This document shows positions 1 to 64,000 of a stretch of DNA of 64,000 nt, one piece after another. Under the pieces are notes generated by a model, which saw only the letters and a program-made list of their open reading frames with translations, made no database searches and was not told where the DNA came from. How positions within the stretch are numbered: the first letter of the stretch is position 1; each line of letters opens with the position of its first letter. This DNA comes from an uncultured Spirochaetota bacterium (GTDB lineage: Bacteria > Spirochaetota > Brevinematia > Brevinematales > JAOACQ01), in NCBI GenBank assembly GCA_963768055.1, contig CAVYGN010000001.1, forward strand, positions 1,024,001 through 1,088,000, written 5' to 3'. The translations under genes and the position numbers were made by a program.

Positions 1-261
1 AAGGTCCTTGGTTTCCATGGTGATAAGTTTATAAGATTTCTCGACTTTCATTTCCTCGGGGGTATAAAACAGCACTTCCAGCCTTTCCGACTTGAGCTGC
101 TCGATGAGGCTCTCGGTTACAGGTTCGTCCTTATTGATCTTTTTGACCCCTCCGCTTGTAAAAGCGTCGGCCTCCAGTATCATTCCCGGAAGAAGGGTTT
201 CGACATGTATCTCGAGAAGTACCTGGTCGTTATTCGGATTCTCGGAGATATCGGGAACCAT
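1..261 (-). CDS. N-terminal part (truncated by window edge) of a probable HD-GYP-type signalling protein
   Basis: Manual translation MVPDISENPNNDQVLLEIHVETLLPGMILEADAFTSGGVKKINKDEPVTESLIEQLK... resembles the 'V..L.PGM.L..D' N-terminal module seen ahead of HD-GYP domains. The catalytic domain would lie outside the window. Confidence 0.45.
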   Translation of the reverse strand, partial: MVPDISENPNNDQVLLEIHVETLLPGMILEADAFTSGGVKKINKDEPVTESLIEQLKSERLEVLFYTPEEMKVEKSYKLITMETKDL

Positions 262-339
262 CAGATTAAACGGTCCATTTTAAAACCCCCCTAAAATATT
301 ATATTATTAAGTTACAAAAAATTCAAATATGGGTCAAGC

Positions 340-1626
340 TCAATCTATTTCTTCGACCATCACATCGGATAGCCAGATGTCGCCGTAGGATTTGCCGAGG
401 TCGAATTCAAACTGTGCGTTTGTATCCGTATGTGCAGTCATCCTGAATGAAAATATATAATTTTTCATAACTTTATCAATAGGGATTCTTTTCGGCACAT
501 CAAATTCTGTAGTATTCGGACTTCCCCAATATGTTTGGTTCGGGTCCCTACCAGCAAATTGTCTATGGATCTTCGCATAAATATCCTCTGTATCGGAGGC
601 CCTCGCCTTAAAAGAAATCCTGTAACGCTTACCGGTCTCGATATTTAAAAAAGAGGTGTTTAATACATGGTCCCACCAATTCCCGCTACCCCTGTATTTG
701 AATTTAATATGGCACTCTCCGTTTTCAAGCGTTAACATCAGGCCGGAGGACTGCCGCCATGTTTTATTGCTGAAAAAAGTATTTCTATCGAATTCAGCGT
801 TCTTTATAAGATTCACCCTGTAATTCGTGGCGCTGAAGTTCGCCGATTCCCCGGGCTTTAAATTCACAACTGCGCCTGCGAGCAGCCTGCCGTCGAAGAA
901 CCGCCTGATCGCGACCTTGTAGCCCGTTCCCGATATTATCTTCATGTTGAGATGGAAATCGTTGGAAACAGGCTCGGCTACAAGCCTGTGGTTGATAAAT
1001 ATCCCGATCTCCTCTTTTCCCGTGTCGAAATTGCCGAAGTTCAGGTACGCTATCTTCATTTCCTCGTTAAGCATCGCCCTGACCATCTTCGACAGCATCG
1101 TGTCGACGGCGTCGAAAAGGTCCTCGTCCGTAGGCGTGGTGAGGCTGTTCGTCATTATCGATCCCGTGAATTTATTCCATATCTTGAGATTCACTGCCGC
1201 GTCGGGTTTCGATTTCGGCCCTGTAAGTCTGTAATCCCCGAAAACGATAAAATCGCACTGGTTCTGTTTTCCAATGTCCGAAACGCTGTCCTCCAGGGGA
1301 TTCATATTTAAAAGCACGCTTTTATCCGGAAGGTCGATAGACGGGAGGACCGAGAAAAGATTGTAGAACGAGGAGAAAAATATGGTCCTGTAGATCTCGG
1401 GATTGGGGTAAGCCCCTTCCTTCGATCTGTTTTCAAACGGGGTAATAAGGATCTTATGCTTGACAACGGCCTCCGCCTCGGTTTCCTGCTTTTCGAGGAA
1501 AGAGGCGTTGACGTTAGTGTCGGACCCCTTTTCCTGGTTCTCTTTTGTCAGCGCGGTCTGTTCGGCGCAGGATGAAAGCATGATGCTCAATAGGAAGGAA
1601 AAAACCAAAAGAAATATGGATTTCAT
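340..1626 (-). CDS. Lipoprotein with an N-terminal TolB-N/CsgG-like domain and a C-terminal carbohydrate-binding (CBM4/9-like) domain
   Basis: Lipobox MLSS-C after a hydrophobic stretch (start moved to MKSIFLL at 1626). ILITPFENRS motif. C-terminal NLIKNAEF...GKRYRISFKARA...FEFDLG...IWLSDVMV is typical of CBM4/9. Confidence 0.6.
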   Translation of the reverse strand: MKSIFLLVFSFLLSIMLSSCAEQTALTKENQEKGSDTNVNASFLEKQETEAEAVVKHKILITPFENRSKEGAYPNPEIYRTIFFSSFYNLFSVLPSIDLPDKSVLLNMNPLEDSVSDIGKQNQCDFIVFGDYRLTGPKSKPDAAVNLKIWNKFTGSIMTNSLTTPTDEDLFDAVDTMLSKMVRAMLNEEMKIAYLNFGNFDTGKEEIGIFINHRLVAEPVSNDFHLNMKIISGTGYKVAIRRFFDGRLLAGAVVNLKPGESANFSATNYRVNLIKNAEFDRNTFFSNKTWRQSSGLMLTLENGECHIKFKYRGSGNWWDHVLNTSFLNIETGKRYRISFKARASDTEDIYAKIHRQFAGRDPNQTYWGSPNTTEFDVPKRIPIDKVMKNYIFSFRMTAHTDTNAQFEFDLGKSYGDIWLSDVMVEEID

Positions 1627-1800
1627 ATAAAATGCCCCCTTATAATACATTGCGATCCTTCAATTTTGCAATAAATGATTGAACAAATATTAAACGGAAG
1701 AGAAAAAAATATCAAGCCGGATTGTTAAATTAAGCCGGAAAAATTGAGATAAGGGGGATTATCCATTAGAATATTGGGGTTTGAATATTAGAGAGGGCTT

Positions 1801-3513
1801 ATGAATGATAAAGACAACCCGGTTAAAACCGGCGTAAATTTTATCCATGCAGTTATCAACGATGATATCGAAAGCGGTAAGTATAAAGGTATGGTCCATA
1901 CCCGTTTTCCCCCCGAACCTAACGGCTATCTCCATATAGGACATGCCAAATCGATCTGCCTGAATTTCGGGACCGCCGAAAAGTACGGCGGCTTATGCAA
2001 TCTGCGTTTCGACGATACAAACCCCTCTAAAGAGGAAACAGAGTATGTGGATTCAATAATGCAGGACGTCAGGTGGCTCGGTTTCGACTGGGAGGACAGG
2101 CTGTTCTATGCCTCGGATTATTATGGCAAGCTTTATGAATACGCCTTAAAGTTGATCAAGAATGGAAAAGCCTATGTCTGCGATCTTACCGCAGATGAGG
2201 TTAGGAAATACCGGGGCACTTTGAAGGAACCCGGCGCCGACAGCCCTTACCGGAATAGAAGCATCGAAGAAAACCTCGATCTTTTCGACCGGATGAAAAG
2301 GGGTGAATTTCCCGACGGATTCAGGACACTGCGCGCAAGGATAGATATGTCGTCTCCCAATCTGAATATGAGGGACCCTGTTATCTACCGGATACTCAGG
2401 AGCGCCCATCACCGCACAGGGGACGAGTGGTGCATATACCCGATGTACGATTATGCCCATCCGATATCGGACGCTCTCGAAGGGATAACCCATTCTATCT
2501 GCACCCTGGAGTTCGAAGACCACCGCCCTCTTTACGACTGGGTCCTGGTCTCACTGAATTTCGACCCGAGGCCCCAGCAGATCGAGTTTGCCAGGCTCGA
2601 CCTTACATATACGGTTATGAGTAAGAGGAAACTGCTTGAGCTTGTAAGGGGCGGTTTTGTCAGCGGGTGGGACGATCCCAGGATGCCGACATTATCCGGG
2701 CTCAGGAGGCGGGGTTACACGCCTTCAGCAATCCGCGACTTCTGTGAACGCATCGGTGTGGCAAAAGCCAACAGCGTTGTCGATTTTTCCCTCCTTGAAC
2801 ATTGCCTGAGGGAGGATCTCAATAAGAAGGCTCCGAGAAGGATGGCGGTACTTAACCCTCTCCGTGTAGTCATTGATAATTATCCCGAAGGGCTTGTCGA
2901 GGAATTCGAAGCGGAGAACAATCCGGAGGACGATTCTGCCGGCAAGAGGATAATTCCCTTTTCAAGGGTATTATATATAGAAAAGGAAGATTTCCGCGAG
3001 GACCCGCCCAGGGACTTTTTCAGGCTGGCGCCGGGCAGGGAGATCAGGCTTAAGCATGCTTATTATATCAAATGCCTGAGCGTAATTAAAGATAAAAAGA
3101 CAGGGGAACCGTCCGAACTTCATTGCACTTACGATCCGGGTTCGAAAGGGGGATGGTCTTCCGACGGCAGGAAGGTTATGGGGACTTCGCACTGGGTGTC
3201 GGCCAGGCATGCCGTGGATATCGAGGTGCGTATTTACGATCATTTGTTTACAAAGGAGAACCCCGGCGAGGAAAAAGAAGGGCATGACTACAAGGATTAT
3301 ATAAATCCCGATTCCCTTAAAATATTTAAAGAGTGCAAGGGCGAACCCTCGTTAGGGGGAGTCAAACCAGGTGAAATCCTTCAATTCCTGAGACAGGGAT
3401 ATTTCTGTGCCGATCCTGATTCATCAAATGGAAAACCCTGTTTTAACAGGACCGTATCACTTAACGATCCCTGGGCTAAAAAGCAGAAAAAGGGTCCCTT
3501 ATTGAGTGCTTGA
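1801..3513 (+). CDS. glnS: Glutaminyl-tRNA synthetase
   Basis: [18 protein letters not shown] (HIGH), [15 protein letters not shown] and QFLRQGYF motifs. Confidence 0.98.
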
Positions 3514-3518
3514 TCGAT

Positions 3519-4496
3519 TCAATCTCCTTTTCCGGCGGGCTTATTGCCGATTACAGCCTGTAAAATCTTGAATTTATCGATCAGTGCAAATATAACAAGG
3601 ATTGCCAATGAGGCCAGCAATACCATTACAGTCATGATCAGGTAGTATTTGACCGACCATTCGAAGGAGATTTTGATAAGTTTGATCAGTGAAAAACTCT
3701 CCCTGTAATTGTTTTCATAAAGGGTTATTTTTACAGTACAGAGTTCGTTTTCTTCAGAATATTGCCCGAGAGTCACCCCCAATTCCTGGAGCTGTTTTTC
3801 GATTTCCTGTATTTTATATTCCAGGTCGATCTCCTCCGACAATTTTCCTCCCTTGGACCTGAGTAAAATAAGGGAATCGCGCATATTTTCCAGGGATTTT
3901 CTCTGCGCGTTTATATCCTTGTATTCGCTGGTTTTATCTGTTTTATTGATTTCGATCGATTTAAGGTTCCCGATCTTTTTTACCTCTTCGAGCATCGCAT
4001 CGAAATTATCGGGGGGCACTCCGATGGATATGTTAAGAAACCGGGAACCCTTTAATCCTGTATTGTTTTCGAATTGTATGACCGAATTGAATTTTTTTAT
4101 AGTGTCGCGGAGGTCTTTGTCCGACTTTTCGAAATCCTTGGTTTCATTTACAAGCGAAGCAACCTTTTCATATTTCTGATCGACGTTTATAAATTGCGGC
4201 TGTAATCCTGCTACTGCCGACTCTTTCTGTATCTTCCTTTTATAACTGGCGAAATTACTCTTGAGATAAGAGTTCTGGCGGACCTGGGGTTCTTCGGTAT
4301 TAACAGCGGTATTAAGGTTCTGTCCTTGATTCTGGGGTACATACTCCTGGCCCCAGTATCCCGACTGGCTATAATAATTCGAATTATAAACCGATACTCC
4401 CTCTTTCATCGAAAGGCCGTAAAGAATGCGGAGAACCAGAAATAGAACGAAAGCGAGAGCATAAAACAGGATTCCGATCGGTATTCTTTTTTTCAT
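3519..4496 (-). CDS. DUF4349-family membrane-anchored coiled-coil protein
   Basis: N- and C-terminal TM segments. The IGVPPDNFDAMLEEVKKIG...DKTSEYKD...coiled coil...TVKITLYE pattern fits DUF4349. Confidence 0.7.
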   Translation of the reverse strand: MKKRIPIGILFYALAFVLFLVLRILYGLSMKEGVSVYNSNYYSQSGYWGQEYVPQNQGQNLNTAVNTEEPQVRQNSYLKSNFASYKRKIQKESAVAGLQPQFINVDQKYEKVASLVNETKDFEKSDKDLRDTIKKFNSVIQFENNTGLKGSRFLNISIGVPPDNFDAMLEEVKKIGNLKSIEINKTDKTSEYKDINAQRKSLENMRDSLILLRSKGGKLSEEIDLEYKIQEIEKQLQELGVTLGQYSEENELCTVKITLYENNYRESFSLIKLIKISFEWSVKYYLIMTVMVLLASLAILVIFALIDKFKILQAVIGNKPAGKGD

Positions 4497-4900
4497 AAAA
4501 TGCTCCCCGGTTTGAAAAGTTTAATAGCTTCTTCGTTAAGAAGCGTCCATATACTGTATACTCCGAGGGCTGTACCGACGGGTACATGCAGTAAATTAAA
4601 AAAAGAAATGATAAGGACAAGGATCCTTCCCCATTCCCTTTTTTCTAGCAGGCCTATGCTTCCAGTAATACCTGTTATTGCGAAAATCAAAACAATTGCC
4701 GCTATGGAAGCCATGACGATGGAGACTATATCCATTAATTCCCGGGGGATTTTATCAGGGTCTAAAACGCCGATCTTAACACAATATGAAACGATGTGAG
4801 GGAATAAGGCGGAAATAATTATCAGGATCAGCCCGCCGCAAAAAAAGATCGATGAGTAAACGATATTCAGGATCCCCGTAAGTCTGATATGATTTTCCAT
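4493..4900 (-). CDS. Small multi-pass membrane protein of unknown function
   Basis: Three to four hydrophobic helices and a WGRIL...PVGTALGVYSIWTL motif. ATGA overlap with the downstream gene. GGAG RBS. Confidence 0.75.
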   Translation of the reverse strand: MENHIRLTGILNIVYSSIFFCGGLILIIISALFPHIVSYCVKIGVLDPDKIPRELMDIVSIVMASIAAIVLIFAITGITGSIGLLEKREWGRILVLIISFFNLLHVPVGTALGVYSIWTLLNEEAIKLFKPGSIL

Positions 4901-5002
4901 ATGAAACTCCCGTTTTTAATATAATAACAGTAAGCCAATTTTAAAATATTTTCAAGTCGGGAGGCTAAGATAATTATCTCTTAAAAATTTTTTTTAAATC
5001 TA

Positions 5003-5051
5003 TTGACAAAGTGAACAAATAGTAATACACTATATTTAGTAATACTAAATA
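5003..5051 (+). promoter_or_regulatory. Sigma70 promoter and palindromic operator of the PadR operon
   Basis: TTGACA(5003-5008)-17 bp-TACACT(5026-5031), followed by the perfect inverted repeat TATTTAGTA-A-TACTAAATA (5033-5051). Confidence 0.7.
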
Positions 5052-5073
5052 CCTTGCAAAAAAGGGTATATTA

Positions 5074-5436
5074 ATGAGTGAAACAAATATTCAACTTAAA
5101 AAGGGTGTTATAGAGATATTGATCTTAAAACTTTTAAGCCGGGAGAAAATGTACGGTTACCAGCTTATGCAGGAACTCGATATTAAAAGCCGCGGTTTTT
5201 TTAAAATGAAGGAGGGGACGCTTTACCCGGTTTTATATCGCCTGGAGGACGGAGGGTTTATTACGAGTCTATGGGAAGAACCGGACCGCAGCAGTGTTGA
5301 AAAACGATCGGTGCCCAGGAAATACTACCGGATCACTAAAGAAGGACTTGTCGAACTTAACAAACTGATATCGGATCTAGAACAATTATTTAGCGGAATT
5401 AACCTCATTCTGAAGGAGGGACCTGAAAATGGATGA
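5074..5436 (+). CDS. PadR-family transcriptional regulator
   Basis: LKKGVIEILIL...MYGYQL...EGTLYPVLYRLE...RKYYRITKEG. Confidence 0.95.
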   Translation: MSETNIQLKKGVIEILILKLLSREKMYGYQLMQELDIKSRGFFKMKEGTLYPVLYRLEDGGFITSLWEEPDRSSVEKRSVPRKYYRITKEGLVELNKLISDLEQLFSGINLILKEGPENG

Positions 5437-6211
5437 CAGGATCGAAAGTTACATTAACCGCGTTATCGATGGGATAGTAGTCGGCGATAAGCTTAAAAAG
5501 CGGATCGCACAGGACTTGCGTTCGCATATCACGGATGCTTCGATAAATCAGAACATTGATGATGTGCTCGGCAGGATGGGGGATCCGGCAAGGGTTTCCG
5601 CCGAGTTTATGGATTCCGTCTATGAAAATAAAAGCGAAGTGATAAAACGCCTGGTCCGGGAGCGTCTCAGGGTAAGCCGGCTGCTTACAGATTATTTTGA
5701 ATACAGCAGCAAAATCTCTTTTTTTGGGCTTCCGTTACTTCATATTAAGTTTCGGAGGCACCTTAACGCAAAACCCGCCACGGCCAGAGGGATCGTTGCC
5801 ATTGGAAACCGGGCTATTGGAGCGGTGGCGGTTGGAAGGTTTTGCTTCGGCGGTTTATGTTTCGGCATGTTTCCGGTCGGTTTGGTCGCCTTCGGATCTT
5901 TCAGCAGCGGAGTAATTGCATTCGGCGGTTTCGCATTAGGGATATGTGCACTGGGCGGTATAACCCTCGGAATACTGGCCGTCGGCGGTTTTGCTTTCGG
6001 CCTCAGCGCATTCGGCGGTTTTGCCTTCGGCTTAATTTCAGGAGGGGGGTTTGCAAGGGGAGTGGTCGCCATGGGGGGGCACACTATGGGGCAATATATA
6101 GGAAATCCGGGTTCATCAAATGAAATCAAGGCGCTTATCCGGCTGGCATACCCCCATATCAGCGGTTGGATCCTCGATATTATTGTTTTCTTCAAATTTC
6201 TTTATATATGA
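5429..6211 (+). CDS. Membrane protein with a HAAS-like N-terminus and Gly-rich GxxAxG repeats
   Basis: YINRVI...RIAQDLRSHI...MGDPARVSAEF is HAAS-like and typical next to PadR. It is followed by a long run of 5-residue Gly-periodic repeats. Confidence 0.7.
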   Translation: MDDRIESYINRVIDGIVVGDKLKKRIAQDLRSHITDASINQNIDDVLGRMGDPARVSAEFMDSVYENKSEVIKRLVRERLRVSRLLTDYFEYSSKISFFGLPLLHIKFRRHLNAKPATARGIVAIGNRAIGAVAVGRFCFGGLCFGMFPVGLVAFGSFSSGVIAFGGFALGICALGGITLGILAVGGFAFGLSAFGGFAFGLISGGGFARGVVAMGGHTMGQYIGNPGSSNEIKALIRLAYPHISGWILDIIVFFKFLYI

Positions 6212-6237
6212 ATTTGTTTACTGGGAGGTAACTCAAT

Positions 6238-7137
6238 ATGACAATGGTAGAATCGGATCATATAGTCAAGAGCTTTTCCGGGAAGACGGCTGTAAACGAT
6301 CTTTCCTTTACTATTGCAGAAGGTGAAATATTTGGCCTTATCGGTCCTAACGGAGCAGGTAAAAGCACTACCATCAAGCTGATACTCGATTTCATCAAAC
6401 CCGATTCAGGCAGCATTAAAATGCTCGGTGGCAATACATTCAATGAAAATATGAAAAATCAAATCGGCTATCTGCCTGAAGAGAGAGGGCTTTACAAAAA
6501 ATTGCCGGCGATCGATCTTATAATTTACCTCGCCTCCCTTAAAGGTATGGACAGGCGCAAGGCAGAGAAAAAGGCGGACGAACTTCTCCGGCAAACCGGG
6601 ATGCTGTCAAATAAAAAAATGAAAATCGGGGAAATGAGCAAGGGCATGGGTCAGATTATACAATTGATCGTCACTATTATCCATGACCCGAATTTGATTA
6701 TTCTGGACGAACCTTTCTCAGGCCTTGACCCTGTAAATACCGATCTTTTGAAGAGATTGCTCATAGGCTTAAGGGATCGGGGCAAGGCCATTATCCTGAG
6801 CACGCACCGGATGAATGACGTTGAGGAGCTCTGCGACCGTGTACTTATGATAAATAACGGATGCGCCGTTCTGTACGGAGATCTTAAAGAAATCAAATCG
6901 GGATATGGAAACCATTCGGTTCTTGTGGATATTGAGGGTGAAACCGGGGAATTGCCGGGGGTAATAGAGAAAAGGCAGCATAAAGGCTTTGTTGAATTGG
7001 TACTGGATAAGGATACTACACCCCGTCATATTCTTGAAAAACTGTTCAAAAGCGGAATAACTGTAAACCGCTTTGAGTCGGCTGCTCTTTCTTTAAATGA
7101 TATATTCTTGAAAAAGGTGGGAAAATATGATCAATAA
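6238..7137 (+). CDS. ABC transporter ATP-binding protein (ABC-2, YhaQ/NatA-like)
   Basis: Walker A GPNGAGKST, GYLPEERGLY, signature MSKGM, Walker B IILDEPFSGLDP, H-loop STH. Confidence 0.95.
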   Translation: MTMVESDHIVKSFSGKTAVNDLSFTIAEGEIFGLIGPNGAGKSTTIKLILDFIKPDSGSIKMLGGNTFNENMKNQIGYLPEERGLYKKLPAIDLIIYLASLKGMDRRKAEKKADELLRQTGMLSNKKMKIGEMSKGMGQIIQLIVTIIHDPNLIILDEPFSGLDPVNTDLLKRLLIGLRDRGKAIILSTHRMNDVEELCDRVLMINNGCAVLYGDLKEIKSGYGNHSVLVDIEGETGELPGVIEKRQHKGFVELVLDKDTTPRHILEKLFKSGITVNRFESAALSLNDIFLKKVGKYDQ

Positions 7138-8347
7138 GACATATTTGATTTTTAAACATGAATTCCTGTACACGATAAAAAGAACCGGGTTTATAATTAT
7201 GACCCTTTTTGTGCCTTTAATAGCGCTTCTGTTTATTGGGATCGGACGTCTCGAATCAACCTATAACAATCCGCCGGTAATGGAAATAAAAACCATCGGA
7301 TATATTGATGAGGCGGGTAAATTTGACCGTTATAATACTCAGGAACATCTGAAGCTGATTCGTTTTAATACCGCGGAAGACGCCATGCAAGCCCTCATCA
7401 GAAAAAATGTTTCGGAATATTTTGTGATTCCCGCGGATTATACTTTGGGCGGGACGATTCATCGATATACTCTTGAGAAAGAGGTGGATACGCCCCCTGT
7501 CGTGAAAGAAGCTATTAAAAATTTTCTCACCGGCAATCTCCTTTCCGGCAAAGTGCCTTCAGGCATAATAGCGCTGATAGAGTCCCCCTTGAACCTTAAG
7601 GTTACACGGCTTACTAAAACAGGGTCTGTTGCCATTGAACAAAGCGGATTCGGAAATCTTATCATTCCCGGAGTTTTCAGCTTTCTTCTGGCCTTCTCCC
7701 TAATGTTCTTTTCGAGCTATTTGATCCATGGGCTGGGCGAAGAAAAGGAGAGCCGTTTGATCGAGGTATTGTTATCGTCTGTTTCCATCCGGCAGTTACT
7801 TATCGGCAAGGTTTTGGCATTGGGTGCAGCCGGGCTTTTGCAGGTTTTAATCTGGCTGATTTCTGCGCCCCTATTATTAAACCTGGCCTTATCCTCTTTC
7901 AGTGTCCTTATCGGCGGTATGCAGATTCCGGCCAATTTCCTTATCCTGGGAACAGTCTATTTTATCCTGGGATATTTATTGTTTGCGGTGATTTCTTTAG
8001 GAATCGGCGCAGTCAGTCCGAATACGCGGGTAGGGCAGCAGTTGTCATTGATTTATACGCTTTTAGGCTATGCGCCCCTCTGGTTCTTATCATTACTGAT
8101 ATTCTTTCCGAAAAGCCCTGTCTGGGTTTTCCTGACAATATTCCCGGTCACGGCTCCAGTTCAGACTATGTTAAGGCTGGGCGTAACGGATATTCCTCCA
8201 TGGGAACTGGCGGCCAGTATAGCGGTGATGGTACTTTCAATATTCGGGTGCCTGCTTCTGTCTATCAAGGTTTTCAGGGTTAATTTACTTATGTACGGGA
8301 AAAAGCCGGTTTTTGGAGAAATTATTCACAACATAAGAAAGGGATAA
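7127..8347 (+). CDS. ABC-2 type permease (YhaP/NatB-like)
   Basis: EEKESRLIEVLLSSV...GKVL motif; 1+5 TM topology with a large external loop. Confidence 0.92.
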   Translation: MINKTYLIFKHEFLYTIKRTGFIIMTLFVPLIALLFIGIGRLESTYNNPPVMEIKTIGYIDEAGKFDRYNTQEHLKLIRFNTAEDAMQALIRKNVSEYFVIPADYTLGGTIHRYTLEKEVDTPPVVKEAIKNFLTGNLLSGKVPSGIIALIESPLNLKVTRLTKTGSVAIEQSGFGNLIIPGVFSFLLAFSLMFFSSYLIHGLGEEKESRLIEVLLSSVSIRQLLIGKVLALGAAGLLQVLIWLISAPLLLNLALSSFSVLIGGMQIPANFLILGTVYFILGYLLFAVISLGIGAVSPNTRVGQQLSLIYTLLGYAPLWFLSLLIFFPKSPVWVFLTIFPVTAPVQTMLRLGVTDIPPWELAASIAVMVLSIFGCLLLSIKVFRVNLLMYGKKPVFGEIIHNIRKG

Positions 8348-8400
8348 GTTCTTTTCCCGGATTTTGCCGCATATCCTTCAGGAAACCGAAGGAGAAAATT

Positions 8401-8750
8401 ATGGGCTTACTCTTTAAAATAAGTTTCAGGATCCGGCCATAACCGTCGGAATGATGATACTTGTAGCGACAAGTTCGTTCATAAAGGGCCTGACAGACGT
8501 CATATTAAATAAGCTGCTGGTATATTCATACGGCCATGTCTCGATCAACGGCTACGAGAACGGAAGTCTCCAGAATTCGGTAATAAGGGACAGGGACAGG
8601 ATCGTAAAAATAATCAAGAGCGTGAAGGGTGTTTATGCGGTTAACGATTACCTTTACGTTTACACAAGGGTCGTCGGCAAAGGCAAATCGGGAATGCTTA
8701 CGCTTTTCGGCATGTTTCAGATCTTCAACAAGATATATTTGAAAACTTGA
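8401..8750 (+). pseudogene. Degraded fragment of a LolE/MacB-type (FtsX-like) ABC permease
   Basis: AAGGAG RBS, then MGLLFKISFR, a frameshift, then AITVGMMILVATSSFIKGL...YGHVSI. The ORF stops after about 110 codons, far short of a full permease. Confidence 0.65.
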
Positions 8751-8790
8751 GCAAGTGATCATACCTTTCTTCTTCTTAAACCTGAAGCTC

Positions 8791-8818
8791 TTGACAGAAA
8801 TATTATTTGTGATACAAT
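8791..8818 (+). promoter_or_regulatory. Sigma70 promoter upstream of the tandem kinases
   Basis: TTGACA(8791-8796)-16 bp-TACAAT(8813-8818) with an extended TGn motif. Confidence 0.6.
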
Positions 8819-8898
8819 ATAAAATCAATTCGAACAATAAATACTTAACCATATCTAAGTAAAAAATTAATAATCAAACTATCTTGCGGAGCTTATAG

Positions 8899-10752
8899 TT
8901 GAATCTGTTATCGTTATGTCATACAACGGCGTTATTTGTTAGCTTATGGCTAATTTATTTAATTCTTTTTAAAAACTCAAAAGCCCTGTCAAACTGGGTT
9001 TGTGCATTGTTTATTCTATGCATAGCGGTCTGGAATTTCACTTTTATATTCCTCCAGGGTCCCTCGTCGCATGATACAGCCATGTTCTGGTTGAATATTT
9101 CCGTTATCGGCTGGGGTTCTATTGGCGTTTTATCGCTATGGCTCGGCCTTGTATTATCTAAATGGGATAAAATATTAGAAAAATGGTATTTTTATCTTAT
9201 CATATTTTCAATTCCGATCTTTTTTATATATAAGCAATGGACAGGATACCTTGTCCATGATATCATAAGACAACCCTACGGCTGGTCGCCTTTATGGTCA
9301 GAGTCGATCTGGACCCGGATTTTTTATGCTTATTTATCTTTAATTCCAATAATTACTTTCTTTTTCGGCTATAATGCTATAAAAAAAAGAAATTTGCAGT
9401 TTGAGAAGAAAAGGATTAAATTAACTATTACTTCGGGTTTCATCTTTTTTATTTTTATATCGCTTACAGACATTGTTCTTCCGGGACTTGGCATCTATGG
9501 CATTCCCCCTGTCGGTGCTCTCACAGCGCTTATTATGGCTAGTATAATTATCTACGGAATAAAAAAATATAGATTGATGACCATCACTCCCGCATATGCG
9601 GCCTCCGATATCCTTGCCACAATGAGCGATTCATTGATCCTCATCAGTCCTGACGGCAGCATCATTGAAGTTAACAACGCGGCATTGGACCTTCTTGGTT
9701 ACAAGAGAGAAGAGATTATCGGCAGCCCGGCTACGATATTGTTCCCCGAGGAAATCGTAAAATTTCAGGATAAAAGCGATTTGTCCGACAGACAACAATT
9801 TTTTTTACTTACAAAACAAAGAGAGGAAATACCCGTCAGTTTTTCAGCCTCGACCATGAAAGATAAAACGGGTGAATTATTAGGCATAGTCTATGTAGCC
9901 AGGGATATGCGCGAGATCCTGATGCTTCAGAAAAAGGAGAAGGAGCTTAAAGCCGAAAAAGCATGGACTGAAGCATTGCAGGAAAAAGCCCTGGATTTAC
10001 AGGAAGCGTATGACAAGCTAAGAGAAACTCAAACCCAACTGGTTCATTCGGAGAAGATGGCTGCCGTGGGACAGCTAGCCGGCGGCGTCGCACATGAGAT
10101 CAATAATCCGTTGGGAGTTATACTGGGATTCGCCCAGAGCTTAGTGAAGAGGATAAAAGAGGACGACTACCTTTATAAACCTCTAAAATCGATTGAGCGC
10201 GAAGCTTTGAGGTGCAGGTGGCTTGTGGGCGATTTACTTACATTCTCGAGGGTTGAAAAGACAATGTCTGAAGAAATTGATATTAACCAGGCCATTGACG
10301 AGACATTATCTTTTATAGAGGCGCGTGCAAAGATACAAAACATTACGATCTTCAAGGAATACGGAAAGGGGTTGCCCCGGATATTTGCAAATAAAAATCA
10401 GATACAGCAGGTCGTTGTAAATCTATGCAATAACGCTATCGATGCGATGTCGGATGGAGGGAACTTAAGGCTTTTAACCAGAGAGGAAGGCGATTGCATA
10501 TCGGTTGCTGTTTCGGACACCGGAAAGGGGATTTCCGAAGAAGTAAAGAAACACCTTTTTGAGCCCTTTTTTACCACAAAAGAAATTGGCAAAGGAACCG
10601 GCCTTGGGCTGAGCTTATGTTACGAGATCATTCGAAACCACAACGGTGCAATCGAAGTTAAAAGCGAGATGAATAACGGAACCGTATTCACCATAAAATT
10701 TCCGGCAGGTAGAACCGATAACGATGTGAAACTTTCAGGTTCAGGGAAATAG
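8899..10752 (+). CDS. Sensor histidine kinase, HisKA_7TM-PAS-HisKA-HATPase (NtrB-like)
   Basis: Seven TM N-terminus, PAS, H-box GGVAHEINNPL, N-box NLCNNA, G1 DTGKG, F-box FEPFFTTK, G2 GKGTGLGLS. Confidence 0.93.
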   Translation: MNLLSLCHTTALFVSLWLIYLILFKNSKALSNWVCALFILCIAVWNFTFIFLQGPSSHDTAMFWLNISVIGWGSIGVLSLWLGLVLSKWDKILEKWYFYLIIFSIPIFFIYKQWTGYLVHDIIRQPYGWSPLWSESIWTRIFYAYLSLIPIITFFFGYNAIKKRNLQFEKKRIKLTITSGFIFFIFISLTDIVLPGLGIYGIPPVGALTALIMASIIIYGIKKYRLMTITPAYAASDILATMSDSLILISPDGSIIEVNNAALDLLGYKREEIIGSPATILFPEEIVKFQDKSDLSDRQQFFLLTKQREEIPVSFSASTMKDKTGELLGIVYVARDMREILMLQKKEKELKAEKAWTEALQEKALDLQEAYDKLRETQTQLVHSEKMAAVGQLAGGVAHEINNPLGVILGFAQSLVKRIKEDDYLYKPLKSIEREALRCRWLVGDLLTFSRVEKTMSEEIDINQAIDETLSFIEARAKIQNITIFKEYGKGLPRIFANKNQIQQVVVNLCNNAIDAMSDGGNLRLLTREEGDCISVAVSDTGKGISEEVKKHLFEPFFTTKEIGKGTGLGLSLCYEIIRNHNGAIEVKSEMNNGTVFTIKFPAGRTDNDVKLSGSGK

Positions 10753-10761
10753 TAATTTGAT

Positions 10762-12597
10762 ATGATAAACCTTTTAAACATAGCCTATTATTTTTCTTTT
10801 CTTATATGTGTTTGGCTTATCTTTTTTATTATCTCAAAAAATCCGAAAGGCTTGGCAAATAAAGTTTGTGCCATGCTTATTTTATGTTTTGCGATCTGGA
10901 ATTTTTCGGTTTTGTTTTTGCAAAATTCGAAGTCCGGGAATGAAGCAATGTTATGGAAAAATATTTCTTCATTTGGATGGTGCGGTTTCGCCGGCTTCGC
11001 AATCTGGCTTTCATATATTATAACATGGAAGGATATCGGAAAGAAAATTATAAAATGGCACTTTTACCCCCTTATCTTCATATTTCCTGCTTTCTTTATT
11101 TTTATGCAATGGAACGGTTATCTGGTTGTTAACTTTACGAAACATGCATATGGGTGGGTATATGAATGGTCTACATCAATCTGGCCCATGCTTTTTTTTG
11201 TGTACTATTTTTCGTTTATTATCCTTGCGTTGGCTTTTGCTTATTTGTCTATAAATAAAAGAATTTATAATTTTGAAAAAAAAAGAAAGAGATTAATTAT
11301 TATTTCAGCATCGATTTTTCTTATTGCCGCTTCTACTACCGAAATTGTTCTGCCGCTATTAAAAGTTTACATCGTTCCACCGATAGGCTCAATCTTTTCA
11401 GTCATTCTGGCTGCGGCTTTTGTATACTCGATAAACAAATACAAATTTTTGTCACTTAATCCGGCATATGCCGCATCCGACATAATTTCAAACATGAGCG
11501 ATTCTTTAATCCTTATTGACAGTGAAAGCAAAATCATTGAAGCAAACAACGCCCTATTGAATATGCTCGGATATTCAAGTTATGAACTTATCGGCAGCGG
11601 GGCTGAAAAATTATTTATGGGGCAAAGGCCGGCGAATGCCGCCGTTAAATGGGAACTTTTATTTAAAAAAGAATCTTTCAAAAATATAAAAATTGTATTT
11701 AGAACTAAAGACGGCGATGATATTCCTATAAGTTTTTCGGGCTCGGCTATGAAAGATAATGAAGGTAATTATATAGGGATAGTTTGTATAGGCAGGGATA
11801 TGAGGGAGATATATCGGCTGCAGGAAAGGGAACAGGAACTTGTGGCTGAAAAGGCCCGTACAGAAGCATTTCAGGAAAGGGCCCGGGAATTACAAAAAGC
11901 ATATGACAGTTTAAAGACAGCTCAAACTCAGCTCATACAATCCGAGAAAATGGCTGCTGTAGGGAGGCTGGCCGGCGGTGTGGCTCATGAAATCAACAAT
12001 CCATTGGGAGTCATACTTGGGTTTGCCCAGAGCATAATAAAAAGAATAAAAGAGGACGATCCGCTTTATATACCTTTAAAATCGATTGAGAGAGAGGTGA
12101 TCAGATGCAGGAAAATGATTGTTGATTTATTAAAATTTTCCAGGACAGAAAATACTATGGCCGAAGATATTAATTTAAACAGGACAATTGAAGAGACATT
12201 ATCTTTTGTCGGGTCCCGCGCCAAAGTAATGGGAATTGATATTATCAAAGAATTTCAGGATGATCTGCCTCTGATAAGGGCCAATAACAACCAGATTCAG
12301 CAGTTAATAGTTAACCTATGCAACAATGCAATAGAATCTATGCCTGAAGGCGGTAAAATAAAGATAACTACAGGAAGGATTGGCAATAGCCTGGAGTTTT
12401 CGATAAGCGACACAGGTATAGGTATGAGTGAGGAAAATAAAATGCATATATTCGAACCCTTCTATGCCACAACAGGTTTAAGCGTATGCCGGGAGATTAT
12501 CAATAAACATAATGGAACTATTGAAGTTGAAAGTGTATTAAATAACGGGACTTTATATAAAATAAACTTACCTTTAGATGCGTGCTTTAATAAATAA
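10762..12597 (+). CDS. Tandem paralogous 7TM-PAS histidine kinase with a truncated G2 box
   Basis: Same architecture and identical H-box, but the F/G2 region reads FEPFYATTGLS. Confidence 0.9.
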   Translation: MINLLNIAYYFSFLICVWLIFFIISKNPKGLANKVCAMLILCFAIWNFSVLFLQNSKSGNEAMLWKNISSFGWCGFAGFAIWLSYIITWKDIGKKIIKWHFYPLIFIFPAFFIFMQWNGYLVVNFTKHAYGWVYEWSTSIWPMLFFVYYFSFIILALAFAYLSINKRIYNFEKKRKRLIIISASIFLIAASTTEIVLPLLKVYIVPPIGSIFSVILAAAFVYSINKYKFLSLNPAYAASDIISNMSDSLILIDSESKIIEANNALLNMLGYSSYELIGSGAEKLFMGQRPANAAVKWELLFKKESFKNIKIVFRTKDGDDIPISFSGSAMKDNEGNYIGIVCIGRDMREIYRLQEREQELVAEKARTEAFQERARELQKAYDSLKTAQTQLIQSEKMAAVGRLAGGVAHEINNPLGVILGFAQSIIKRIKEDDPLYIPLKSIEREVIRCRKMIVDLLKFSRTENTMAEDINLNRTIEETLSFVGSRAKVMGIDIIKEFQDDLPLIRANNNQIQQLIVNLCNNAIESMPEGGKIKITTGRIGNSLEFSISDTGIGMSEENKMHIFEPFYATTGLSVCREIINKHNGTIEVESVLNNGTLYKINLPLDACFNK

Positions 12598-12604
12598 CTT
12601 TATA

Positions 12605-14656
12605 TTACTGGCTCTTAAGCTGTCCGTTAAGCCATTTTTCTTTGTTGGCGGTTTCTGTCAGGACCTGGTTCATTTTGCCGTATTTTTCTCTAAGGTCCTG
12701 TTCGTATGTAACAAGATCCCTGTTCATTTTTTCTATTTCTTTCTGCTCATCGCCGATTTTCCTGTTGTTAAACACTATCCTCTCATCGAAGAAGCTTCCC
12801 GTCCCTATGCTGAGACGGAGGGTCTGGTTGACCGATACCGCTGCGCCCGAATCTTTGACCATGTCGCCATGGGTATCATAAGCGAAAAGCTGTTCGACGC
12901 CGTCGAATCTGCTTTTTAAGGCGTTGCGGAATTTCTCAAGTTCTATATTCAAAAGACCCATCTTCGTGGAATTCCATTCTTCTGAATTTACGCTGAAAGT
13001 ACCGTTCTTTTTTGTATAGATTCCTATCTGTTCAAGAAGCGAAAGCTCCCTTGTGTAGACTGTTTTATAAGGAGCGGCAGGGATAGTCCTGAGTCTGTTC
13101 ATGAGTATAATAACCGGACTTTCGGTTTGGAAAGCACCGATTTTAAGATTATCCGGGCTCCTCTGACTTAGCGGGGTATGGTCGAGACTGGGTGTCGTTA
13201 CAATATGAAGATATTCCATGGATTTATTATAGCTGTCGATCCATGCCAATAGAGCGTCTTCGATCTTTTTATAGTCATGGTCTATAGAGGCCGTTACCTG
13301 TTCCTTTGATTCCGATTTAAGGTTTAGGGTCACTCCGTCGACTAGGTTGTCGATGATGTTCTTATCCCTTTTAACTTCAACGCCGTCAAAATTGATAATG
13401 GAATCGCTGGCCTTGCTGATAACGTTTTTAGGCTGAATACCGCCCTCGGATATTTTAGTGACAAGGCGGGCGTCCGAGATCATGAATTCCCTGTCGGTGT
13501 TTTTATTTCTTACGGTAACCTTATCTATTGTTTTGTCTTTATATGTAGCAAGCGAATTGCTGAAATTTCCAGTATTATCGATATAATAACTTTTGACGGT
13601 TCCGTCGTCGAAAGATAGAGTCAGGATTTCAGTGAAATTAGATACGGTTTCCGGCGGAATTTTCTTTTCCTCGTAATAGGTTATGAGGCTTCCTCCCGAA
13701 ACTGTTACATTGGAAACCGATACCGGTTCCATTAAATTTATATCGACGTTTGTAGCATTGATATTGGATTCCTTGGATACCGGGTTGTAAGGGCTCATTG
13801 AGGCGTTAAAATAGAAAATGGAACCTTCGGTTATTTTGATATTATCCTGGGACAGGTTTACTTCGCCTTCGTCGCCGGGCAGGAGGCGAACCCTGTTGGA
13901 ATCGGATGTAATAGGGTTTGCAGACCTGGCAGTCAGCTTGCTGAAATCTATATTTTTTTCATCGGTTTTAGCCTCGCCCTCACCCAAAAGGTTTATTTCC
14001 TTGAGGGCGGAAATATCACCGCTAAATTTAAGCTTATTCTTTTCCCCTGTCTCTTTACCGCTTATTACCAGGATTGACGATGCGTCGGTGTCGTTAATTA
14101 TACGGACCTCGATGGCGTCCTGGGCCTGCTGCTGCAGGGCGTCCGCGAGCTGGTAAATGGTCCCGCCGGCGAATTTAAATTTTAAGATTTTACCGCTTAT
14201 AGTTATGGTGAATTCGCAAGGCGGAAGGGTCTTGTCCTTCGGGAATGAAGAACTCTTAAAAGAATCCGGCTTGGCAATTTGAAGAACTGTTATTTTGTAA
14301 GTATCTTTTTTAGCCTTTCTTTCAGCGGAGACATCGAGAACAGCGGGGTCTGAAGAACTGCCGACCATTTCCCTGAAAGGGGTTTTAAAGTCATACAGTG
14401 CCCTAGATTTCTCATCCAGGTCTCTCAAATATTTAGTAAGGTCTTTTACTATATCGTTTTCAAGCTTGTAATCCTGAATTTCAGTTTCTTTTTTTTGTAT
14501 GGGAATCTTCTTTATCAAAAGGAATTTCTGTATCGTATCTTCTGTATTTATCTGATTATTTCCGGGAATATTGAAGTGCACCTGGTTATTGGCATCCTGT
14601 GAAAACGCCGCCGCGTAAAACCCCGCCAGGATTAAAAATATTATAGATACTCTCAT
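12605..14656 (-). CDS. fliD: Flagellar filament cap protein FliD with an N-terminal signal-peptide-like extension
   Basis: FNIPG..NTEDTIQK..KIP N-terminus, SSSDPAVL, YKITVLQIAK, DGVEVKRDKNIIDNLVDGVTLNLK, WIDSYN, C-terminal coiled coil LREKYGKM. AGAGGGGA RBS. Confidence 0.88.
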   Translation of the reverse strand: MRVSIIFLILAGFYAAAFSQDANNQVHFNIPGNNQINTEDTIQKFLLIKKIPIQKKETEIQDYKLENDIVKDLTKYLRDLDEKSRALYDFKTPFREMVGSSSDPAVLDVSAERKAKKDTYKITVLQIAKPDSFKSSSFPKDKTLPPCEFTITISGKILKFKFAGGTIYQLADALQQQAQDAIEVRIINDTDASSILVISGKETGEKNKLKFSGDISALKEINLLGEGEAKTDEKNIDFSKLTARSANPITSDSNRVRLLPGDEGEVNLSQDNIKITEGSIFYFNASMSPYNPVSKESNINATNVDINLMEPVSVSNVTVSGGSLITYYEEKKIPPETVSNFTEILTLSFDDGTVKSYYIDNTGNFSNSLATYKDKTIDKVTVRNKNTDREFMISDARLVTKISEGGIQPKNVISKASDSIINFDGVEVKRDKNIIDNLVDGVTLNLKSESKEQVTASIDHDYKKIEDALLAWIDSYNKSMEYLHIVTTPSLDHTPLSQRSPDNLKIGAFQTESPVIILMNRLRTIPAAPYKTVYTRELSLLEQIGIYTKKNGTFSVNSEEWNSTKMGLLNIELEKFRNALKSRFDGVEQLFAYDTHGDMVKDSGAAVSVNQTLRLSIGTGSFFDERIVFNNRKIGDEQKEIEKMNRDLVTYEQDLREKYGKMNQVLTETANKEKWLNGQLKSQ

Positions 14657-14745
14657 AGAATATCCCCTCTTATATTATACTGTAAATCTATACATATATC
14701 GGAATTTTTACAAATATAAGAAGTTTGCGATAATCCCAGCCCCGT

Positions 14746-15912
14746 TTAAGCTTTCTTCGCGGCCTTTCCCGGCCTGTTCGTGATAACGATAATTGTTACT
14801 GCTATGGAGGCGGCTACGACAATAGCAAGGGCTATTACACTATGTGCTAACATAGAAACAATAATCGTGATTATCGAAAGGGGCAAAGCTATGAGAAAAG
14901 CTATCCCTCCGATCAGGAACCTGCTGACAGTTCCGATTACCGATACTATATCGAGCAGGACGCTGATAGGTTCAAAAACCAGGAAAATTCCAAGCCACAT
15001 CATTATAAAACCTGTAAGCCTTAATATCCAGCCGAGTGTTGAAAACTCACTATGAAGTGTCTGGATGGCCGCCTGCCTGTCAGAATTAAATATCCTGTAT
15101 AATTTTCCGAAAAGCTTGTCGACAATCCTTTTATTGCCGACGGAAAAAGGTTTGAGGGTAATATTTTCAGGATCGATGCTGCCGAACGCCGTTCCAGTAA
15201 ATCCTGATTTTAAGACCCGGTAACTTACCCGTAAATCGCCAAGGCGGGGTGTATCTATGCCGCCTTTGCCATTGTAAATATAATCTCCGGAAATTTCATT
15301 TCGGCCGCTGCCGATATTTACTTTCAAATTTACAAGCTCCGGTGAAATAGGTGAAATCGATTCTTCGGCGGGCAGGTCAAGTCCGGCCGTAGGGATTTTA
15401 TATAATCCCATTTTTATCTCGTTTACTCTTTTTGTGGCGCTTTTTATTTCCATTTCAGGATTTTCATGTCCGGACTTATGAAAGGACTTTCCGGGCTCAT
15501 CTGTCCACTCTTTTGCATATGAATAAGTCGTTACGGTAGTTGAACCGCCGCCTACGGCGTCTTTATGGGTTTCACTGCGCCTGTGTTCAACCCATGCGTA
15601 CATTTCGGCTTTTCTAAAGACTTCCAGGTATTTCCCGTTCTTAAGGAATAAGCCGTCTCCGATTGTTTCACTGGAATTGACTACTCCGTTTAGAGATACG
15701 ATCTGGCCGTTGGTAACATTAGCGGGCCTGGAATTAATATCCATTACGGCAGACAACCGGGCATATTTTGAAAGGTCGACCCTTCCCTCGTTCAGAAAGA
15801 GGACCGCAAATGAACCGAAAAATAAAACTATCCCGACCAATACTCCGATCAGGGAATTGCCAATTCTGCCTCCAAAACCCTGTGACGTTACTTCTGAAAA
15901 TTCATCGGCCAT
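14746..15912 (-). CDS. TMEM43/DUF1625-family membrane protein
   Basis: LFLNEGR, RKAEMYAWVE, YSYAKEW, GHENP, PRLGDLRVSY and WILRLTGFIMMWLG motifs. Confidence 0.85.
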   Translation of the reverse strand: MADEFSEVTSQGFGGRIGNSLIGVLVGIVLFFGSFAVLFLNEGRVDLSKYARLSAVMDINSRPANVTNGQIVSLNGVVNSSETIGDGLFLKNGKYLEVFRKAEMYAWVEHRRSETHKDAVGGGSTTVTTYSYAKEWTDEPGKSFHKSGHENPEMEIKSATKRVNEIKMGLYKIPTAGLDLPAEESISPISPELVNLKVNIGSGRNEISGDYIYNGKGGIDTPRLGDLRVSYRVLKSGFTGTAFGSIDPENITLKPFSVGNKRIVDKLFGKLYRIFNSDRQAAIQTLHSEFSTLGWILRLTGFIMMWLGIFLVFEPISVLLDIVSVIGTVSRFLIGGIAFLIALPLSIITIIVSMLAHSVIALAIVVAASIAVTIIVITNRPGKAAKKA

Positions 15913-16054
15913 GGAGTACCTCCCAAATTTTTATTTAAATCTGTAATCCGATAAATTGTATTTAAATTTATTAAAAACGACAAATATTTTCCTGATATTT
16001 TTAAAATTGTTCAGGTCGCATCTACCTTTCGGGTACCGGCTTGTCCGGTAAAAA

Positions 16055-16133
16055 GGCAGTTATTAGAAGTGCCCTTAATATTAAACAGTAAATTTTTAAT
16101 ACGGGGCTTGTTCTTGAATTATTGAAAGTGCCC
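16055..16133 (+). repeat. Two orphan right ends (TIRs) of the MITE family seen at 47399 and 51397
   Basis: GGCAGTTATTAGAAGTGCCC (16055-16074) is identical to 47528-47547 and is followed by TTAA. A degenerate copy AATTATTGAAAGTGCCC lies at 16117-16133. Confidence 0.75.
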
Positions 16134-16184
16134 TTTATAATTATAATATTATTCGGCCGTCTCTGGACTGCGGAGGGGGATTTT

Positions 16185-16322
16185 ATGAATATAACGAATC
16201 TGACAAATGCATCTTCAGTCCTGGCTAAAAGTAAAAGCAATGCTTTGGAAACGCTTTTAATTATTTCAGTATTTCTGTTAGTAGTGCTTTTATTGATCTC
16301 ATTCAATAGAAGGCTTAAATAA
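16185..16322 (+). CDS. Putative 45-aa single-pass membrane microprotein
   Basis: Strong GGAGGGGG RBS; MNITNLTNASSVLAKSKSNALETLLIISVFLLVVLLLISFNRRLK; TATAAT upstream. Confidence 0.5.
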   Translation: MNITNLTNASSVLAKSKSNALETLLIISVFLLVVLLLISFNRRLK

Positions 16323-16422
16323 ATGAATCAAAATTTCATTATTGGTGTACTCTAACTGCCCGCGGTAATTTTCCGTTATTTAAGGTTTAATGTATAATTA
16401 TCACTAAAAAAAGGAGAATACT

Positions 16423-16827
16423 ATGATCGACAGGATGAATGATGAAATGGTTAGGGCCGTAATTGAAACGGTCCCGGTTGAAATAACTGTTATCGACGCA
16501 AACGATGAAGTTGCCGGCTGGAACCAGCATGATACGAGGCTGTTTTTCAGGCCTATGACGTCGTTAGGCCTTAATTTCCGGGAATGCCATCCGAAGGAAA
16601 GTCTTTCCAAGGTAGAAGCCATAGTCAGTGAAATGAGATCGGGCAAAAGGGACAGGGCTCGCTTCTGGATAGATCTGACTGTAAAAAAGGGTGAAAAGAA
16701 ACACAAGGTTTTAATCGAATTTTTCGCTCTGCGTGACGGCAGCGGAAAATATCTCGGGTGCATGGAATGTACGAGGGACGTGGATGATATTTTGTCCCTC
16801 GAAGGGGAAAAGAGACTTTTGGATTGA
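16423..16827 (+). CDS. Stand-alone PAS-domain protein (PAS_10-like)
   Basis: ETVPVEITVIDANDEV...RECHPKES...FFALRDGSGKYLGCMECTRDV; AAGGAG RBS. Confidence 0.85.
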   Translation: MIDRMNDEMVRAVIETVPVEITVIDANDEVAGWNQHDTRLFFRPMTSLGLNFRECHPKESLSKVEAIVSEMRSGKRDRARFWIDLTVKKGEKKHKVLIEFFALRDGSGKYLGCMECTRDVDDILSLEGEKRLLD

Positions 16828-16909
16828 TACGGTCTGCTTGTCCCCAGGCGAAAAACTTCGATCAAAAAGCTCAGTCCTATCCCAACCAAATTTAAGACAA
16901 TAAGAGATC

Positions 16910-17878
16910 TCATATTGATTGAGTCGCCCCGCAATAATAATGGAAGGCCGCTCCTGAATAACTTAAATGAAAGCCTGCATCTTCCGCTGCTTCTATCAAC
17001 CCGGCATTTTCGGCGTCAAGCCAGAGATCGAGAAGGCAATAGTCATTGAGCCTGGTTTTGATGTCATTGAGCATTTCGGCTTCAATACCCTTTTCTTTAT
17101 ATTTATTTAGGACAATTACGTCAAGGATCTTATAGGCAGTTTTATCCGTCATCAGCGTTTTTCTGCAGATATCATCATTTATGATGTTGATAAATCCTGC
17201 CGGATCTTTACCCTGCCAGTAGATAAAGCATTTTGACTTACCTTTATATAAGCTTCTGCGAGCGTTGTCGATAAGGTATTCAAGCAGGCCTCCCCTGTCT
17301 GAATTTCTTTCTTTTAATAACGAGACTGGCCTTGACAGGTTTTGAAGGAATATTTCGATTTCAGGGCCATCGGGAGGAGCGATATGTTCGCTTAATGTCC
17401 CGGCCCGGCCGTTGCCTTGATAATACCTGAAAATATGCCAGCCCATTCTGAAACGGAATCCGCTCGATTCATAGATCTGGATTGCCGGGTAATTATAAAG
17501 ATCGGTACCGACGGTTATAATCTCCGCGTTAATTCCGCAAAGTCTCTCAAGTGCTATAGTTACAAGATGCCTGCCTATACCTTGGCCCCTGTGGCTCGGG
17601 TGTACTGCAAGAAGAAGAATGCTCCCTGTTTTTTTCCCTGCAGCAATTGAGAGCGGAAGATTCATGCAGTAAGTGATAAATCCGATTACCTCGTTGTTTT
17701 CTTCAGCTACGAAGGATGAGGAAGTTGGGGAGAGGAGCATATCGTATGCGAAAGCCGGGTATGTGGTATCGGTGATGCTCGTCAAGTGCTTGTCGAACGA
17801 ATAGGGGGAAGTATCGAAAAGGCGTGATAATTCTATCAGTTCAGGTATATCTCCGTTTACGGAATCCCTATAAATCAT
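16910..17878 (-). CDS. GNAT-family acetyltransferase (tandem GNAT fold)
   Basis: LAVHPSHRGQGIGRHL acetyl-CoA motif and NYPAIQIYESSGF; a second, degenerate GNAT half follows. Confidence 0.85.
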   Translation of the reverse strand: MIYRDSVNGDIPELIELSRLFDTSPYSFDKHLTSITDTTYPAFAYDMLLSPTSSSFVAEENNEVIGFITYCMNLPLSIAAGKKTGSILLLAVHPSHRGQGIGRHLVTIALERLCGINAEIITVGTDLYNYPAIQIYESSGFRFRMGWHIFRYYQGNGRAGTLSEHIAPPDGPEIEIFLQNLSRPVSLLKERNSDRGGLLEYLIDNARRSLYKGKSKCFIYWQGKDPAGFINIINDDICRKTLMTDKTAYKILDVIVLNKYKEKGIEAEMLNDIKTRLNDYCLLDLWLDAENAGLIEAAEDAGFHLSYSGAAFHYYCGATQSI

Positions 17879-17886
17879 TTAAATAA

Positions 17887-19644
17887 TTATGGATTTATTA
17901 CGTCGATCTGCGTCAAATCGTCATTTTTAAGCACAATGATCTTCTTATCGGAATCGTTTACGTAAATAGAATCCCCAAAAAAAGTGATTCCTGTATCCGG
18001 ATCTACCTGTGTTTCAGACTGGGCGACTTTTTCCAGCTTTTCATCGAATTTTCCCACGTAATAAGCGAAATGCGACAATATTATTGAGTATATGAAATCC
18101 TGTCTGACCTCAACGAAGCTTCTCCAGAATATATTGTCTTTGCCCTGGTATTTAGGGATCAGTGTTTTGTTGTCGAGAAGGACAAGAAAATGATCCGATT
18201 GATGATTGTCGGTACTGTAGCCGATAACGACTACCCCGTCCTTGAATACGTCGAATTTATGTCCGCATATATCTTTGAAGGGGGAAGTGATCTCAACTTT
18301 TTTTGTAACCGGGTTGATTATGTTCATCTCATTATTATAATGCCCCTGGGGTATGTATTGTTTTATTTTCAGGTAATAGAACTTTCCCTCGAATATGCTT
18401 TTATCGGGGGTATTCTTTTTAAGTTCTTCCTCTCTCTTTGAAAGTTCAAGGGCCTTCTGGTCAAGTTCAGCTGTTTTGTTGCTTATTTCCTGGCTTGCAT
18501 TTACCGGCGTATTGGCGTTTGTTGCGCCGGTCTCATCTTTTTTGATCTCTTCAGATGCTTTTTTTACATTTTCTTCATTTTGAGTGTTTTTCAATTCCTG
18601 ATTCGTGACTTTTTCTATATCCTTTTTTAAAGTCTCCTTTTGAGCCGCGGTATTATTTTCTTCTTTATTTATCTGTTTTTCAGTGTTTTGAATATCTTTT
18701 TTTTGTTTTTCAATTACCTTTTCATTATTAGAGATTTGTTTTTCCTTTAAAGCTTTTTCATTTTTATCCTTTGTATTATTCAATTCCTCTTTTTTCTTAT
18801 TAAGATCGTTTTCAGAATTTGTCAATTCCTGCTTTTTCTTTTCAAGATCCGCTTTTTTTTCTTCCGTCTTTTTTTCCCGTTCATTGACTGTTATAGTATT
18901 CTTTTCTATCTCTTTTTTCTTTTCTTCCACTGTTTTCTTCGATTCTTCAATTTCTTTCTTTTGTATCTCATTTATCTGTTTCCGCTCCTTGAGGCCTTTG
19001 TCTTCACGATTTTTCAAAAGATCGATGACTTCTCTGCCTGTGATTTCGCCTGTATCCAGCAGGCCTGCTTCCCCCTTTTTAAGGTCGTCTGTGAGGGGAA
19101 TAATCATCTTGGTTTTTCCCGGCCATTCCGAGTAAAGGACATCAATTCCGGAGTTTCCTCCGGATATATTATCCATAACTATTTTTTTATACCTGGCGGA
19201 AAAATAGGCGATGTCGTTCCTGTGGACTGCATTATAATAGGATACGAATATTGCGATTATCATGGAGTCGGCGGGCGAGTAACCGTAACGGCGGGACAAA
19301 TAACTCGAAACGATCAGCCTGACGCTGTCAATATGGTCTATTTTAGCGCCGGGAAGGATGGAAAATATGTCGGAGTCGATCCCGTTAGTATCTTTCGAGT
19401 TTACGGCATGAATTATTGAAAATAAAAGATAGCTGTAAAACTGGTTATATGAAACCGACATTTCGGCCAGGGACCTGCCGATACCGATTCTCTGTAACGG
19501 GCTTACCGGAGCGTTTCGAGGGCCTTCATAGTTTATGAATTTTATTTTTTGAGATTCCTTTAACTCTTCAACATCAACCTTATAAGAAAATAAAAAAGAA
19601 AAAAACAGGAAAAAAAGGGCGGCGGTCGTCAAAATACGTTTCAT
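17887..19644 (-). CDS. P83/100-family spirochaete antigen
   Basis: Signal peptide; FINYEGP, IDHIDSVRLI, YGYS..D...IAIFVSYYNAVHR and YSEWPGKTKMIIPL motifs; central K/E-rich coiled coil. Confidence 0.88.
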   Translation of the reverse strand: MKRILTTAALFFLFFSFLFSYKVDVEELKESQKIKFINYEGPRNAPVSPLQRIGIGRSLAEMSVSYNQFYSYLLFSIIHAVNSKDTNGIDSDIFSILPGAKIDHIDSVRLIVSSYLSRRYGYSPADSMIIAIFVSYYNAVHRNDIAYFSARYKKIVMDNISGGNSGIDVLYSEWPGKTKMIIPLTDDLKKGEAGLLDTGEITGREVIDLLKNREDKGLKERKQINEIQKKEIEESKKTVEEKKKEIEKNTITVNEREKKTEEKKADLEKKKQELTNSENDLNKKKEELNNTKDKNEKALKEKQISNNEKVIEKQKKDIQNTEKQINKEENNTAAQKETLKKDIEKVTNQELKNTQNEENVKKASEEIKKDETGATNANTPVNASQEISNKTAELDQKALELSKREEELKKNTPDKSIFEGKFYYLKIKQYIPQGHYNNEMNIINPVTKKVEITSPFKDICGHKFDVFKDGVVVIGYSTDNHQSDHFLVLLDNKTLIPKYQGKDNIFWRSFVEVRQDFIYSIILSHFAYYVGKFDEKLEKVAQSETQVDPDTGITFFGDSIYVNDSDKKIIVLKNDDLTQIDVINP

Positions 19645-19685
19645 CCTCGATACCTCCTAAATAGCTTATCATTATATGATAAGAT

Positions 19686-19714
19686 ATTATAAAAAACTAT
19701 GATATTTAAATCAA
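19686..19714 (-). promoter_or_regulatory. Sigma70 promoter of the P83/100-GNAT operon
   Basis: Minus strand TTGATT-17 bp-TATAAT, upstream of an AGGAGG RBS. Confidence 0.6.
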
Positions 19715-19723
19715 CAAGGTATA

Positions 19724-19768
19724 AAAATAAAAGCGGCCGGACTGATCCCCCTGCAGGCAGTCCGGCCG
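19724..19768 (-). terminator. Rho-independent terminator
   Basis: Perfect stem CGGCCGGACTG/CAGTCCGGCCG (19734-19744/19758-19768), followed by CTTTTATTTTT on the minus strand. Confidence 0.7.
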
Positions 19769-19800
19769 GCTGAAAAAATAATTAACCCCCCTACCATCCG
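19724..19800 (-). ncRNA. Candidate small RNA (~75 nt)
   Basis: Minus-strand TTGACT-18 bp-TATAAT (19835-19806), followed by a short non-coding transcript that ends in an 11-bp GC stem and a U-tract. Confidence 0.45.
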
Positions 19801-20049
19801 CACCTATTATATTAAATAGTACTAAAAAAAGTCAATACGTCTTTGTACGTATTTACGCATGCAATAGTAACTAAATTATGCTGATTAAATATCAACAATT
19901 CATTGCTATATACATTTGTCAAAAAAAAATCTGATTATACGATAAGTGCCGTCTGCCTTTTGTTTGTACAATTAAAAGGCGTCATTATTTGTTGATTTTT
20001 CTCAAAGGGTGTATAATATTATCGTTTATATTATGTTGGGAGGACAATT

Positions 20050-23000
20050 ATGTCTAAATCCATGGTGATGATGGATGGTAATAACGCGGCGTCGCATGTA
20101 GCTTACGCTTTTTCCGAGGTAGCTGCTATTTATCCGATAACACCTTCATCGACAATGGCTGAATTTTGCGACGATTGGTCGAGCGAAGGAAAAAAGAACA
20201 TGTTCGGCGACGTAGTTAAAATAAGTGAAATGCAGTCGGAAGGCGGAGCCGCAGGTGCCGTTCACGGCTCGCTGCAGGCGGGTGCGCTTACAACGACTTT
20301 CACATGCTCGCAGGGGCTTTTGCTTATGATCCCCAACATGTATAAAATTGCAGGAGAACTACTGCCCGGCGTATTTCATGTCAGTGCGAGAACGGTTGCG
20401 GCCCATGCGCTTTCGATTTTCGGTGACCATTCGGATGTTATGGCCTGCAGGCAGACAGGTTTTGCAATGCTGGCTTCAAGTTCGGTACAGGAAATACTCG
20501 ATATCGCTCCTGTGGCTCATCTGGCGGCAATAAAAACAAGAATTCCTTTTTTGCATTTCTTTGACGGTTTCAGGACCTCCGCCGAAGTTCAGAAGGCTGA
20601 AGCCCTCGAATATACGGATTATGAAAAACTCCTTGATAAAAAGGCCCTCGACGAATTCAAGAAAAGGGCATTATCGCCCGAGAAACCGGTTACCAGGGGA
20701 ACGGCCCAGAACCCCGATATCTTTTTCCAGGCGAAAGAATCTTCAAACAAGTTTTACGATACTGTTCCGGACGCTGTGGAAGCATATATGCAGGAAATGA
20801 AAAAGCTTACCGGAAGGGAATATCATCCTTTCAATTATTATGGGGCTAAAGACGCTGAAAATATCATCGTAGCCATGGGTTCGGTTACCGACCTTGCAGA
20901 ACCCGTTATTGATTATTTATTAAAAAAAGGTGAAAAGATCGGCATAATCACAGTTCATCTCTACAGGCCTTTCTCTGCAAAATATTTCTTTAATGTTCTT
21001 CCCAAAACTGTTAAGAGAATCGCGGTTCTTGACAGGAGTAAAGAACCAGGTGCTATGGGAGATCCTCTTTACCTGGATGTAAGGAACATTTTTTATAACA
21101 GGGAAAACGCGCCTATGATTATCGGCGGCAGGTTTGGGTTGGCCTCCAAGGATACCACTCCCGAGCAGATTATTGCGGTTTACAATAATCTAAAGACGAA
21201 AGAACCTAAAGATCAATTTACTGTCGGAATCGTAGACGATGTCACATTCAAATCGCTTCCTGTCGGTGAAAGTGTCGACGTATGCCCCGAAGGCACTTTC
21301 GAAGCTAAATTTTACGGAATAGGTTCGGATGGGACTGTAGGCGCGAATAAGAATTCAATCAAAATAATCGGCGACAACACTGAAAAATACGCTCAAGCGT
21401 ATTTCGCTTATGATTCAAAAAAATCTGGCGGAATAACAATTTCCCATCTCCGTTTCGGTGATAAGCCTATCCGGCTGCCTTATTATGTAACCAATCCCGG
21501 TTTTGTGGCCTGCCATGTGAGTTCGTATCTTGATAAATACGATATGATAAGGGGATTGAAGAGGGGCGGAACGTTCCTGCTCAACAGCATCTGGAATGAA
21601 AAGCAGGTTGCAGAGCATATACCTGCTTATATGAAAAAGTATATGGCTGAAAACGATATTCAATTTTATGTTATAAACGCGACAGAGATCGCCGAAGGGC
21701 TGGGGCTGGGCGGAAGAACCAACACTATAATGCAGTCGGCATTTTTCAAACTCGCAAATGTCATCCCGTACGCTGACGCGCTCAAGTTTATGAAAAAGGC
21801 CATTTATAAGACCTATGGAAGAAAGGGAGACGACATTGTAAATATGAACTATGCCGCGATAGAAAAGGGCGGAGAAGTTAAAAAAGTAGATATCTCTGCT
21901 AAGTGGAAAGAATTGAACGTAATGGAAGAGAAAAACAAAGATCTGCCTGATTTTGTAAAGAATATAATGATACCTATGAACGCACAGGAAGGCGATGATC
22001 TTCCTGTAAGTAGTTTTTTGGGGATCGAGGATGGAACATTCCCGACCGCAACAACCCAGTATGAAAAAAGAGGCATAGCTGTCAATGTTCCCGAATGGTT
22101 GCCGGATTATTGTACTCAATGCAATCAATGTTCGTTTGTCTGTCCGCATGCTGTGATAAGGCCTTTCCTGATAGATGAAAAGGAAATGAAGGGCCTGACC
22201 GGAGGAACAAAGACATTAAAAGCCGTTGGAAAAGGTTTTGAAAATTTCCAGTATAAAATCCAGGTCAGTGTGATGGATTGCACAGGCTGTGGAAATTGCG
22301 CGGATGTATGCCCAGGGAAACAGAATAATAAGGCTCTTGTTATGAAACCGCTGGAAAGTCAGAAAGAAGAGATTGTCCGCTGGAATTATATTTCTGAAAA
22401 TGTAACATATAAAGACACCTTGATGAGTAAATCGACCCTTAAGGGAAGTCAGTTTGCGCGGCCTTTGTTTGAATACTCGGGTTCCTGCGCCGGATGCGGG
22501 GAGACGCCTTATATTAAAGTTATCACTCAGCTCTTCGGTGAAAGAATGGTCGTAGCTAACGCAACGGGTTGTTCTTCGATTTATGGAGGTTCAGCTCCGG
22601 CAATGCCTTACTGTGTCAATTCGGAAGGGCATGGTCCGGCATGGGCTAATTCGCTCTTCGAGGACAATGCCGAATATGGTTTCGGCATGGTGATAGCTGA
22701 CCGCCATCAAAAGGACCGGATTGAGACCCTTATGAAAAAAGCCATTGAAAAAGGGGTTTCTGAGGAAATCAAATCCGTTTTCGAAGAATGGATGCAAAGC
22801 AGAAATGATAGTGAAAAATCAAAAGTTTCCGCTGATAAGGTAAAACTTTTGCTGAATAAAGAAAAATCAGGCATCCTCGGCGATATAAAAAATCTTGAGA
22901 ATTACCTTATAAAAAAATCTCACTGGGTTATCGGCGGAGACGGCTGGGCCTATGATATCGGATACGGCGGCCTCGACCATGTTCTGTCAATGGGCGAAGA

Positions 23001-23562
23001 CATAAATTTGCTTGTTCTGGACACTGAGGTTTATTCCAACACCGGCGGCCAGGCTTCGAAATCCACTCCTACCGCAGCCATAGCCAGGTTCGCCGCTTCA
23101 GGTAAAAAGACCCGTAAAAAAGACCTTGGAATGATGGCTATCAGCTACGGGTATGTTTATGTTGCACAGGTCGCTATGGGGGCTAATAAAGTGCAATTCC
23201 TGAAGGCTATTTCCGAAGCCGAAAGCTATCCGGGGCCTTCCCTTATAATAGCTTATTCCCCCTGTATCCAGCAGGGTATTCATGCCGGTATGGGAAAATC
23301 CCAGGAAGAAGAAAAGTTAGCTGTGGATTCAGGCTATTGGCATCTCTACCGCTATAACCCTCTCCTTGAGAGTGAAGGTAAAAACCCGTTTACCCTGGAT
23401 TCGAAAGAGCCTGTTTCAAGCTACAGGAATTTTATGATGGGTGAAATCAGATTCTCCTCGCTCGTTAAAATATTTCCTGATAAGGCTGAAGAACTCCTCA
23501 AATCGGCTGAATTGAATGCAAATATACGATACCGGAATTACAAGAAGCTTTCCGGACAATAA
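20050..23562 (+). CDS. nifJ: Pyruvate:ferredoxin (flavodoxin) oxidoreductase
   Basis: IYPITPSS, EMQSEGGAAGAVHG, two CxxCxxCxxxCP clusters, GCGETPY, GGDGWAYDIG (TPP binding). Confidence 0.98.
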   Translation: MSKSMVMMDGNNAASHVAYAFSEVAAIYPITPSSTMAEFCDDWSSEGKKNMFGDVVKISEMQSEGGAAGAVHGSLQAGALTTTFTCSQGLLLMIPNMYKIAGELLPGVFHVSARTVAAHALSIFGDHSDVMACRQTGFAMLASSSVQEILDIAPVAHLAAIKTRIPFLHFFDGFRTSAEVQKAEALEYTDYEKLLDKKALDEFKKRALSPEKPVTRGTAQNPDIFFQAKESSNKFYDTVPDAVEAYMQEMKKLTGREYHPFNYYGAKDAENIIVAMGSVTDLAEPVIDYLLKKGEKIGIITVHLYRPFSAKYFFNVLPKTVKRIAVLDRSKEPGAMGDPLYLDVRNIFYNRENAPMIIGGRFGLASKDTTPEQIIAVYNNLKTKEPKDQFTVGIVDDVTFKSLPVGESVDVCPEGTFEAKFYGIGSDGTVGANKNSIKIIGDNTEKYAQAYFAYDSKKSGGITISHLRFGDKPIRLPYYVTNPGFVACHVSSYLDKYDMIRGLKRGGTFLLNSIWNEKQVAEHIPAYMKKYMAENDIQFYVINATEIAEGLGLGGRTNTIMQSAFFKLANVIPYADALKFMKKAIYKTYGRKGDDIVNMNYAAIEKGGEVKKVDISAKWKELNVMEEKNKDLPDFVKNIMIPMNAQEGDDLPVSSFLGIEDGTFPTATTQYEKRGIAVNVPEWLPDYCTQCNQCSFVCPHAVIRPFLIDEKEMKGLTGGTKTLKAVGKGFENFQYKIQVSVMDCTGCGNCADVCPGKQNNKALVMKPLESQKEEIVRWNYISENVTYKDTLMSKSTLKGSQFARPLFEYSGSCAGCGETPYIKVITQLFGERMVVANATGCSSIYGGSAPAMPYCVNSEGHGPAWANSLFEDNAEYGFGMVIADRHQKDRIETLMKKAIEKGVSEEIKSVFEEWMQSRNDSEKSKVSADKVKLLLNKEKSGILGDIKNLENYLIKKSHWVIGGDGWAYDIGYGGLDHVLSMGEDINLLVLDTEVYSNTGGQASKSTPTAAIARFAASGKKTRKKDLGMMAISYGYVYVAQVAMGANKVQFLKAISEAESYPGPSLIIAYSPCIQQGIHAGMGKSQEEEKLAVDSGYWHLYRYNPLLESEGKNPFTLDSKEPVSSYRNFMMGEIRFSSLVKIFPDKAEELLKSAELNANIRYRNYKKLSGQ

Positions 23563-23687
23563 ATAAAACCCGGGCCTTTATAATTTTTATAAGTCAAGCT
23601 AATGATTCTCATCCTTTTAGCCGAAAAATACAAACAGGGAACTCTTGTTTTACATGGATATCATAACCCTTACAAAGGGGACATCTT

Positions 23688-25586
23688 ATGACAAAAAAGA
23701 AAACTCTTCTGGTTCTTCTTCTAGTTGTTTCTCTGGCTTTAATGCTGGTAATCGTTTATTTTATTAAAACGAAATTCGGCTATTTCGGAGATTCATATCA
23801 TCAATATATTGAGAATATAGCTCTTAATTACGATACGACAGTCGAAACCAATATGAGTAGGATCAATTCGGAAATAAAATATCTGTCATCTGATAAGCTG
23901 GTTAAATCCGTTTTTGAAAGTTCAAGCCGCGGAGAGGATACTGAAAAATACTTCGACGATTTCGATAAAATAAGGAATTCAATCCCGGAATGCCAGAAAC
24001 TTCAGATTCTTGATTCAATCGGCAATATCATATTTTCAGTTGAAACAAACGAGATAAATAATATAAGGATCGTCAGGCCTATCATGGCTTCGGTAAGAGA
24101 TCATCTTTCGACAAATGATTTTACTTATATTTATCTTCTTAACAAGGATTCGCTGGCGGCATTTTATAACGTTGCCCCTGAAATCTCGTCCACGACTAAC
24201 GGCGGCTATGTAGTGATTTATTACAAGATGAGCAAACTTTTTGCAGGTATATCGTCAGGACAGATCGTAGCGGACGGAGCTATATCGAATATGCTGATAA
24301 CCAGTAAAATTAGTTTAAATAATAACAATGTGAATTATCTCCTGAATTATATGAAAAACCCTGAAATGTATAAAAAAATAGAAAAAAATGAAAAAAGCGT
24401 TTTTGTTGTTAGAAAAAATATACATGGAATTGAAGTCCTGTATTATCCGTCAAATGAGAGACCGATACCGGTTATCGGATGGATAGCCCTTGTAGCATGT
24501 CTTCTGTTTTTTATTCTGGTAGTAATCGCCCTTATAATGATCATGAGGGATGAAAAGTTAATATCTGATATGCCTATAAAACCTGTTAATATTAACATCC
24601 ATGAAGAAGGGTCAGTCGAAAAACCTGATGAAATAAAAACATTGATCAATGATATCGAAGGCAACAAACTCTATGAAGAAAAGGAGGCGAAAAAAAGTAT
24701 TGAAGATATGATCATGTCGAACGGGATCAATTTAACCGAAGCCTTCCCTGTAGCTGAAGATGAGAATATCGCCTTAAAAGATGATATATATGGCCCCGAT
24801 ACAAAAATAGAAATTGCCGAACCTTCAATGATTTCCGAAGACGGCGGGATCGATACCTTTGAATCGGTAAAGCCTACAAAACAAACGGATCTTTTCGCTG
24901 AAGAAGAAAGAATATTGAGTAATATTGAATCGCAGGTTCCGCACAAAGAGGAAAGCTCGGTAAAAATCGGGGACCTGGGGGAAGAAGATGAGTTCATGCT
25001 GAACGAATCTTTCAATGAATCGGAATTTCCTGTTTTCGATGTCCCGGCAGCAGAGGAACAAGTTGCTTTTGAAGCTCCTGCCATTCCGGAAATAAAGGAA
25101 GTTCGGGCAGAGGAGCCGATGATCGAAAATCTTCCGGAAGATATTATGATGGAGCCCCCGCAAAAAATAAGTTCGATTTTAACAGTGGAAGATTATGGCA
25201 AATTAGCCATTGATCTTGCTAAAAATAGCCTGAATATAAATAAAATCCTTATTCTTGAAAAGCATGAAAATGAGTATATTCCCATAATAAAAGAGGGGCT
25301 CGCGGCTGACAATTTCAAGATTATGCCGAACGACCCTATTTTTACCATGTTCCTATCCGGGGGAAAAGGCCTTGATATAAAGGGTAGGATCTATGAAACA
25401 AGATATTTTATGGAAAGGTTCAAACCGGAAGATATTAGAGATATTGATGAAGTTTTTATTACTCCAATTATCAAAAATAAAGAAATTACAGGCATTGCTA
25501 TTTATTTAAAACAACAAGGGATTCACGAACCGACTCACTTCCAGAAATCCGAACTGCTGAACCTGAGTTTTCTACAGGATCAATAA
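23688..25586 (+). CDS. Two-TM membrane protein: external Cache-like domain, acidic linker, C-terminal GAF-like domain
   Basis: TM segments near residues 6-26 and 262-286, a long E/D/P-rich stretch, and a compact C-terminal domain (VFITPIIKNKEITGIAIY). Domain names are inferred. Confidence 0.5.
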   Translation: MTKKKTLLVLLLVVSLALMLVIVYFIKTKFGYFGDSYHQYIENIALNYDTTVETNMSRINSEIKYLSSDKLVKSVFESSSRGEDTEKYFDDFDKIRNSIPECQKLQILDSIGNIIFSVETNEINNIRIVRPIMASVRDHLSTNDFTYIYLLNKDSLAAFYNVAPEISSTTNGGYVVIYYKMSKLFAGISSGQIVADGAISNMLITSKISLNNNNVNYLLNYMKNPEMYKKIEKNEKSVFVVRKNIHGIEVLYYPSNERPIPVIGWIALVACLLFFILVVIALIMIMRDEKLISDMPIKPVNINIHEEGSVEKPDEIKTLINDIEGNKLYEEKEAKKSIEDMIMSNGINLTEAFPVAEDENIALKDDIYGPDTKIEIAEPSMISEDGGIDTFESVKPTKQTDLFAEEERILSNIESQVPHKEESSVKIGDLGEEDEFMLNESFNESEFPVFDVPAAEEQVAFEAPAIPEIKEVRAEEPMIENLPEDIMMEPPQKISSILTVEDYGKLAIDLAKNSLNINKILILEKHENEYIPIIKEGLAADNFKIMPNDPIFTMFLSGGKGLDIKGRIYETRYFMERFKPEDIRDIDEVFITPIIKNKEITGIAIYLKQQGIHEPTHFQKSELLNLSFLQDQ

Positions 25587-25589
25587 TCC

Positions 25590-26465
25590 ATGCTTTTATC
25601 CGTATCCGCTTTAGTTATTCTTGCCGGAATATTTTTTTTATACGCTTATTTTATCGAAACCGGTCTGATTCATGTCATCAGGTCAAGGATTAGAACATCA
25701 GGGATAATGGGGAGGTATACGTTCCTCCATATTACAGATCTTCATCTTTATAAAAAAATGAGAAAAGGAAATTTAAACAAAATAAAAGATACACTTAAAT
25801 TATGGGCGGATTGGGTCAAGTTCGATTTTATTTTTATAACAGGCGATTTCATTGACGATAACTCGGGAATTACAATGATAAAGGATGTTGTAGGAGAATT
25901 AAAATCTAGATTCGGCAAATACGCCGTTTTAGGCAACCATGATTATTTCCAGTATAATTTTCTTCATATATTCAATCCCTTGTTTTTTTCCAGGGATAAA
26001 AAACCAACAGATATCAGAGCCTTAAAAAACGCTCTTTTAGACGCGGATATTAAGCTGCTAATAAATCAGACGGAAAAGACAGCCGTCCAGGCCGATGAAA
26101 TATGGATAACCGGTATTGACAGTAAGTTTTTCAAAGAAAAAAGATTACACGAAATACAGTTTCCGGGGGGTAAAGGACTGGCAATAGTCCTTTCGCATTA
26201 TCCCGAGGCGATAAATTACTACAGGGGTAAAGCTGATATCTTTCTGTCGGGCCATACTCATGGAGGGCAGATTACCTTTTTCGGCGTTCCGCTGATCATA
26301 AAAAGCGGTATAAAGAAAAGATATTCCAGGGGAATTTCAGCGCATGGCGACACAGCTTTGTACGTTTCAAAAGGTCTGGGTGTAAGCAGGTATTTTCCAT
26401 TCAGGTTTTTTGCGAGGCCTGATTTTAACATAGTTGACATTTTAGGAGAAAATCATGAAAATTAA
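25590..26465 (+). CDS. Metallophosphoesterase (YkuE/YaeI-like)
   Basis: DLH, TGDFID, GNHD, SHYP and SGHTHGGQ calcineurin-like motifs. Confidence 0.93.
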   Translation: MLLSVSALVILAGIFFLYAYFIETGLIHVIRSRIRTSGIMGRYTFLHITDLHLYKKMRKGNLNKIKDTLKLWADWVKFDFIFITGDFIDDNSGITMIKDVVGELKSRFGKYAVLGNHDYFQYNFLHIFNPLFFSRDKKPTDIRALKNALLDADIKLLINQTEKTAVQADEIWITGIDSKFFKEKRLHEIQFPGGKGLAIVLSHYPEAINYYRGKADIFLSGHTHGGQITFFGVPLIIKSGIKKRYSRGISAHGDTALYVSKGLGVSRYFPFRFFARPDFNIVDILGENHEN

Positions 26466-27102
26466 ATTAATTTTTATATGTGCAGCCGTTCTTTATGCTT
26501 CACAAATTTATCCGGATATGAAGAGCGGCTTCAATAATTTAAGGAATTCATACAGAGACGGCAGATATATCGGCATCATTAATAGCAGTTCAGATATAAT
26601 CGATGCCGTTTGCAGTGAAATCATTTTAAACTTCTACAGGGTTATGCCGGATATTCAAAATTATGCGATTTCAAATTCTAACAGTTCTTATAATTTTTCG
26701 GAAGGCGACGGGCTGACGGATTACTTGATATCAGTTGAAAAAATATTTACCAACAGTGATGAGACTGCGGTAATGACAATCAGTTCTTCCCCCTTTGATG
26801 TGGAAAGGTATGATAATCTGATCGGTAATTACGAGTATTTAAACAATAAGGGGGATTATGAAAGATATTATATAACATTTAATAAATTAAATTATTTTTA
26901 CATAATAGATAACTATACAGCGTATTTTACTTTTACAATAGAAAAAAATAAAGATTCAGATGAAATTATATCGGGTTTGCTGTTCAAACTTAATTTTTCA
27001 AAAGGTGTAAAAAACAATGTAAAAAAAGCGATAATAGAAAACTGCATGAATAATTTTATTATCAAGCTAAAGAGCGGAAACCTGGTCAACTTTTTGAAAT
27101 AG
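26455..27102 (+). CDS. Hypothetical secreted protein
   Basis: Signal-like N-terminus, AGGAG RBS, overlap with the upstream stop; no recognisable motif. Confidence 0.6.
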   Translation: MKIKLIFICAAVLYASQIYPDMKSGFNNLRNSYRDGRYIGIINSSSDIIDAVCSEIILNFYRVMPDIQNYAISNSNSSYNFSEGDGLTDYLISVEKIFTNSDETAVMTISSSPFDVERYDNLIGNYEYLNNKGDYERYYITFNKLNYFYIIDNYTAYFTFTIEKNKDSDEIISGLLFKLNFSKGVKNNVKKAIIENCMNNFIIKLKSGNLVNFLK

Positions 27103-27817
27103 GCTCGTCAGAAAGTTCTGAAAGTATCTTACGCACTGTTCCTGCCATATCTTTCTTGTCCGAGATTGAGCGTCCCATAACAATATAATCGGAACCTGAA
27201 TCTTTTGCTTCGGATGGGGTCATAACTCTTCTTTGATCGTCTGTTACTTCCTCTTTCATCCTGATCCCGGGCGTAACAAGTATGGCTTCTCCGCCAAGTT
27301 CTTTCCTGAGCAGCCTGACTTCCAATGGAGAACATACAAAACCCCTGATTCCTTCGTTATATCCCATTCTGGCAAGATGACTGATCATATCGTTTAATTT
27401 AATATTTATTTTCATCTCATTCTTCATTATATGTTCGTTCATGCTTGTAAGGATTGTCACACCAAGCGGTATAGGGGCCTCTTTGACAGGACATCGGGCC
27501 ATACATTCGCTTATTCCGTTTAGTACGGCACGGATCATCTCCTTGCCTCCGAGGAGATGAAAGGTGAACATTTTTACTTTCATATAACCTGCTACAAAAC
27601 TTACACCCTTAACGGTGTTTGGAATGTCAAAAAACTTGAGATCGAGAAAAATTGATTTCCCAAGGGAATTGATATAATCTATTATCTTATTTCCTTCAGC
27701 TGTATAGAGAATACTGCCGACTTTGAAGGTATCGATCAGGGGTGATAATTCGTCGATTATGTGCCTTGCCTCAATAAAATTATCCGTATCGAGGGCCATA
27801 ATTAGCTTTGTTCCCAC
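27086..27817 (-). CDS. pyrF: Orotidine-5'-phosphate decarboxylase
   Basis: ALD, FKVG, FLDLKFFDIPNTV, VTILTS, VTPGIR, DDQRR and VMGRSI motifs; GTG start with GGAGG RBS. Confidence 0.97.
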   Translation of the reverse strand: MGTKLIMALDTDNFIEARHIIDELSPLIDTFKVGSILYTAEGNKIIDYINSLGKSIFLDLKFFDIPNTVKGVSFVAGYMKVKMFTFHLLGGKEMIRAVLNGISECMARCPVKEAPIPLGVTILTSMNEHIMKNEMKINIKLNDMISHLARMGYNEGIRGFVCSPLEVRLLRKELGGEAILVTPGIRMKEEVTDDQRRVMTPSEAKDSGSDYIVMGRSISDKKDMAGTVRKILSELSDEPISKS

Positions 27818-27966
27818 TTTATTTCCTCCCAGGATTGACCTGATTTATTATTATGATTATTATAGATTATAATTTGTAATTTGAAAAATAAGAGGGATTA
27901 AATTTTATCGCATGTTTATGCCGATATAATGATCAGATTTATTATTTTATTATTAAGAAGGTATAT

Positions 27967-28341
27967 GTGAAAGGGATTTTAGTTGCGATCTTTTCGGGGT
28001 TATTAGTTGTATCATTATGTGCATGCTCGGGAAAACCGGTGAGGCCGAATCAGGGATCAAACTTTTCCCAGACAAGGGGCCAGAATCAAAATCAGCTTAG
28101 ATACGAAAATAGTACTTTTAAAAATCCGGTCAATAATGCTTATCAAACAAGGACCTTCAGGAAGACCGGACCTATTTTCGGGCTCAATTTAAGAAAACTA
28201 TTTGGTTCTTTCAGGTTCAATATCAATGAAACTATAAGTGATAATTTCGCGGCGTTGATCGTTGTATTTGCAGTTCTTCTTGTTATAGGTTTCATTGTTT
28301 TTCAAAACCGCAGGAGTGTTAGAAAAGGCTCTTATCGTTAA
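27967..28341 (+). CDS. Small lipoprotein with a C-terminal TM helix
   Basis: Lipobox LCA-C, N/Q-rich linker, C-terminal hydrophobic helix followed by a basic tail. Confidence 0.55.
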   Translation: MKGILVAIFSGLLVVSLCACSGKPVRPNQGSNFSQTRGQNQNQLRYENSTFKNPVNNAYQTRTFRKTGPIFGLNLRKLFGSFRFNINETISDNFAALIVVFAVLLVIGFIVFQNRRSVRKGSYR

Positions 28342-28354
28342 GAGATTCTAAGAA

Positions 28355-29842
28355 ATGATTCTTGAGAGAAAGAGCGGAATTTTACTTCACCCTACATCGC
28401 TTCCTGGAATATTCGGTATCGGGGCTCTTGGTAATAATGCCTTTGAATTTGTCGATTTCTTATCGGAATGCGGTATTGCTCTATGGCAGATATGCCCCCT
28501 CGGTCCTACAGGTTATGGTGATTCTCCTTATCAATGTTTCTCCGCATTCGCGGGAAACCCTCTATTGATAGATATTGAAAAGCTGGTCAATCAGGGTTTA
28601 CTTCTTGAAAAGGACCTGAATATTGAAATGAATTTTGATGAAGATAATATTGATTTTGGAAAGGTTCTTCAGTATAAAATTCCCCTGTTAAAAAAGGCGG
28701 GTGAAAATTTTTATCATGATAAAAACGCCTCTTCCGGCAGGGATTTTTCTTTTTACTGTGAAAAACAATCTTTCTGGCTGGATGATTATTCGCTTTTCAT
28801 GGCTTTAAAAAATTTTCATGGGGGGACTGGCTGGTCAACATGGAAAAATGAATATAAAAACAAAAACCCCGAAGAAATAAACATTTTCAGGAAAAAATAT
28901 AAAGAAGAAATACTTTTCCATAAATTTATACAATATACATTCTACAGACAATGGAAAGATTTAAAAACATACGCCAATGAAAAAAATATTTCGATCATAG
29001 GCGATATTCCCCTGTTTGTCTCTTTTGACAGCGCTGATGCATGGGCTCATCCGGAATATTTTCAATTTGACTCTTCACTGGAACCCTTAAAAGTAGCCGG
29101 AGTTCCCCCGGACTATTTCAGTTCAACCGGACAGCTATGGGGAAATCCGCTCTATGACTGGAAAAAACTTAAAGACTTAAAATATGAATGGTGGTTAAAA
29201 CGCCTGAAAATAAACTTTGAATTGTATGATCTTGTAAGGCTGGACCATTTCAGGGGTTTTGCGGCATACTGGGCGGTCCCTTACGGTGATAAAACTGCAG
29301 TAAATGGAAAATGGGAGAATGGTCCTGGGGGAGATTTTTTTAAAGCTATGGGAAAAACAATAGGTAAATTGCCGATAATAGCGGAGGATCTGGGGGTAAT
29401 AACACCTGATGTGGAACGTTTAAGAGATGATTTCGGATTTCCCGGTATGAAAGTGCTTCAATTTGCGTTCGATGAAGGCCCAGACAACCCTTATCTGCCG
29501 CATAATTATGCATCTAACGCAGTAGTTTATACCGGTACGCATGATAATGATACAATTAGGGGCTGGTATGAGAAATTGAAACCGGATATCAGATTATTTA
29601 TTAACGATTACATTGATCTTCAAGACAGAGAAATAAATTGGGGGCTTATAAGGCTCGCCTGGTCATCGAATGCGGCTTTTGCTGTAACACCTCTTCAGGA
29701 CGTGCTGGGGCTCGGCAGCGAGGGCAGGCTGAATATTCCGGGAACGGCGTCCGGCAACTGGCGATGGAGGTATAGAAAAGGGGCAATCGACGGCGAAATA
29801 AAAGCGAAACTGCAGCGGCTCAATTACCTGTATGGCAGATGA
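28355..29842 (+). CDS. malQ: 4-alpha-glucanotransferase (amylomaltase, GH77)
   Basis: SGILLHPTSLPG, DSPYQ, GVPPDYFS.TGQLWGNP, RLDHFRGF, IIAEDLG and YTGTHDNDT motifs. Confidence 0.97.
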   Translation: MILERKSGILLHPTSLPGIFGIGALGNNAFEFVDFLSECGIALWQICPLGPTGYGDSPYQCFSAFAGNPLLIDIEKLVNQGLLLEKDLNIEMNFDEDNIDFGKVLQYKIPLLKKAGENFYHDKNASSGRDFSFYCEKQSFWLDDYSLFMALKNFHGGTGWSTWKNEYKNKNPEEINIFRKKYKEEILFHKFIQYTFYRQWKDLKTYANEKNISIIGDIPLFVSFDSADAWAHPEYFQFDSSLEPLKVAGVPPDYFSSTGQLWGNPLYDWKKLKDLKYEWWLKRLKINFELYDLVRLDHFRGFAAYWAVPYGDKTAVNGKWENGPGGDFFKAMGKTIGKLPIIAEDLGVITPDVERLRDDFGFPGMKVLQFAFDEGPDNPYLPHNYASNAVVYTGTHDNDTIRGWYEKLKPDIRLFINDYIDLQDREINWGLIRLAWSSNAAFAVTPLQDVLGLGSEGRLNIPGTASGNWRWRYRKGAIDGEIKAKLQRLNYLYGR

Positions 29843-29876
29843 GTATCTCCGACTGGTTTGCAAGGGATAAAATCCT

Positions 29877-30731
29877 TTATTTTTTTTTCTTTACTTTTAC
29901 TTCAATGACTTCAGGTTCTTCCCCTGTTTCAATGATCTCTTCTTTTGGAACTTTATGAGTTTTAGTAGCTTTTTGAGGAGCTGGAGCGTTTTCATGATCT
30001 ATAAGCCATGATTTATAATATAAATACCGGAAACAATGGGGGCATTGATAGATATCGATATTTTCCGATTTCAGGTCTTCTCCCAGCTCTCCCTGAAGGT
30101 TAGTCGGGAGGACTGTATAACAGCCGGCGCAAGCGTCCTGTTCAACTTCGACAATAGCCGTTCCGCCGGTCTTTTTGATAAGCGACTCGTAATATTCAAT
30201 GAACTGAAGATCGAATTCAGCCCTTAATTTATTCTGGTCTTTTTGAGTTTTATCAAGTTCTTTTTTATATTCTTTTTTAATGGAATTTATGTGTTCGTCA
30301 AGTTCGGAAATTTTGGTATCGTTTTCTAATATTTTAAAGCTGATCTTTTCAAGTTCGACTTTCATTTCAAGTTGTTTGGCCGTATCGTAATCGATCTGGG
30401 CCTGAATCAGGGACAACTCCTGCTGCTGCTTTTCCATTTCTTTTTCCCAGGATTTGATCTGCCGGGCTATCTTTATCTTATCTTTGCCATCGTCAAGGCT
30501 TTTAATGCGTTTATTGATTTCGTCCCTTTTGCCCAGTTCCTCGTTTATTTTTTTGTTCATTTCATTGATATTCGTCTGTATTTCATTACTTGATGTAAGA
30601 AGGCCTTCGTTTTCAAGTTTGACCTTATCCATCTTTTTTTCTTCTTCGGAATAAAGGTTCTTGATTTCATTTTCTCTGTTATACAAGACCTGTAATTGAA
30701 CCAGGTTTTTTATTCTTGTAATATTCTCCAT
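29877..30731 (-). CDS. Coiled-coil plus C4 zinc-ribbon protein (CT398/HP0958-like)
   Basis: Long coiled coil followed by CAGC...CPHC. True start is MENITRI at 30731 with an AAGGAG RBS; the track's extension to 30818 runs into the tRNA. Confidence 0.85.
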   Translation of the reverse strand: MENITRIKNLVQLQVLYNRENEIKNLYSEEEKKMDKVKLENEGLLTSSNEIQTNINEMNKKINEELGKRDEINKRIKSLDDGKDKIKIARQIKSWEKEMEKQQQELSLIQAQIDYDTAKQLEMKVELEKISFKILENDTKISELDEHINSIKKEYKKELDKTQKDQNKLRAEFDLQFIEYYESLIKKTGGTAIVEVEQDACAGCYTVLPTNLQGELGEDLKSENIDIYQCPHCFRYLYYKSWLIDHENAPAPQKATKTHKVPKEEIIETGEEPEVIEVKVKKKK

Positions 30732-30786
30732 TTTAACTCCTTGATAAGATGGGATTCTGGTGCATGAGTATCGATCTTTAAAGATA

Positions 30787-30860
30787 TGGGCCCACCTGGG
30801 CTCGAACCAGGGACCCACTGATTATGAGTCAGTTGCTCTAACCGGCTGAGCTATGGGCCC
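30787..30860 (-). tRNA. tRNA with CAT anticodon, most likely tRNA-Ile2 (lysidine); CCA not encoded
   Basis: GGGCCCATAGCTCAGCCGGTTAGAGCAACTGACTCATAATCAGTGGGTCCCTGGTTCGAGCCCAGGTGGGCCCA folds as a cloverleaf. C4-G69 and C5-G68 pairs favour Ile2 over Met, and G1-C72 argues against an initiator. Confidence 0.92.
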
Positions 30861-30900
30861 TAAAAATACTTAAATATTTTAATTTCTAATAGTGTTTTAG

Positions 30901-32442
30901 TCAAATTATATCGGAAAAATTTAATATCCTGTCTAATATCCTGTATTGAAGAGCCTCGCTTAAATGGTAGTCTTCGATCCCTTTATTTTCATTCAGATCC
31001 GCTATTGTTCTTGAGATTTTCAGAATTTTGTCATATGCCCTTATAGAAAGCATGAATTTTTCCATTGCAAGTTTAAGCAGTCTTTCCCCTGAGGCAGAAG
31101 GTACGCAAAATTTTGATATTAATTTGTGAGGCATCTGGGAATTAGTATAAAGACCGTATTTTAAGAGCCTCTCCCGTTGGATATTCCTTGCATTGACAAC
31201 CCTTTTTCTGATTTCTGCCGAATTCTCCGGGGGAGAACCCGTCCGTATCTGGTCGAATTTTATTCTCGGGACCTGGACCTGGATATCAATGCGGTCAAAA
31301 AGAGGGCCGGAAATTTTTTTGTAAACGGTGAGAATATCTCTTGCGTCCCATTGATCAATGTCGTTATTATTATTTGAAGGATTAAGAGCAGCTATAAGCA
31401 TAAAGTTTCCCGGAAATTCAACCGATGCCTCGGCGCGGGAAATAGTAATTTTTCTATCCTCGAGAGGCTGTCTCAGGCATTGAAGAACATTGGTTTTAAA
31501 TAGCTGGAATTCATCAAGAAAAAGGACTCCGTTATGGGCCAGGCTTATCTCGCCCGGTTTTATAAATCTCCCCCCTCCGATAATTGAAGCATCCGATGCA
31601 GTGTGGTGAGGGGTCCTGAACGGCCTGTCGACAATCAGAGGCTGTTTCTGGCTCGTCATTCCGGCAACGCTGTAAATCATTGTTGTCTCGAGGGCTTCTT
31701 CAAGGGTCATCTTCGGTAAGATAGTCGGAATACGCTTGGCAAGCATTGTTTTACCGGTTCCGGGAGGGCCGATCAGGATGGCGTTATGCCCGCCGGCAGA
31801 ACATATCTCAACTGCCCTCTTGGCGGATTCCTGGCCTACAATATCGGACATATCCGGTTTAATTTCAGGGCCGCAGGGATTATCCGGGAAGGATATTTCA
31901 GTTTTATATTCGTTTTTAGGGCAGGGGCTTATCTGTTTCGAGCCGTCTAAATAATTTATAGCGTCTTTAAGATTTGAGACTGGAATTACATTAACGGAGC
32001 CGATTATAGACATCTCGGAAGCGTTATCTGAAGGGCAGAGTATTTTTTCGAAACCCATCTGGCCGGCCTTGAGAGCGATGGGCAAAGCGCCTGAGATGGG
32101 CCGAAGGCGGCCGTCAAGGGATAATTCACCGGTAATAATGTACCGGTCGAGATCTTTAAGCGCAAACTGCTCGTTCAATATCCCGATTGCGATAGCCAGG
32201 TCGAAAATCGCGCCTGTTTTTTTAAGCCCGGCAGGGGCCAGGTTCACGATTATTCTTTTTCCGGGAAAATGAAACCCGGAATTCTGGATCGCGGCTTCAA
32301 TTCTTCTGGTCGATCCCTTAACAGCCGATTCAACCATGCCAACTATCTCAAACTCGGGGACTTTTGTCCGTATATCGACTTCAATCTCGATCGGAATCGT
32401 TTTGAGTCCGCAAAAAGAGATGGAAAAGAGTTTGCTGACCAT
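30901..32442 (-). CDS. comM: YifB/ComM Mg-chelatase-like AAA+ ATPase
   Basis: RIIVNLAPA, FDLAIA, GELSLDG, GPPGTGKT, PFRTPHHTAS, PGEISLAHNGVLFLDE, LRQPLE and RTIADL motifs. Confidence 0.93.
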   Translation of the reverse strand: MVSKLFSISFCGLKTIPIEIEVDIRTKVPEFEIVGMVESAVKGSTRRIEAAIQNSGFHFPGKRIIVNLAPAGLKKTGAIFDLAIAIGILNEQFALKDLDRYIITGELSLDGRLRPISGALPIALKAGQMGFEKILCPSDNASEMSIIGSVNVIPVSNLKDAINYLDGSKQISPCPKNEYKTEISFPDNPCGPEIKPDMSDIVGQESAKRAVEICSAGGHNAILIGPPGTGKTMLAKRIPTILPKMTLEEALETTMIYSVAGMTSQKQPLIVDRPFRTPHHTASDASIIGGGRFIKPGEISLAHNGVLFLDEFQLFKTNVLQCLRQPLEDRKITISRAEASVEFPGNFMLIAALNPSNNNNDIDQWDARDILTVYKKISGPLFDRIDIQVQVPRIKFDQIRTGSPPENSAEIRKRVVNARNIQRERLLKYGLYTNSQMPHKLISKFCVPSASGERLLKLAMEKFMLSIRAYDKILKISRTIADLNENKGIEDYHLSEALQYRILDRILNFSDII

Positions 32443-32654
32443 GGCCGTTCCTCCGGAATCCCCAATCGAAACCCCATGAAAGCCATAATACCATGAATTT
32501 GTTAAATGTGGTCATGATCTTATAAAAATAAAAATAAATATATTTAACAATTTTAAACAAGAAATAAGACAAGATAAACGAATAGAAAGCAGAAAATATG
32601 CATTTTTTTATGAGGTAGTCATTTCGACCGAATGGTTTACCCCCGAATTAAAGA

Positions 32655-32908
32655 CAATATACGACTCAAATTGAAGTAAATTTTTTCCGTGGCCTTATGA
32701 GACAGCGTAGAGCCACAAGGCGAAAAACAGTATAGCAAGTGCTATCCAAGGCTATTTAATTAATTCAACTAATACTTGCTGATAATAAAAAATCTTTTAT
32801 TAAAAAAGAATTCAATCAGCGCTTGCTGCTGTTTTGAGCCTTCTAGCGGCTCAAGCTGTCGAATACTGCGCGGAAAAAATTTTACTTCATAAAGAGATCT
32901 GCATATTG
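32655..32908. repeat. ~254-bp long imperfect inverted-repeat element (MITE/REP-like or structured RNA)
   Basis: Arms 32655-32743 and 32818-32908 pair in blocks: CAATAT, TGAAGTAAA, TTTTTTCCG, GACAGC, GAGCC, AAGGC, AAAACAG, AGCAAG. Confidence 0.75.
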
Positions 32909-32919
32909 ATCTGGTCGGC

Positions 32920-34195
32920 CTACACCCACAACAATTCATTCCAGTCGGTAGTAAACCTCCTGGAGAGGAAATTCCGCCGCATGGCCCATCTGTGATAACG
33001 CCCCATGCCGCCCTGCACCGTATATTTGCCGTATTTCCGGTTCAGGTTGTCCAGCGTGTTCATCAGGCTCTTTTCCTTCTCGATTTTTGCCATGTCCGCG
33101 AATAGAAGTCCGTCCCGGGCGTTTTCCGGGACAATCCGGCTTAAGACCACCCCCGTCTTTTTGTACCGGTAGCCCTCTTTATAAATTTTTTTGAGCCCGG
33201 CCGCCGCGTATTCCCTTAAGTCGGGCGTATAGGCCGTGGGTTCGGGCAGCTTAATCGCGATCGAATTGTGGTACTGCGGCTCGGATTCCTTGAAGTGGTT
33301 GGTGTTGATAAAAACCTGGATTTCGGAGGCAAGGGAATTCTGAGAGCGTAATTTTTCCGCGCTCCGGCCTACATAGTTTGCCAGGGCTTCTGAAAGCGCG
33401 TCAAAATCCTCGACCGGAGTGCCGAAACTACGGGATGTAACGATCTGTTTTTTATCCGGTCTGACCGTTTCCGGCGGAATGCAGGATGTTCCCCTTAGCT
33501 CCCAGACGGTTCTCAGGCCGACCACGCCCCCGAGGTTCTTCCTTGTCCATGTGTCATCCAGGTATTTCAGATCCAGGGCAGTCATTATCCCTTTCTTATA
33601 GAGTTTATGCGAATTCTGAAATCCTATCCCCCAGACATCCTCGGCCTTGATTTTTTCGAGGCAGGAATCGATGTTCCTGTTGTCCGTCAAATCCATGACG
33701 CCTTGATATTCTTTGTTCTTTTTCGCGAACCTGTTTGCGATCTTGGCCAGCGTCATGGTCCGTGATATGCCGATCGATACCGGTATGCCGGTCCACTTTT
33801 TAACGGTGTCTTTAATCCTTTTTCCATATTCCGCGAGATCGACATTAAGGCCGTCAAGGCGCAGGAAAGCCTCGTCGATCGAATAATACTCCACTTCAGG
33901 AGAAAACCGGCCGACGACCTCCATGACCCTTTGCGACATGTCGGCGTAGAGCGTGTAATTCGAAGAAAGGACAGCCACGTCATGCTTTAGGGCGAGCTGT
34001 TTTACCTTGAATATGGGGGTCCCCACTTTCATACCCAAAGCCTTGGCCTCGTTGGATAAAGCCACAGCGCATCCGTCGTTGTTGGATAGTATCACCGGGC
34101 CTGTTTATAAGGCCCGGTGAAAATACGCGTTCACAGGATGCGTAGAAGTTGTTGCAGTCTACCAGCGCGAATATTTTTTTATCCGAATTATCCAT
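32920..34195 (-). pseudogene. umuC: DNA polymerase V subunit UmuC, frameshifted after about codon 33
   Basis: N-terminal FALVDCNNFYASCERVF (start 34195) is in a different frame from VILSNNDGC...SSNYTLYADMS...YSIDEAF...SRSFG...WAMRR. Confidence 0.88.
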
Positions 34196-34856
34196 TAAAT
34201 TCCACTCCTGTCCGGACAATGTATTCCGGCTTGTTGTCCCGCGTTGAATTTACCTCGCCGGTCACCGCGTATGCCTCCATCTCTTCCGCCGGGTAAGGCT
34301 TTAGAAATGAAAGAAGGCGTTCCCTCTCGAAATGCCCGTTGTCCAGCCATGCGTCCCAGCTTGTCTTCGGAAGGATCGCCGGCATGCGCTTCTTATCGTG
34401 TATGATCTCGAGGAGGGAATTGGCCGCCGTCGTTACAATAGCGCAGGAGGCGCCCTCTTCGAGAACGCTGAATAATCCGGCCAGAGCCATGGGCTCGCCG
34501 CTCTTCAGATGGATGTAGAAAGGCTGCCTGCCGTCGGTTTTATGCCATTCGAAAAAGCCGTCCGCCGGAATTATGCAGCGGTTAAGCCGGAAATTTTCAT
34601 CGAATGTCTCTTTCGTACGGAGGGTGTCGTCGCGTACGTTGATCAGGGAGTAGCTTTTCCCACGGGACCATACCGTGACAAGCTGCCATTTGAGCGGTAC
34701 GATCTTTCTTTCCTCCTCTTTAATGATCGCCCTGATTGTCAGAGAGGGCGCCGCATTATAATAAAAGGGCAGGTCCGGAGCTTTATCATTGGCATCTTTT
34801 ATTTCAAACGTCTCTTTGATCTTTTTCGGATTGAACTGGGCGAATCTTCCGCACAT
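34188..34856 (-). CDS. SRAP/HMCES (YedK-like) abasic-site protecting protein
   Basis: Start re-assigned to MCGRF at 34856 (catalytic Cys2); YNAAP, RCIIPADGFFEW, IHDKKRMPAIL and VNS motifs. Confidence 0.92.
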   Translation of the reverse strand: MCGRFAQFNPKKIKETFEIKDANDKAPDLPFYYNAAPSLTIRAIIKEEERKIVPLKWQLVTVWSRGKSYSLINVRDDTLRTKETFDENFRLNRCIIPADGFFEWHKTDGRQPFYIHLKSGEPMALAGLFSVLEEGASCAIVTTAANSLLEIIHDKKRMPAILPKTSWDAWLDNGHFERERLLSFLKPYPAEEMEAYAVTGEVNSTRDNKPEYIVRTGVEFNG

Positions 34857-34858
34857 CT

Positions 34859-35329
34859 TTAAACCGCCTCTTTTATAATATAAGTCAGAACGCCCCAAAC
34901 ATCAAACTGCATCTCTTCGCTTATTTCAATTGTCTTGTAATCGTCGGAGTCGGATTCGGGTACAAGGTAATATTTTCCCCTGTCTATCCTGAGGCGCTTC
35001 ACGGTAAACTCGCCGTCCAGTACGGCGAGGACTATGCTTTCGTTACCGGCGTCCAGGGCTTTATCGAAAATGAGCAGATCGCCCATGCCGATCCCGGCCT
35101 TTACCATCGAGTTGCCGCCGGCCCGGCAGTAAAAGGTCGCGGCCGGATGCTTGATCAGGTATTCGTTAAGATCGAGCCTCGTTTCAATGTAGTCTTCCGC
35201 AGGGCTGGGAAATCCCGCCGATAACCTGGTCTGGTAAAGGGGCAGTTTCATCTTTTTTTCAGAAGAGGCGATATAAATCTCTGAAATATCGCCGGGTTTG
35301 ATCTTGCCCGGCATCTTCGGTTTTTTCAT
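34859..35329 (-). CDS. umuD: DNA polymerase V subunit UmuD (S24 peptidase)
   Basis: LSAGFPSPAEDY, LDLNEYLIKHPAATF, GNSM (Ser) and FTVKRL (Lys). Confidence 0.95.
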   Translation of the reverse strand: MKKPKMPGKIKPGDISEIYIASSEKKMKLPLYQTRLSAGFPSPAEDYIETRLDLNEYLIKHPAATFYCRAGGNSMVKAGIGMGDLLIFDKALDAGNESIVLAVLDGEFTVKRLRIDRGKYYLVPESDSDDYKTIEISEEMQFDVWGVLTYIIKEAV

Positions 35330-35351
35330 GGCACCCCCGTTTCATCAGATT

Positions 35352-35380
35352 AGTATAAACCCGGATAAAATAATAATCAA
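35352..35380 (-). promoter_or_regulatory. Sigma70 promoter of umuD-SRAP-umuC
   Basis: Minus strand TTGATT-17 bp-TATACT. Confidence 0.5.
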
Positions 35381-35503
35381 AAGGAAATATTTTATTGAGA
35401 CCCGGGTTTCACCGCTATTGATTTATTTCATTCATTATTTTAATATAATTGCATTCTTCACGTTTACGGCCTTCGGATAGTCATTTGAATATGGGGCGGC
35501 AAC

Positions 35504-36436
35504 ATGAAAATAGACAGACTTCTCTCCATTATAATCCTCCTGTTGAACCGGGACCGGGTCAGTGCGGAAGAATTAGCTGCCAGATTTGAGGTTACCGTGC
35601 GGACGATATACCGTGATATGGAGGCTATCGGCGCCGCAGGCATTCCTCTCTTTTCATTTCCGGGAAAGTCCGGAGGATACGGTATCCTGGAAAATTACCG
35701 GATAGACCGCCAGGTTTTGAACATGGACGAAATCCTGTCGATTATGAGCGCTCTCCGGGGAGCCGGCAGGACTTTTGACGACAGTCAGTCCGTCATGGCG
35801 CTGGAAAAGATCAGGAGCCTTCTTCCCAGGGAAGGAAGGGAGAAACTGGAATTGAAATCGGGGCAGGTTGTCTACGATTCGTTTCCCTGGGGCGGGGAAA
35901 TGAAGCTGTCCCGGACAATCAAAACCGTTTACCAGGCGATAAAAGACACCAAACTTCTGAGTATTGTCTACAGGAATTGGAAAGAACAGACCCTTACAAG
36001 GGTAGTGGAACCGCTGACCCTTGTATTCAAGGGTTTCTCCTGGTATCTTTTCGCTTTTTGCCGGCTGAGGAAGGATTTCAGGTTCTTCAAATTATCCAGG
36101 ATAAGTAAAATCGTGCAGCTGGACGAAAGTTTCGAACCCCGCCAGGCTGATTACCGCAGCTATATAAAATTGGGCGAGGAAGTAAAATCGGGCCGCGAAT
36201 TCACGCTGAAATTCAGCGGTCAATCGGCGGGCAGGCTGGCCGAATATTTCGAGCCATCGCTGATAGAAACCTGTCCGGACGGTTCTGCGGTCGTCAGGAT
36301 AAATTATCCGGATCAGGACTGGGTCATAAGGTTTTTTTTAACGTTCGGGGAAGACCTTGAGGTTCTGGAACCTGAATCAGCCAGAAAAATGATGAGAAAA
36401 ATAGCCGGGAATATCCTGAAAAAATATCGGGAATAA
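35504..36436 (+). CDS. YafY-like HTH-WYL-WCX transcriptional regulator
   Basis: MKIDRLLSII, ELAARFEVTVRTIYRD, G.SGGY and R.VEPL.LVFKGFSWYL.AFC.LR.DFR.FKLSRI motifs. Confidence 0.95.
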   Translation: MKIDRLLSIIILLLNRDRVSAEELAARFEVTVRTIYRDMEAIGAAGIPLFSFPGKSGGYGILENYRIDRQVLNMDEILSIMSALRGAGRTFDDSQSVMALEKIRSLLPREGREKLELKSGQVVYDSFPWGGEMKLSRTIKTVYQAIKDTKLLSIVYRNWKEQTLTRVVEPLTLVFKGFSWYLFAFCRLRKDFRFFKLSRISKIVQLDESFEPRQADYRSYIKLGEEVKSGREFTLKFSGQSAGRLAEYFEPSLIETCPDGSAVVRINYPDQDWVIRFFLTFGEDLEVLEPESARKMMRKIAGNILKKYRE

Positions 36437-36442
36437 TTTTTT

Positions 36443-36481
36443 AACCCTGACATGCACCTGTCAGGGTTTCTCCTTTAAAAT
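36443..36481 (+). promoter_or_regulatory. Probable WYL-regulator operator plus -10 box for the GyrI-like gene
   Basis: Perfect IR AACCCTGACA-N6-TGTCAGGGTT (36443-36468). TAAAAT (36476-36481) lies 11 bp after TGTCAG. Confidence 0.65.
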
Positions 36482-36510
36482 GTGGACATAAAAGGAAAAG
36501 GAGGAATTTT

Positions 36511-37086
36511 ATGAAGTTGTTAATGCTGGTTTCTTTAGCGGCGGTACTGTTCGCATCTTGCGGGCCCGATCTGAAAAAGTTTGATGCGCTCAAAACCCCG
36601 GCGATCAGCGACAAGCCTTCCCGGAAAATGCTTGTGATGGAGATTCAAGGCGATCCTGCCAATCAGACAAAAGAAGTGGGAAAGCTGTTCCAGGTATATT
36701 TTAAACTTCAATTCAAGGGAAAAGGAGTGCCCTCTCCGAGGGCCAGATGGCCTAAGCCGTTTGACACGCCGAGAAGCGAATGGGTAGGATACTGGGCGCT
36801 GCCGGTCGGAGATGAAGTAACCGCCCTTCCCGCCGATGCCCCGTCGAATATGAGCCTGGAGATCTGGGATTACGGCAAAACGGCTGAAATTCTGCATGTG
36901 GGGCCGTATTCTACGGAGCTCCCTGATATCGAAACACTGCATAGTTTTATCAGCAACAGCGGCTATGTTATCGCCTCCCCCCATGAAGAAGAATATGTCG
37001 TAGGGCCTGGCATGTTCGGTCCGGGAAACCCTGAAAAGTATTATACGATCATTCGATATGGAGTTAAACCCGCTGCTAAAAAATAA
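36511..37086 (+). CDS. GyrI-like small-molecule-binding lipoprotein
   Basis: Lipobox LFAS-C; AEILHVGPY...LHSFI...GY...HEEEY...YTIIRY GyrI-like motifs; GGAGG RBS. Confidence 0.8.
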   Translation: MKLLMLVSLAAVLFASCGPDLKKFDALKTPAISDKPSRKMLVMEIQGDPANQTKEVGKLFQVYFKLQFKGKGVPSPRARWPKPFDTPRSEWVGYWALPVGDEVTALPADAPSNMSLEIWDYGKTAEILHVGPYSTELPDIETLHSFISNSGYVIASPHEEEYVVGPGMFGPGNPEKYYTIIRYGVKPAAKK

Positions 37087-37095
37087 AATATTTAT

Positions 37096-37130
37096 TCGGG
37101 GCCGTTTGAAAGGTCCCGGTTGTTTTTTTA
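37096..37130 (+). terminator. Probable Rho-independent terminator after the GyrI-like gene
   Basis: TCGGGGCC...GGTCCCGG stem (with G-U pairs) followed by TTGTTTTTT. Confidence 0.5.
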
Positions 37131-37154
37131 AGAATTTTTTAAGGAGGTTTCTGA

Positions 37155-37490
37155 ATGACGATTATAACAGATGAAATTATGAAAGAAAGGCTGGGTAAAA
37201 CAAAAAATTATTCTGCTGTAATTTTAAGAGCAACCCCGAAGAGGCATGAACCCGGTGTCGATAAAATAATATGGGAGCATGGGCGGAGGAATTTTTCACT
37301 CCGGGAGGATGGTTTGTTACCTGTTGTCTGCCCTGTTAACGACGGAAGCGATGTGACGGGCATAGCTATTTTTAATGCGGACCCTGAAGAAACAAAGAAA
37401 ATAATGGATGAAGATCCCGGCGTAAAGGCAGGGATTTTTACATATGAAATTCATGCATGCAGGGGCTTCCCTGGGTCCTGCCTGCCGTAA
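37155..37490 (+). CDS. YCII-like small protein
   Basis: IIWEHGRRNF...GIAIFNA...IMDEDPGVKAGIFTYEIH; AAGGAGG RBS. Confidence 0.75.
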   Translation: MTIITDEIMKERLGKTKNYSAVILRATPKRHEPGVDKIIWEHGRRNFSLREDGLLPVVCPVNDGSDVTGIAIFNADPEETKKIMDEDPGVKAGIFTYEIHACRGFPGSCLP

Positions 37491-37492
37491 TC

Positions 37493-38269
37493 TTAATCAA
37501 TAAAAAACGTCCTCATGGACACGGAACCGTTCTGAATGCTTTCATGCGTGAAATGGATTTTTTCATCCCTTTCCTTCAGTGCGAGTGTATAGAGCATTGG
37601 AAGGTAATGATCGTTTGTAGGTATGGAAAGCCTGGCCGGCTCTCCCAGATTATTGTAATTTACTAATTTTTTATGTTCTCCGGAAAGTATAAGTTCCTTG
37701 ACCAGCAGGTCGAACTTTACAGCCCAATCGTAAGGTTCTGCAGATGTTTCATAATTCATCAGCCAGAGGTTATGCACGATATTCCCGCTTCCGATTATCA
37801 TTACTCCCTTTTCCCTGAGCGGCTTTAATGCTTCTCCAATTTCATAGTGTTGGTCGGCATGAGCCCCGACGCATAAAGAAAGTTCGAGGACCGGTATATC
37901 GGCTAAAGGATACATGTGGCGCAGCACCGCCCAGGATGCATGGTCTAGTCCCCAATCGCCGCATCTTGCGTTGTATTTTTTAAGGGAAAGCATAATTTCC
38001 CCTGCGACATCTGCAGAACCCATTGCGGGATATTTAAAATCATATAATTCTTTTGGAAAGCCGTAAAAATCATAGATCTGCTTCGGCAAAGCCGAACAGG
38101 TTACAAAAGTACCCTCAGTCAGCCAATGCGCTGATACGACAAGAATTGCTTCCGGTTTAGGCAGGTCATTGCCCAATTTGCTAAGAGATTTTGTAAATTT
38201 ATTATCTAAAACTATATTCATCGGCGATCCATGGCCGACAAAAACTGCGGGCATTATTTCTTTTTTCAT
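37493..38269 (-). CDS. ygiD: 4,5-DOPA dioxygenase-like extradiol dioxygenase (LigB family)
   Basis: FVGHGSPMN, VSAHW, IYDFYGFP, WGLDH, GSGNIVHNL and PTNDHYLP motifs. Confidence 0.92.
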   Translation of the reverse strand: MKKEIMPAVFVGHGSPMNIVLDNKFTKSLSKLGNDLPKPEAILVVSAHWLTEGTFVTCSALPKQIYDFYGFPKELYDFKYPAMGSADVAGEIMLSLKKYNARCGDWGLDHASWAVLRHMYPLADIPVLELSLCVGAHADQHYEIGEALKPLREKGVMIIGSGNIVHNLWLMNYETSAEPYDWAVKFDLLVKELILSGEHKKLVNYNNLGEPARLSIPTNDHYLPMLYTLALKERDEKIHFTHESIQNGSVSMRTFFID

Positions 38270-38287
38270 CTTACCGAAAAATGTTTT

Positions 38288-39616
38288 TTACTTTGTATTA
38301 TAAAATTCTGTTATTATGTCTTCTATTTCTTTCTTGGTTTTTTTCCTGCTTTTTAGGAGGTTCGAAACCTTGTCCGCCGAACGCATAACTGTTGTGTGGG
38401 CCTTGTTTCCGAAAAGGTTGCCGATTTCCGTCAGCGAATGGTTCGTGTGCTCCTTTGACAGGTACATGGCTATCTGTCTGGCATAGCTGATATTTTCAAG
38501 CCTCCTTTCCGACTTCATATCGTTTACGGTAATATTGAAATATTTTGATACGACCCTCTGTATATCCGGGATAGTTATGTTCTTTGGAACCTCCGATTTG
38601 ATCTTGTCCCTTAAGATTTCCCTGGCGAGTTCAAGCGATACTTCTTTTTTCTTCAGGCTGGAAAAGGCTATTATTTTCGTCAATGATCCTTCAAGCAGCC
38701 TGATATCGGTTTCAACATTCGCGGCTATATAATCAATTACTTCACCCGGGATATAGACCTTTTCTTCAGCTGATTTCAACAGGAGTATGGCTTTTCTCGT
38801 TTCGTAGTTCGGCGGTTCGATCTTAACGCTGAGTCCTGAATCGAAGCGTGTTTTCAGGCGGTCCTCAATAGCGGACAGGCTTTTCGCAGGCCTGTCGCAT
38901 GCAAAGATAAGCTGTTTGCGTTCATGAAAAAGCTCATTAAAAGTATGGAATAATTCTTCAAGGGTGCTTTCCTTCTGTTGAAGGAACTGGATATCATCGA
39001 CTATAAGAAGGTCGAAATTCCTGTATTTCCTTCTGAACTTATTGGTCTCGCCGTTCTTTATAGATTCGACGAATTCATTTGTAAAATTTTCGCTCGTAGT
39101 ATAAAATACATTAAGCTCGGGTTTATCATGAATAACCTTATGCGCGGTGGCCTGGAGAAGATGGGTCTTGCCAAGAGCCGCATGGCCGTAGATAAAAAGC
39201 GGATTATACGATTTGGCCGGATGGTTGGCGACCTGTTCGGCGGCCGCATGGGCAAAGTCGTTGTTCGGACCGACAATAAACCTTTCAAAGGTATATTTCG
39301 AATTGAGAAACGAGGTATTTACCTTTTCAGCGCTCTTTTTATCTGTTTTTACTGTTATGTTCTGGTAGATATGGTCGGAATAGGCTATTTCCATAATAAA
39401 ACGGTAATCTTTATTAAATATTGATTTAGCCAGGGACTTAGCCAGATCCAGGTAATTGTCGCTGAACCAGCCGGAAGTTAAAGGATCGGGGGCGATAAGG
39501 ACAATGGTGTCGTTATTTTGAATTTCCTTGAATTTAATCTTGTCGAGTATAGCCGTATTTAGCGATGAATCGAAATTCTTGGTTAACTCTTGATAGATTC
39601 TTTCCCATACTTCCAT
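38288..39616 (-). CDS. dnaA: Chromosomal replication initiator DnaA
   Basis: YTFERFIVG, YNPLFIYG..LGKTHLL, DDIQF, EELFHTFN, RLKTRF, RLLEG and ARQIAMYL motifs. Confidence 0.96.
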   Translation of the reverse strand: MEVWERIYQELTKNFDSSLNTAILDKIKFKEIQNNDTIVLIAPDPLTSGWFSDNYLDLAKSLAKSIFNKDYRFIMEIAYSDHIYQNITVKTDKKSAEKVNTSFLNSKYTFERFIVGPNNDFAHAAAEQVANHPAKSYNPLFIYGHAALGKTHLLQATAHKVIHDKPELNVFYTTSENFTNEFVESIKNGETNKFRRKYRNFDLLIVDDIQFLQQKESTLEELFHTFNELFHERKQLIFACDRPAKSLSAIEDRLKTRFDSGLSVKIEPPNYETRKAILLLKSAEEKVYIPGEVIDYIAANVETDIRLLEGSLTKIIAFSSLKKKEVSLELAREILRDKIKSEVPKNITIPDIQRVVSKYFNITVNDMKSERRLENISYARQIAMYLSKEHTNHSLTEIGNLFGNKAHTTVMRSADKVSNLLKSRKKTKKEIEDIITEFYNTK

Positions 39617-39995
39617 AATACCCTCTCCCCCCTTTTTTTTAATTCATTGAAAAAAATTACTGATTATTATATATTAAACTGTCAACAGAATTCAACAATA
39701 AATTTAATTGCATATAAGTAAGCCATTTAATACCCTCTTTTTTTCGCACAAAAGCCCCTTCAAATTCTATGTCGGATTTCTTATATATATAAGGGCTTTT
39801 TAAGGTATATCTATGTCGTTATTAAATCACGATATAAAGATTTCCATGCCCGGAAATAAAAAATGAAATTTGGTAAAAAATGGGCATAATTGGTTAAAAA
39901 TTAATAATTTAAAAATAAATTTAAAAACGAAATTTAATTTAGCACACTAATGCACAACCTGTGCTTTATATATCGGTAAAATTCAGGAGTATGTC
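39617..39995. other. Candidate replication origin (oriC)
   Basis: 379-bp AT-rich gap upstream of dnaA, with five near-consensus DnaA boxes and an almost pure A/T run at about 39894-39940. Confidence 0.5.
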
Positions 39996-41081
39996 ATGGA
40001 AATTGAAAAATATTTTTTCAGGGCCGTCGAAAAAGCGGAGTCCGTGAAAGGCTTGACCTCACCAAATCCTGCGGTAGGATGTGTTATTGTGCGTAACGGC
40101 AAGATATTAGGTGAAGGCGGTACGCAAAAACCGGGAGAAAATCATGCCGAGATAGTTGCTCTTCAAAAAGCGGGGAAAAATGCAAAAGGTTCAAGCCTTT
40201 TTGTTACTCTCGAACCCTGCGTTGAATTTCCGGGAAAAAAGACGGCTTCATGCTCGGAGGAGATTATAAGAGCCGGGATAAAAAAAGTTTACGCCGGAAC
40301 TTTTGACCCGAATCCAAGAGTAAACGGAAGAGGATTTAAAGCCCTCGGGGAAGCCGGCATAGAAGTAGTATTTGTTAAAGGTTTCAAAAGGCGTTTAAAA
40401 AACCTGAATGAAGATTATTTTAAATTTATTAAAACCGGTTTGCCATATATTTATTTAAAATGTGCCATGACTCTGGACGGTTATATAGCCGACAGCCGGG
40501 GCGACTCCCGCTGGATAAGCTCGGAAGAAAGCCGCCGGTATGTTCATATGATGAGAAACAGGGTGGATTCCATCCTTGTTGGAGTAGGGACAGTGGAAAG
40601 GGACGATCCCGAACTCACCGTAAGACTGGTGGATAAATTAAGGGATCCGCTGAGGATCATACTTGATCCCGACGGAAGAACGCCCGAGTCATCAAAAGTA
40701 ATGAACGATAACGGTAAATCACTTTTTATAGTAAAACAGGGTATTAATAATCATTTTATAAAATTATGTGAAAGATACAAAAAGGAATGGATGGAATTCG
40801 GAGAGGGGAGGTTTGCTTTAGCCTCCCTCGTTAAACACCTCGGACGGTATAGACAGGTAGAATCCATTCTTATTGAAGGAGGGGGGAGGGTCTATTATAA
40901 CGCTTTGAAAGAAGGGATTGTGGATAAAGTAATTATCTTTATCGCTCCTAAAATTCTGGGGGGGGGCGGAATCCCTTTCATTAATGGAAAATCGGATCTT
41001 TCTATCTCCAAAGCCCTTAAAGTAAAGGAATTTTCTACCGAAAATATAGGTGACGACTTAATGATACAGGGTTATTTGTAA
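39996..41081 (+). CDS. ribD: Bifunctional riboflavin deaminase/reductase
   Basis: SPNPAVGCVIV, HAE, TLEPC, A.TLDG.IA, SRWIS, DDPELTVR and IEGG motifs. Confidence 0.95.
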   Translation: MEIEKYFFRAVEKAESVKGLTSPNPAVGCVIVRNGKILGEGGTQKPGENHAEIVALQKAGKNAKGSSLFVTLEPCVEFPGKKTASCSEEIIRAGIKKVYAGTFDPNPRVNGRGFKALGEAGIEVVFVKGFKRRLKNLNEDYFKFIKTGLPYIYLKCAMTLDGYIADSRGDSRWISSEESRRYVHMMRNRVDSILVGVGTVERDDPELTVRLVDKLRDPLRIILDPDGRTPESSKVMNDNGKSLFIVKQGINNHFIKLCERYKKEWMEFGEGRFALASLVKHLGRYRQVESILIEGGGRVYYNALKEGIVDKVIIFIAPKILGGGGIPFINGKSDLSISKALKVKEFSTENIGDDLMIQGYL

Positions 41082-41086
41082 AAATT

Positions 41087-42172
41087 ATGGAAACTTTTCA
41101 AAAAAAGGAATTTTTTTACACCGCAAAAGAATCGTTCAATAAAATGGATTATGACGGTGCATTGGAGTTTTTTCTTAAATCGTATAAAGAAGAAAAATTT
41201 GAAAAAGGTCTCGAGTACGTCCTTTATCTTTTTCTTATCAAATCAAATTATAAAGAGCTTTCCCATGTATTCCAATCTAATGTGAAACCCGATGGATTTG
41301 CCCTATATTCTCTTTATTGGTATAAATTTATGACCGGAGAACTTGATGAACTGTCGGATATACTTTACAGGATGCTTTCGGATAATAATTATTTCTTGAG
41401 GGTATTTGCCATAAAGGAGCTTCATAGGCTAAAGAAGATAGAAGATCCTCAGCAGATCATCAAACAGAAGATAAAATTCTTCGGATTATCATACGAGCTT
41501 CCTATTGAAGAGCAGAGAGCATCTTTTTATCTCGATTATCTTTACCAGAGATTCCATCTTTCTCTGATACAGGGTAAGGCTTTATTAAAGGAATATCCGA
41601 TGATAGGCGACATATACATCGATTTTATTGAGATTTGTGAAAAATCAGGAAACGCTTATTATATAAAAGATATCATAACTCATGAAAGCTTCCTGAAACT
41701 TGCGAACACAGATTACAGGCTTATTTATATCCAGAGCAGAGAATTGTACAAAATGGGCAGGATGGACGAGGCTAAGGAATTGCTTGAAAAGCTTATCGCT
41801 TTTTTCAAACATAACCCGATTTTTTATTATAATCTCGGAAATATTTATATGGCGAAAGAAAAATATCTAAAGGCGGCTGACGCTTTCGAGGAAGCTGTTT
41901 CTCTCGCCCCTCTTTTTGAAAGGGCTTATTATAATCTGGGATGCGTTTATTTTCAATTAAGGGACCTCGGCAGGGCGATTAAAAACTTCGAAGAAGCGGT
42001 CAGAATATCGAAGAGGCCCGATTCGCTTTACAATCTCTCGATATGCCTTATTGAAAAAAAAGAACTGAGGGATGCTTATTATTATTTAAACAAGATACCT
42101 GACTGGTATTCTCCAAAATGCCCCCCGAGTTCAATAAAACAGCAGATTAAAGAACTTGTAGTATTTACCTGA
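41087..42172 (+). CDS. Tetratricopeptide-repeat protein
   Basis: C-terminal TPRs (YYNLGNIY, YYNLGCVY, LYNLSICL). Confidence 0.8.
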   Translation: METFQKKEFFYTAKESFNKMDYDGALEFFLKSYKEEKFEKGLEYVLYLFLIKSNYKELSHVFQSNVKPDGFALYSLYWYKFMTGELDELSDILYRMLSDNNYFLRVFAIKELHRLKKIEDPQQIIKQKIKFFGLSYELPIEEQRASFYLDYLYQRFHLSLIQGKALLKEYPMIGDIYIDFIEICEKSGNAYYIKDIITHESFLKLANTDYRLIYIQSRELYKMGRMDEAKELLEKLIAFFKHNPIFYYNLGNIYMAKEKYLKAADAFEEAVSLAPLFERAYYNLGCVYFQLRDLGRAIKNFEEAVRISKRPDSLYNLSICLIEKKELRDAYYYLNKIPDWYSPKCPPSSIKQQIKELVVFT

Positions 42173-42221
42173 GCGCCCTAATTTGATTTTTTAATTTCTT
42201 TATAATAAAATCATTACTCAT

Positions 42222-42983
42222 ATGAAATTCTGCATTTTATCCAGCGGAAGTTCCGGAAATTGTTTTTATATCGAGTCCGATGACACGGCTATTCTAATCG
42301 ATATCGGCTTATCTTATAAGACGCTGATCAGAAATTTATCCATTATAAAAAGAAATATCTCTAATATTAAAGCATTGTTTATCACACATGAACATTCAGA
42401 CCATATTAAGGGCCTTAGGTCCTTTATCAAAACTGCAGGAATACCGGTATTTATCAATTCTAAAAGTAAACTCTATCTCGACATTGCTTTGAATGAGCAT
42501 GAAGAACTACTCTCAGGTAAAACAGTTGACCTTGACGGCATAAGCATTATGCCGGTTTCTATATCACATGACGCGGCTAATACTTTCGGTTTTAAAGTAA
42601 CCGATAAAAAATCTTCTTTATTTCTGGCAAGCGATATAGGCAGTATCGATGAAAATATCGTCGAACAGGCCCGGGGAGCTCATGCTATTGCTATAGAATC
42701 TAACCATGATATTGATATGCTGAAAAAATCGGAATATCCCCAATATCTAAAAAAAAGAATTTCAGGCCGTTTCGGCCACCTTTCTAACGATTCTGCGGCT
42801 GATTTTATTGAGCGATCTGCCACAGACAGCACAAAAAACGTTTTCTTTTTACACCTCTCACAAAACAACAATTCACCAGGTCTTATTGAACAAATTATTG
42901 AAAGCAGGCTTTCAGGCAAATTCCCGGACACAGCCTTCCATATTTCCTGCCGGGATAAACCATCGGAATTATTTGATCTTTAG
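42222..42983 (+). CDS. MBL-fold hydrolase (YycJ/WalJ-like)
   Basis: SGSSGN, THEHSDH, SHDA, ESNHD, GHLSN and HLSQNNN motifs. Confidence 0.92.
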   Translation: MKFCILSSGSSGNCFYIESDDTAILIDIGLSYKTLIRNLSIIKRNISNIKALFITHEHSDHIKGLRSFIKTAGIPVFINSKSKLYLDIALNEHEELLSGKTVDLDGISIMPVSISHDAANTFGFKVTDKKSSLFLASDIGSIDENIVEQARGAHAIAIESNHDIDMLKKSEYPQYLKKRISGRFGHLSNDSAADFIERSATDSTKNVFFLHLSQNNNSPGLIEQIIESRLSGKFPDTAFHISCRDKPSELFDL

Positions 42984-43132
42984 TTTTTAAAAAGCCGTTA
43001 TTTCGAACGCTGGGTTTATCCTGTAAGGGTTTAATCTTCACCGGTGTAAGATTTCTCTTTGATGTATAAAGACAAATCTTGTTTATTCCGATATTTTTAT
43101 TATGTGCTCCATGGTATTTAAACGGAGTCGGC

Positions 43133-44059
43133 ATGAAGATTTTTAAACTCCCTGGAATTATTCTTTTGTTTCTCTTTTCAATTATTATATCCCTGTATGG
43201 AGAACTGCAGGTAGGGCTCCAGTTTTACAGAGAAACATACAGGCTTAATGAACCTATACCGGTACAAATAAATGTTGTAAACAATTCAACCGCTCCGGTG
43301 AAGTTTTATATTTCGCCGCTCATTTATGAATCGTTGTTTTTTACCTTGAAGACGCCAAGGAATGAAGACGTCCCCCTTTTAGACAGTTTCCAGGTTGAAA
43401 TGAAGAATAATTCATCCTCCAGCGGGGATTTCCGTGAAATTACTCTCATGCCGAGGGAAGAGTTTTCAAGATTGATCGATTTAACCCAATGGTTCGATAT
43501 AAGAGAATCCGGCTATTATTATATAAAGGGATTGTTTTATCCGAATCCTGATAAAAAAAGCGAACCTACTGAATCTTTCAACTATAAAATTTTTATAAAA
43601 CCCCCTGTCATTGTTGAAAAACAAATATCAACTGAAGAACTCGAGCGGCAGGCGGATTTTGAAAAAATTATGAAGCTTCCTCCCTATGATGTAATAGACG
43701 ATTTTTTGGATGCAAAGATGAAAAAGGACTGGGAACGCTTTCTGCTGCACATCGATGCTGCCCGCCTTATTAAATCTTTCGATGATTACTACAAGGCCTA
43801 TCAAAATGCAAGGAGCGGCTCATACCAGCTTCAGGTAATAGAAGATTTTAAAAAATATCTTACAGTTTATTGGCAGGATAGAATTCAGAGCTACAAGATC
43901 CTTGAAAGCCATATAACCGAAAACGACGCCACAGTCGTCACAGAAGTGGATTTTAAGGTAAAACTTTTCAGTTATACTCTCAGATATACTTTCAGCCTGT
44001 ACAAGAACCATCTCAACCAGTGGCTGATTTATGACTATTCAGCATTGAAAGTTAGATAA
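43133..44059 (+). CDS. Secreted hypothetical protein
   Basis: Start moved to MKIFKL at 43133 (GGAG RBS). Signal peptide, beta-rich N-terminal domain and alpha/beta C-terminal domain. Confidence 0.7.
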   Translation: MKIFKLPGIILLFLFSIIISLYGELQVGLQFYRETYRLNEPIPVQINVVNNSTAPVKFYISPLIYESLFFTLKTPRNEDVPLLDSFQVEMKNNSSSSGDFREITLMPREEFSRLIDLTQWFDIRESGYYYIKGLFYPNPDKKSEPTESFNYKIFIKPPVIVEKQISTEELERQADFEKIMKLPPYDVIDDFLDAKMKKDWERFLLHIDAARLIKSFDDYYKAYQNARSGSYQLQVIEDFKKYLTVYWQDRIQSYKILESHITENDATVVTEVDFKVKLFSYTLRYTFSLYKNHLNQWLIYDYSALKVR

Positions 44060-44075
44060 TAAAAAGGGGTTCTCC

Positions 44076-45272
44076 ATGACTTTTTATCCCCTGTTCGGAA
44101 ATAATAACGATTTGCATAGGGAACTTCGAAAAATAGGATGTAATGAAAAGGCGATTTCAATTATAAGCAAAAAATTCGATATATTTCCGATTAAAATAAT
44201 CGGTATGAAACCAAGCCTGGCAAATATTATCAAGCAGGAAATGATCTCATGCAAGGGCGATGCGGTAGTCAATGAAAAATCCGTTTCATGCACTGTGGAA
44301 AAAACAGACGTTCTTCTTCTCGGAACAGAATCTATCTATTTGAATTTTTTCAGAAAAATGGATTATCAGAATTCTCCGACACTTTTCGAACTTGCCAAAC
44401 AATTGAGGAAAATGCTGGAAAATTACCGCAGCCGGACACCGGTTCTGAAAACAAGGAATAACAAGACAATTTTATTTTCCAAAACGGTAATTATGGGAAT
44501 TCTGAATGTTACCGTTGATTCGTTTTATGACGGGGGAAAATATATAGATAAAGACAAAGCGTTAAAAAGATGCGAGGCGATGATTAAAGAAGGCGCCGAT
44601 ATAATTGATATTGGAGCTGAATCTTCAAGACCGGGGTCAAGCCCCGTCGGTTATGAAGAGGAAATAGAAAAAATTGTACCCATTGTCGAGGTTTTATCGC
44701 ATAACATGAATGTTGTAATCTCCGTCGATACTAACAAAGCTGTCGTAGCCGAAGAAGCCTTAAAAGCGGGGGCGGATATTATCAACGATATAAGTGCGAT
44801 GCGTTTCGATGAATCCATGGCGGATACAGTAAAACGTTTTGATGCTGTCGTCATATTGATGCATATGCAGGGAAAGCCAATGGATATGCAAAAAGAACCG
44901 CATTATGAGGATGTAATCAGGGAAATTGTAGAATATTTCGACGAAAGGGTTCAATCAGCTCTATCGAACGGTATATCGGCAGAACGTTTGATAATCGACC
45001 CCGGGATTGGATTCGGGAAGCGGATCGAGGACAATATAGCAGTGATTAAAAACATATCGACATTTAAAAAATACGGTCTGCCCTTAATGATCGGAGTTTC
45101 AAGAAAGTCTTTTATCGGTAATTTACAGGAAAACGGAGCTCCTCCGGAAGATAGACTCTACGGCACTCTGGGTTTAGGCGCATATTCTTATATAAAGGGA
45201 GCCGATATATTAAGAGTTCACGATGTAAGGGAACATAAAGAAATGTTCAATGTTTTAAATGCTATCAAGTAA
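44076..45272 (+). CDS. folP: Dihydropteroate synthase with a ~130-aa N-terminal extension
   Basis: MGILNVTVDSFYDGG, DIGAESSRPG, ISVDT, INDIS, DPGIGFGK, SRKSF and RVHDV motifs. Confidence 0.95.
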   Translation: MTFYPLFGNNNDLHRELRKIGCNEKAISIISKKFDIFPIKIIGMKPSLANIIKQEMISCKGDAVVNEKSVSCTVEKTDVLLLGTESIYLNFFRKMDYQNSPTLFELAKQLRKMLENYRSRTPVLKTRNNKTILFSKTVIMGILNVTVDSFYDGGKYIDKDKALKRCEAMIKEGADIIDIGAESSRPGSSPVGYEEEIEKIVPIVEVLSHNMNVVISVDTNKAVVAEEALKAGADIINDISAMRFDESMADTVKRFDAVVILMHMQGKPMDMQKEPHYEDVIREIVEYFDERVQSALSNGISAERLIIDPGIGFGKRIEDNIAVIKNISTFKKYGLPLMIGVSRKSFIGNLQENGAPPEDRLYGTLGLGAYSYIKGADILRVHDVREHKEMFNVLNAIK

Positions 45273-45316
45273 AACAGGTTGTCTGACGAAAATAAATGAA
45301 GAGGTTTTAAGGTTAA

Positions 45317-46423
45317 ATGAAAGATTATAAAAACCTTTTCCAGGACAAGTTCAAAAAGCTTGAGAAGGAAATAAATAAAAGTTTCCGGACTATCAATAAA
45401 ATCGAAATAAATAGAAAACGCAGCGTTATTCCTGTCATAAAAAAAATTGTTTTTAATCCCCTTACCATGATTATTTCAGGTGTAATAGTTATCTTATTCA
45501 TACTGTTTACTTCATTTATGGCTTTTGTGGGCGGGAAACTTCCATCGTACGAAGGCTCGTTTATAGGTATGACCAAAATACAGGAAGAGCTGGATTCTAT
45601 GGTTAACCTTCAGGGCGAGGGTGGAAATGAAAATAAAATAAATGATACGAACAATAATGAGCTAAAGTTCTTCTTTTATAAGATCAAGCAGGGAGAATCC
45701 CTGTATACGATTTCGAAGAAGCTTGGCGTTTCAATGGACACATTGATAAGTCTCAATAGTATTGAAAACGCTCAGAATCTCGGGAACGGAAAAAGGATCA
45801 TTATTCCCAATCTCCAGGGAATTATTTATTGTGTAAAAAAGGGCGATACCCTTGAAAATATCGCTTCCAGATATAAGATTTCTACAGAGGATATCAAGGA
45901 TGCCAATGACATCGAACAGGAGCAGATAACCGAGGGTGTGCTCCTTGAAGGTACTATACTTTTCCTGCCGGGAGCTACCCTGACCCCGGCTGAGAGGGCG
46001 AAAGCCCTTGGCTACTGGTTCTTCAAACCTCTTAGAGGTATATTTACATCATCATTCGGGATAAGAAAAGATCCATATACCGGTGAAGCCGGATTCCATA
46101 CAGGGATCGATATCGGCGCTCCGTACGGTTCGGTGGTGAAGGCCTCGAAAGAGGGAATTGTTACTTTTGCCGGATGGAACGGCAATTATGGAAAATGTAT
46201 AATCATAAAGCACCAGTTCGGGTATGAGACAGTCTATGGGCACCTTTCGCAAATCATAGTCAATAACAATGCATGGGTCAGGGAAGGCCAGGTCATAGCA
46301 AGAGTCGGAACAACCGGCCGTTCGACGGGACCTCACCTTCATTTCGAAGTAAGGAAATTCGGAAGACCTATGAATCCCTTAAGGATGTCTGGATTAAACA
46401 GACAGGCCGGTCAATGGTATTGA
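45317..46423 (+). CDS. LysM-domain M23 metallopeptidase
   Basis: TM anchor, two LysM repeats, HTGID, YGHL and STGPHLHFEV. Confidence 0.93.
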   Translation: MKDYKNLFQDKFKKLEKEINKSFRTINKIEINRKRSVIPVIKKIVFNPLTMIISGVIVILFILFTSFMAFVGGKLPSYEGSFIGMTKIQEELDSMVNLQGEGGNENKINDTNNNELKFFFYKIKQGESLYTISKKLGVSMDTLISLNSIENAQNLGNGKRIIIPNLQGIIYCVKKGDTLENIASRYKISTEDIKDANDIEQEQITEGVLLEGTILFLPGATLTPAERAKALGYWFFKPLRGIFTSSFGIRKDPYTGEAGFHTGIDIGAPYGSVVKASKEGIVTFAGWNGNYGKCIIIKHQFGYETVYGHLSQIIVNNNAWVREGQVIARVGTTGRSTGPHLHFEVRKFGRPMNPLRMSGLNRQAGQWY

Positions 46424-46429
46424 TTTTAC

Positions 46430-47386
46430 ATGGATAGGGTTCTTTTATATCTGATCAAAGACGGCGGTTTCGTCTCCGGTCAGGATCTGGCGGGAGAACT
46501 TGATATTTCAAGGGCTGCCGTCTGGAAACATATCAAAAATGCCAGAGAATCCGGTTTTGTAATCACATCTTCGCAGAAAAAGGGATATAAGATCGTAAAA
46601 TATCCTGAAAATAGGATCATCCCCGAATTAATCGCCAAATACTTCGGAAGCGAACTTCCTTTCGACTTGATTTATTTGGATAGTGTAATATCTACGAATA
46701 CTTACGCCAGGGAAACAAAAAAACGCGGGAATGAAGGCAATTTTATATTGTTTGCCGAAGAACAGACTGGCGGCCGTGGCAGATTCGATAGAACATGGAC
46801 AAGCGAAAAGGGGAAGGATCTTACTTTCTCTATTTCACTGAATATTGATAAACCCGTGAAGGAAATCTATAAATTTACGATGCTTTCAGGACTAGCAGTT
46901 CTCCTTGCCGTCAGGAACATATTAAATGGAAAAGCCGAAATCTCAATTAAATGGCCAAACGATATCATTATAGGTGACAGGAAACTTTGCGGTATTTTAT
47001 CGGAAATAATTACTGAAGAAATGCTGATAAAAAGAATAATAATCGGGATAGGGATCAATGTGAATTCAATCCCTGCAATTCAGCAGGCTGTCTCTCTTAA
47101 AAATATACTTGCTGAAGATACCGATAGGAATCTGCTTTTTGCAATGATTATAAAAAATTTTTATAATTTTTTCATCCGGTATGAAAACGGGGAATTTCAG
47201 GTAATTTTCAGGGAATGGAAGAATAATCTCGGATGGTTAGGCAGGGATGTCAGTTTTAACGATGGAAGAACCGTTGTAGCCGGTAAATTAAAAGACATTG
47301 ATGAAAACGGTGCTGTCGTGATTGAGACAGCAGGCGGTGACAGGACATACTACAGCGGCGACCTCATTGCAGGCCGTCTTCCATGA
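46430..47386 (+). CDS. birA: Biotin-protein ligase/repressor (group II)
   Basis: N-terminal HTH SGQDLAGELDISRAAVWKHI; STN, QTGGRGR, KWPND, KLCGIL and GIGINVN motifs. Confidence 0.95.
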   Translation: MDRVLLYLIKDGGFVSGQDLAGELDISRAAVWKHIKNARESGFVITSSQKKGYKIVKYPENRIIPELIAKYFGSELPFDLIYLDSVISTNTYARETKKRGNEGNFILFAEEQTGGRGRFDRTWTSEKGKDLTFSISLNIDKPVKEIYKFTMLSGLAVLLAVRNILNGKAEISIKWPNDIIIGDRKLCGILSEIITEEMLIKRIIIGIGINVNSIPAIQQAVSLKNILAEDTDRNLLFAMIIKNFYNFFIRYENGEFQVIFREWKNNLGWLGRDVSFNDGRTVVAGKLKDIDENGAVVIETAGGDRTYYSGDLIAGRLP

Positions 47387-47398
47387 ATAATTGATTGA

Positions 47399-47547
47399 GG
47401 GCGGTTCCAAAAACTAGTTTTTGGAAAACTATTGCAATAATGAATCTAATAATTCCGCCCAATGGGCCCTGGTGCCTGGACTGGTGCCAGTCCCCAGGAC
47501 AGGTGCACGACCTTGCTGCCCCAAAGGGGCAGTTATTAGAAGTGCCC
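47399..47547 (+). mobile_element. 149-bp MITE with imperfect 17-bp TIRs and a TTGA target duplication
   Basis: TTGA|GGGCGGTTCCAAAAACT ... AGTTATTAGAAGTGCCC|TTGA; internal blocks are shared with 51397-51506. Confidence 0.85.
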
Positions 47548-47576
47548 TTGATATAATATTTTTAAAATAGTATAAT
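47548..47576 (+). promoter_or_regulatory. Sigma70 promoter of the galE-aroB-glycosyltransferase operon
   Basis: TTGATA-17 bp-TATAAT, then a GAGGAGG RBS before the ATG at 47604. Confidence 0.7.
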
Positions 47577-47603
47577 GGATGCTGCGGTATTTGAGGAGGA
47601 ATT

Positions 47604-48587
47604 ATGTCGATTCTCGTAGCGGGCGGAGCCGGTTACATAGGCAGTCATGTTTGCAAGATGCTGGCTAAAAGAGGCTACGATGTTATTGTATATGATAGCC
47701 TTGTTCATGGCTACAGACAATTCGCCAAATGGGGAGAATTCATACTGGGAAGCACCGGCGACCAGGGCCAGTTAGACCTTGTATTTTCTCATTATAAGAT
47801 AGATGCGGTTATGCACTTTTGCGCATTTATTGAAGTCGGCGAATCCGTTATCGACCCTGAAAAATATTACGTCAACAACCTTAAAAATACGATAAACCTG
47901 CTCGAAGCCATGAACAGGCATAAAGTCGGCAAGATAATATTTTCATCGACCGCTGCGGTTTACGGAATGCCGGAGAGGATTCCTATCGAGGAAGACGACA
48001 AAAAAATACCTATAAATCCTTACGGCAGGACAAAATGGATGATCGAACATATCCTTGAAGATTATGACTCGGCTTATGGGGTCCGAAGTATAAGGTTCAG
48101 GTATTTTAACGCAGCGGGGGCGGACCCTGATAAGGAAATCGGCGAGGCGCATATCCCCGAATCACATCTTATCCCCCTCGTTCTCGACGCGGCGGCCGGT
48201 AAAAGGGATGACATTAAAATTTTCGGGACCGATTATGAAACTAAGGATGGAACATGCATCCGGGATTACATTCATGTAAACGATCTGGCCGATGCGCATA
48301 TCAAAGGAGTGCAATACCTGCTTGACGGAGGTAAGACGGATTATTTCAACCTCGGGGCAGGCGACGGATTTTCAGTTAGAGAAGTCATAGAAACCGTTAA
48401 AAGAATAACAAAAAAGGATTTTAAGATAATGGAAATGGAAAGACGTCCGGGCGACCCGGCTTATCTTATAGCTAAAAGCGATAAGGCAAAGAGCCGCCTC
48501 GGCTGGAAAATTGAATTCGGTCTCGATGAAATTATCAGGACAGCCTGGAATTGGCACCAGATCAGGATCGCCTCCGCATTCAAATAA
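47604..48587 (+). CDS. galE: UDP-glucose 4-epimerase
   Basis: GGAGYIGSH, VGESV, FSSTAAVYG, YGRTK, RYFNAAGA and DGTCIRDYIHV motifs. Confidence 0.96.
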   Translation: MSILVAGGAGYIGSHVCKMLAKRGYDVIVYDSLVHGYRQFAKWGEFILGSTGDQGQLDLVFSHYKIDAVMHFCAFIEVGESVIDPEKYYVNNLKNTINLLEAMNRHKVGKIIFSSTAAVYGMPERIPIEEDDKKIPINPYGRTKWMIEHILEDYDSAYGVRSIRFRYFNAAGADPDKEIGEAHIPESHLIPLVLDAAAGKRDDIKIFGTDYETKDGTCIRDYIHVNDLADAHIKGVQYLLDGGKTDYFNLGAGDGFSVREVIETVKRITKKDFKIMEMERRPGDPAYLIAKSDKAKSRLGWKIEFGLDEIIRTAWNWHQIRIASAFK

Positions 48588-48591
48588 AAAA

Positions 48592-49704
48592 ATGAAAACA
48601 TTAAATTTAAAACTCCTTAAAACTATTGACGATTCATATCCCATATATGTGGGAAAAGGCATTTTAGTTGATTCGCTGAAAGATATAATAAAAAAAGTAT
48701 CGCCTACCGGGATCGCATTCATTACTGATTCCAGGGTAGGTTCTATCTATTTTGATTATATGAAATCCATTCCCTTGAATTGTCCCGCCTGTTTTTTATC
48801 TTTCAAATCAGGAGAAAGGCAAAAAAATATAGATACCGTCATGGGCCTGTTTAAAAAAATTGTCAGGAATAAGTTAGACAGGAAATCGCTTATCATAGCT
48901 GTCGGAGGCGGTGTAACAGGCGATATTTCGGGGTTCCTTTCATCTATATACCTGCGCGGTATTCCATTCGTACAGGTGCCTACCAGCCTTCTTTCCATGG
49001 TTGACAGTTCAATCGGCGGGAAGACCGGGGTAGATTCTGAGGAGGGAAAAAACCTGATCGGAAGTTTTTACCAGCCGAAGGCCGTGATCAGCGATATTGA
49101 ATTCATATCCACACTTCCAGGGGCTGAATTGCTGAACGGGATGGCCGAAGTCATTAAACATGCTTTGATAAGAGACAGGTCTTATTTCGAACTTATAAGG
49201 GACAAACGGGATAAGATACTTTCCCTTGATCCTGAATTACTCATTAAAGTAGTGGAAATGAGCTGCCTGATAAAAGCCTCCGTTGTTGAAAAAGATGAGA
49301 AGGAAAAATCTCTGCGCCAGATCCTGAATTTCGGACATACCCTTGGCCATGCAATTGAAAAATCCAGTCGTTTTTCTATACCTCATGGCTATTCGGTAGC
49401 TATGGGAATGATAATCGAATCCCATATATCATTTATGAGAAACCTTTTAAGCGCAGCCGAGCTTGAAGCGATTGTAAATCTTATTAAATCCTACGGTTTG
49501 GACAGGTATATATCCATGATTAAAGGAATTTCACCCGGGAGGATCTGCGAATCGTCCCTTACTGATAAAAAGAACATCAAAATGGAAATAAAAGCTGTAA
49601 TGCTCAAAAAAATCGGTGAAGTTTACGAAGAGGAAGGGGCATTCTCTTTTTCTATCGGGCGGGAAGAAATAGGATCGGGTTTGAATTATCTTTTCAAACT
49701 TTAG
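48592..49704 (+). CDS. aroB: 3-dehydroquinate synthase
   Basis: GGGVTGD, RGIPFVQVPT, VDSSIGGKTG, KNLIGSF, LNFGHTLGHAIE and HG.SV motifs; start moved to 48592. Confidence 0.95.
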   Translation: MKTLNLKLLKTIDDSYPIYVGKGILVDSLKDIIKKVSPTGIAFITDSRVGSIYFDYMKSIPLNCPACFLSFKSGERQKNIDTVMGLFKKIVRNKLDRKSLIIAVGGGVTGDISGFLSSIYLRGIPFVQVPTSLLSMVDSSIGGKTGVDSEEGKNLIGSFYQPKAVISDIEFISTLPGAELLNGMAEVIKHALIRDRSYFELIRDKRDKILSLDPELLIKVVEMSCLIKASVVEKDEKEKSLRQILNFGHTLGHAIEKSSRFSIPHGYSVAMGMIIESHISFMRNLLSAAELEAIVNLIKSYGLDRYISMIKGISPGRICESSLTDKKNIKMEIKAVMLKKIGEVYEEEGAFSFSIGREEIGSGLNYLFKL

Positions 49705-49726
49705 TTCGGAAAGGAGTAAAATTGAA

Positions 49727-51847
49727 ATGAAAATCCGGAAGTTTTCCCTTCCTGCGGCCTTAACGGTTTTTATTTTAATATTATTATATTCCCTTGACCA
49801 GGTCCTGCCGTTTTTTGAGATTAAAACATACAATACTATGCTAAATTATATAATTATGCAAAAAAATGGTAAAAATACTGTCATAATTACTAATTCTATG
49901 GCAGTAACCTTACCCTATAGTCACGAATCCATACCTACGGATCAATTCACATTCACAACTCATGTTAAAATTATGCCTTTCAGTTCCAAAAACATCCGAA
50001 TTAAAGCGGACGATTATCTTTATAGCTTGACTGTGGATGATATGCCTGTTCCATTGAATCAAATTTCCGAATCACAAAGATGGGATTATAATAACGGCTT
50101 TACCGTCAATCTCGGGCATTATTTGACAAACGGTGAAAATAAAATGGAATTTATTATATCGGATAAAAATAAAGGCAGATATGGATTAACTGTTGAAAGC
50201 AAGCCATGTATTCAAAATCCTTACTCTTTAATTTTTATTACTATTATATTGATATTGCTTGGATTTTCCGGGTATTTTATTCTTTCAAGTTTTATAAAAG
50301 ATAAGGTCCTCATCTGGATTGTCTTTGCCGGTATCGCTCTTCATTTTCATTATTTCGGTTATACGGATTATAACGTCAGGACCTACGATATTCTGGAAGG
50401 CCAGACGGGGCATATAAATTATATCGAATATGTTGTTGATAACCTGTCCATTCCAAAACCGGATAAAGGATGGGAATATCATCAGCCTCCGCTATATTAT
50501 GTGACATCGGCGGTATTTTATAAAATCGGTCAATTAATAAAAGTTAATAACATTTATAGGCTGCTCCAGGCCCTGTCCCTTTTTTATTTTATCGGATTTC
50601 TATTATTCGGGACGCTTATAGTTCTAAGATTGTATGGAAATACTATATTATTTTATCTTGGAGTTTTACTCCTTTTTTTCTGGCCGTCGGGTTTTATTCA
50701 CGCGGTCCGTATAGGTAATGATGTTCTGATTTATTTCCTGTCCGCCGGAGGGATCTATTTCCTGCAAAAATACTACCTGGATAATGATTGCAAGGCTTTT
50801 TATTTCTTTTTGGTATTTGCGTTTCTGGCTATTTTGACCAAGTCAAACGCAGTCATTCTTTATGGAATAATGTTTTTATTCTTACTGGCTGAAGCATTCA
50901 AGGCGGGATTCGATCTAAAAAAATTTTGGCTTAAAAAGGCCGGTATTTTATTCACTGTATTTTTTATCGGGTTTATGATCCATGCATCCGGTAATTATTA
51001 TTATGCGATTAAAGAGGGTCGTCATGACTGGTATATGGCCGCATTTTTAAATAATCCTCAGCAGGTCAACAGCGGTTTGCTGGTCGGGAACAGTTTCGGG
51101 AATTATCTATATTTCGATATGAAGAATTATCTGACGGAACCTTTTACATCTACATGGCAGGACCAGTATGGAAGGCAGTATTTCTGGAATTTTTTCCTGA
51201 AATCCTCTTTATTCGGTGAATTCAGCTTCGAAGGAAAATATATTAGAACCCTCGCTATGATAATGTCCCTCCTATTGCTATCCATGGTAATTACAGTGAT
51301 TTTCGGGCTGATAGTTTATATCAGGAGGTGGTTCCTGTCCGGCAATATCATTTCAAATTGGCTCATGATGCCTGTTGAAAATAAAAATTTTATTAAGGGC
51401 GGTTCCAAAAACTCAACTCTTCAAAAATTCAAAAAAATTGAAGCTAATAATTCCGCCCTATGGGCCCTACCTTGCTGCCCCAAATGGGCGGTTTTTAGAA
51501 GGGCCCTTAATAAAGAATGGGGAAAAATCAATAGAAATGTTAATAATTTTAAGCATGGGTATCTTGAAATTCCGAAGAAAAGATTAAAAAATCTATCGGT
51601 CATGTTCATTACATTGCTCATATCGGTTTTATTGATGGTTATATTCAGGATGCAGATATCTTTTTCCCCGCTGGCGGATTTCAGGTATATCTATCCTGCC
51701 ATACTGCCTTTTATATCTTTTTACCTGTTTACAATACGGCAGATGAGGGAAAGCGGCCATCAGTTCCTGGTGATGATTTTATTTTATCAGGGAATTATTT
51801 TCGCTCTTTCAAGCGGTTTATTCTTTCTAGGCATGTTGAGGATATAA
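49727..51847 (+). CDS. GT-C fold (ArnT/PMT-like) polytopic glycosyltransferase with an N-terminal external beta-domain and an in-frame MITE insertion
   Basis: TYD...HINYI, EYHQPPLYY, IGND, LTK and DFRYIYP motifs; many TM helices. Confidence 0.75.
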   Translation: MKIRKFSLPAALTVFILILLYSLDQVLPFFEIKTYNTMLNYIIMQKNGKNTVIITNSMAVTLPYSHESIPTDQFTFTTHVKIMPFSSKNIRIKADDYLYSLTVDDMPVPLNQISESQRWDYNNGFTVNLGHYLTNGENKMEFIISDKNKGRYGLTVESKPCIQNPYSLIFITIILILLGFSGYFILSSFIKDKVLIWIVFAGIALHFHYFGYTDYNVRTYDILEGQTGHINYIEYVVDNLSIPKPDKGWEYHQPPLYYVTSAVFYKIGQLIKVNNIYRLLQALSLFYFIGFLLFGTLIVLRLYGNTILFYLGVLLLFFWPSGFIHAVRIGNDVLIYFLSAGGIYFLQKYYLDNDCKAFYFFLVFAFLAILTKSNAVILYGIMFLFLLAEAFKAGFDLKKFWLKKAGILFTVFFIGFMIHASGNYYYAIKEGRHDWYMAAFLNNPQQVNSGLLVGNSFGNYLYFDMKNYLTEPFTSTWQDQYGRQYFWNFFLKSSLFGEFSFEGKYIRTLAMIMSLLLLSMVITVIFGLIVYIRRWFLSGNIISNWLMMPVENKNFIKGGSKNSTLQKFKKIEANNSALWALPCCPKWAVFRRALNKEWGKINRNVNNFKHGYLEIPKKRLKNLSVMFITLLISVLLMVIFRMQISFSPLADFRYIYPAILPFISFYLFTIRQMRESGHQFLVMILFYQGIIFALSSGLFFLGMLRI
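51397..51506 (+). mobile_element. 110-bp MITE inserted in-frame in the glycosyltransferase, with a TTAA target duplication
   Basis: TTAA|GGGCGGTTCCAAAAACT ... GGTTTTTAGAAGGGCCC|TTAA; 110+4 = 114 bp = 38 codons. Confidence 0.85.
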
Positions 51848-51959
51848 AAGATTGCAGCCGAAATCGTTACAAGCTACTTGCAACTGATTTTGAAATTTTG
51901 GCCGGATTATCTTATAATGTGTTTTCAATTAATATATATACTGGAAAAATGGAGGAATT

Positions 51960-52589
51960 ATGGGTTATAATTTCTACAGGAGCGTTTTTTGGGGTATTGT
52001 ACTGATATTGATAGGTGTATCCGTAGTAGTTAATCAATATTTTAACCTCAGCATTCCAATTATTACTGTTATAATCGCAATTATTTTGATTGCGGCGGGT
52101 ATACGGATCATTTTAGGCGGTTCGTTCGGAGGCTGGCATGGCAGCCATGACTGGGATGGATTCGGTTATCAGGTCTTCAAATATGAACCCGGCAGCGGGG
52201 ACAAGGAGTACGATCTGAAATTCAAGGGAGCCACGATCGATCTTAGCGAAGCTTCTCTTGACAAAGGTAACGTTAAAATAGATATCAAAGGTTCTTTCGG
52301 GGGCGGGGTAGTGATTTTAAACCCTGATATTCCTACCCGAATAGAAGCCGAGATATCTTTCGGCGGAGTGACATTCCCGGATGGTGCAGCCGTAGGATTC
52401 GGAAGGGGAAGCTATGAAAGTCCGGGGTTTAAGGCCGATTCCCCGCATCTTTTTATTAAAGTCGATGCGTCGTTCGGAGGCCTTCGTTTTACCACTCATA
52501 AGGAAGGCTATTATGACTGGCATTCAATGAAAAGAGAATGGAAGGACGAACGCAGAAGATGGAGACATCACGGGCATTACCATCATTAA
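51960..52589 (+). CDS. LiaF-like membrane protein with a His-rich tail
   Basis: FWGIVLILIG N-terminal TM pair, repeated SFGG beta motifs, C-terminus RHHGHYHH. Confidence 0.7.
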   Translation: MGYNFYRSVFWGIVLILIGVSVVVNQYFNLSIPIITVIIAIILIAAGIRIILGGSFGGWHGSHDWDGFGYQVFKYEPGSGDKEYDLKFKGATIDLSEASLDKGNVKIDIKGSFGGGVVILNPDIPTRIEAEISFGGVTFPDGAAVGFGRGSYESPGFKADSPHLFIKVDASFGGLRFTTHKEGYYDWHSMKREWKDERRRWRHHGHYHH

Positions 52590-52595
52590 GCTATT

Positions 52596-53000
52596 TTATC
52601 CGAATATTAAGGCTATCTCTTTAATAGCGTTTTCAGGGGAGTCTGAACCATGGATAGTGTTCTGCGGCAGGCCGCTTCCATATTTTGCCCGTATTGTTCC
52701 GGGAACCGCTTTTTTCGGGTCGGTCGAGCCGATTAATATCCTGAACGATTCTACGGCGTTTTCTTTTTCAAGTTCCATTGCAAAAACATTATCTGAAATA
52801 GTGAATTTTATCAATTTGTCATAGTATTCTGTGCCTTTATGGATTGAATAAAATTCCCCCGCGCTTTGCTCGTTAAAACGCATGAGCCGCGCTCGCACTA
52901 TTTTAAACCCGGCCGACTCTATCATGGAAATTATATTACCCATATTGCCCGAACTGTAGCCGTCCGGTTTTATCATCGCGAAAGTCCTGCCGGTGTCCAT
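52596..53000 (-). CDS. ndk: Nucleoside diphosphate kinase
   Basis: TFAMIKPD, GSTDP, PGTIRA and NTIHGSDS motifs; start moved to 53000 (AAGGAG RBS). Confidence 0.95.
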   Translation of the reverse strand: MDTGRTFAMIKPDGYSSGNMGNIISMIESAGFKIVRARLMRFNEQSAGEFYSIHKGTEYYDKLIKFTISDNVFAMELEKENAVESFRILIGSTDPKKAVPGTIRAKYGSGLPQNTIHGSDSPENAIKEIALIFG

Positions 53001-53113
53001 TTGTAAGCTCCTTTTAATAATTATAGTCATTATTTTCGAATAATTGGAGATATTAAGCAAATTTTGTATGGCATCACTGCCAAACATTCGAGATTCTCCG
53101 TTTTATACCTGAT

Positions 53114-54195
53114 CTAATATCCCGCCAGACTTCTGATCTGCCGGTTTACATCATTCCTGCAAATGCCGCCATAATAGCAGACAATGGTTTGGATTTCGAA
53201 ACCTGCCAGGATCTTTAATAAATCAGGCGCTGTCCTGCTATTCCTGCAAAGAATCTTCCCGTCGGTCGAAAGAGAGTCACCGGCAATAAGAGTTTTATAG
53301 CGTTTCAGGTAAAGGCAATAACGGCCTTCCGGACCCCGTATAATAATAATACCGCCGAATAACGGAAGTTCATCGCCGTCTTTCTGTGAACCTGTGCCGT
53401 ACAATTTCATGCAAGACCTGCCGGGCAGCAGTCCGATACTGCTCAGAGCTTCCCCGAACCGTTCAATTCTGCCGGGAAACCCCGAGTCGGCAAAGATTAC
53501 CTCTTCGTTGTCGATTAAAAATACCGGATGTACTGTTTTCTTTTTACCGTCCGGAAATAATGCTGGAACATTAAGAACGATGAACCTTTTTTCTTTTATC
53601 ATATCATCGATTTTTATTTCGGGGTGGTGGTATCTGTATCCCTCTATATTCGATTCCGTTCCGCCGTGGATTGCCTGCTGCGGGCACCAATGGAGGCATG
53701 CCAGGCAGCTTTCACAATGGTGCCGCCAGGCAGGCTTGTCCTGTTTTATTTCAATATTTTTAACCGGGCACACTTTTGCGCATATCCCGCATCCATTGCA
53801 GTTTTCATCGATATGAGTTCGCGGATTGCCAGGCCGGTTGTGCCGATGAATCTATTCAAACTTTCCAGGACCTTTTTCCTCAGACCGTTAAGTAGGGGTG
53901 AAAACAGGAACCGGCCGGCCGACATGGCCATAAGGCCGTAAGTACAAACTACGAAAAGATAAGAACCGGTAAATTCCAGCTTCCTGATGAAATTTTCCAC
54001 GATAAGCGGCACTCCGCCCAGGTTTACCGAATAATATACAGGGAAAACCAACCCTATAACATCGGCATTTGTTTGAACTGTTTTTCGGTCATTTAATGAG
54101 GCTATGGAAATAACTTTCCCTTTTAATTTTCCCGCGATTTTCCTTGCGGTGAAAAGGGAATTCCCGGTGCCGGAAAAATAATAAATTTCGGTCAT
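53114..54195 (-). pseudogene. Decayed EFR1-family flavodoxin-ferredoxin fused to a degenerate MBL-fold fragment
   Basis: YYFSGTGNS and FPVY lie in one frame; CNGCGICAKVCP...CESCLACLHWCP lie in another (junction about 53810). The second frame continues into an MBL-like sequence (DSGFPG, LIAGD) that lacks HxHxDH. Confidence 0.75.
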
Positions 54196-54212
54196 AAGAT
54201 GTTTTATATAGG

Positions 54213-54815
54213 TCAATCTATGTAATTTATTATATTGCCGTTCCTTACAGGGGCCTGAGGCTGATAATCGGGATTTTTATACCCCAGGGCGATCCCGTAA
54301 AGAGGTTCGTAACCTTCGGGTATCTTTAGCAGGGCGGTCTCTCCCTCCTTCCTGAAACAGCGGTTGGTCGACTCAAGCCATATGGAACCGATGCTCAGGC
54401 TCTCGGCGGCGATAAGCATATTCTGCATTGCGGCGCTGCATGAGGACAATACATGTTTCGAAAAACCGGGGTCTTTCCAGCCCGATACGATTATTAGGGT
54501 AGGCGCGCCGTATGTAATGTCGAATTTGCCCGATCCGCCGGCCGCTTTCCGCCTTTCTATAAATGCCTGGATCATCTGCCATCCTTCTTCTTTTGCTTCA
54601 AGCATTTTTAAGGCTATTTCATTAGAAACGCTGCTTATATGCTCGATAACGCTCCGGTTGCGGATCACAGTAAAATACCATGGCTGAGTGTTGTTGCCGC
54701 TGGGGGCGTATATGCCCGCTTCCAATATCAGGTCAAGTTCTTCCCGGCCGATCTGTTCGGGCTTGAAAGATCTTACACTTCTTCTTCTTTTAATGGCATT
54801 TAAAACCTCGTTCAT
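54213..54815 (-). CDS. Nitroreductase-family protein
   Basis: RRSVRSF, APSGNNTQPW, AMQNMLIAAESLSIGS and IALGY motifs. Confidence 0.93.
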   Translation of the reverse strand: MNEVLNAIKRRRSVRSFKPEQIGREELDLILEAGIYAPSGNNTQPWYFTVIRNRSVIEHISSVSNEIALKMLEAKEEGWQMIQAFIERRKAAGGSGKFDITYGAPTLIIVSGWKDPGFSKHVLSSCSAAMQNMLIAAESLSIGSIWLESTNRCFRKEGETALLKIPEGYEPLYGIALGYKNPDYQPQAPVRNGNIINYID

Positions 54816-55276
54816 AAATCCTCCTCTTTATCAGTTTTGTTAAAATAATCGAGGGCAAGCGACATCAACCTGACAAATTCAACCGTATCCTTTTCCCCGA
54901 GAAAATTCATCAAACCCTCGCATTTTTTCGTAAATTCATTTCTAAGCGTTATGACCGCATCCACCCCCTTTTCAGTCGGCTTTAAAAGGACTATCCGCCG
55001 GTCTTTCGGGTCGTCTAATCTTTCAACAAAGCCCTTTTTTACAAGGGGATCGACCGCATGGGTCATATTGGCCGGGGTAACCCCAAGCTTTGAACTGAGA
55101 TCTGAGATTTTTATGCCCCTGGTTTCAGCCGCCATGCATTGCGCAAGGGTGAATAAAACGATCATATCGGCCTGGCTGATCTCCTGCCCCGGAGTTTTGT
55201 TCACGCCTACTTTTTTAAACCGGTAAATATTTGATGTTAATTCCTGTAATAAGGAACCTTTTCCCAGACATTTCAT
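54812..55276 (-). CDS. MarR-family regulator
   Basis: ISDLSSKLGVTPANMT...LVKKGFVER..DPKDRR...TEKG. Confidence 0.93.
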   Translation of the reverse strand: MKCLGKGSLLQELTSNIYRFKKVGVNKTPGQEISQADMIVLFTLAQCMAAETRGIKISDLSSKLGVTPANMTHAVDPLVKKGFVERLDDPKDRRIVLLKPTEKGVDAVITLRNEFTKKCEGLMNFLGEKDTVEFVRLMSLALDYFNKTDKEEDL

Positions 55277-55294
55277 TATAAACCTCTTTTTTAA

Positions 55295-55367
55295 TTTATT
55301 ATATAAATAATTTATTAAATATAATATTAAATATATAAAGTATATACTAAATAAATTATTGTGTAAA
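55295..55367 (-). promoter_or_regulatory. Promoter and probable AT-rich MarR operator
   Basis: TTTACA-17 bp-TATACT (55367-55339), followed by repeated TATTAAATATA-like units. Confidence 0.5.
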
Positions 55368-55472
55368 GTATTATTTTAAAATAAAAGATTGGGTGCAATA
55401 GGGTCATCGAAGAATTGCATGTAGAGCTTGAGTTCAGCCCCCATAGGAGGTGAGTCTCAATCCGAAGGGTAA

Positions 55473-57494
55473 TTATACCCTGATTGGAAGGATTACTATG
55501 GGTATCCCGCCTGTATAGAATTTTCTCTGGATCGAGAAGGCGGTATAATTATGCAGCCAGCGTGTGAGTGCGGATTCTTCAGGAAAAACAAGCTGTCCTG
55601 CAAAGAAAACCGAATTGGGGAATTTTTTGATTATTTCAGGAGCAATTTTAAATGATTCTTCTACAATATCGACTGCAAGTGATGTGTAGCATTCGGCATA
55701 GAAGCCGTTTGAATTCATATATCTTGTATATTTCATGCCGTCTTCCGAGCATTGATTGTTCAATTCTGTCATTTCATCTTGCCCCTTAAAAACTCCTGAA
55801 TCGATCTGCCCGATTTGAACGAAGACAAAATTCTTGTAAACGCCGCTGAAAAGACGCAAAATGGTAAACAGTGTGTGAAGCCCCAAACCGCTGAAACCGT
55901 TGACAAAAAGGACTGCGGTTTTTGCTTTTTCGTCGCACCTGATATTTTCATTATCGGTTTCAGAGGCTTTTAAATCTCCTTTTTTTATTTCCTGTTCATT
56001 CATCACCGCATCGGTAAGCGCATCGAGCCTTTTCAGCATTTTGCGGGTATGGTTATAGTGGCGCTTGACAAATAATGATGCAGCAATAATTGCCCCTGTA
56101 ATTATTATAGTAATCCATCCGCCCTCGAAGAATTTGAGGATGACGACCGAAATGAGGATGAAAAGAGTCAATGTAAGCCCTATGCCGTTGATGAGAAGTT
56201 TCTTAAGCCAGCCCTTTTCACTTTTTCTATTGATCCACCAGTGGCGCACCATGCCCAGCTGGGAAAGGGAAAAAGTTATGAAAACGTTGATGCTGTAAAG
56301 GATGACAAGGAAACCGACATTGCCATGAGAATAGATCATAAGACCGATGGAAGCGATTCCCATGATCAGAATTCCGTTTTTTGTGACAAGGCGGTCGGAT
56401 AGCGATGAAAACCTTGTAGGGGCCCACTTGTCGAGCGCCATGTTTGAAAGAACACGCGGACCGTCGAGAAACCCGGTCTGCGCCGCAAAAAACAGGAGAA
56501 CGGCTTCGGATATGAGGCATGCAAGGACAAATGCATAACTCCAGGGCGCATGCCAGGCTGAAGTCATTTTTTCAAAAAGAACTGCATTGAGAGTCTTGCC
56601 CTCGACATGACCGACGTTAAGCATCAGGTAGCCTATTAACAAACCAGCGACCATGAAAGATAACGAATAAGCCATATAATTCATCGTTTTTTTTGCAGTC
56701 TGGATCTTCGGCACCCGCAATATCGGAATACCGTTGCTGACAGCCTCTATACCCGTATATGTTCCTGCCCCCATGCTGTATGAACGGAGAATAATGAAAA
56801 GCATACCAAAAAATCCAAGGCTGCTGCTCGTGTTGTGTATATCGGTAGCGGTACTATGGATCAGATTAGGAATATTGCCTGTGTTAATTCCGATAATATA
56901 CAAAATAGCGAATACATGCGTTAAGATAAATAAAATGAAAATAGGCACGATCGGCAGGACGGATTCTTTAACGCCCCGCAGATTGAGCCACATCAGCAAT
57001 ACAACGCCAAGGCATGCCACGATGAATTTGTAAGATAGAAATCCGCTTGGAAGGAAGCTGAAAATTGCGTCGGCTCCGCTCGCAATCGAAAGGGTTATTG
57101 TAAGAAGGTAATCTATAAGAAGCGCGCAGCCCGATATCATTCCGACTTTCGGAGAAATGAGCTTGCTTGCAACCAGGTAACCCCCGCCTCCCGAGGGGAA
57201 TAGCTCAATGATCTGCTTGTAGCTTGTCGCGACAATGAATATCGTTAAAACTGTGCCCAATCCCACGAACAGACTTAGATAAAGATGATTGCCGAGATTC
57301 AGGAAAGCCTCTTCAGGTCCGTAACAAGACGATGTGAGGCCGTCAACCCCCAATCCTACCCATGCGAAAAATGCAATGAGGGAAATTTTATGAAACAGAG
57401 ATGGGTCTGAAATATTCCTTGAGCCGCCGAAAAGCAATTTCTGGACCCTTTTTAACGGTGTTTCCTTGTTATCGTTATCCATTTTACCACGCAT
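55473..57494 (-). CDS. APC-superfamily permease, KimA/YdaO-like (probable K+ transporter)
   Basis: DGLTSSCYG, SY.QII..FPSGGGGY.VA, LNLRGVKES and TGIEAVSNG motifs; soluble C-terminal domain. The start may instead be 57482. Confidence 0.85.
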   Translation of the reverse strand: MRGKMDNDNKETPLKRVQKLLFGGSRNISDPSLFHKISLIAFFAWVGLGVDGLTSSCYGPEEAFLNLGNHLYLSLFVGLGTVLTIFIVATSYKQIIELFPSGGGGYLVASKLISPKVGMISGCALLIDYLLTITLSIASGADAIFSFLPSGFLSYKFIVACLGVVLLMWLNLRGVKESVLPIVPIFILFILTHVFAILYIIGINTGNIPNLIHSTATDIHNTSSSLGFFGMLFIILRSYSMGAGTYTGIEAVSNGIPILRVPKIQTAKKTMNYMAYSLSFMVAGLLIGYLMLNVGHVEGKTLNAVLFEKMTSAWHAPWSYAFVLACLISEAVLLFFAAQTGFLDGPRVLSNMALDKWAPTRFSSLSDRLVTKNGILIMGIASIGLMIYSHGNVGFLVILYSINVFITFSLSQLGMVRHWWINRKSEKGWLKKLLINGIGLTLTLFILISVVILKFFEGGWITIIITGAIIAASLFVKRHYNHTRKMLKRLDALTDAVMNEQEIKKGDLKASETDNENIRCDEKAKTAVLFVNGFSGLGLHTLFTILRLFSGVYKNFVFVQIGQIDSGVFKGQDEMTELNNQCSEDGMKYTRYMNSNGFYAECYTSLAVDIVEESFKIAPEIIKKFPNSVFFAGQLVFPEESALTRWLHNYTAFSIQRKFYTGGIPIVILPIRV

Positions 57495-57622
57495 TACCTA
57501 GTTTATTATTATAATTTGAGATTTCAATTAATTCAATTTCCTGTTTTTTTATAGGGGTGATTTTTGTTGAAATTTATCATTATTAAAAATAAAATAAGGT
57601 ATCTTCAAATAAAGGGTGCTTT

Positions 57623-58204
57623 ATGAACAAATTTTACCTTGTACTAATTCCTGCAATGATTATTCTCGCTTCCTGCTCGCCGAAGGAAAACAAGCAGAAC
57701 CTTGACGATATTATTTTATTGAATGAAAGCCAGGTGGCAAATTTCGTCAATATCCTGCCGGTAATATTTAAATTCTCGGACAATTATTATTCAGGGCTTT
57801 CACAGGAAGAAAGGGACTCGACAAACTATAACCTGAAATTTTTCGAAGCGCTGGAAAAAGACAGTTCGATAAATAAGTTACTGCCTGAGTATAATTTTTC
57901 AAATTCCATCGAACTTATCAAGGTTTATAATAACGTAGTGATGGAATATACTACTATAACAAGGGATTTCAGAAATTATAAAAAAGAACTGGATAATTTG
58001 AGGCAGACAATAGATTCGGAAAAAACTAATTATTCAATCGGCCTGAAAGATAAATCCCTGTCTGAAGACGACAGGAAAGTAATTCTGTCCAGGCTTAAAG
58101 AACTTGCGGATGATGAAAAGAGGGTGTCGAATATAATCATTGTCAGGAAATATGAGAAAAGGATCGATGACGCTTATTTTAACTATTACGGGAAAAAGAA
58201 GTAG
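57623..58204 (+). CDS. Lipoprotein of unknown function
   Basis: Lipobox ILAS-C; predicted helical body. Confidence 0.7.
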   Translation: MNKFYLVLIPAMIILASCSPKENKQNLDDIILLNESQVANFVNILPVIFKFSDNYYSGLSQEERDSTNYNLKFFEALEKDSSINKLLPEYNFSNSIELIKVYNNVVMEYTTITRDFRNYKKELDNLRQTIDSEKTNYSIGLKDKSLSEDDRKVILSRLKELADDEKRVSNIIIVRKYEKRIDDAYFNYYGKKK

Positions 58205-59570
58205 GAATAAACTCTTCCGGCGGTATTAAATGATGTGAAAGCCTGTATTGCAAAACAGCCGTTTTCGGGCTTTCACCGTAAACATAAGTCCTGCCGAGGT
58301 CCCTCAAACCGTTTTTCAGAGTGATAATTTTCTTTTTGATCACCTGGAATTCGTCCATCGGGGAATTCTGAAATTCCGTGAAGGGTTTTGGGACGAGCGG
58401 ATTGATATTAATGATGAACTCGGGAACATATCCATGTTTTTTTGAATAAGAATGCGACAAAATCCTGAGGCTTTTAACTAGTCCTATTATCTCTTCAATA
58501 TCCCCGGAGGTTTCGCCGGGCAGTCCGATTAAAAAGTATAATTTCAGCCTTTTAATGCCCATCTCGAAAGCCATGCCGGCTTTTTCCATCAAGATCTCGT
58601 TAGGAATAACCTTGTTTATTGTTTTTTTCAGATTCAGTGAAGAGGTTTCAGGGGCGACTGTCAGTGTTTTATTTTCGTTGTTTATTATAAGTTCAAGAAG
58701 TTCTTCGTCAAGCCCTTCAAGCCTGAACGCTGAAAAGGATAGCCTGAAGTTCATTCTGTTAAGTTCCTTGATGATATGCTTCAAATCCGGATGATTTGTT
58801 AAGGTCGCAGCGATAAGTCCGATCTTACCGGTTAATTTTAAATAATTTTCAGCAGTTTCAATAATTTTATCCTCGGGATAGGGGATATATTTCCCATATA
58901 AGCTTGATACCAGGCAAAAATTACATTTATAAAGGCATCCTCTTGAAATTTCAATAAGTCCCATGTCGGAAAATTCTGCTTTATCGGAAAGAATAACACT
59001 ATGTGACAGAATATTTCCGCATTGATAATAGGGTATATTTTCTCCTGCATCCCTATCCCGGTAATAAAAACCTTCGTAACCGCCAAGAGTATGAATAAAA
59101 TCATGTAAATCATTGAAATTACCTAGTTCCCTCAGGATTATCGGAATAGCGTATTCTGCCGGTGCGCAAACGGTAATATCGGCGATCTCCCTTAAATAAA
59201 AAAAAAGAAAAGTCGCCGCTATACCGCCTGCAATAATAATGGGTTTTTTCCTCTTGCCGGATTTTATTTCTATTCCGGAGCTCCTTAGCATCTCGATAAG
59301 GTTTATTAAATCGGGTTCGAAAGATATCGATATAAATATTACATCGAAAAGGGAAATGCTTCTACCGGATTCAAGGGCTGTCGTTCCTGTTTTCTGTGAT
59401 TTTTTGTTTAAAAACGCCCTTTCGCAATGTATGAAAGGATACTGCTGCAAAAGATGGTAAATGTTTTGAAAGGCAAGGCTTGACATGCCGATGGAATAAG
59501 CATTTGGATAGCAGACAACTGTGTTGTAAAGTATTTTTGTCTTTTTATAATTATAGAGAAATTTTTCCAT
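58179..59570 (-). CDS. Radical SAM protein (YPN.Y..GMS.L type)
   Basis: YPNAYSIGMSSLAF, EISRGCLYKCNFC (CxxxCxxC), TVAPE, KLYFLIGLPGET and VPKPFT motifs. Confidence 0.9.
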   Translation of the reverse strand: MEKFLYNYKKTKILYNTVVCYPNAYSIGMSSLAFQNIYHLLQQYPFIHCERAFLNKKSQKTGTTALESGRSISLFDVIFISISFEPDLINLIEMLRSSGIEIKSGKRKKPIIIAGGIAATFLFFYLREIADITVCAPAEYAIPIILRELGNFNDLHDFIHTLGGYEGFYYRDRDAGENIPYYQCGNILSHSVILSDKAEFSDMGLIEISRGCLYKCNFCLVSSLYGKYIPYPEDKIIETAENYLKLTGKIGLIAATLTNHPDLKHIIKELNRMNFRLSFSAFRLEGLDEELLELIINNENKTLTVAPETSSLNLKKTINKVIPNEILMEKAGMAFEMGIKRLKLYFLIGLPGETSGDIEEIIGLVKSLRILSHSYSKKHGYVPEFIININPLVPKPFTEFQNSPMDEFQVIKKKIITLKNGLRDLGRTYVYGESPKTAVLQYRLSHHLIPPEEFIPTSFSRNS

Positions 59571-59574
59571 GCCG

Positions 59575-60603
59575 TTATTTTACAATGTTGAAGGTATAAC
59601 AGGCTTCCGATTTATCAACTGTTTTTGTATTTACAGTCACCTGAAGACCTTTTTTTAATACACCCTTGATATCGGACGAAGAAATTGTACCGACATCCAT
59701 GAATGTATCTTTTCCGCTGAAGTTATTAAAGTTAATATCATCGAATTGAGATGACTGCGCAATAAGGCGGATTGTTTCTATTCCATAAGGGGCGCCAAGG
59801 GTAAATTCAAAACCCATTTTTTTATCGGGAAATTTGTAAACAGTTTTCGCACTTATAAAATTGTTAGTTTCAAATTTGTTGGGATATATCAATTTAACGC
59901 TGCCGTCTACCCCGACATGATATAGTTTTATATAACAGTCCTCATCGGATCGAATATTTATTACAAGTTTTTCACCGTCTTTGAATATGCCGTTTAGGCC
60001 TCTGTCCGTCCATAGCGTGACTTTAAAATCGTCTTTATCAAGAAGGCTGGAATCCTGCCCGAATTTTTTATAATTATCATAATTCGATGGTTTTAAATCC
60101 AGTTTGGGAGGCAATGATATAGAATTTATCCTGAGATCGGTCATTCCTACTACCTCTCTTGAGTCGCTCTTGTTGAGCGTGAAGAAGATCCTTATGCCGT
60201 CATTCTCGACATAGTATTTACCCAGCAGGATGCCGTCAAAATCGGCATCGGTTCTATAAACAAAGGTTTTATCGCTGATAGCTGTAAAATCCTTTTGAGA
60301 TTGGACGATTTTGAATAAACCGGTCTTATAGCTCGAGGACATAATATAATTTTTCAAATAATCGCTTAAAGGAGTTATTACACGCGAATCTTCCAGGTAT
60401 ATATCCTCTACTACGATTGAATAAGTCGTGTTGGTAATATTTTTAGCAAGTCTTTCCAGGGCTTCATAAATGGATTGTTCAAGCTGATCGGATTTTTGTA
60501 TATCGTTCTTGACGGCCTCCTGCCTGCCGCATGAGAATATTAATAAAATAAAAAAAACGGGGATGGAAATCAGCATTTTCTTCATAAGGAAACTCCTAAC
60601 CAC
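59575..60603 (-). CDS. Lipoprotein with a C-terminal DUF4384 domain
   Basis: Lipobox IFS-C; VTLWTDR...FKDGE...DCYIKLYHV..DGSV.LIYPN...PYGIE.I motif. The start may instead be 60585. Confidence 0.75.
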   Translation of the reverse strand: MVRSFLMKKMLISIPVFFILLIFSCGRQEAVKNDIQKSDQLEQSIYEALERLAKNITNTTYSIVVEDIYLEDSRVITPLSDYLKNYIMSSSYKTGLFKIVQSQKDFTAISDKTFVYRTDADFDGILLGKYYVENDGIRIFFTLNKSDSREVVGMTDLRINSISLPPKLDLKPSNYDNYKKFGQDSSLLDKDDFKVTLWTDRGLNGIFKDGEKLVINIRSDEDCYIKLYHVGVDGSVKLIYPNKFETNNFISAKTVYKFPDKKMGFEFTLGAPYGIETIRLIAQSSQFDDINFNNFSGKDTFMDVGTISSSDIKGVLKKGLQVTVNTKTVDKSEACYTFNIVK

Positions 60604-60719
60604 CGATTAAGTCCTGTAAGGATAACACAGATTAAACGAATTTCACACCATTATGTTTGCCAGATGCATAGTTCAATTTAATTATAGGCCTGCAATTAAA
60701 AAATATCAATAACTCGAAC

Positions 60720-61808
60720 TCATCTTACTTTATAATTTTCCAGACGCCTGTTCAATATTCTTTCAAAATTAAAAATATTCCAGGTATCCCATTCGGGGAG
60801 CTTTATTGAAAAAATTTTCCTGATACCGGCAATCACTGAAGGGATTTCTGTTATTCCGATATCGCCGGAATGAAGCCTGTCGAATAGCTGTTCGGAAACA
60901 CGATCGAAAAAAATTATCTGGTATGAGCCGAAAACAGGATCGATAGAATAAGAAGCTTTTGATACATCCGTAGTCCGGATTGTTCTCTTTTTTCGCCATC
61001 CGCGCGCTGAAAAGTGTAAAGGATCAAGTGTAAATCCATAGCTGCATTCTGCCGGGCCGATAAAGAGAACAGAATAAATCAAGTGAGAAAGAATGAACCT
61101 GATGGTCATAAGGATTGTTAAAGCGATAAATATCAATGCGATCCATGCTATGGGCCCGTAAAAGCTCCATTCCGTCGAGGTAATTCCCGCAGCTGTCAAT
61201 GCGGCGCCTCCCGATAAAAAAACAGTCCAGAATATATTTTTAAAGGATAAATTTTCTTTCCATAAAAAAACATGGCCTTCAGTCAGATCTCTTTCCATCA
61301 GCATTCCCGGTAAAGATGCCTCTGCCGGTATAAAAGACCCGGAAAGTCCGGCTTTATCGGTAAGAAGTTCATGAACCTTTTCAGCTTTATTCCTGGATCC
61401 CGTTCTCAAAAGTTCCCAGTATGAACCGTTCTTCCTGTGCATGGATACGATATAACCCTGCTCCCTGAAATACCCCAATGAAAAATTTTCAATTTCATCG
61501 AAAGACATCTTTTCATCTTTATCTCCCTTGAAATAAATATGAATTATCCTCTCCGGCAAATTAAATTTGATTCCTGCCGGAAGTTTTTTATAAAAACCGG
61601 CTGCCAGCATCGACGCCGATATTAAGGAAATTCCAATCCCGGTAATTATCAGACCCGGCTTTGAAAATCCCCCGGATGATAAAATTAAAGCACCGGTCAG
61701 AAAAAATAAAATTCCGGTAATTAACAGTATATACGAGATAAATTTTATGGATTTTTTTAATTTAAAACTCAGGATATCCGGATCATTATTCCTTTCCAGG
61801 TAAAACAT
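60720..61808 (-). CDS. Membrane protein of unknown function (two TM hairpins, each followed by a soluble domain)
   Basis: Two pairs of hydrophobic helices; overlaps the DUF763 stop; GGAGG RBS. Confidence 0.65.
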   Translation of the reverse strand: MFYLERNNDPDILSFKLKKSIKFISYILLITGILFFLTGALILSSGGFSKPGLIITGIGISLISASMLAAGFYKKLPAGIKFNLPERIIHIYFKGDKDEKMSFDEIENFSLGYFREQGYIVSMHRKNGSYWELLRTGSRNKAEKVHELLTDKAGLSGSFIPAEASLPGMLMERDLTEGHVFLWKENLSFKNIFWTVFLSGGAALTAAGITSTEWSFYGPIAWIALIFIALTILMTIRFILSHLIYSVLFIGPAECSYGFTLDPLHFSARGWRKKRTIRTTDVSKASYSIDPVFGSYQIIFFDRVSEQLFDRLHSGDIGITEIPSVIAGIRKIFSIKLPEWDTWNIFNFERILNRRLENYKVR

Positions 61809-62985
61809 CAGAATTCCTCCCGGAATCGAAAACGGTCCTTCCGTCGTTTGATTTTGATTCGGATTTTTCCTTTTTGATTAATTCATCAAAATCGGCCTCC
61901 GGCTCCAGGTCTTTTTCAATCCTTCCGGATAATCCGTAAAGCCTTTTAAGGCAGGTTAATTTGTCATGTTCATCCAGCCTTGCTCTTTGTATAGCCTCGC
62001 CGAGGACAGAGATAGACTGGTCATATATTTTGAGGGGTACAGGAAACGGATGGGAATCCTTTCCTCCATGGGCGAATGAAAAACGTGCGGGATCGGAAAA
62101 CCTCGATGGCGTTCCGAATATTACTTCGCTGACAAGTACCAGCGATTGAAGGGTACGCGGCCCGACGCCTTTTATCAGCAGGAAATCGCAGAAATCGGCG
62201 GGCTGCTTTTCATAAGCTGTCGCCAGAACTGCCCCAAGCCTTTTTAAATTAACATCCGCGGGTTTCACTTCATGCCTGGAAGGCATTACTATTTCCCTGA
62301 TTTCATTAAGAGTTCTATCCGGGTTGTCATGAGAAAGGTTTACAATGCTCTTCTTTGTTTCCCGTGCATCCCTGTGAGTAAGATTCAGGATTGGGCCAAG
62401 ATTTTCACCCACGATTCCCGTATGGGGTTCTTCATCGAATGATTTTATATTAGAAGAAAGCCAGTGATATCTTCTCGCCATTCTTGTCGATGTGTTCATA
62501 CCCTGCTGGACCACAGCCCAATCCCCTGCGTCGGTAAGGATAAAATTATGAAGGTAAAGCTGGAAACCGTCCTGTATCGCCGTATTATCTATTTTTGCGC
62601 TGAGTCTGCTCGCATTCACAAATTTATCCCCGTCAAGCCCGGTCCTGTTAGATACCTCTATAAGTTCCTGCGGGGTTTGCCGCGAATACCTGCCTCTGCC
62701 ACCGCAAATGAAAATGCCAAGTTCGCGGGATTTTGGTTCAAGCCCCCTTTTTAATGCTCCCATGACTGATGTTGTTATCCCTGAAGAATGCCAGTCCATT
62801 CCCAGAACGCAGCCCAGGGATTGAAACCATAAAGGATCGCTCAGCCGTCTTATAAATTCCCTGTTTCCATATAACTCGACAATCGACTCGACTATCAGAG
62901 AACCCAATTTTTCCATTCTGTCGTAAAGCCATTTTGGGACATTCCCATAATGAAGGGGCAGATCAGCTGTACCGGTTCTTTTCAT
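61786..62985 (-). CDS. DUF763-family protein
   Basis: [50 protein letters not shown] and [14 protein letters not shown] motifs. Confidence 0.92.
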
Positions 62986-63971
62986 AGGTTTAACATAGCC
63001 ATCCTTGATTCGTCATAACGGGTCCCGGCAATAGATTCCGGAAGAAAATCGGCGTTCAGTTCCATTATTTCATCCGTCTTGAGAACCATATCTACCGCTT
63101 TTATATTTTCTTTAAGGTATTTTTCATGACGAGTTCCGGGGATCGGAATAATATCTTCTCCCTGCGAGAGAAGCCAGGATAATGCCAGCTGGCCGGGCGT
63201 GCATCCCTTTTTTTCAGCCAGGGCTTCAAGTTTTCCCAATAATCGCAGGTTTTTATTCAAATTATCATCCTGAAAGCGCGGATATGCCGCCCTGAAATCG
63301 TTACGGCCCAGAAGGGCCCGTGATTTAAAGCGGCCCGTTAAAAAGCCCCTTCCAAGCGGGCTGTATGCTACGAAAGCGATATTCAATTCCCGGACGGTTT
63401 TTAGTATATCACCTTCCGGATCGCGGCTCCAAAGGGAATATTCTGTTTGAAGGGCGGCAATCGGATGTACCGCATCGGCACGCCTTATAGTTTGAGGTCC
63501 CGCTTCGGAGAGGCCTATAAATCTTACCTTGCCTTCTTTTACAAGTTCTCCCATAGTCTCTACTGTTTCTTCTATTGGTGTATTTTTATCGACGCGGTGC
63601 TGGTAGTAAAGGTCAATAACATCGATTCCAAGCCGTTTTAAGCTCATTTCACAGGCGGCCTTTACATATTCCTTGCTGCCGTTGACCCCAAGAAAGGCCC
63701 CGTCGATCCTGCGCATATTACCGAATTTGGTTGCGATAAATACCTTATTCCGTTTACCGTTCCTGAGGGCCTGGTTGAGCAGCATTTCATTGTGACCGGT
63801 CCCGTACATATCGGCAGTATCCAGGAAATTAACGCCTAAATCGATAGCCTTGTGGATCAGATTTATAGAACTAATGTCGTCGGAATTCCCATAAAATTCC
63901 GACATTCCCATGCAGCCGAGTCCAATTGCCGAAACTGAAAGTCCGCTTTTGCCGAGGATCCTTTTTTTCAT
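62982..63971 (-). CDS. Aldo/keto reductase
   Basis: [41 protein letters not shown] and IPIPGT motifs. Confidence 0.96.
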
Positions 63972-64000
63972 GTGTAAACCCTCCTATTTTAACAAATTAG

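Follow-up and report, generated by a model that had tools for sequence, protein, structure and literature searches.

A signal-peptide-like extension on the flagellar cap protein FliD of Brevinematia and a possible Sec route to the periplasmic filament

Results

The fliD locus

The window analyzed here, a stretch of 64,000 nucleotides from the genome of an uncultured spirochaete of the class Brevinematia, contains a gene for the flagellar cap protein FliD on its minus strand. The ATG of the gene lies at 14656-14654, and a stop codon closes the open reading frame at 12605. The features of the locus are as follows, in coordinates of the window.

12605..14656, minus strand: fliD coding sequence, stop codon included, for a precursor of 683 aa (open reading frame, Pfam, NF005188)
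12650..13411, minus strand: FliD_C domain, aa 416-669, with the C-terminal D0 helix (Pfam PF07195, E 1.4e-37)
14267..14554, minus strand: FliD_N domain, aa 35-130, N-terminal D0/D1 helix (Pfam PF02465, E 4.5e-13)
14579..14581, minus strand: in-frame GTG, codon 26, a candidate alternative start
14582..14599, minus strand: polar linker QDANNQ, codons 20-25, from the putative cleavage site to the canonical FliD N-terminus
14600..14656, minus strand: putative Sec/signal peptidase I signal peptide, codons 1-19 (sequence, hydropathy, orthologues)
14663..14670, minus strand: ribosome-binding site AGAGGGGA, 6 nt upstream of the ATG
14696..14703, minus strand: sigma-28-like -10 element TCCGATAT, 39 nt upstream of the ATG

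Its Pfam domains and predicted fold identify the protein as a full-length FliD, and NCBIfam points to the same family. FliD_N scores 50.1 bits against a Pfam cut-off of 24.8, and FliD_C 129.8 bits against 25.4. With the NCBIfam model for spirochaete FliD, NF005188, the alignment runs over aa 28-681 and covers profile positions 4-656 of 661 (E 2.7e-115); its score of 386.2 bits is under the curated equivalog cut-off of 469. The AlphaFold model (mean pLDDT 84.5) has helices at residues 38-86, in FliD_N, and 622-682, in FliD_C. When the model was used in a Foldseek search, the best match was 6sih_A (E 1.5e-22), and almost all matches to about rank 35 were FliD structures.

A search of the whole 3.69 Mb genome found fliD in single copy, with no second fliD of the kind that an earlier note on this DNA had suggested looking for; nearly all relatives also have one FliD match per genome. 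As that note had observed, no flagellin or fliS gene adjoins fliD among the locus neighbors examined, which are a TMEM43-family membrane protein (14746-15912, minus strand) and two PAS histidine kinases (plus strand). The flagellar gene set of the genome is complete, with fliD as its sole, full-length copy, and includes genes for three FlaB, FlgL, FlgK, FlgE, FliS, FlgD, FliK, the export gate FlhA and FliA. Signal peptidase I genes are encoded as well.

Layout of the N-terminal extension

The N-terminus of the predicted protein is MRVSIIFLILAGFYAAAFS, followed by QDANNQVHFNIPG. Because the NF005188 alignment begins at aa 28, the first ~24 residues precede the canonical FliD start, and an HMM of the canonical N-terminus built here puts its model position 1 at residue 25 (Q). 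The additional segment resembles a signal peptide: MR would be the n-region, a hydrophobic core comes next, and A-F-S, the c-region, stands directly before Gln20. Arg2 is followed by 17 uncharged residues, with a 10-residue Kyte-Doolittle maximum of 2.87, and A-F-S before Q20 fits the rule that small uncharged residues occupy positions -3 and -1. In the AlphaFold model, residues 2-19 form a separate helix, followed by a stretch with pLDDT <50 at residues 19-33. The earlier note had described a FliD with an n/h/c N-terminus of this type, placed after a strong ribosome-binding site and ahead of the usual spirochaete FliD N-terminus; every coordinate checked matches the sequence.

Other kinds of export signal were also considered. 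There is no Cys in residues 1-30 that could form a lipobox, and none is conserved across the orthologues. The n-region of the window FliD has a single Arg and no Tat motif, and among the orthologues RR occurs only in L023, outside of the consensus context.

Conservation within Brevinematia

Each of the 29 evaluable FliD loci of Brevinematia, which represent seven families, has a signal-peptide-like extension, and this feature provides a clean molecular signature for the class. All close orthologues carry it, whose absence from them the earlier note had named as grounds for dismissing the idea. The extension comprises about 19-24 residues of n/h/c layout before the canonical N-terminus, and the linker that follows consists of 0-13 residues rich in Q, S, K and T. 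In most orthologues, the core is followed by a small residue (A, S or G) and then a polar one, in many cases Gln. In orthologues L014-L016, L024 and L025, the uncharged stretch extends over 22-24 residues, a length that a membrane anchor could have.

Sequence identity of the extension drops to 0-22% in comparisons that still show 23-49% identity over the mature part. With identity down to about 10%, the extension keeps its hydrophobicity and a small-residue junction. The reading frame stays open across the seven families, and changes in length remain in frame. Sequence turnover of this type, with hydrophobicity preserved, is the usual mode of evolution of signal peptides. A crude signal-peptide rule flags 579 of the 2998 ORFs of the genome (19%); even so, the feature exceeds chance, because 29/29 loci keep it through near-complete sequence turnover.

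Cleavage sites were called with a home-made rule that is used here descriptively only, as its placements are inconsistent and several look wrong by eye. The rule gives a site in 27 of the 29 class loci and none in L019 and L032. Among the 27 loci with rule output, the net charge of the n-region is +1 to +3 in 26 and 0 in one.

Start codon and promoter

The earlier note had also raised the possibility of a signal-less isoform initiated at the GTG at 14581. This GTG has no ribosome-binding site at proper spacing. In L004 and L005, orthologues from the same genus (82% and 79% identical), the corresponding codon is no start codon, which makes translation from the GTG only, as opposed to the upstream ATG, untenable. 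Only five of the 29 class loci have any start codon near the canonical N-terminus. In the other 24, the interval from the hydrophobic core to the conserved FliD N-terminus contains no start codon, and no alternative start could yield an intact FliD that lacks the signal; as a general feature, the isoform is unsupported. Comparable ribosome-binding sites of the AGAGGGG or AAGGAGG type precede the signal-peptide ATG in L004-L007, L012, L014-L016, L023 and L032.

The -10 element agrees with the GCCGATAA type with which it was compared, and the genome encodes FliA (276.6 bits, cut-off 189.6). The core of the element, CCGA[AT], occurs in 24 of the 29 class loci at a distance of 25-65 nt before the signal-peptide ATG, compared with 0-7 of 29 in nine control windows and 0/29 for the reverse complement. 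The sigma-28-like -10 that the earlier note had placed upstream of fliD holds, at 14703-14696; no TAAA -35 element at consensus spacing is present at fliD, and only the -10 half of the promoter is evident. The full pattern TAAA-N13-17-CCGATAT has no match at fliD and two matches elsewhere in the window, and a scan for sigma-70-type promoters gave weak matches only.

Specificity of the extension

Ordinary N-termini are seen in eleven other axial or cap proteins of the same genome: three FlaB, FlgL, FlgK, FlgE, two FlgG-like proteins, FlgC, FlgD and FliK. The sheath protein FlaA, in contrast, has paralogues here with signals similar to that of FliD, one of which ends in GATFS before QQ. A Flagellin_N-only paralogue with a Sec-type signal is also encoded in the genome.

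Outside of Brevinematia, 55 of 58 spirochaete FliD loci are canonical and lack the extension. The remaining three (L079, L084 and L106), which come from two other spirochaete lineages, have an analogous extension, and L081, a family-mate among these lineages, has a canonical FliD. The distribution suggests convergence, with repeated gain where flagella are periplasmic. None of 120 acidobacterial FliD proteins has the extension. The searches were centered on a spirochaete query, and the restriction of the extension to spirochaetes is thus only weakly tested. As a lead only, the nearest clusters to the outlier P0128 in the protein atlas lie among FliD of Spirochaetota.

FliT-like chaperone genes

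The earlier note had proposed a check for fliT, the gene for the FliD chaperone. Pfam FliT has no match in the genome of the window organism. A FliT/FlgN-like profile was built from five rows, the gene after fliS in five canonical spirochaetes. Of 41 Brevinematia genomes, 39 had no match to it and the other two had weak ones at E ~1e-3. Because the profile also misses many families with canonical FliD (for example f15, 0/18; f18, 0/6; f28, 0/6), its lack of matches in Brevinematia carries little information. In one of the convergent lineages, a FliT/FlgN-like gene persists, in genomes G100 (E 1.7e-18) and G151 (E 8.9e-15), whose FliD bears the extension; the signal would therefore have been gained there without loss of the chaperone, which counts mildly against a Sec-routed cap.

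Discussion

A proposed Sec route for the cap

From the sequence evidence, we judge it rather probable that FliD of the window organism is a cap protein that is exported by Sec, processed by signal peptidase I and docked onto the periplasmic filament tip from the outside. We infer Sec targeting, cleavage and capping from the periplasmic side, and a possible scenario is as follows. A sigma-28-type promoter would drive fliD as a late flagellar gene, translation would begin at the ATG at 14656, and the hydrophobic N-terminus would direct the chain to the Sec translocon. Signal peptidase I would then cut near Ser19/Gln20 and free FliD into the periplasm, with a mature N-terminus that begins five residues before the start of other spirochaete FliD proteins by the HMM, or 7-8 residues by NCBIfam. 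The mature protein would oligomerize and dock from outside on the FlgL junction or the filament tip, where it would help FlaB subunits delivered through the channel to polymerize. Docking from outside would be possible because spirochaete filaments grow inside the periplasm. In Salmonella, purified FliD added outside fliD-mutant cells restores filaments, as reported in PMC5493677, which cites Ikeda et al. 1993.

Comparison with known systems

The window FliD has the same FliD_N and FliD_C domains and terminal helices as canonical FliD/HAP2 of Salmonella, E. coli and other spirochaetes such as Borrelia burgdorferi, and the same fold as the canonical structures 6sih, 9gnz and 5h5v. It is also like canonical FliD in its single copy, its late-gene-type regulation and presumably its role at the filament tip. 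The difference lies at the N-terminus. Canonical spirochaete FliD starts directly at a conserved terminus of the M-S-D-I-S-I-P-G type, whereas the window FliD has ~19 hydrophobic residues first and, unlike canonical FliD, a signal-peptidase-type junction ahead of the FliD N-terminus. Canonical FliD is described in PMC12327847 as a substrate of the flagellar type III system with the cytoplasmic chaperone FliT. A literature search found no report of a FliD with a Sec-type signal peptide, and the review PMC7225975 does not mention FliD.

Periplasmic delivery is familiar from other flagellar proteins. FlgH, FlgI and FlgA (the L ring, the P ring and the P-ring chaperone) leave the cytoplasm through Sec, and their assembly around the axial structure takes place from the periplasmic side; unlike FliD, however, these are ring proteins that fall outside the axial and cap set defined by passage through the flagellar channel. 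The FlaA sheath proteins are filament-associated, and the paralogues of this genome share the signal style of FliD, but FlaA is related to FliD neither by sequence nor by fold, and it forms a coat along the filament's side rather than being an axial or cap protein. To our knowledge, nobody expects FlaA to use the central channel. According to bioRxiv 10.64898/2026.02.04.703737, FlaA proteins carry signal peptides at their N-termini and arrive at the filament by way of the periplasm.

Alternative explanations

It is possible, though unlikely, that the extension does not engage Sec and that FliD continues to use the flagellar type III system for its export. In that case, the lineage would have added a segment with another role, such as a modified segment for export or for binding of a chaperone, or one that serves later in sheath or membrane contact. 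Such a reading would fit with the conserved sigma-28-like late promoter retained at fliD, with the presence of the export gate FlhA, and with the FliT-like gene that persists in G100 and G151 beside an extended FliD; it would also agree with a published spirochaete model, which (bioRxiv 10.64898/2026.02.04.703737) sends both the cap and FlaB through the central channel. Set against these points, a segment of this kind is missing from all 11 other type III substrates encoded in the genome, the layout of the FliD extension matches the FlaA signals of the same genome, and turnover with preserved hydrophobicity fits a targeting signal better than a binding interface. In addition, an N-terminal hydrophobic core of such strength is normally captured by SRP or Sec. 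A little less likely still is that the signal engages Sec without being cleaved, so that FliD would remain anchored in the inner membrane, its bulk facing the periplasm, either as a membrane-bound assembly factor or to be released only later. The longer uncharged stretches of L014-L016, L024 and L025 could span a membrane, and L019 and L032 have no clean -3/-1 site by the heuristic. A cap, however, must stay on the filament tip as growth carries it micrometres from the membrane, and in most orthologues a small residue and a polar residue, often Gln, come right after the core. In the window FliD itself, the uncharged stretch is just 17 residues, and the AlphaFold helix ends at residue 19 and gives way to a disordered linker.

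The earlier note had offered as its other option that FliD was repurposed, in this case as a secreted non-flagellar protein, and both the location of fliD away from other flagellar genes and the presence in the genome of the Flagellin_N-only paralogue with its Sec-type signal would be in line with this. We regard repurposing as very improbable, as fliD is the sole copy in the genome, encodes a full-length protein with both terminal helices and has kept its sigma-28-like promoter; moreover, the genes for the flagellar filament and its export are present (three FlaB, FlgK, FlgL, FliS, FlgE, FlgD, FliK, FlhA, FliA), and a cap is therefore needed. Finally, the hydrophobic stretch might be an artefact of start-codon choice, in which translation begins downstream at the GTG at 14581 and the codons before it are an in-frame, untranslated, AT-rich leader. 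AT-rich DNA often translates to peptides rich in Ile, Phe and Leu, and codon 26 does offer an in-frame GTG. We consider this to be the least probable explanation of all, given that the GTG is not conserved even within the genus, that a start codon able to preserve the conserved N-terminus is lacking in 24 of 29 loci, that the frame remains open with in-frame length changes across seven families, and that strong ribosome-binding sites and the -10 box are positioned for the upstream ATG.

Implications for flagellar assembly

Returning to the reading of FliD as a Sec-delivered cap, we incline, if only slightly, to the broader view that the cap has left the flagellar type III pathway throughout the class, and independently in at least two other spirochaete lineages, to be delivered by Sec and to cap the filament from outside. 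The apparent convergence suggests a selective advantage, for example through the supply of caps regardless of the export switch, or through the re-capping of broken filaments.

In the textbook account of flagellar assembly, everything distal to the basal body, the cap included, travels through the flagellum's own channel. A Sec-routed cap, if true, would be a natural exception to this rule and the first instance in nature in which an axial or cap protein bypasses the flagellar channel, a bypass that would be possible only through the periplasmic location of the filament. The supply of the cap would be uncoupled from the substrate order of the export gate and from its chaperones, and the cap would function in vivo without passage through the channel, as the in vitro add-back in Salmonella hinted. 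We suggest that, if FliD of Brevinematia does follow this route, the assembly rule would be tied to cell topology, that is, to whether filaments are periplasmic or external.

The fliD gene and its genomic setting

The positions that the earlier note had read for the fliD ATG, ribosome-binding site, −10 element and in-frame GTG all match the sequence.

Features in and around fliD (ATG, GTG and −10 element read from the sequence)
8899-10752, + strand: sensor histidine kinase, 617 aa
10762-12597, + strand: tandem paralogous sensor histidine kinase, 611 aa; both kinase genes converge on the fliD 3′ end
12605-14656, − strand: fliD, 683-codon open frame
14581-14579, − strand: in-frame GTG, codon 26
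14656-14654, − strand: ATG of the putative signal peptide
14670-14663, − strand: strong ribosome-binding site AGAGGGGA, 6 nt before the ATG
14703-14696, − strand: sigma-28-like −10 element TCCGATAT
14746-15912, − strand: TMEM43-family membrane protein (Pfam PF07787, E 1.4e-42), directly upstream of fliD

The protein begins with MRVSIIFLILAGFYAAAFS, followed by QDANNQVHFNIPG. Pfam places FliD_N at aa 35-130 (E 4.5e-13) and FliD_C at aa 416-669 (E 1.4e-37), and aa 28-681 align with profile positions 4-656 of 661 in NF005188, the NCBIfam model for spirochaete FliD (E 2.7e-115; 386 bits, below the equivalog cut-off of 469); from these extents, about 24 N-terminal residues precede a complete FliD. 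An AlphaFold model computed from a 50-sequence alignment (mean pLDDT 84.5) has a long N-terminal helix (38-86) and a C-terminal helix (622-682), with residues 2-19 forming a separate helix and residues 19-33 falling below pLDDT 50. By Foldseek it best matches solved FliD cap structures, namely 6sih_A (E 1.5e-22), 9gnz, 9m68 and 5h5v.

By the names attached to its close homologues, the genome belongs to Brevinematales in the class Brevinematia. It (3.69 Mb, 2 contigs, 94.75% complete) holds one match each to FliD_C and FliD_N, both within ORF 12605-14656, and the second fliD for which the earlier note had proposed a search is absent. It also encodes three FlaB-type flagellins, FlgL, several FlaA sheath paralogues, FliS, FlgK (with an FlgN gene just upstream of flgK), FlgE, two FlgG-like proteins, FlgC, FlgD, FliK, FlhA, signal peptidase I and a FliA/sigma-28 scoring above its cut-off. 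Because of this flagellar gene set and the single FliD match, the host is a flagellated spirochaete and the window fliD is its only cap gene. As already remarked, neither a flagellin gene nor fliS lies beside fliD; indeed, no flagellar gene of any kind is adjacent.

The 89-nt gap between fliD and the TMEM43-family gene contains the −10 box. Both histidine kinases have similar multi-span hydrophobic N-terminal halves, and the second carries PAS, HisKA and HATPase_c domains. Elsewhere in the genome, one FlaA paralogue (G000:C2:380689-381685, −) looks frameshift-split, with its Pfam FlaA match divided between two neighbouring frames that overlap (profile positions 30-135 and 135-227).

Translation of the extension

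Three lines of sequence evidence agree in indicating that the extension is translated. Sites of the form AGAGGGG or AAGGAGG, resembling that of the window, precede the corresponding ATG in relatives. The GTG at 14581, suggested in the earlier note as an alternative start, is not upheld, as the two same-genus orthologues (82% and 79% identical) have no start codon at the position of codon 26; the next start codon past the signal-peptide Met is codon 85 of the frame in one (L004) and codon 52 in the other (L005). Across the class, the stretch from the hydrophobic core to the conserved FliD N-terminus lacks any ATG, GTG or TTG in 24 of 29 loci; the five with one are L003, L007, L008, L016 and L025. 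It is scarcely tenable that the extension is a start-codon artefact, with translation beginning downstream.

The proposed sigma-28-like promoter was borne out in its −10 element, the core of which, CCGA[AT], occurs in 24/29 class loci at 25-65 nt before the signal-peptide ATG (controls in the same loci: 0-7/29 in nine windows, 0/29 for the reverse complement). Given this conserved core, the most likely transcription start precedes the extension. No −35 TAAA was found at consensus spacing at fliD, which thus has only the −10 half of the sigma-28 consensus. In the window as a whole, the pattern TAAA-N13-17-CCGATAT has only two full matches, at 5368-5392 (−) and 43067-43094 (+), for a chance expectation of 0.59; at least two matches arose in 10 of 100 shuffles.

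Conservation and distribution

FliD was matched in 39 of 41 Brevinematia genomes searched, the window's own included; the other two genomes are 57% and 73% complete. Thirty loci (L003-L032) were retrieved, one of which (L026) is truncated at the edge of its contig, leaving 29 from 7 families. The canonical FliD start was placed with an HMM from 91 canonical N-termini, and the extension was scored in the 45 residues preceding it. All 29 loci have an in-frame start codon in this segment and a 10-residue Kyte-Doolittle window of at least 2.14, and most have 1-3 Lys/Arg there; absence from close orthologues, which the earlier note had named as a refutation, was thus not seen. The extension varies in length, in frame, and diverges rapidly: over residues 2-19, identity to the window protein drops from 50% and 44% in the nearest two orthologues to 0-22% in relatives whose mature FliD is still 23-49% identical. 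Such retention of chemistry without sequence is how signal peptides usually behave. A crude, home-made cleavage rule gives a putative site in 27/29 class loci, several of them misplaced.

A crude signal rule flags 579 of 2998 ORFs (19%) in the window's genome, so a single signal-like FliD could be chance; the class-wide pattern, judged from the sequences compared, cannot be.

Outside the class, a representative-library search gave 1558 matches at E ≤1e-3. Among the best 150 of these 1558, 14 have a signal-like N-terminus: 11 Brevinematia-type proteins, P0043, whose annotated start is probably too early, and the outliers P0086 and P0128, the latter adjoining Spirochaetota FliD clusters in a protein atlas (a lead only). 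The rest of the best 150 are a C-terminal fragment (P0132) and 135 proteins with no hydrophobic N-terminal stretch, most of which begin M-S-D-I-S-I-P-G-like at query residue 27-30. FliD occurs in 148/151 genomes of the phylum sample. Of the 130 out-of-class genomes in which FliD was matched, 60 contributed one locus each, chosen across families and with early-aligning ones purposely added, a choice that favours the finding of extensions; a start could be placed by the HMM in 58 of these loci. In 55 of the 58, either an extension would not fit before the start or a hydrophobic stretch is lacking. The other three carry a signal-like extension: L079 and L084, from two genomes of a single genus in family f39, and L106, from family f34. 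L081, a family-mate of the first two, has a canonical FliD. No extension was found in acidobacterial FliD (n=120, one clade); absence elsewhere is weakly tested, because the queries were spirochaete or single-clade. The extension is class-wide and apparently convergent with those of other lineages.

Mechanism and alternatives

The simplest reading, and a plausible one from the sequences, is that FliD is Sec-exported and processed by signal peptidase I. FliD would leave the cytoplasm via Sec, and signal peptidase I would trim it to a mature start lying 5 residues (our HMM) or 7-8 residues (NCBIfam model) ahead of the usual N-terminus of spirochaete FliD. What makes such a route topologically possible is solely the periplasmic growth of spirochaete filaments. 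In principle it is workable: PMC5493677, citing Ikeda et al. 1993, recounts that a Salmonella fliD mutant regains filament growth when purified FliD is supplied externally. FlaA proteins, described as Sec substrates in spirochaetes in a preprint on Treponema filaments (bioRxiv 10.64898/2026.02.04.703737), have signals of the same style in the window's genome, one ending GATFS before QQ. The 11 other axial and cap-set proteins (the three FlaB, FlgL, FlgK, FlgE, two FlgG-like proteins, FlgC, FlgD and FliK) start in the ordinary way, none of them with a hydrophobic extension.

There is a minor possibility that type III export of FliD continues despite the extension. If FliD has left that pathway, a cytoplasmic chaperone should be dispensable; in Borrelia, FliT (BB0549) is described as binding FliD only (PMC12327847). 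A FlgN/FliT-like gene of 132-157 aa follows fliS in five canonical spirochaetes, and its place directly downstream of fliS is taken in the window's genome by a very acidic 369-aa protein (L044:311-1420, −) with no Pfam match. A profile built from those five genes found nothing convincing in 39/41 Brevinematia genomes; it also misses many canonical-FliD families, and the test is therefore uninformative for the class. The same kind of gene was detected in the genomes carrying L079 and L084 (G100 and G151), whose FliD bears the extension, which counts mildly against a simple gain of signal and loss of chaperone. We consider it improbable that the extension is an uncleaved membrane anchor: in many orthologues the hydrophobic stretch terminates in a small residue, after which comes Gln. 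Repurposing of this FliD, which the earlier note had raised, is very unlikely; the protein is complete, the sole FliD, and within a full flagellar gene complement.

Sec export of a second axial-family protein also looks to be present in this lineage. A 246-aa protein encoded outside the window (G000:C2:1834323-1835060, +; loci L037/L122) has Flagellin_N as its sole domain (E 6e-12, aa 28-152), preceded by a signal-like hydrophobic N-terminus that in the window's genome includes a lipobox-like LLLAC. It has a full-length match in eight genomes; full-length orthologues in 6 loci of 3 families, its own genome included, are all signal-like and share no conserved Cys.

In the standard model set out in the Treponema preprint, core and cap are delivered via the lumen and the sheath via Sec. 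The literature searched, which takes in few subscription journals, yielded no mention of a FliD that bears a signal peptide or of a cap delivered through Sec. The signal-like extension is confirmed at the sequence level and widened from one gene to a class-wide trait. That it was apparently gained repeatedly, in three or more spirochaete lineages, speaks for a workable arrangement, and the proposed mechanism, in which the cap would reach the filament via Sec, is directly testable.
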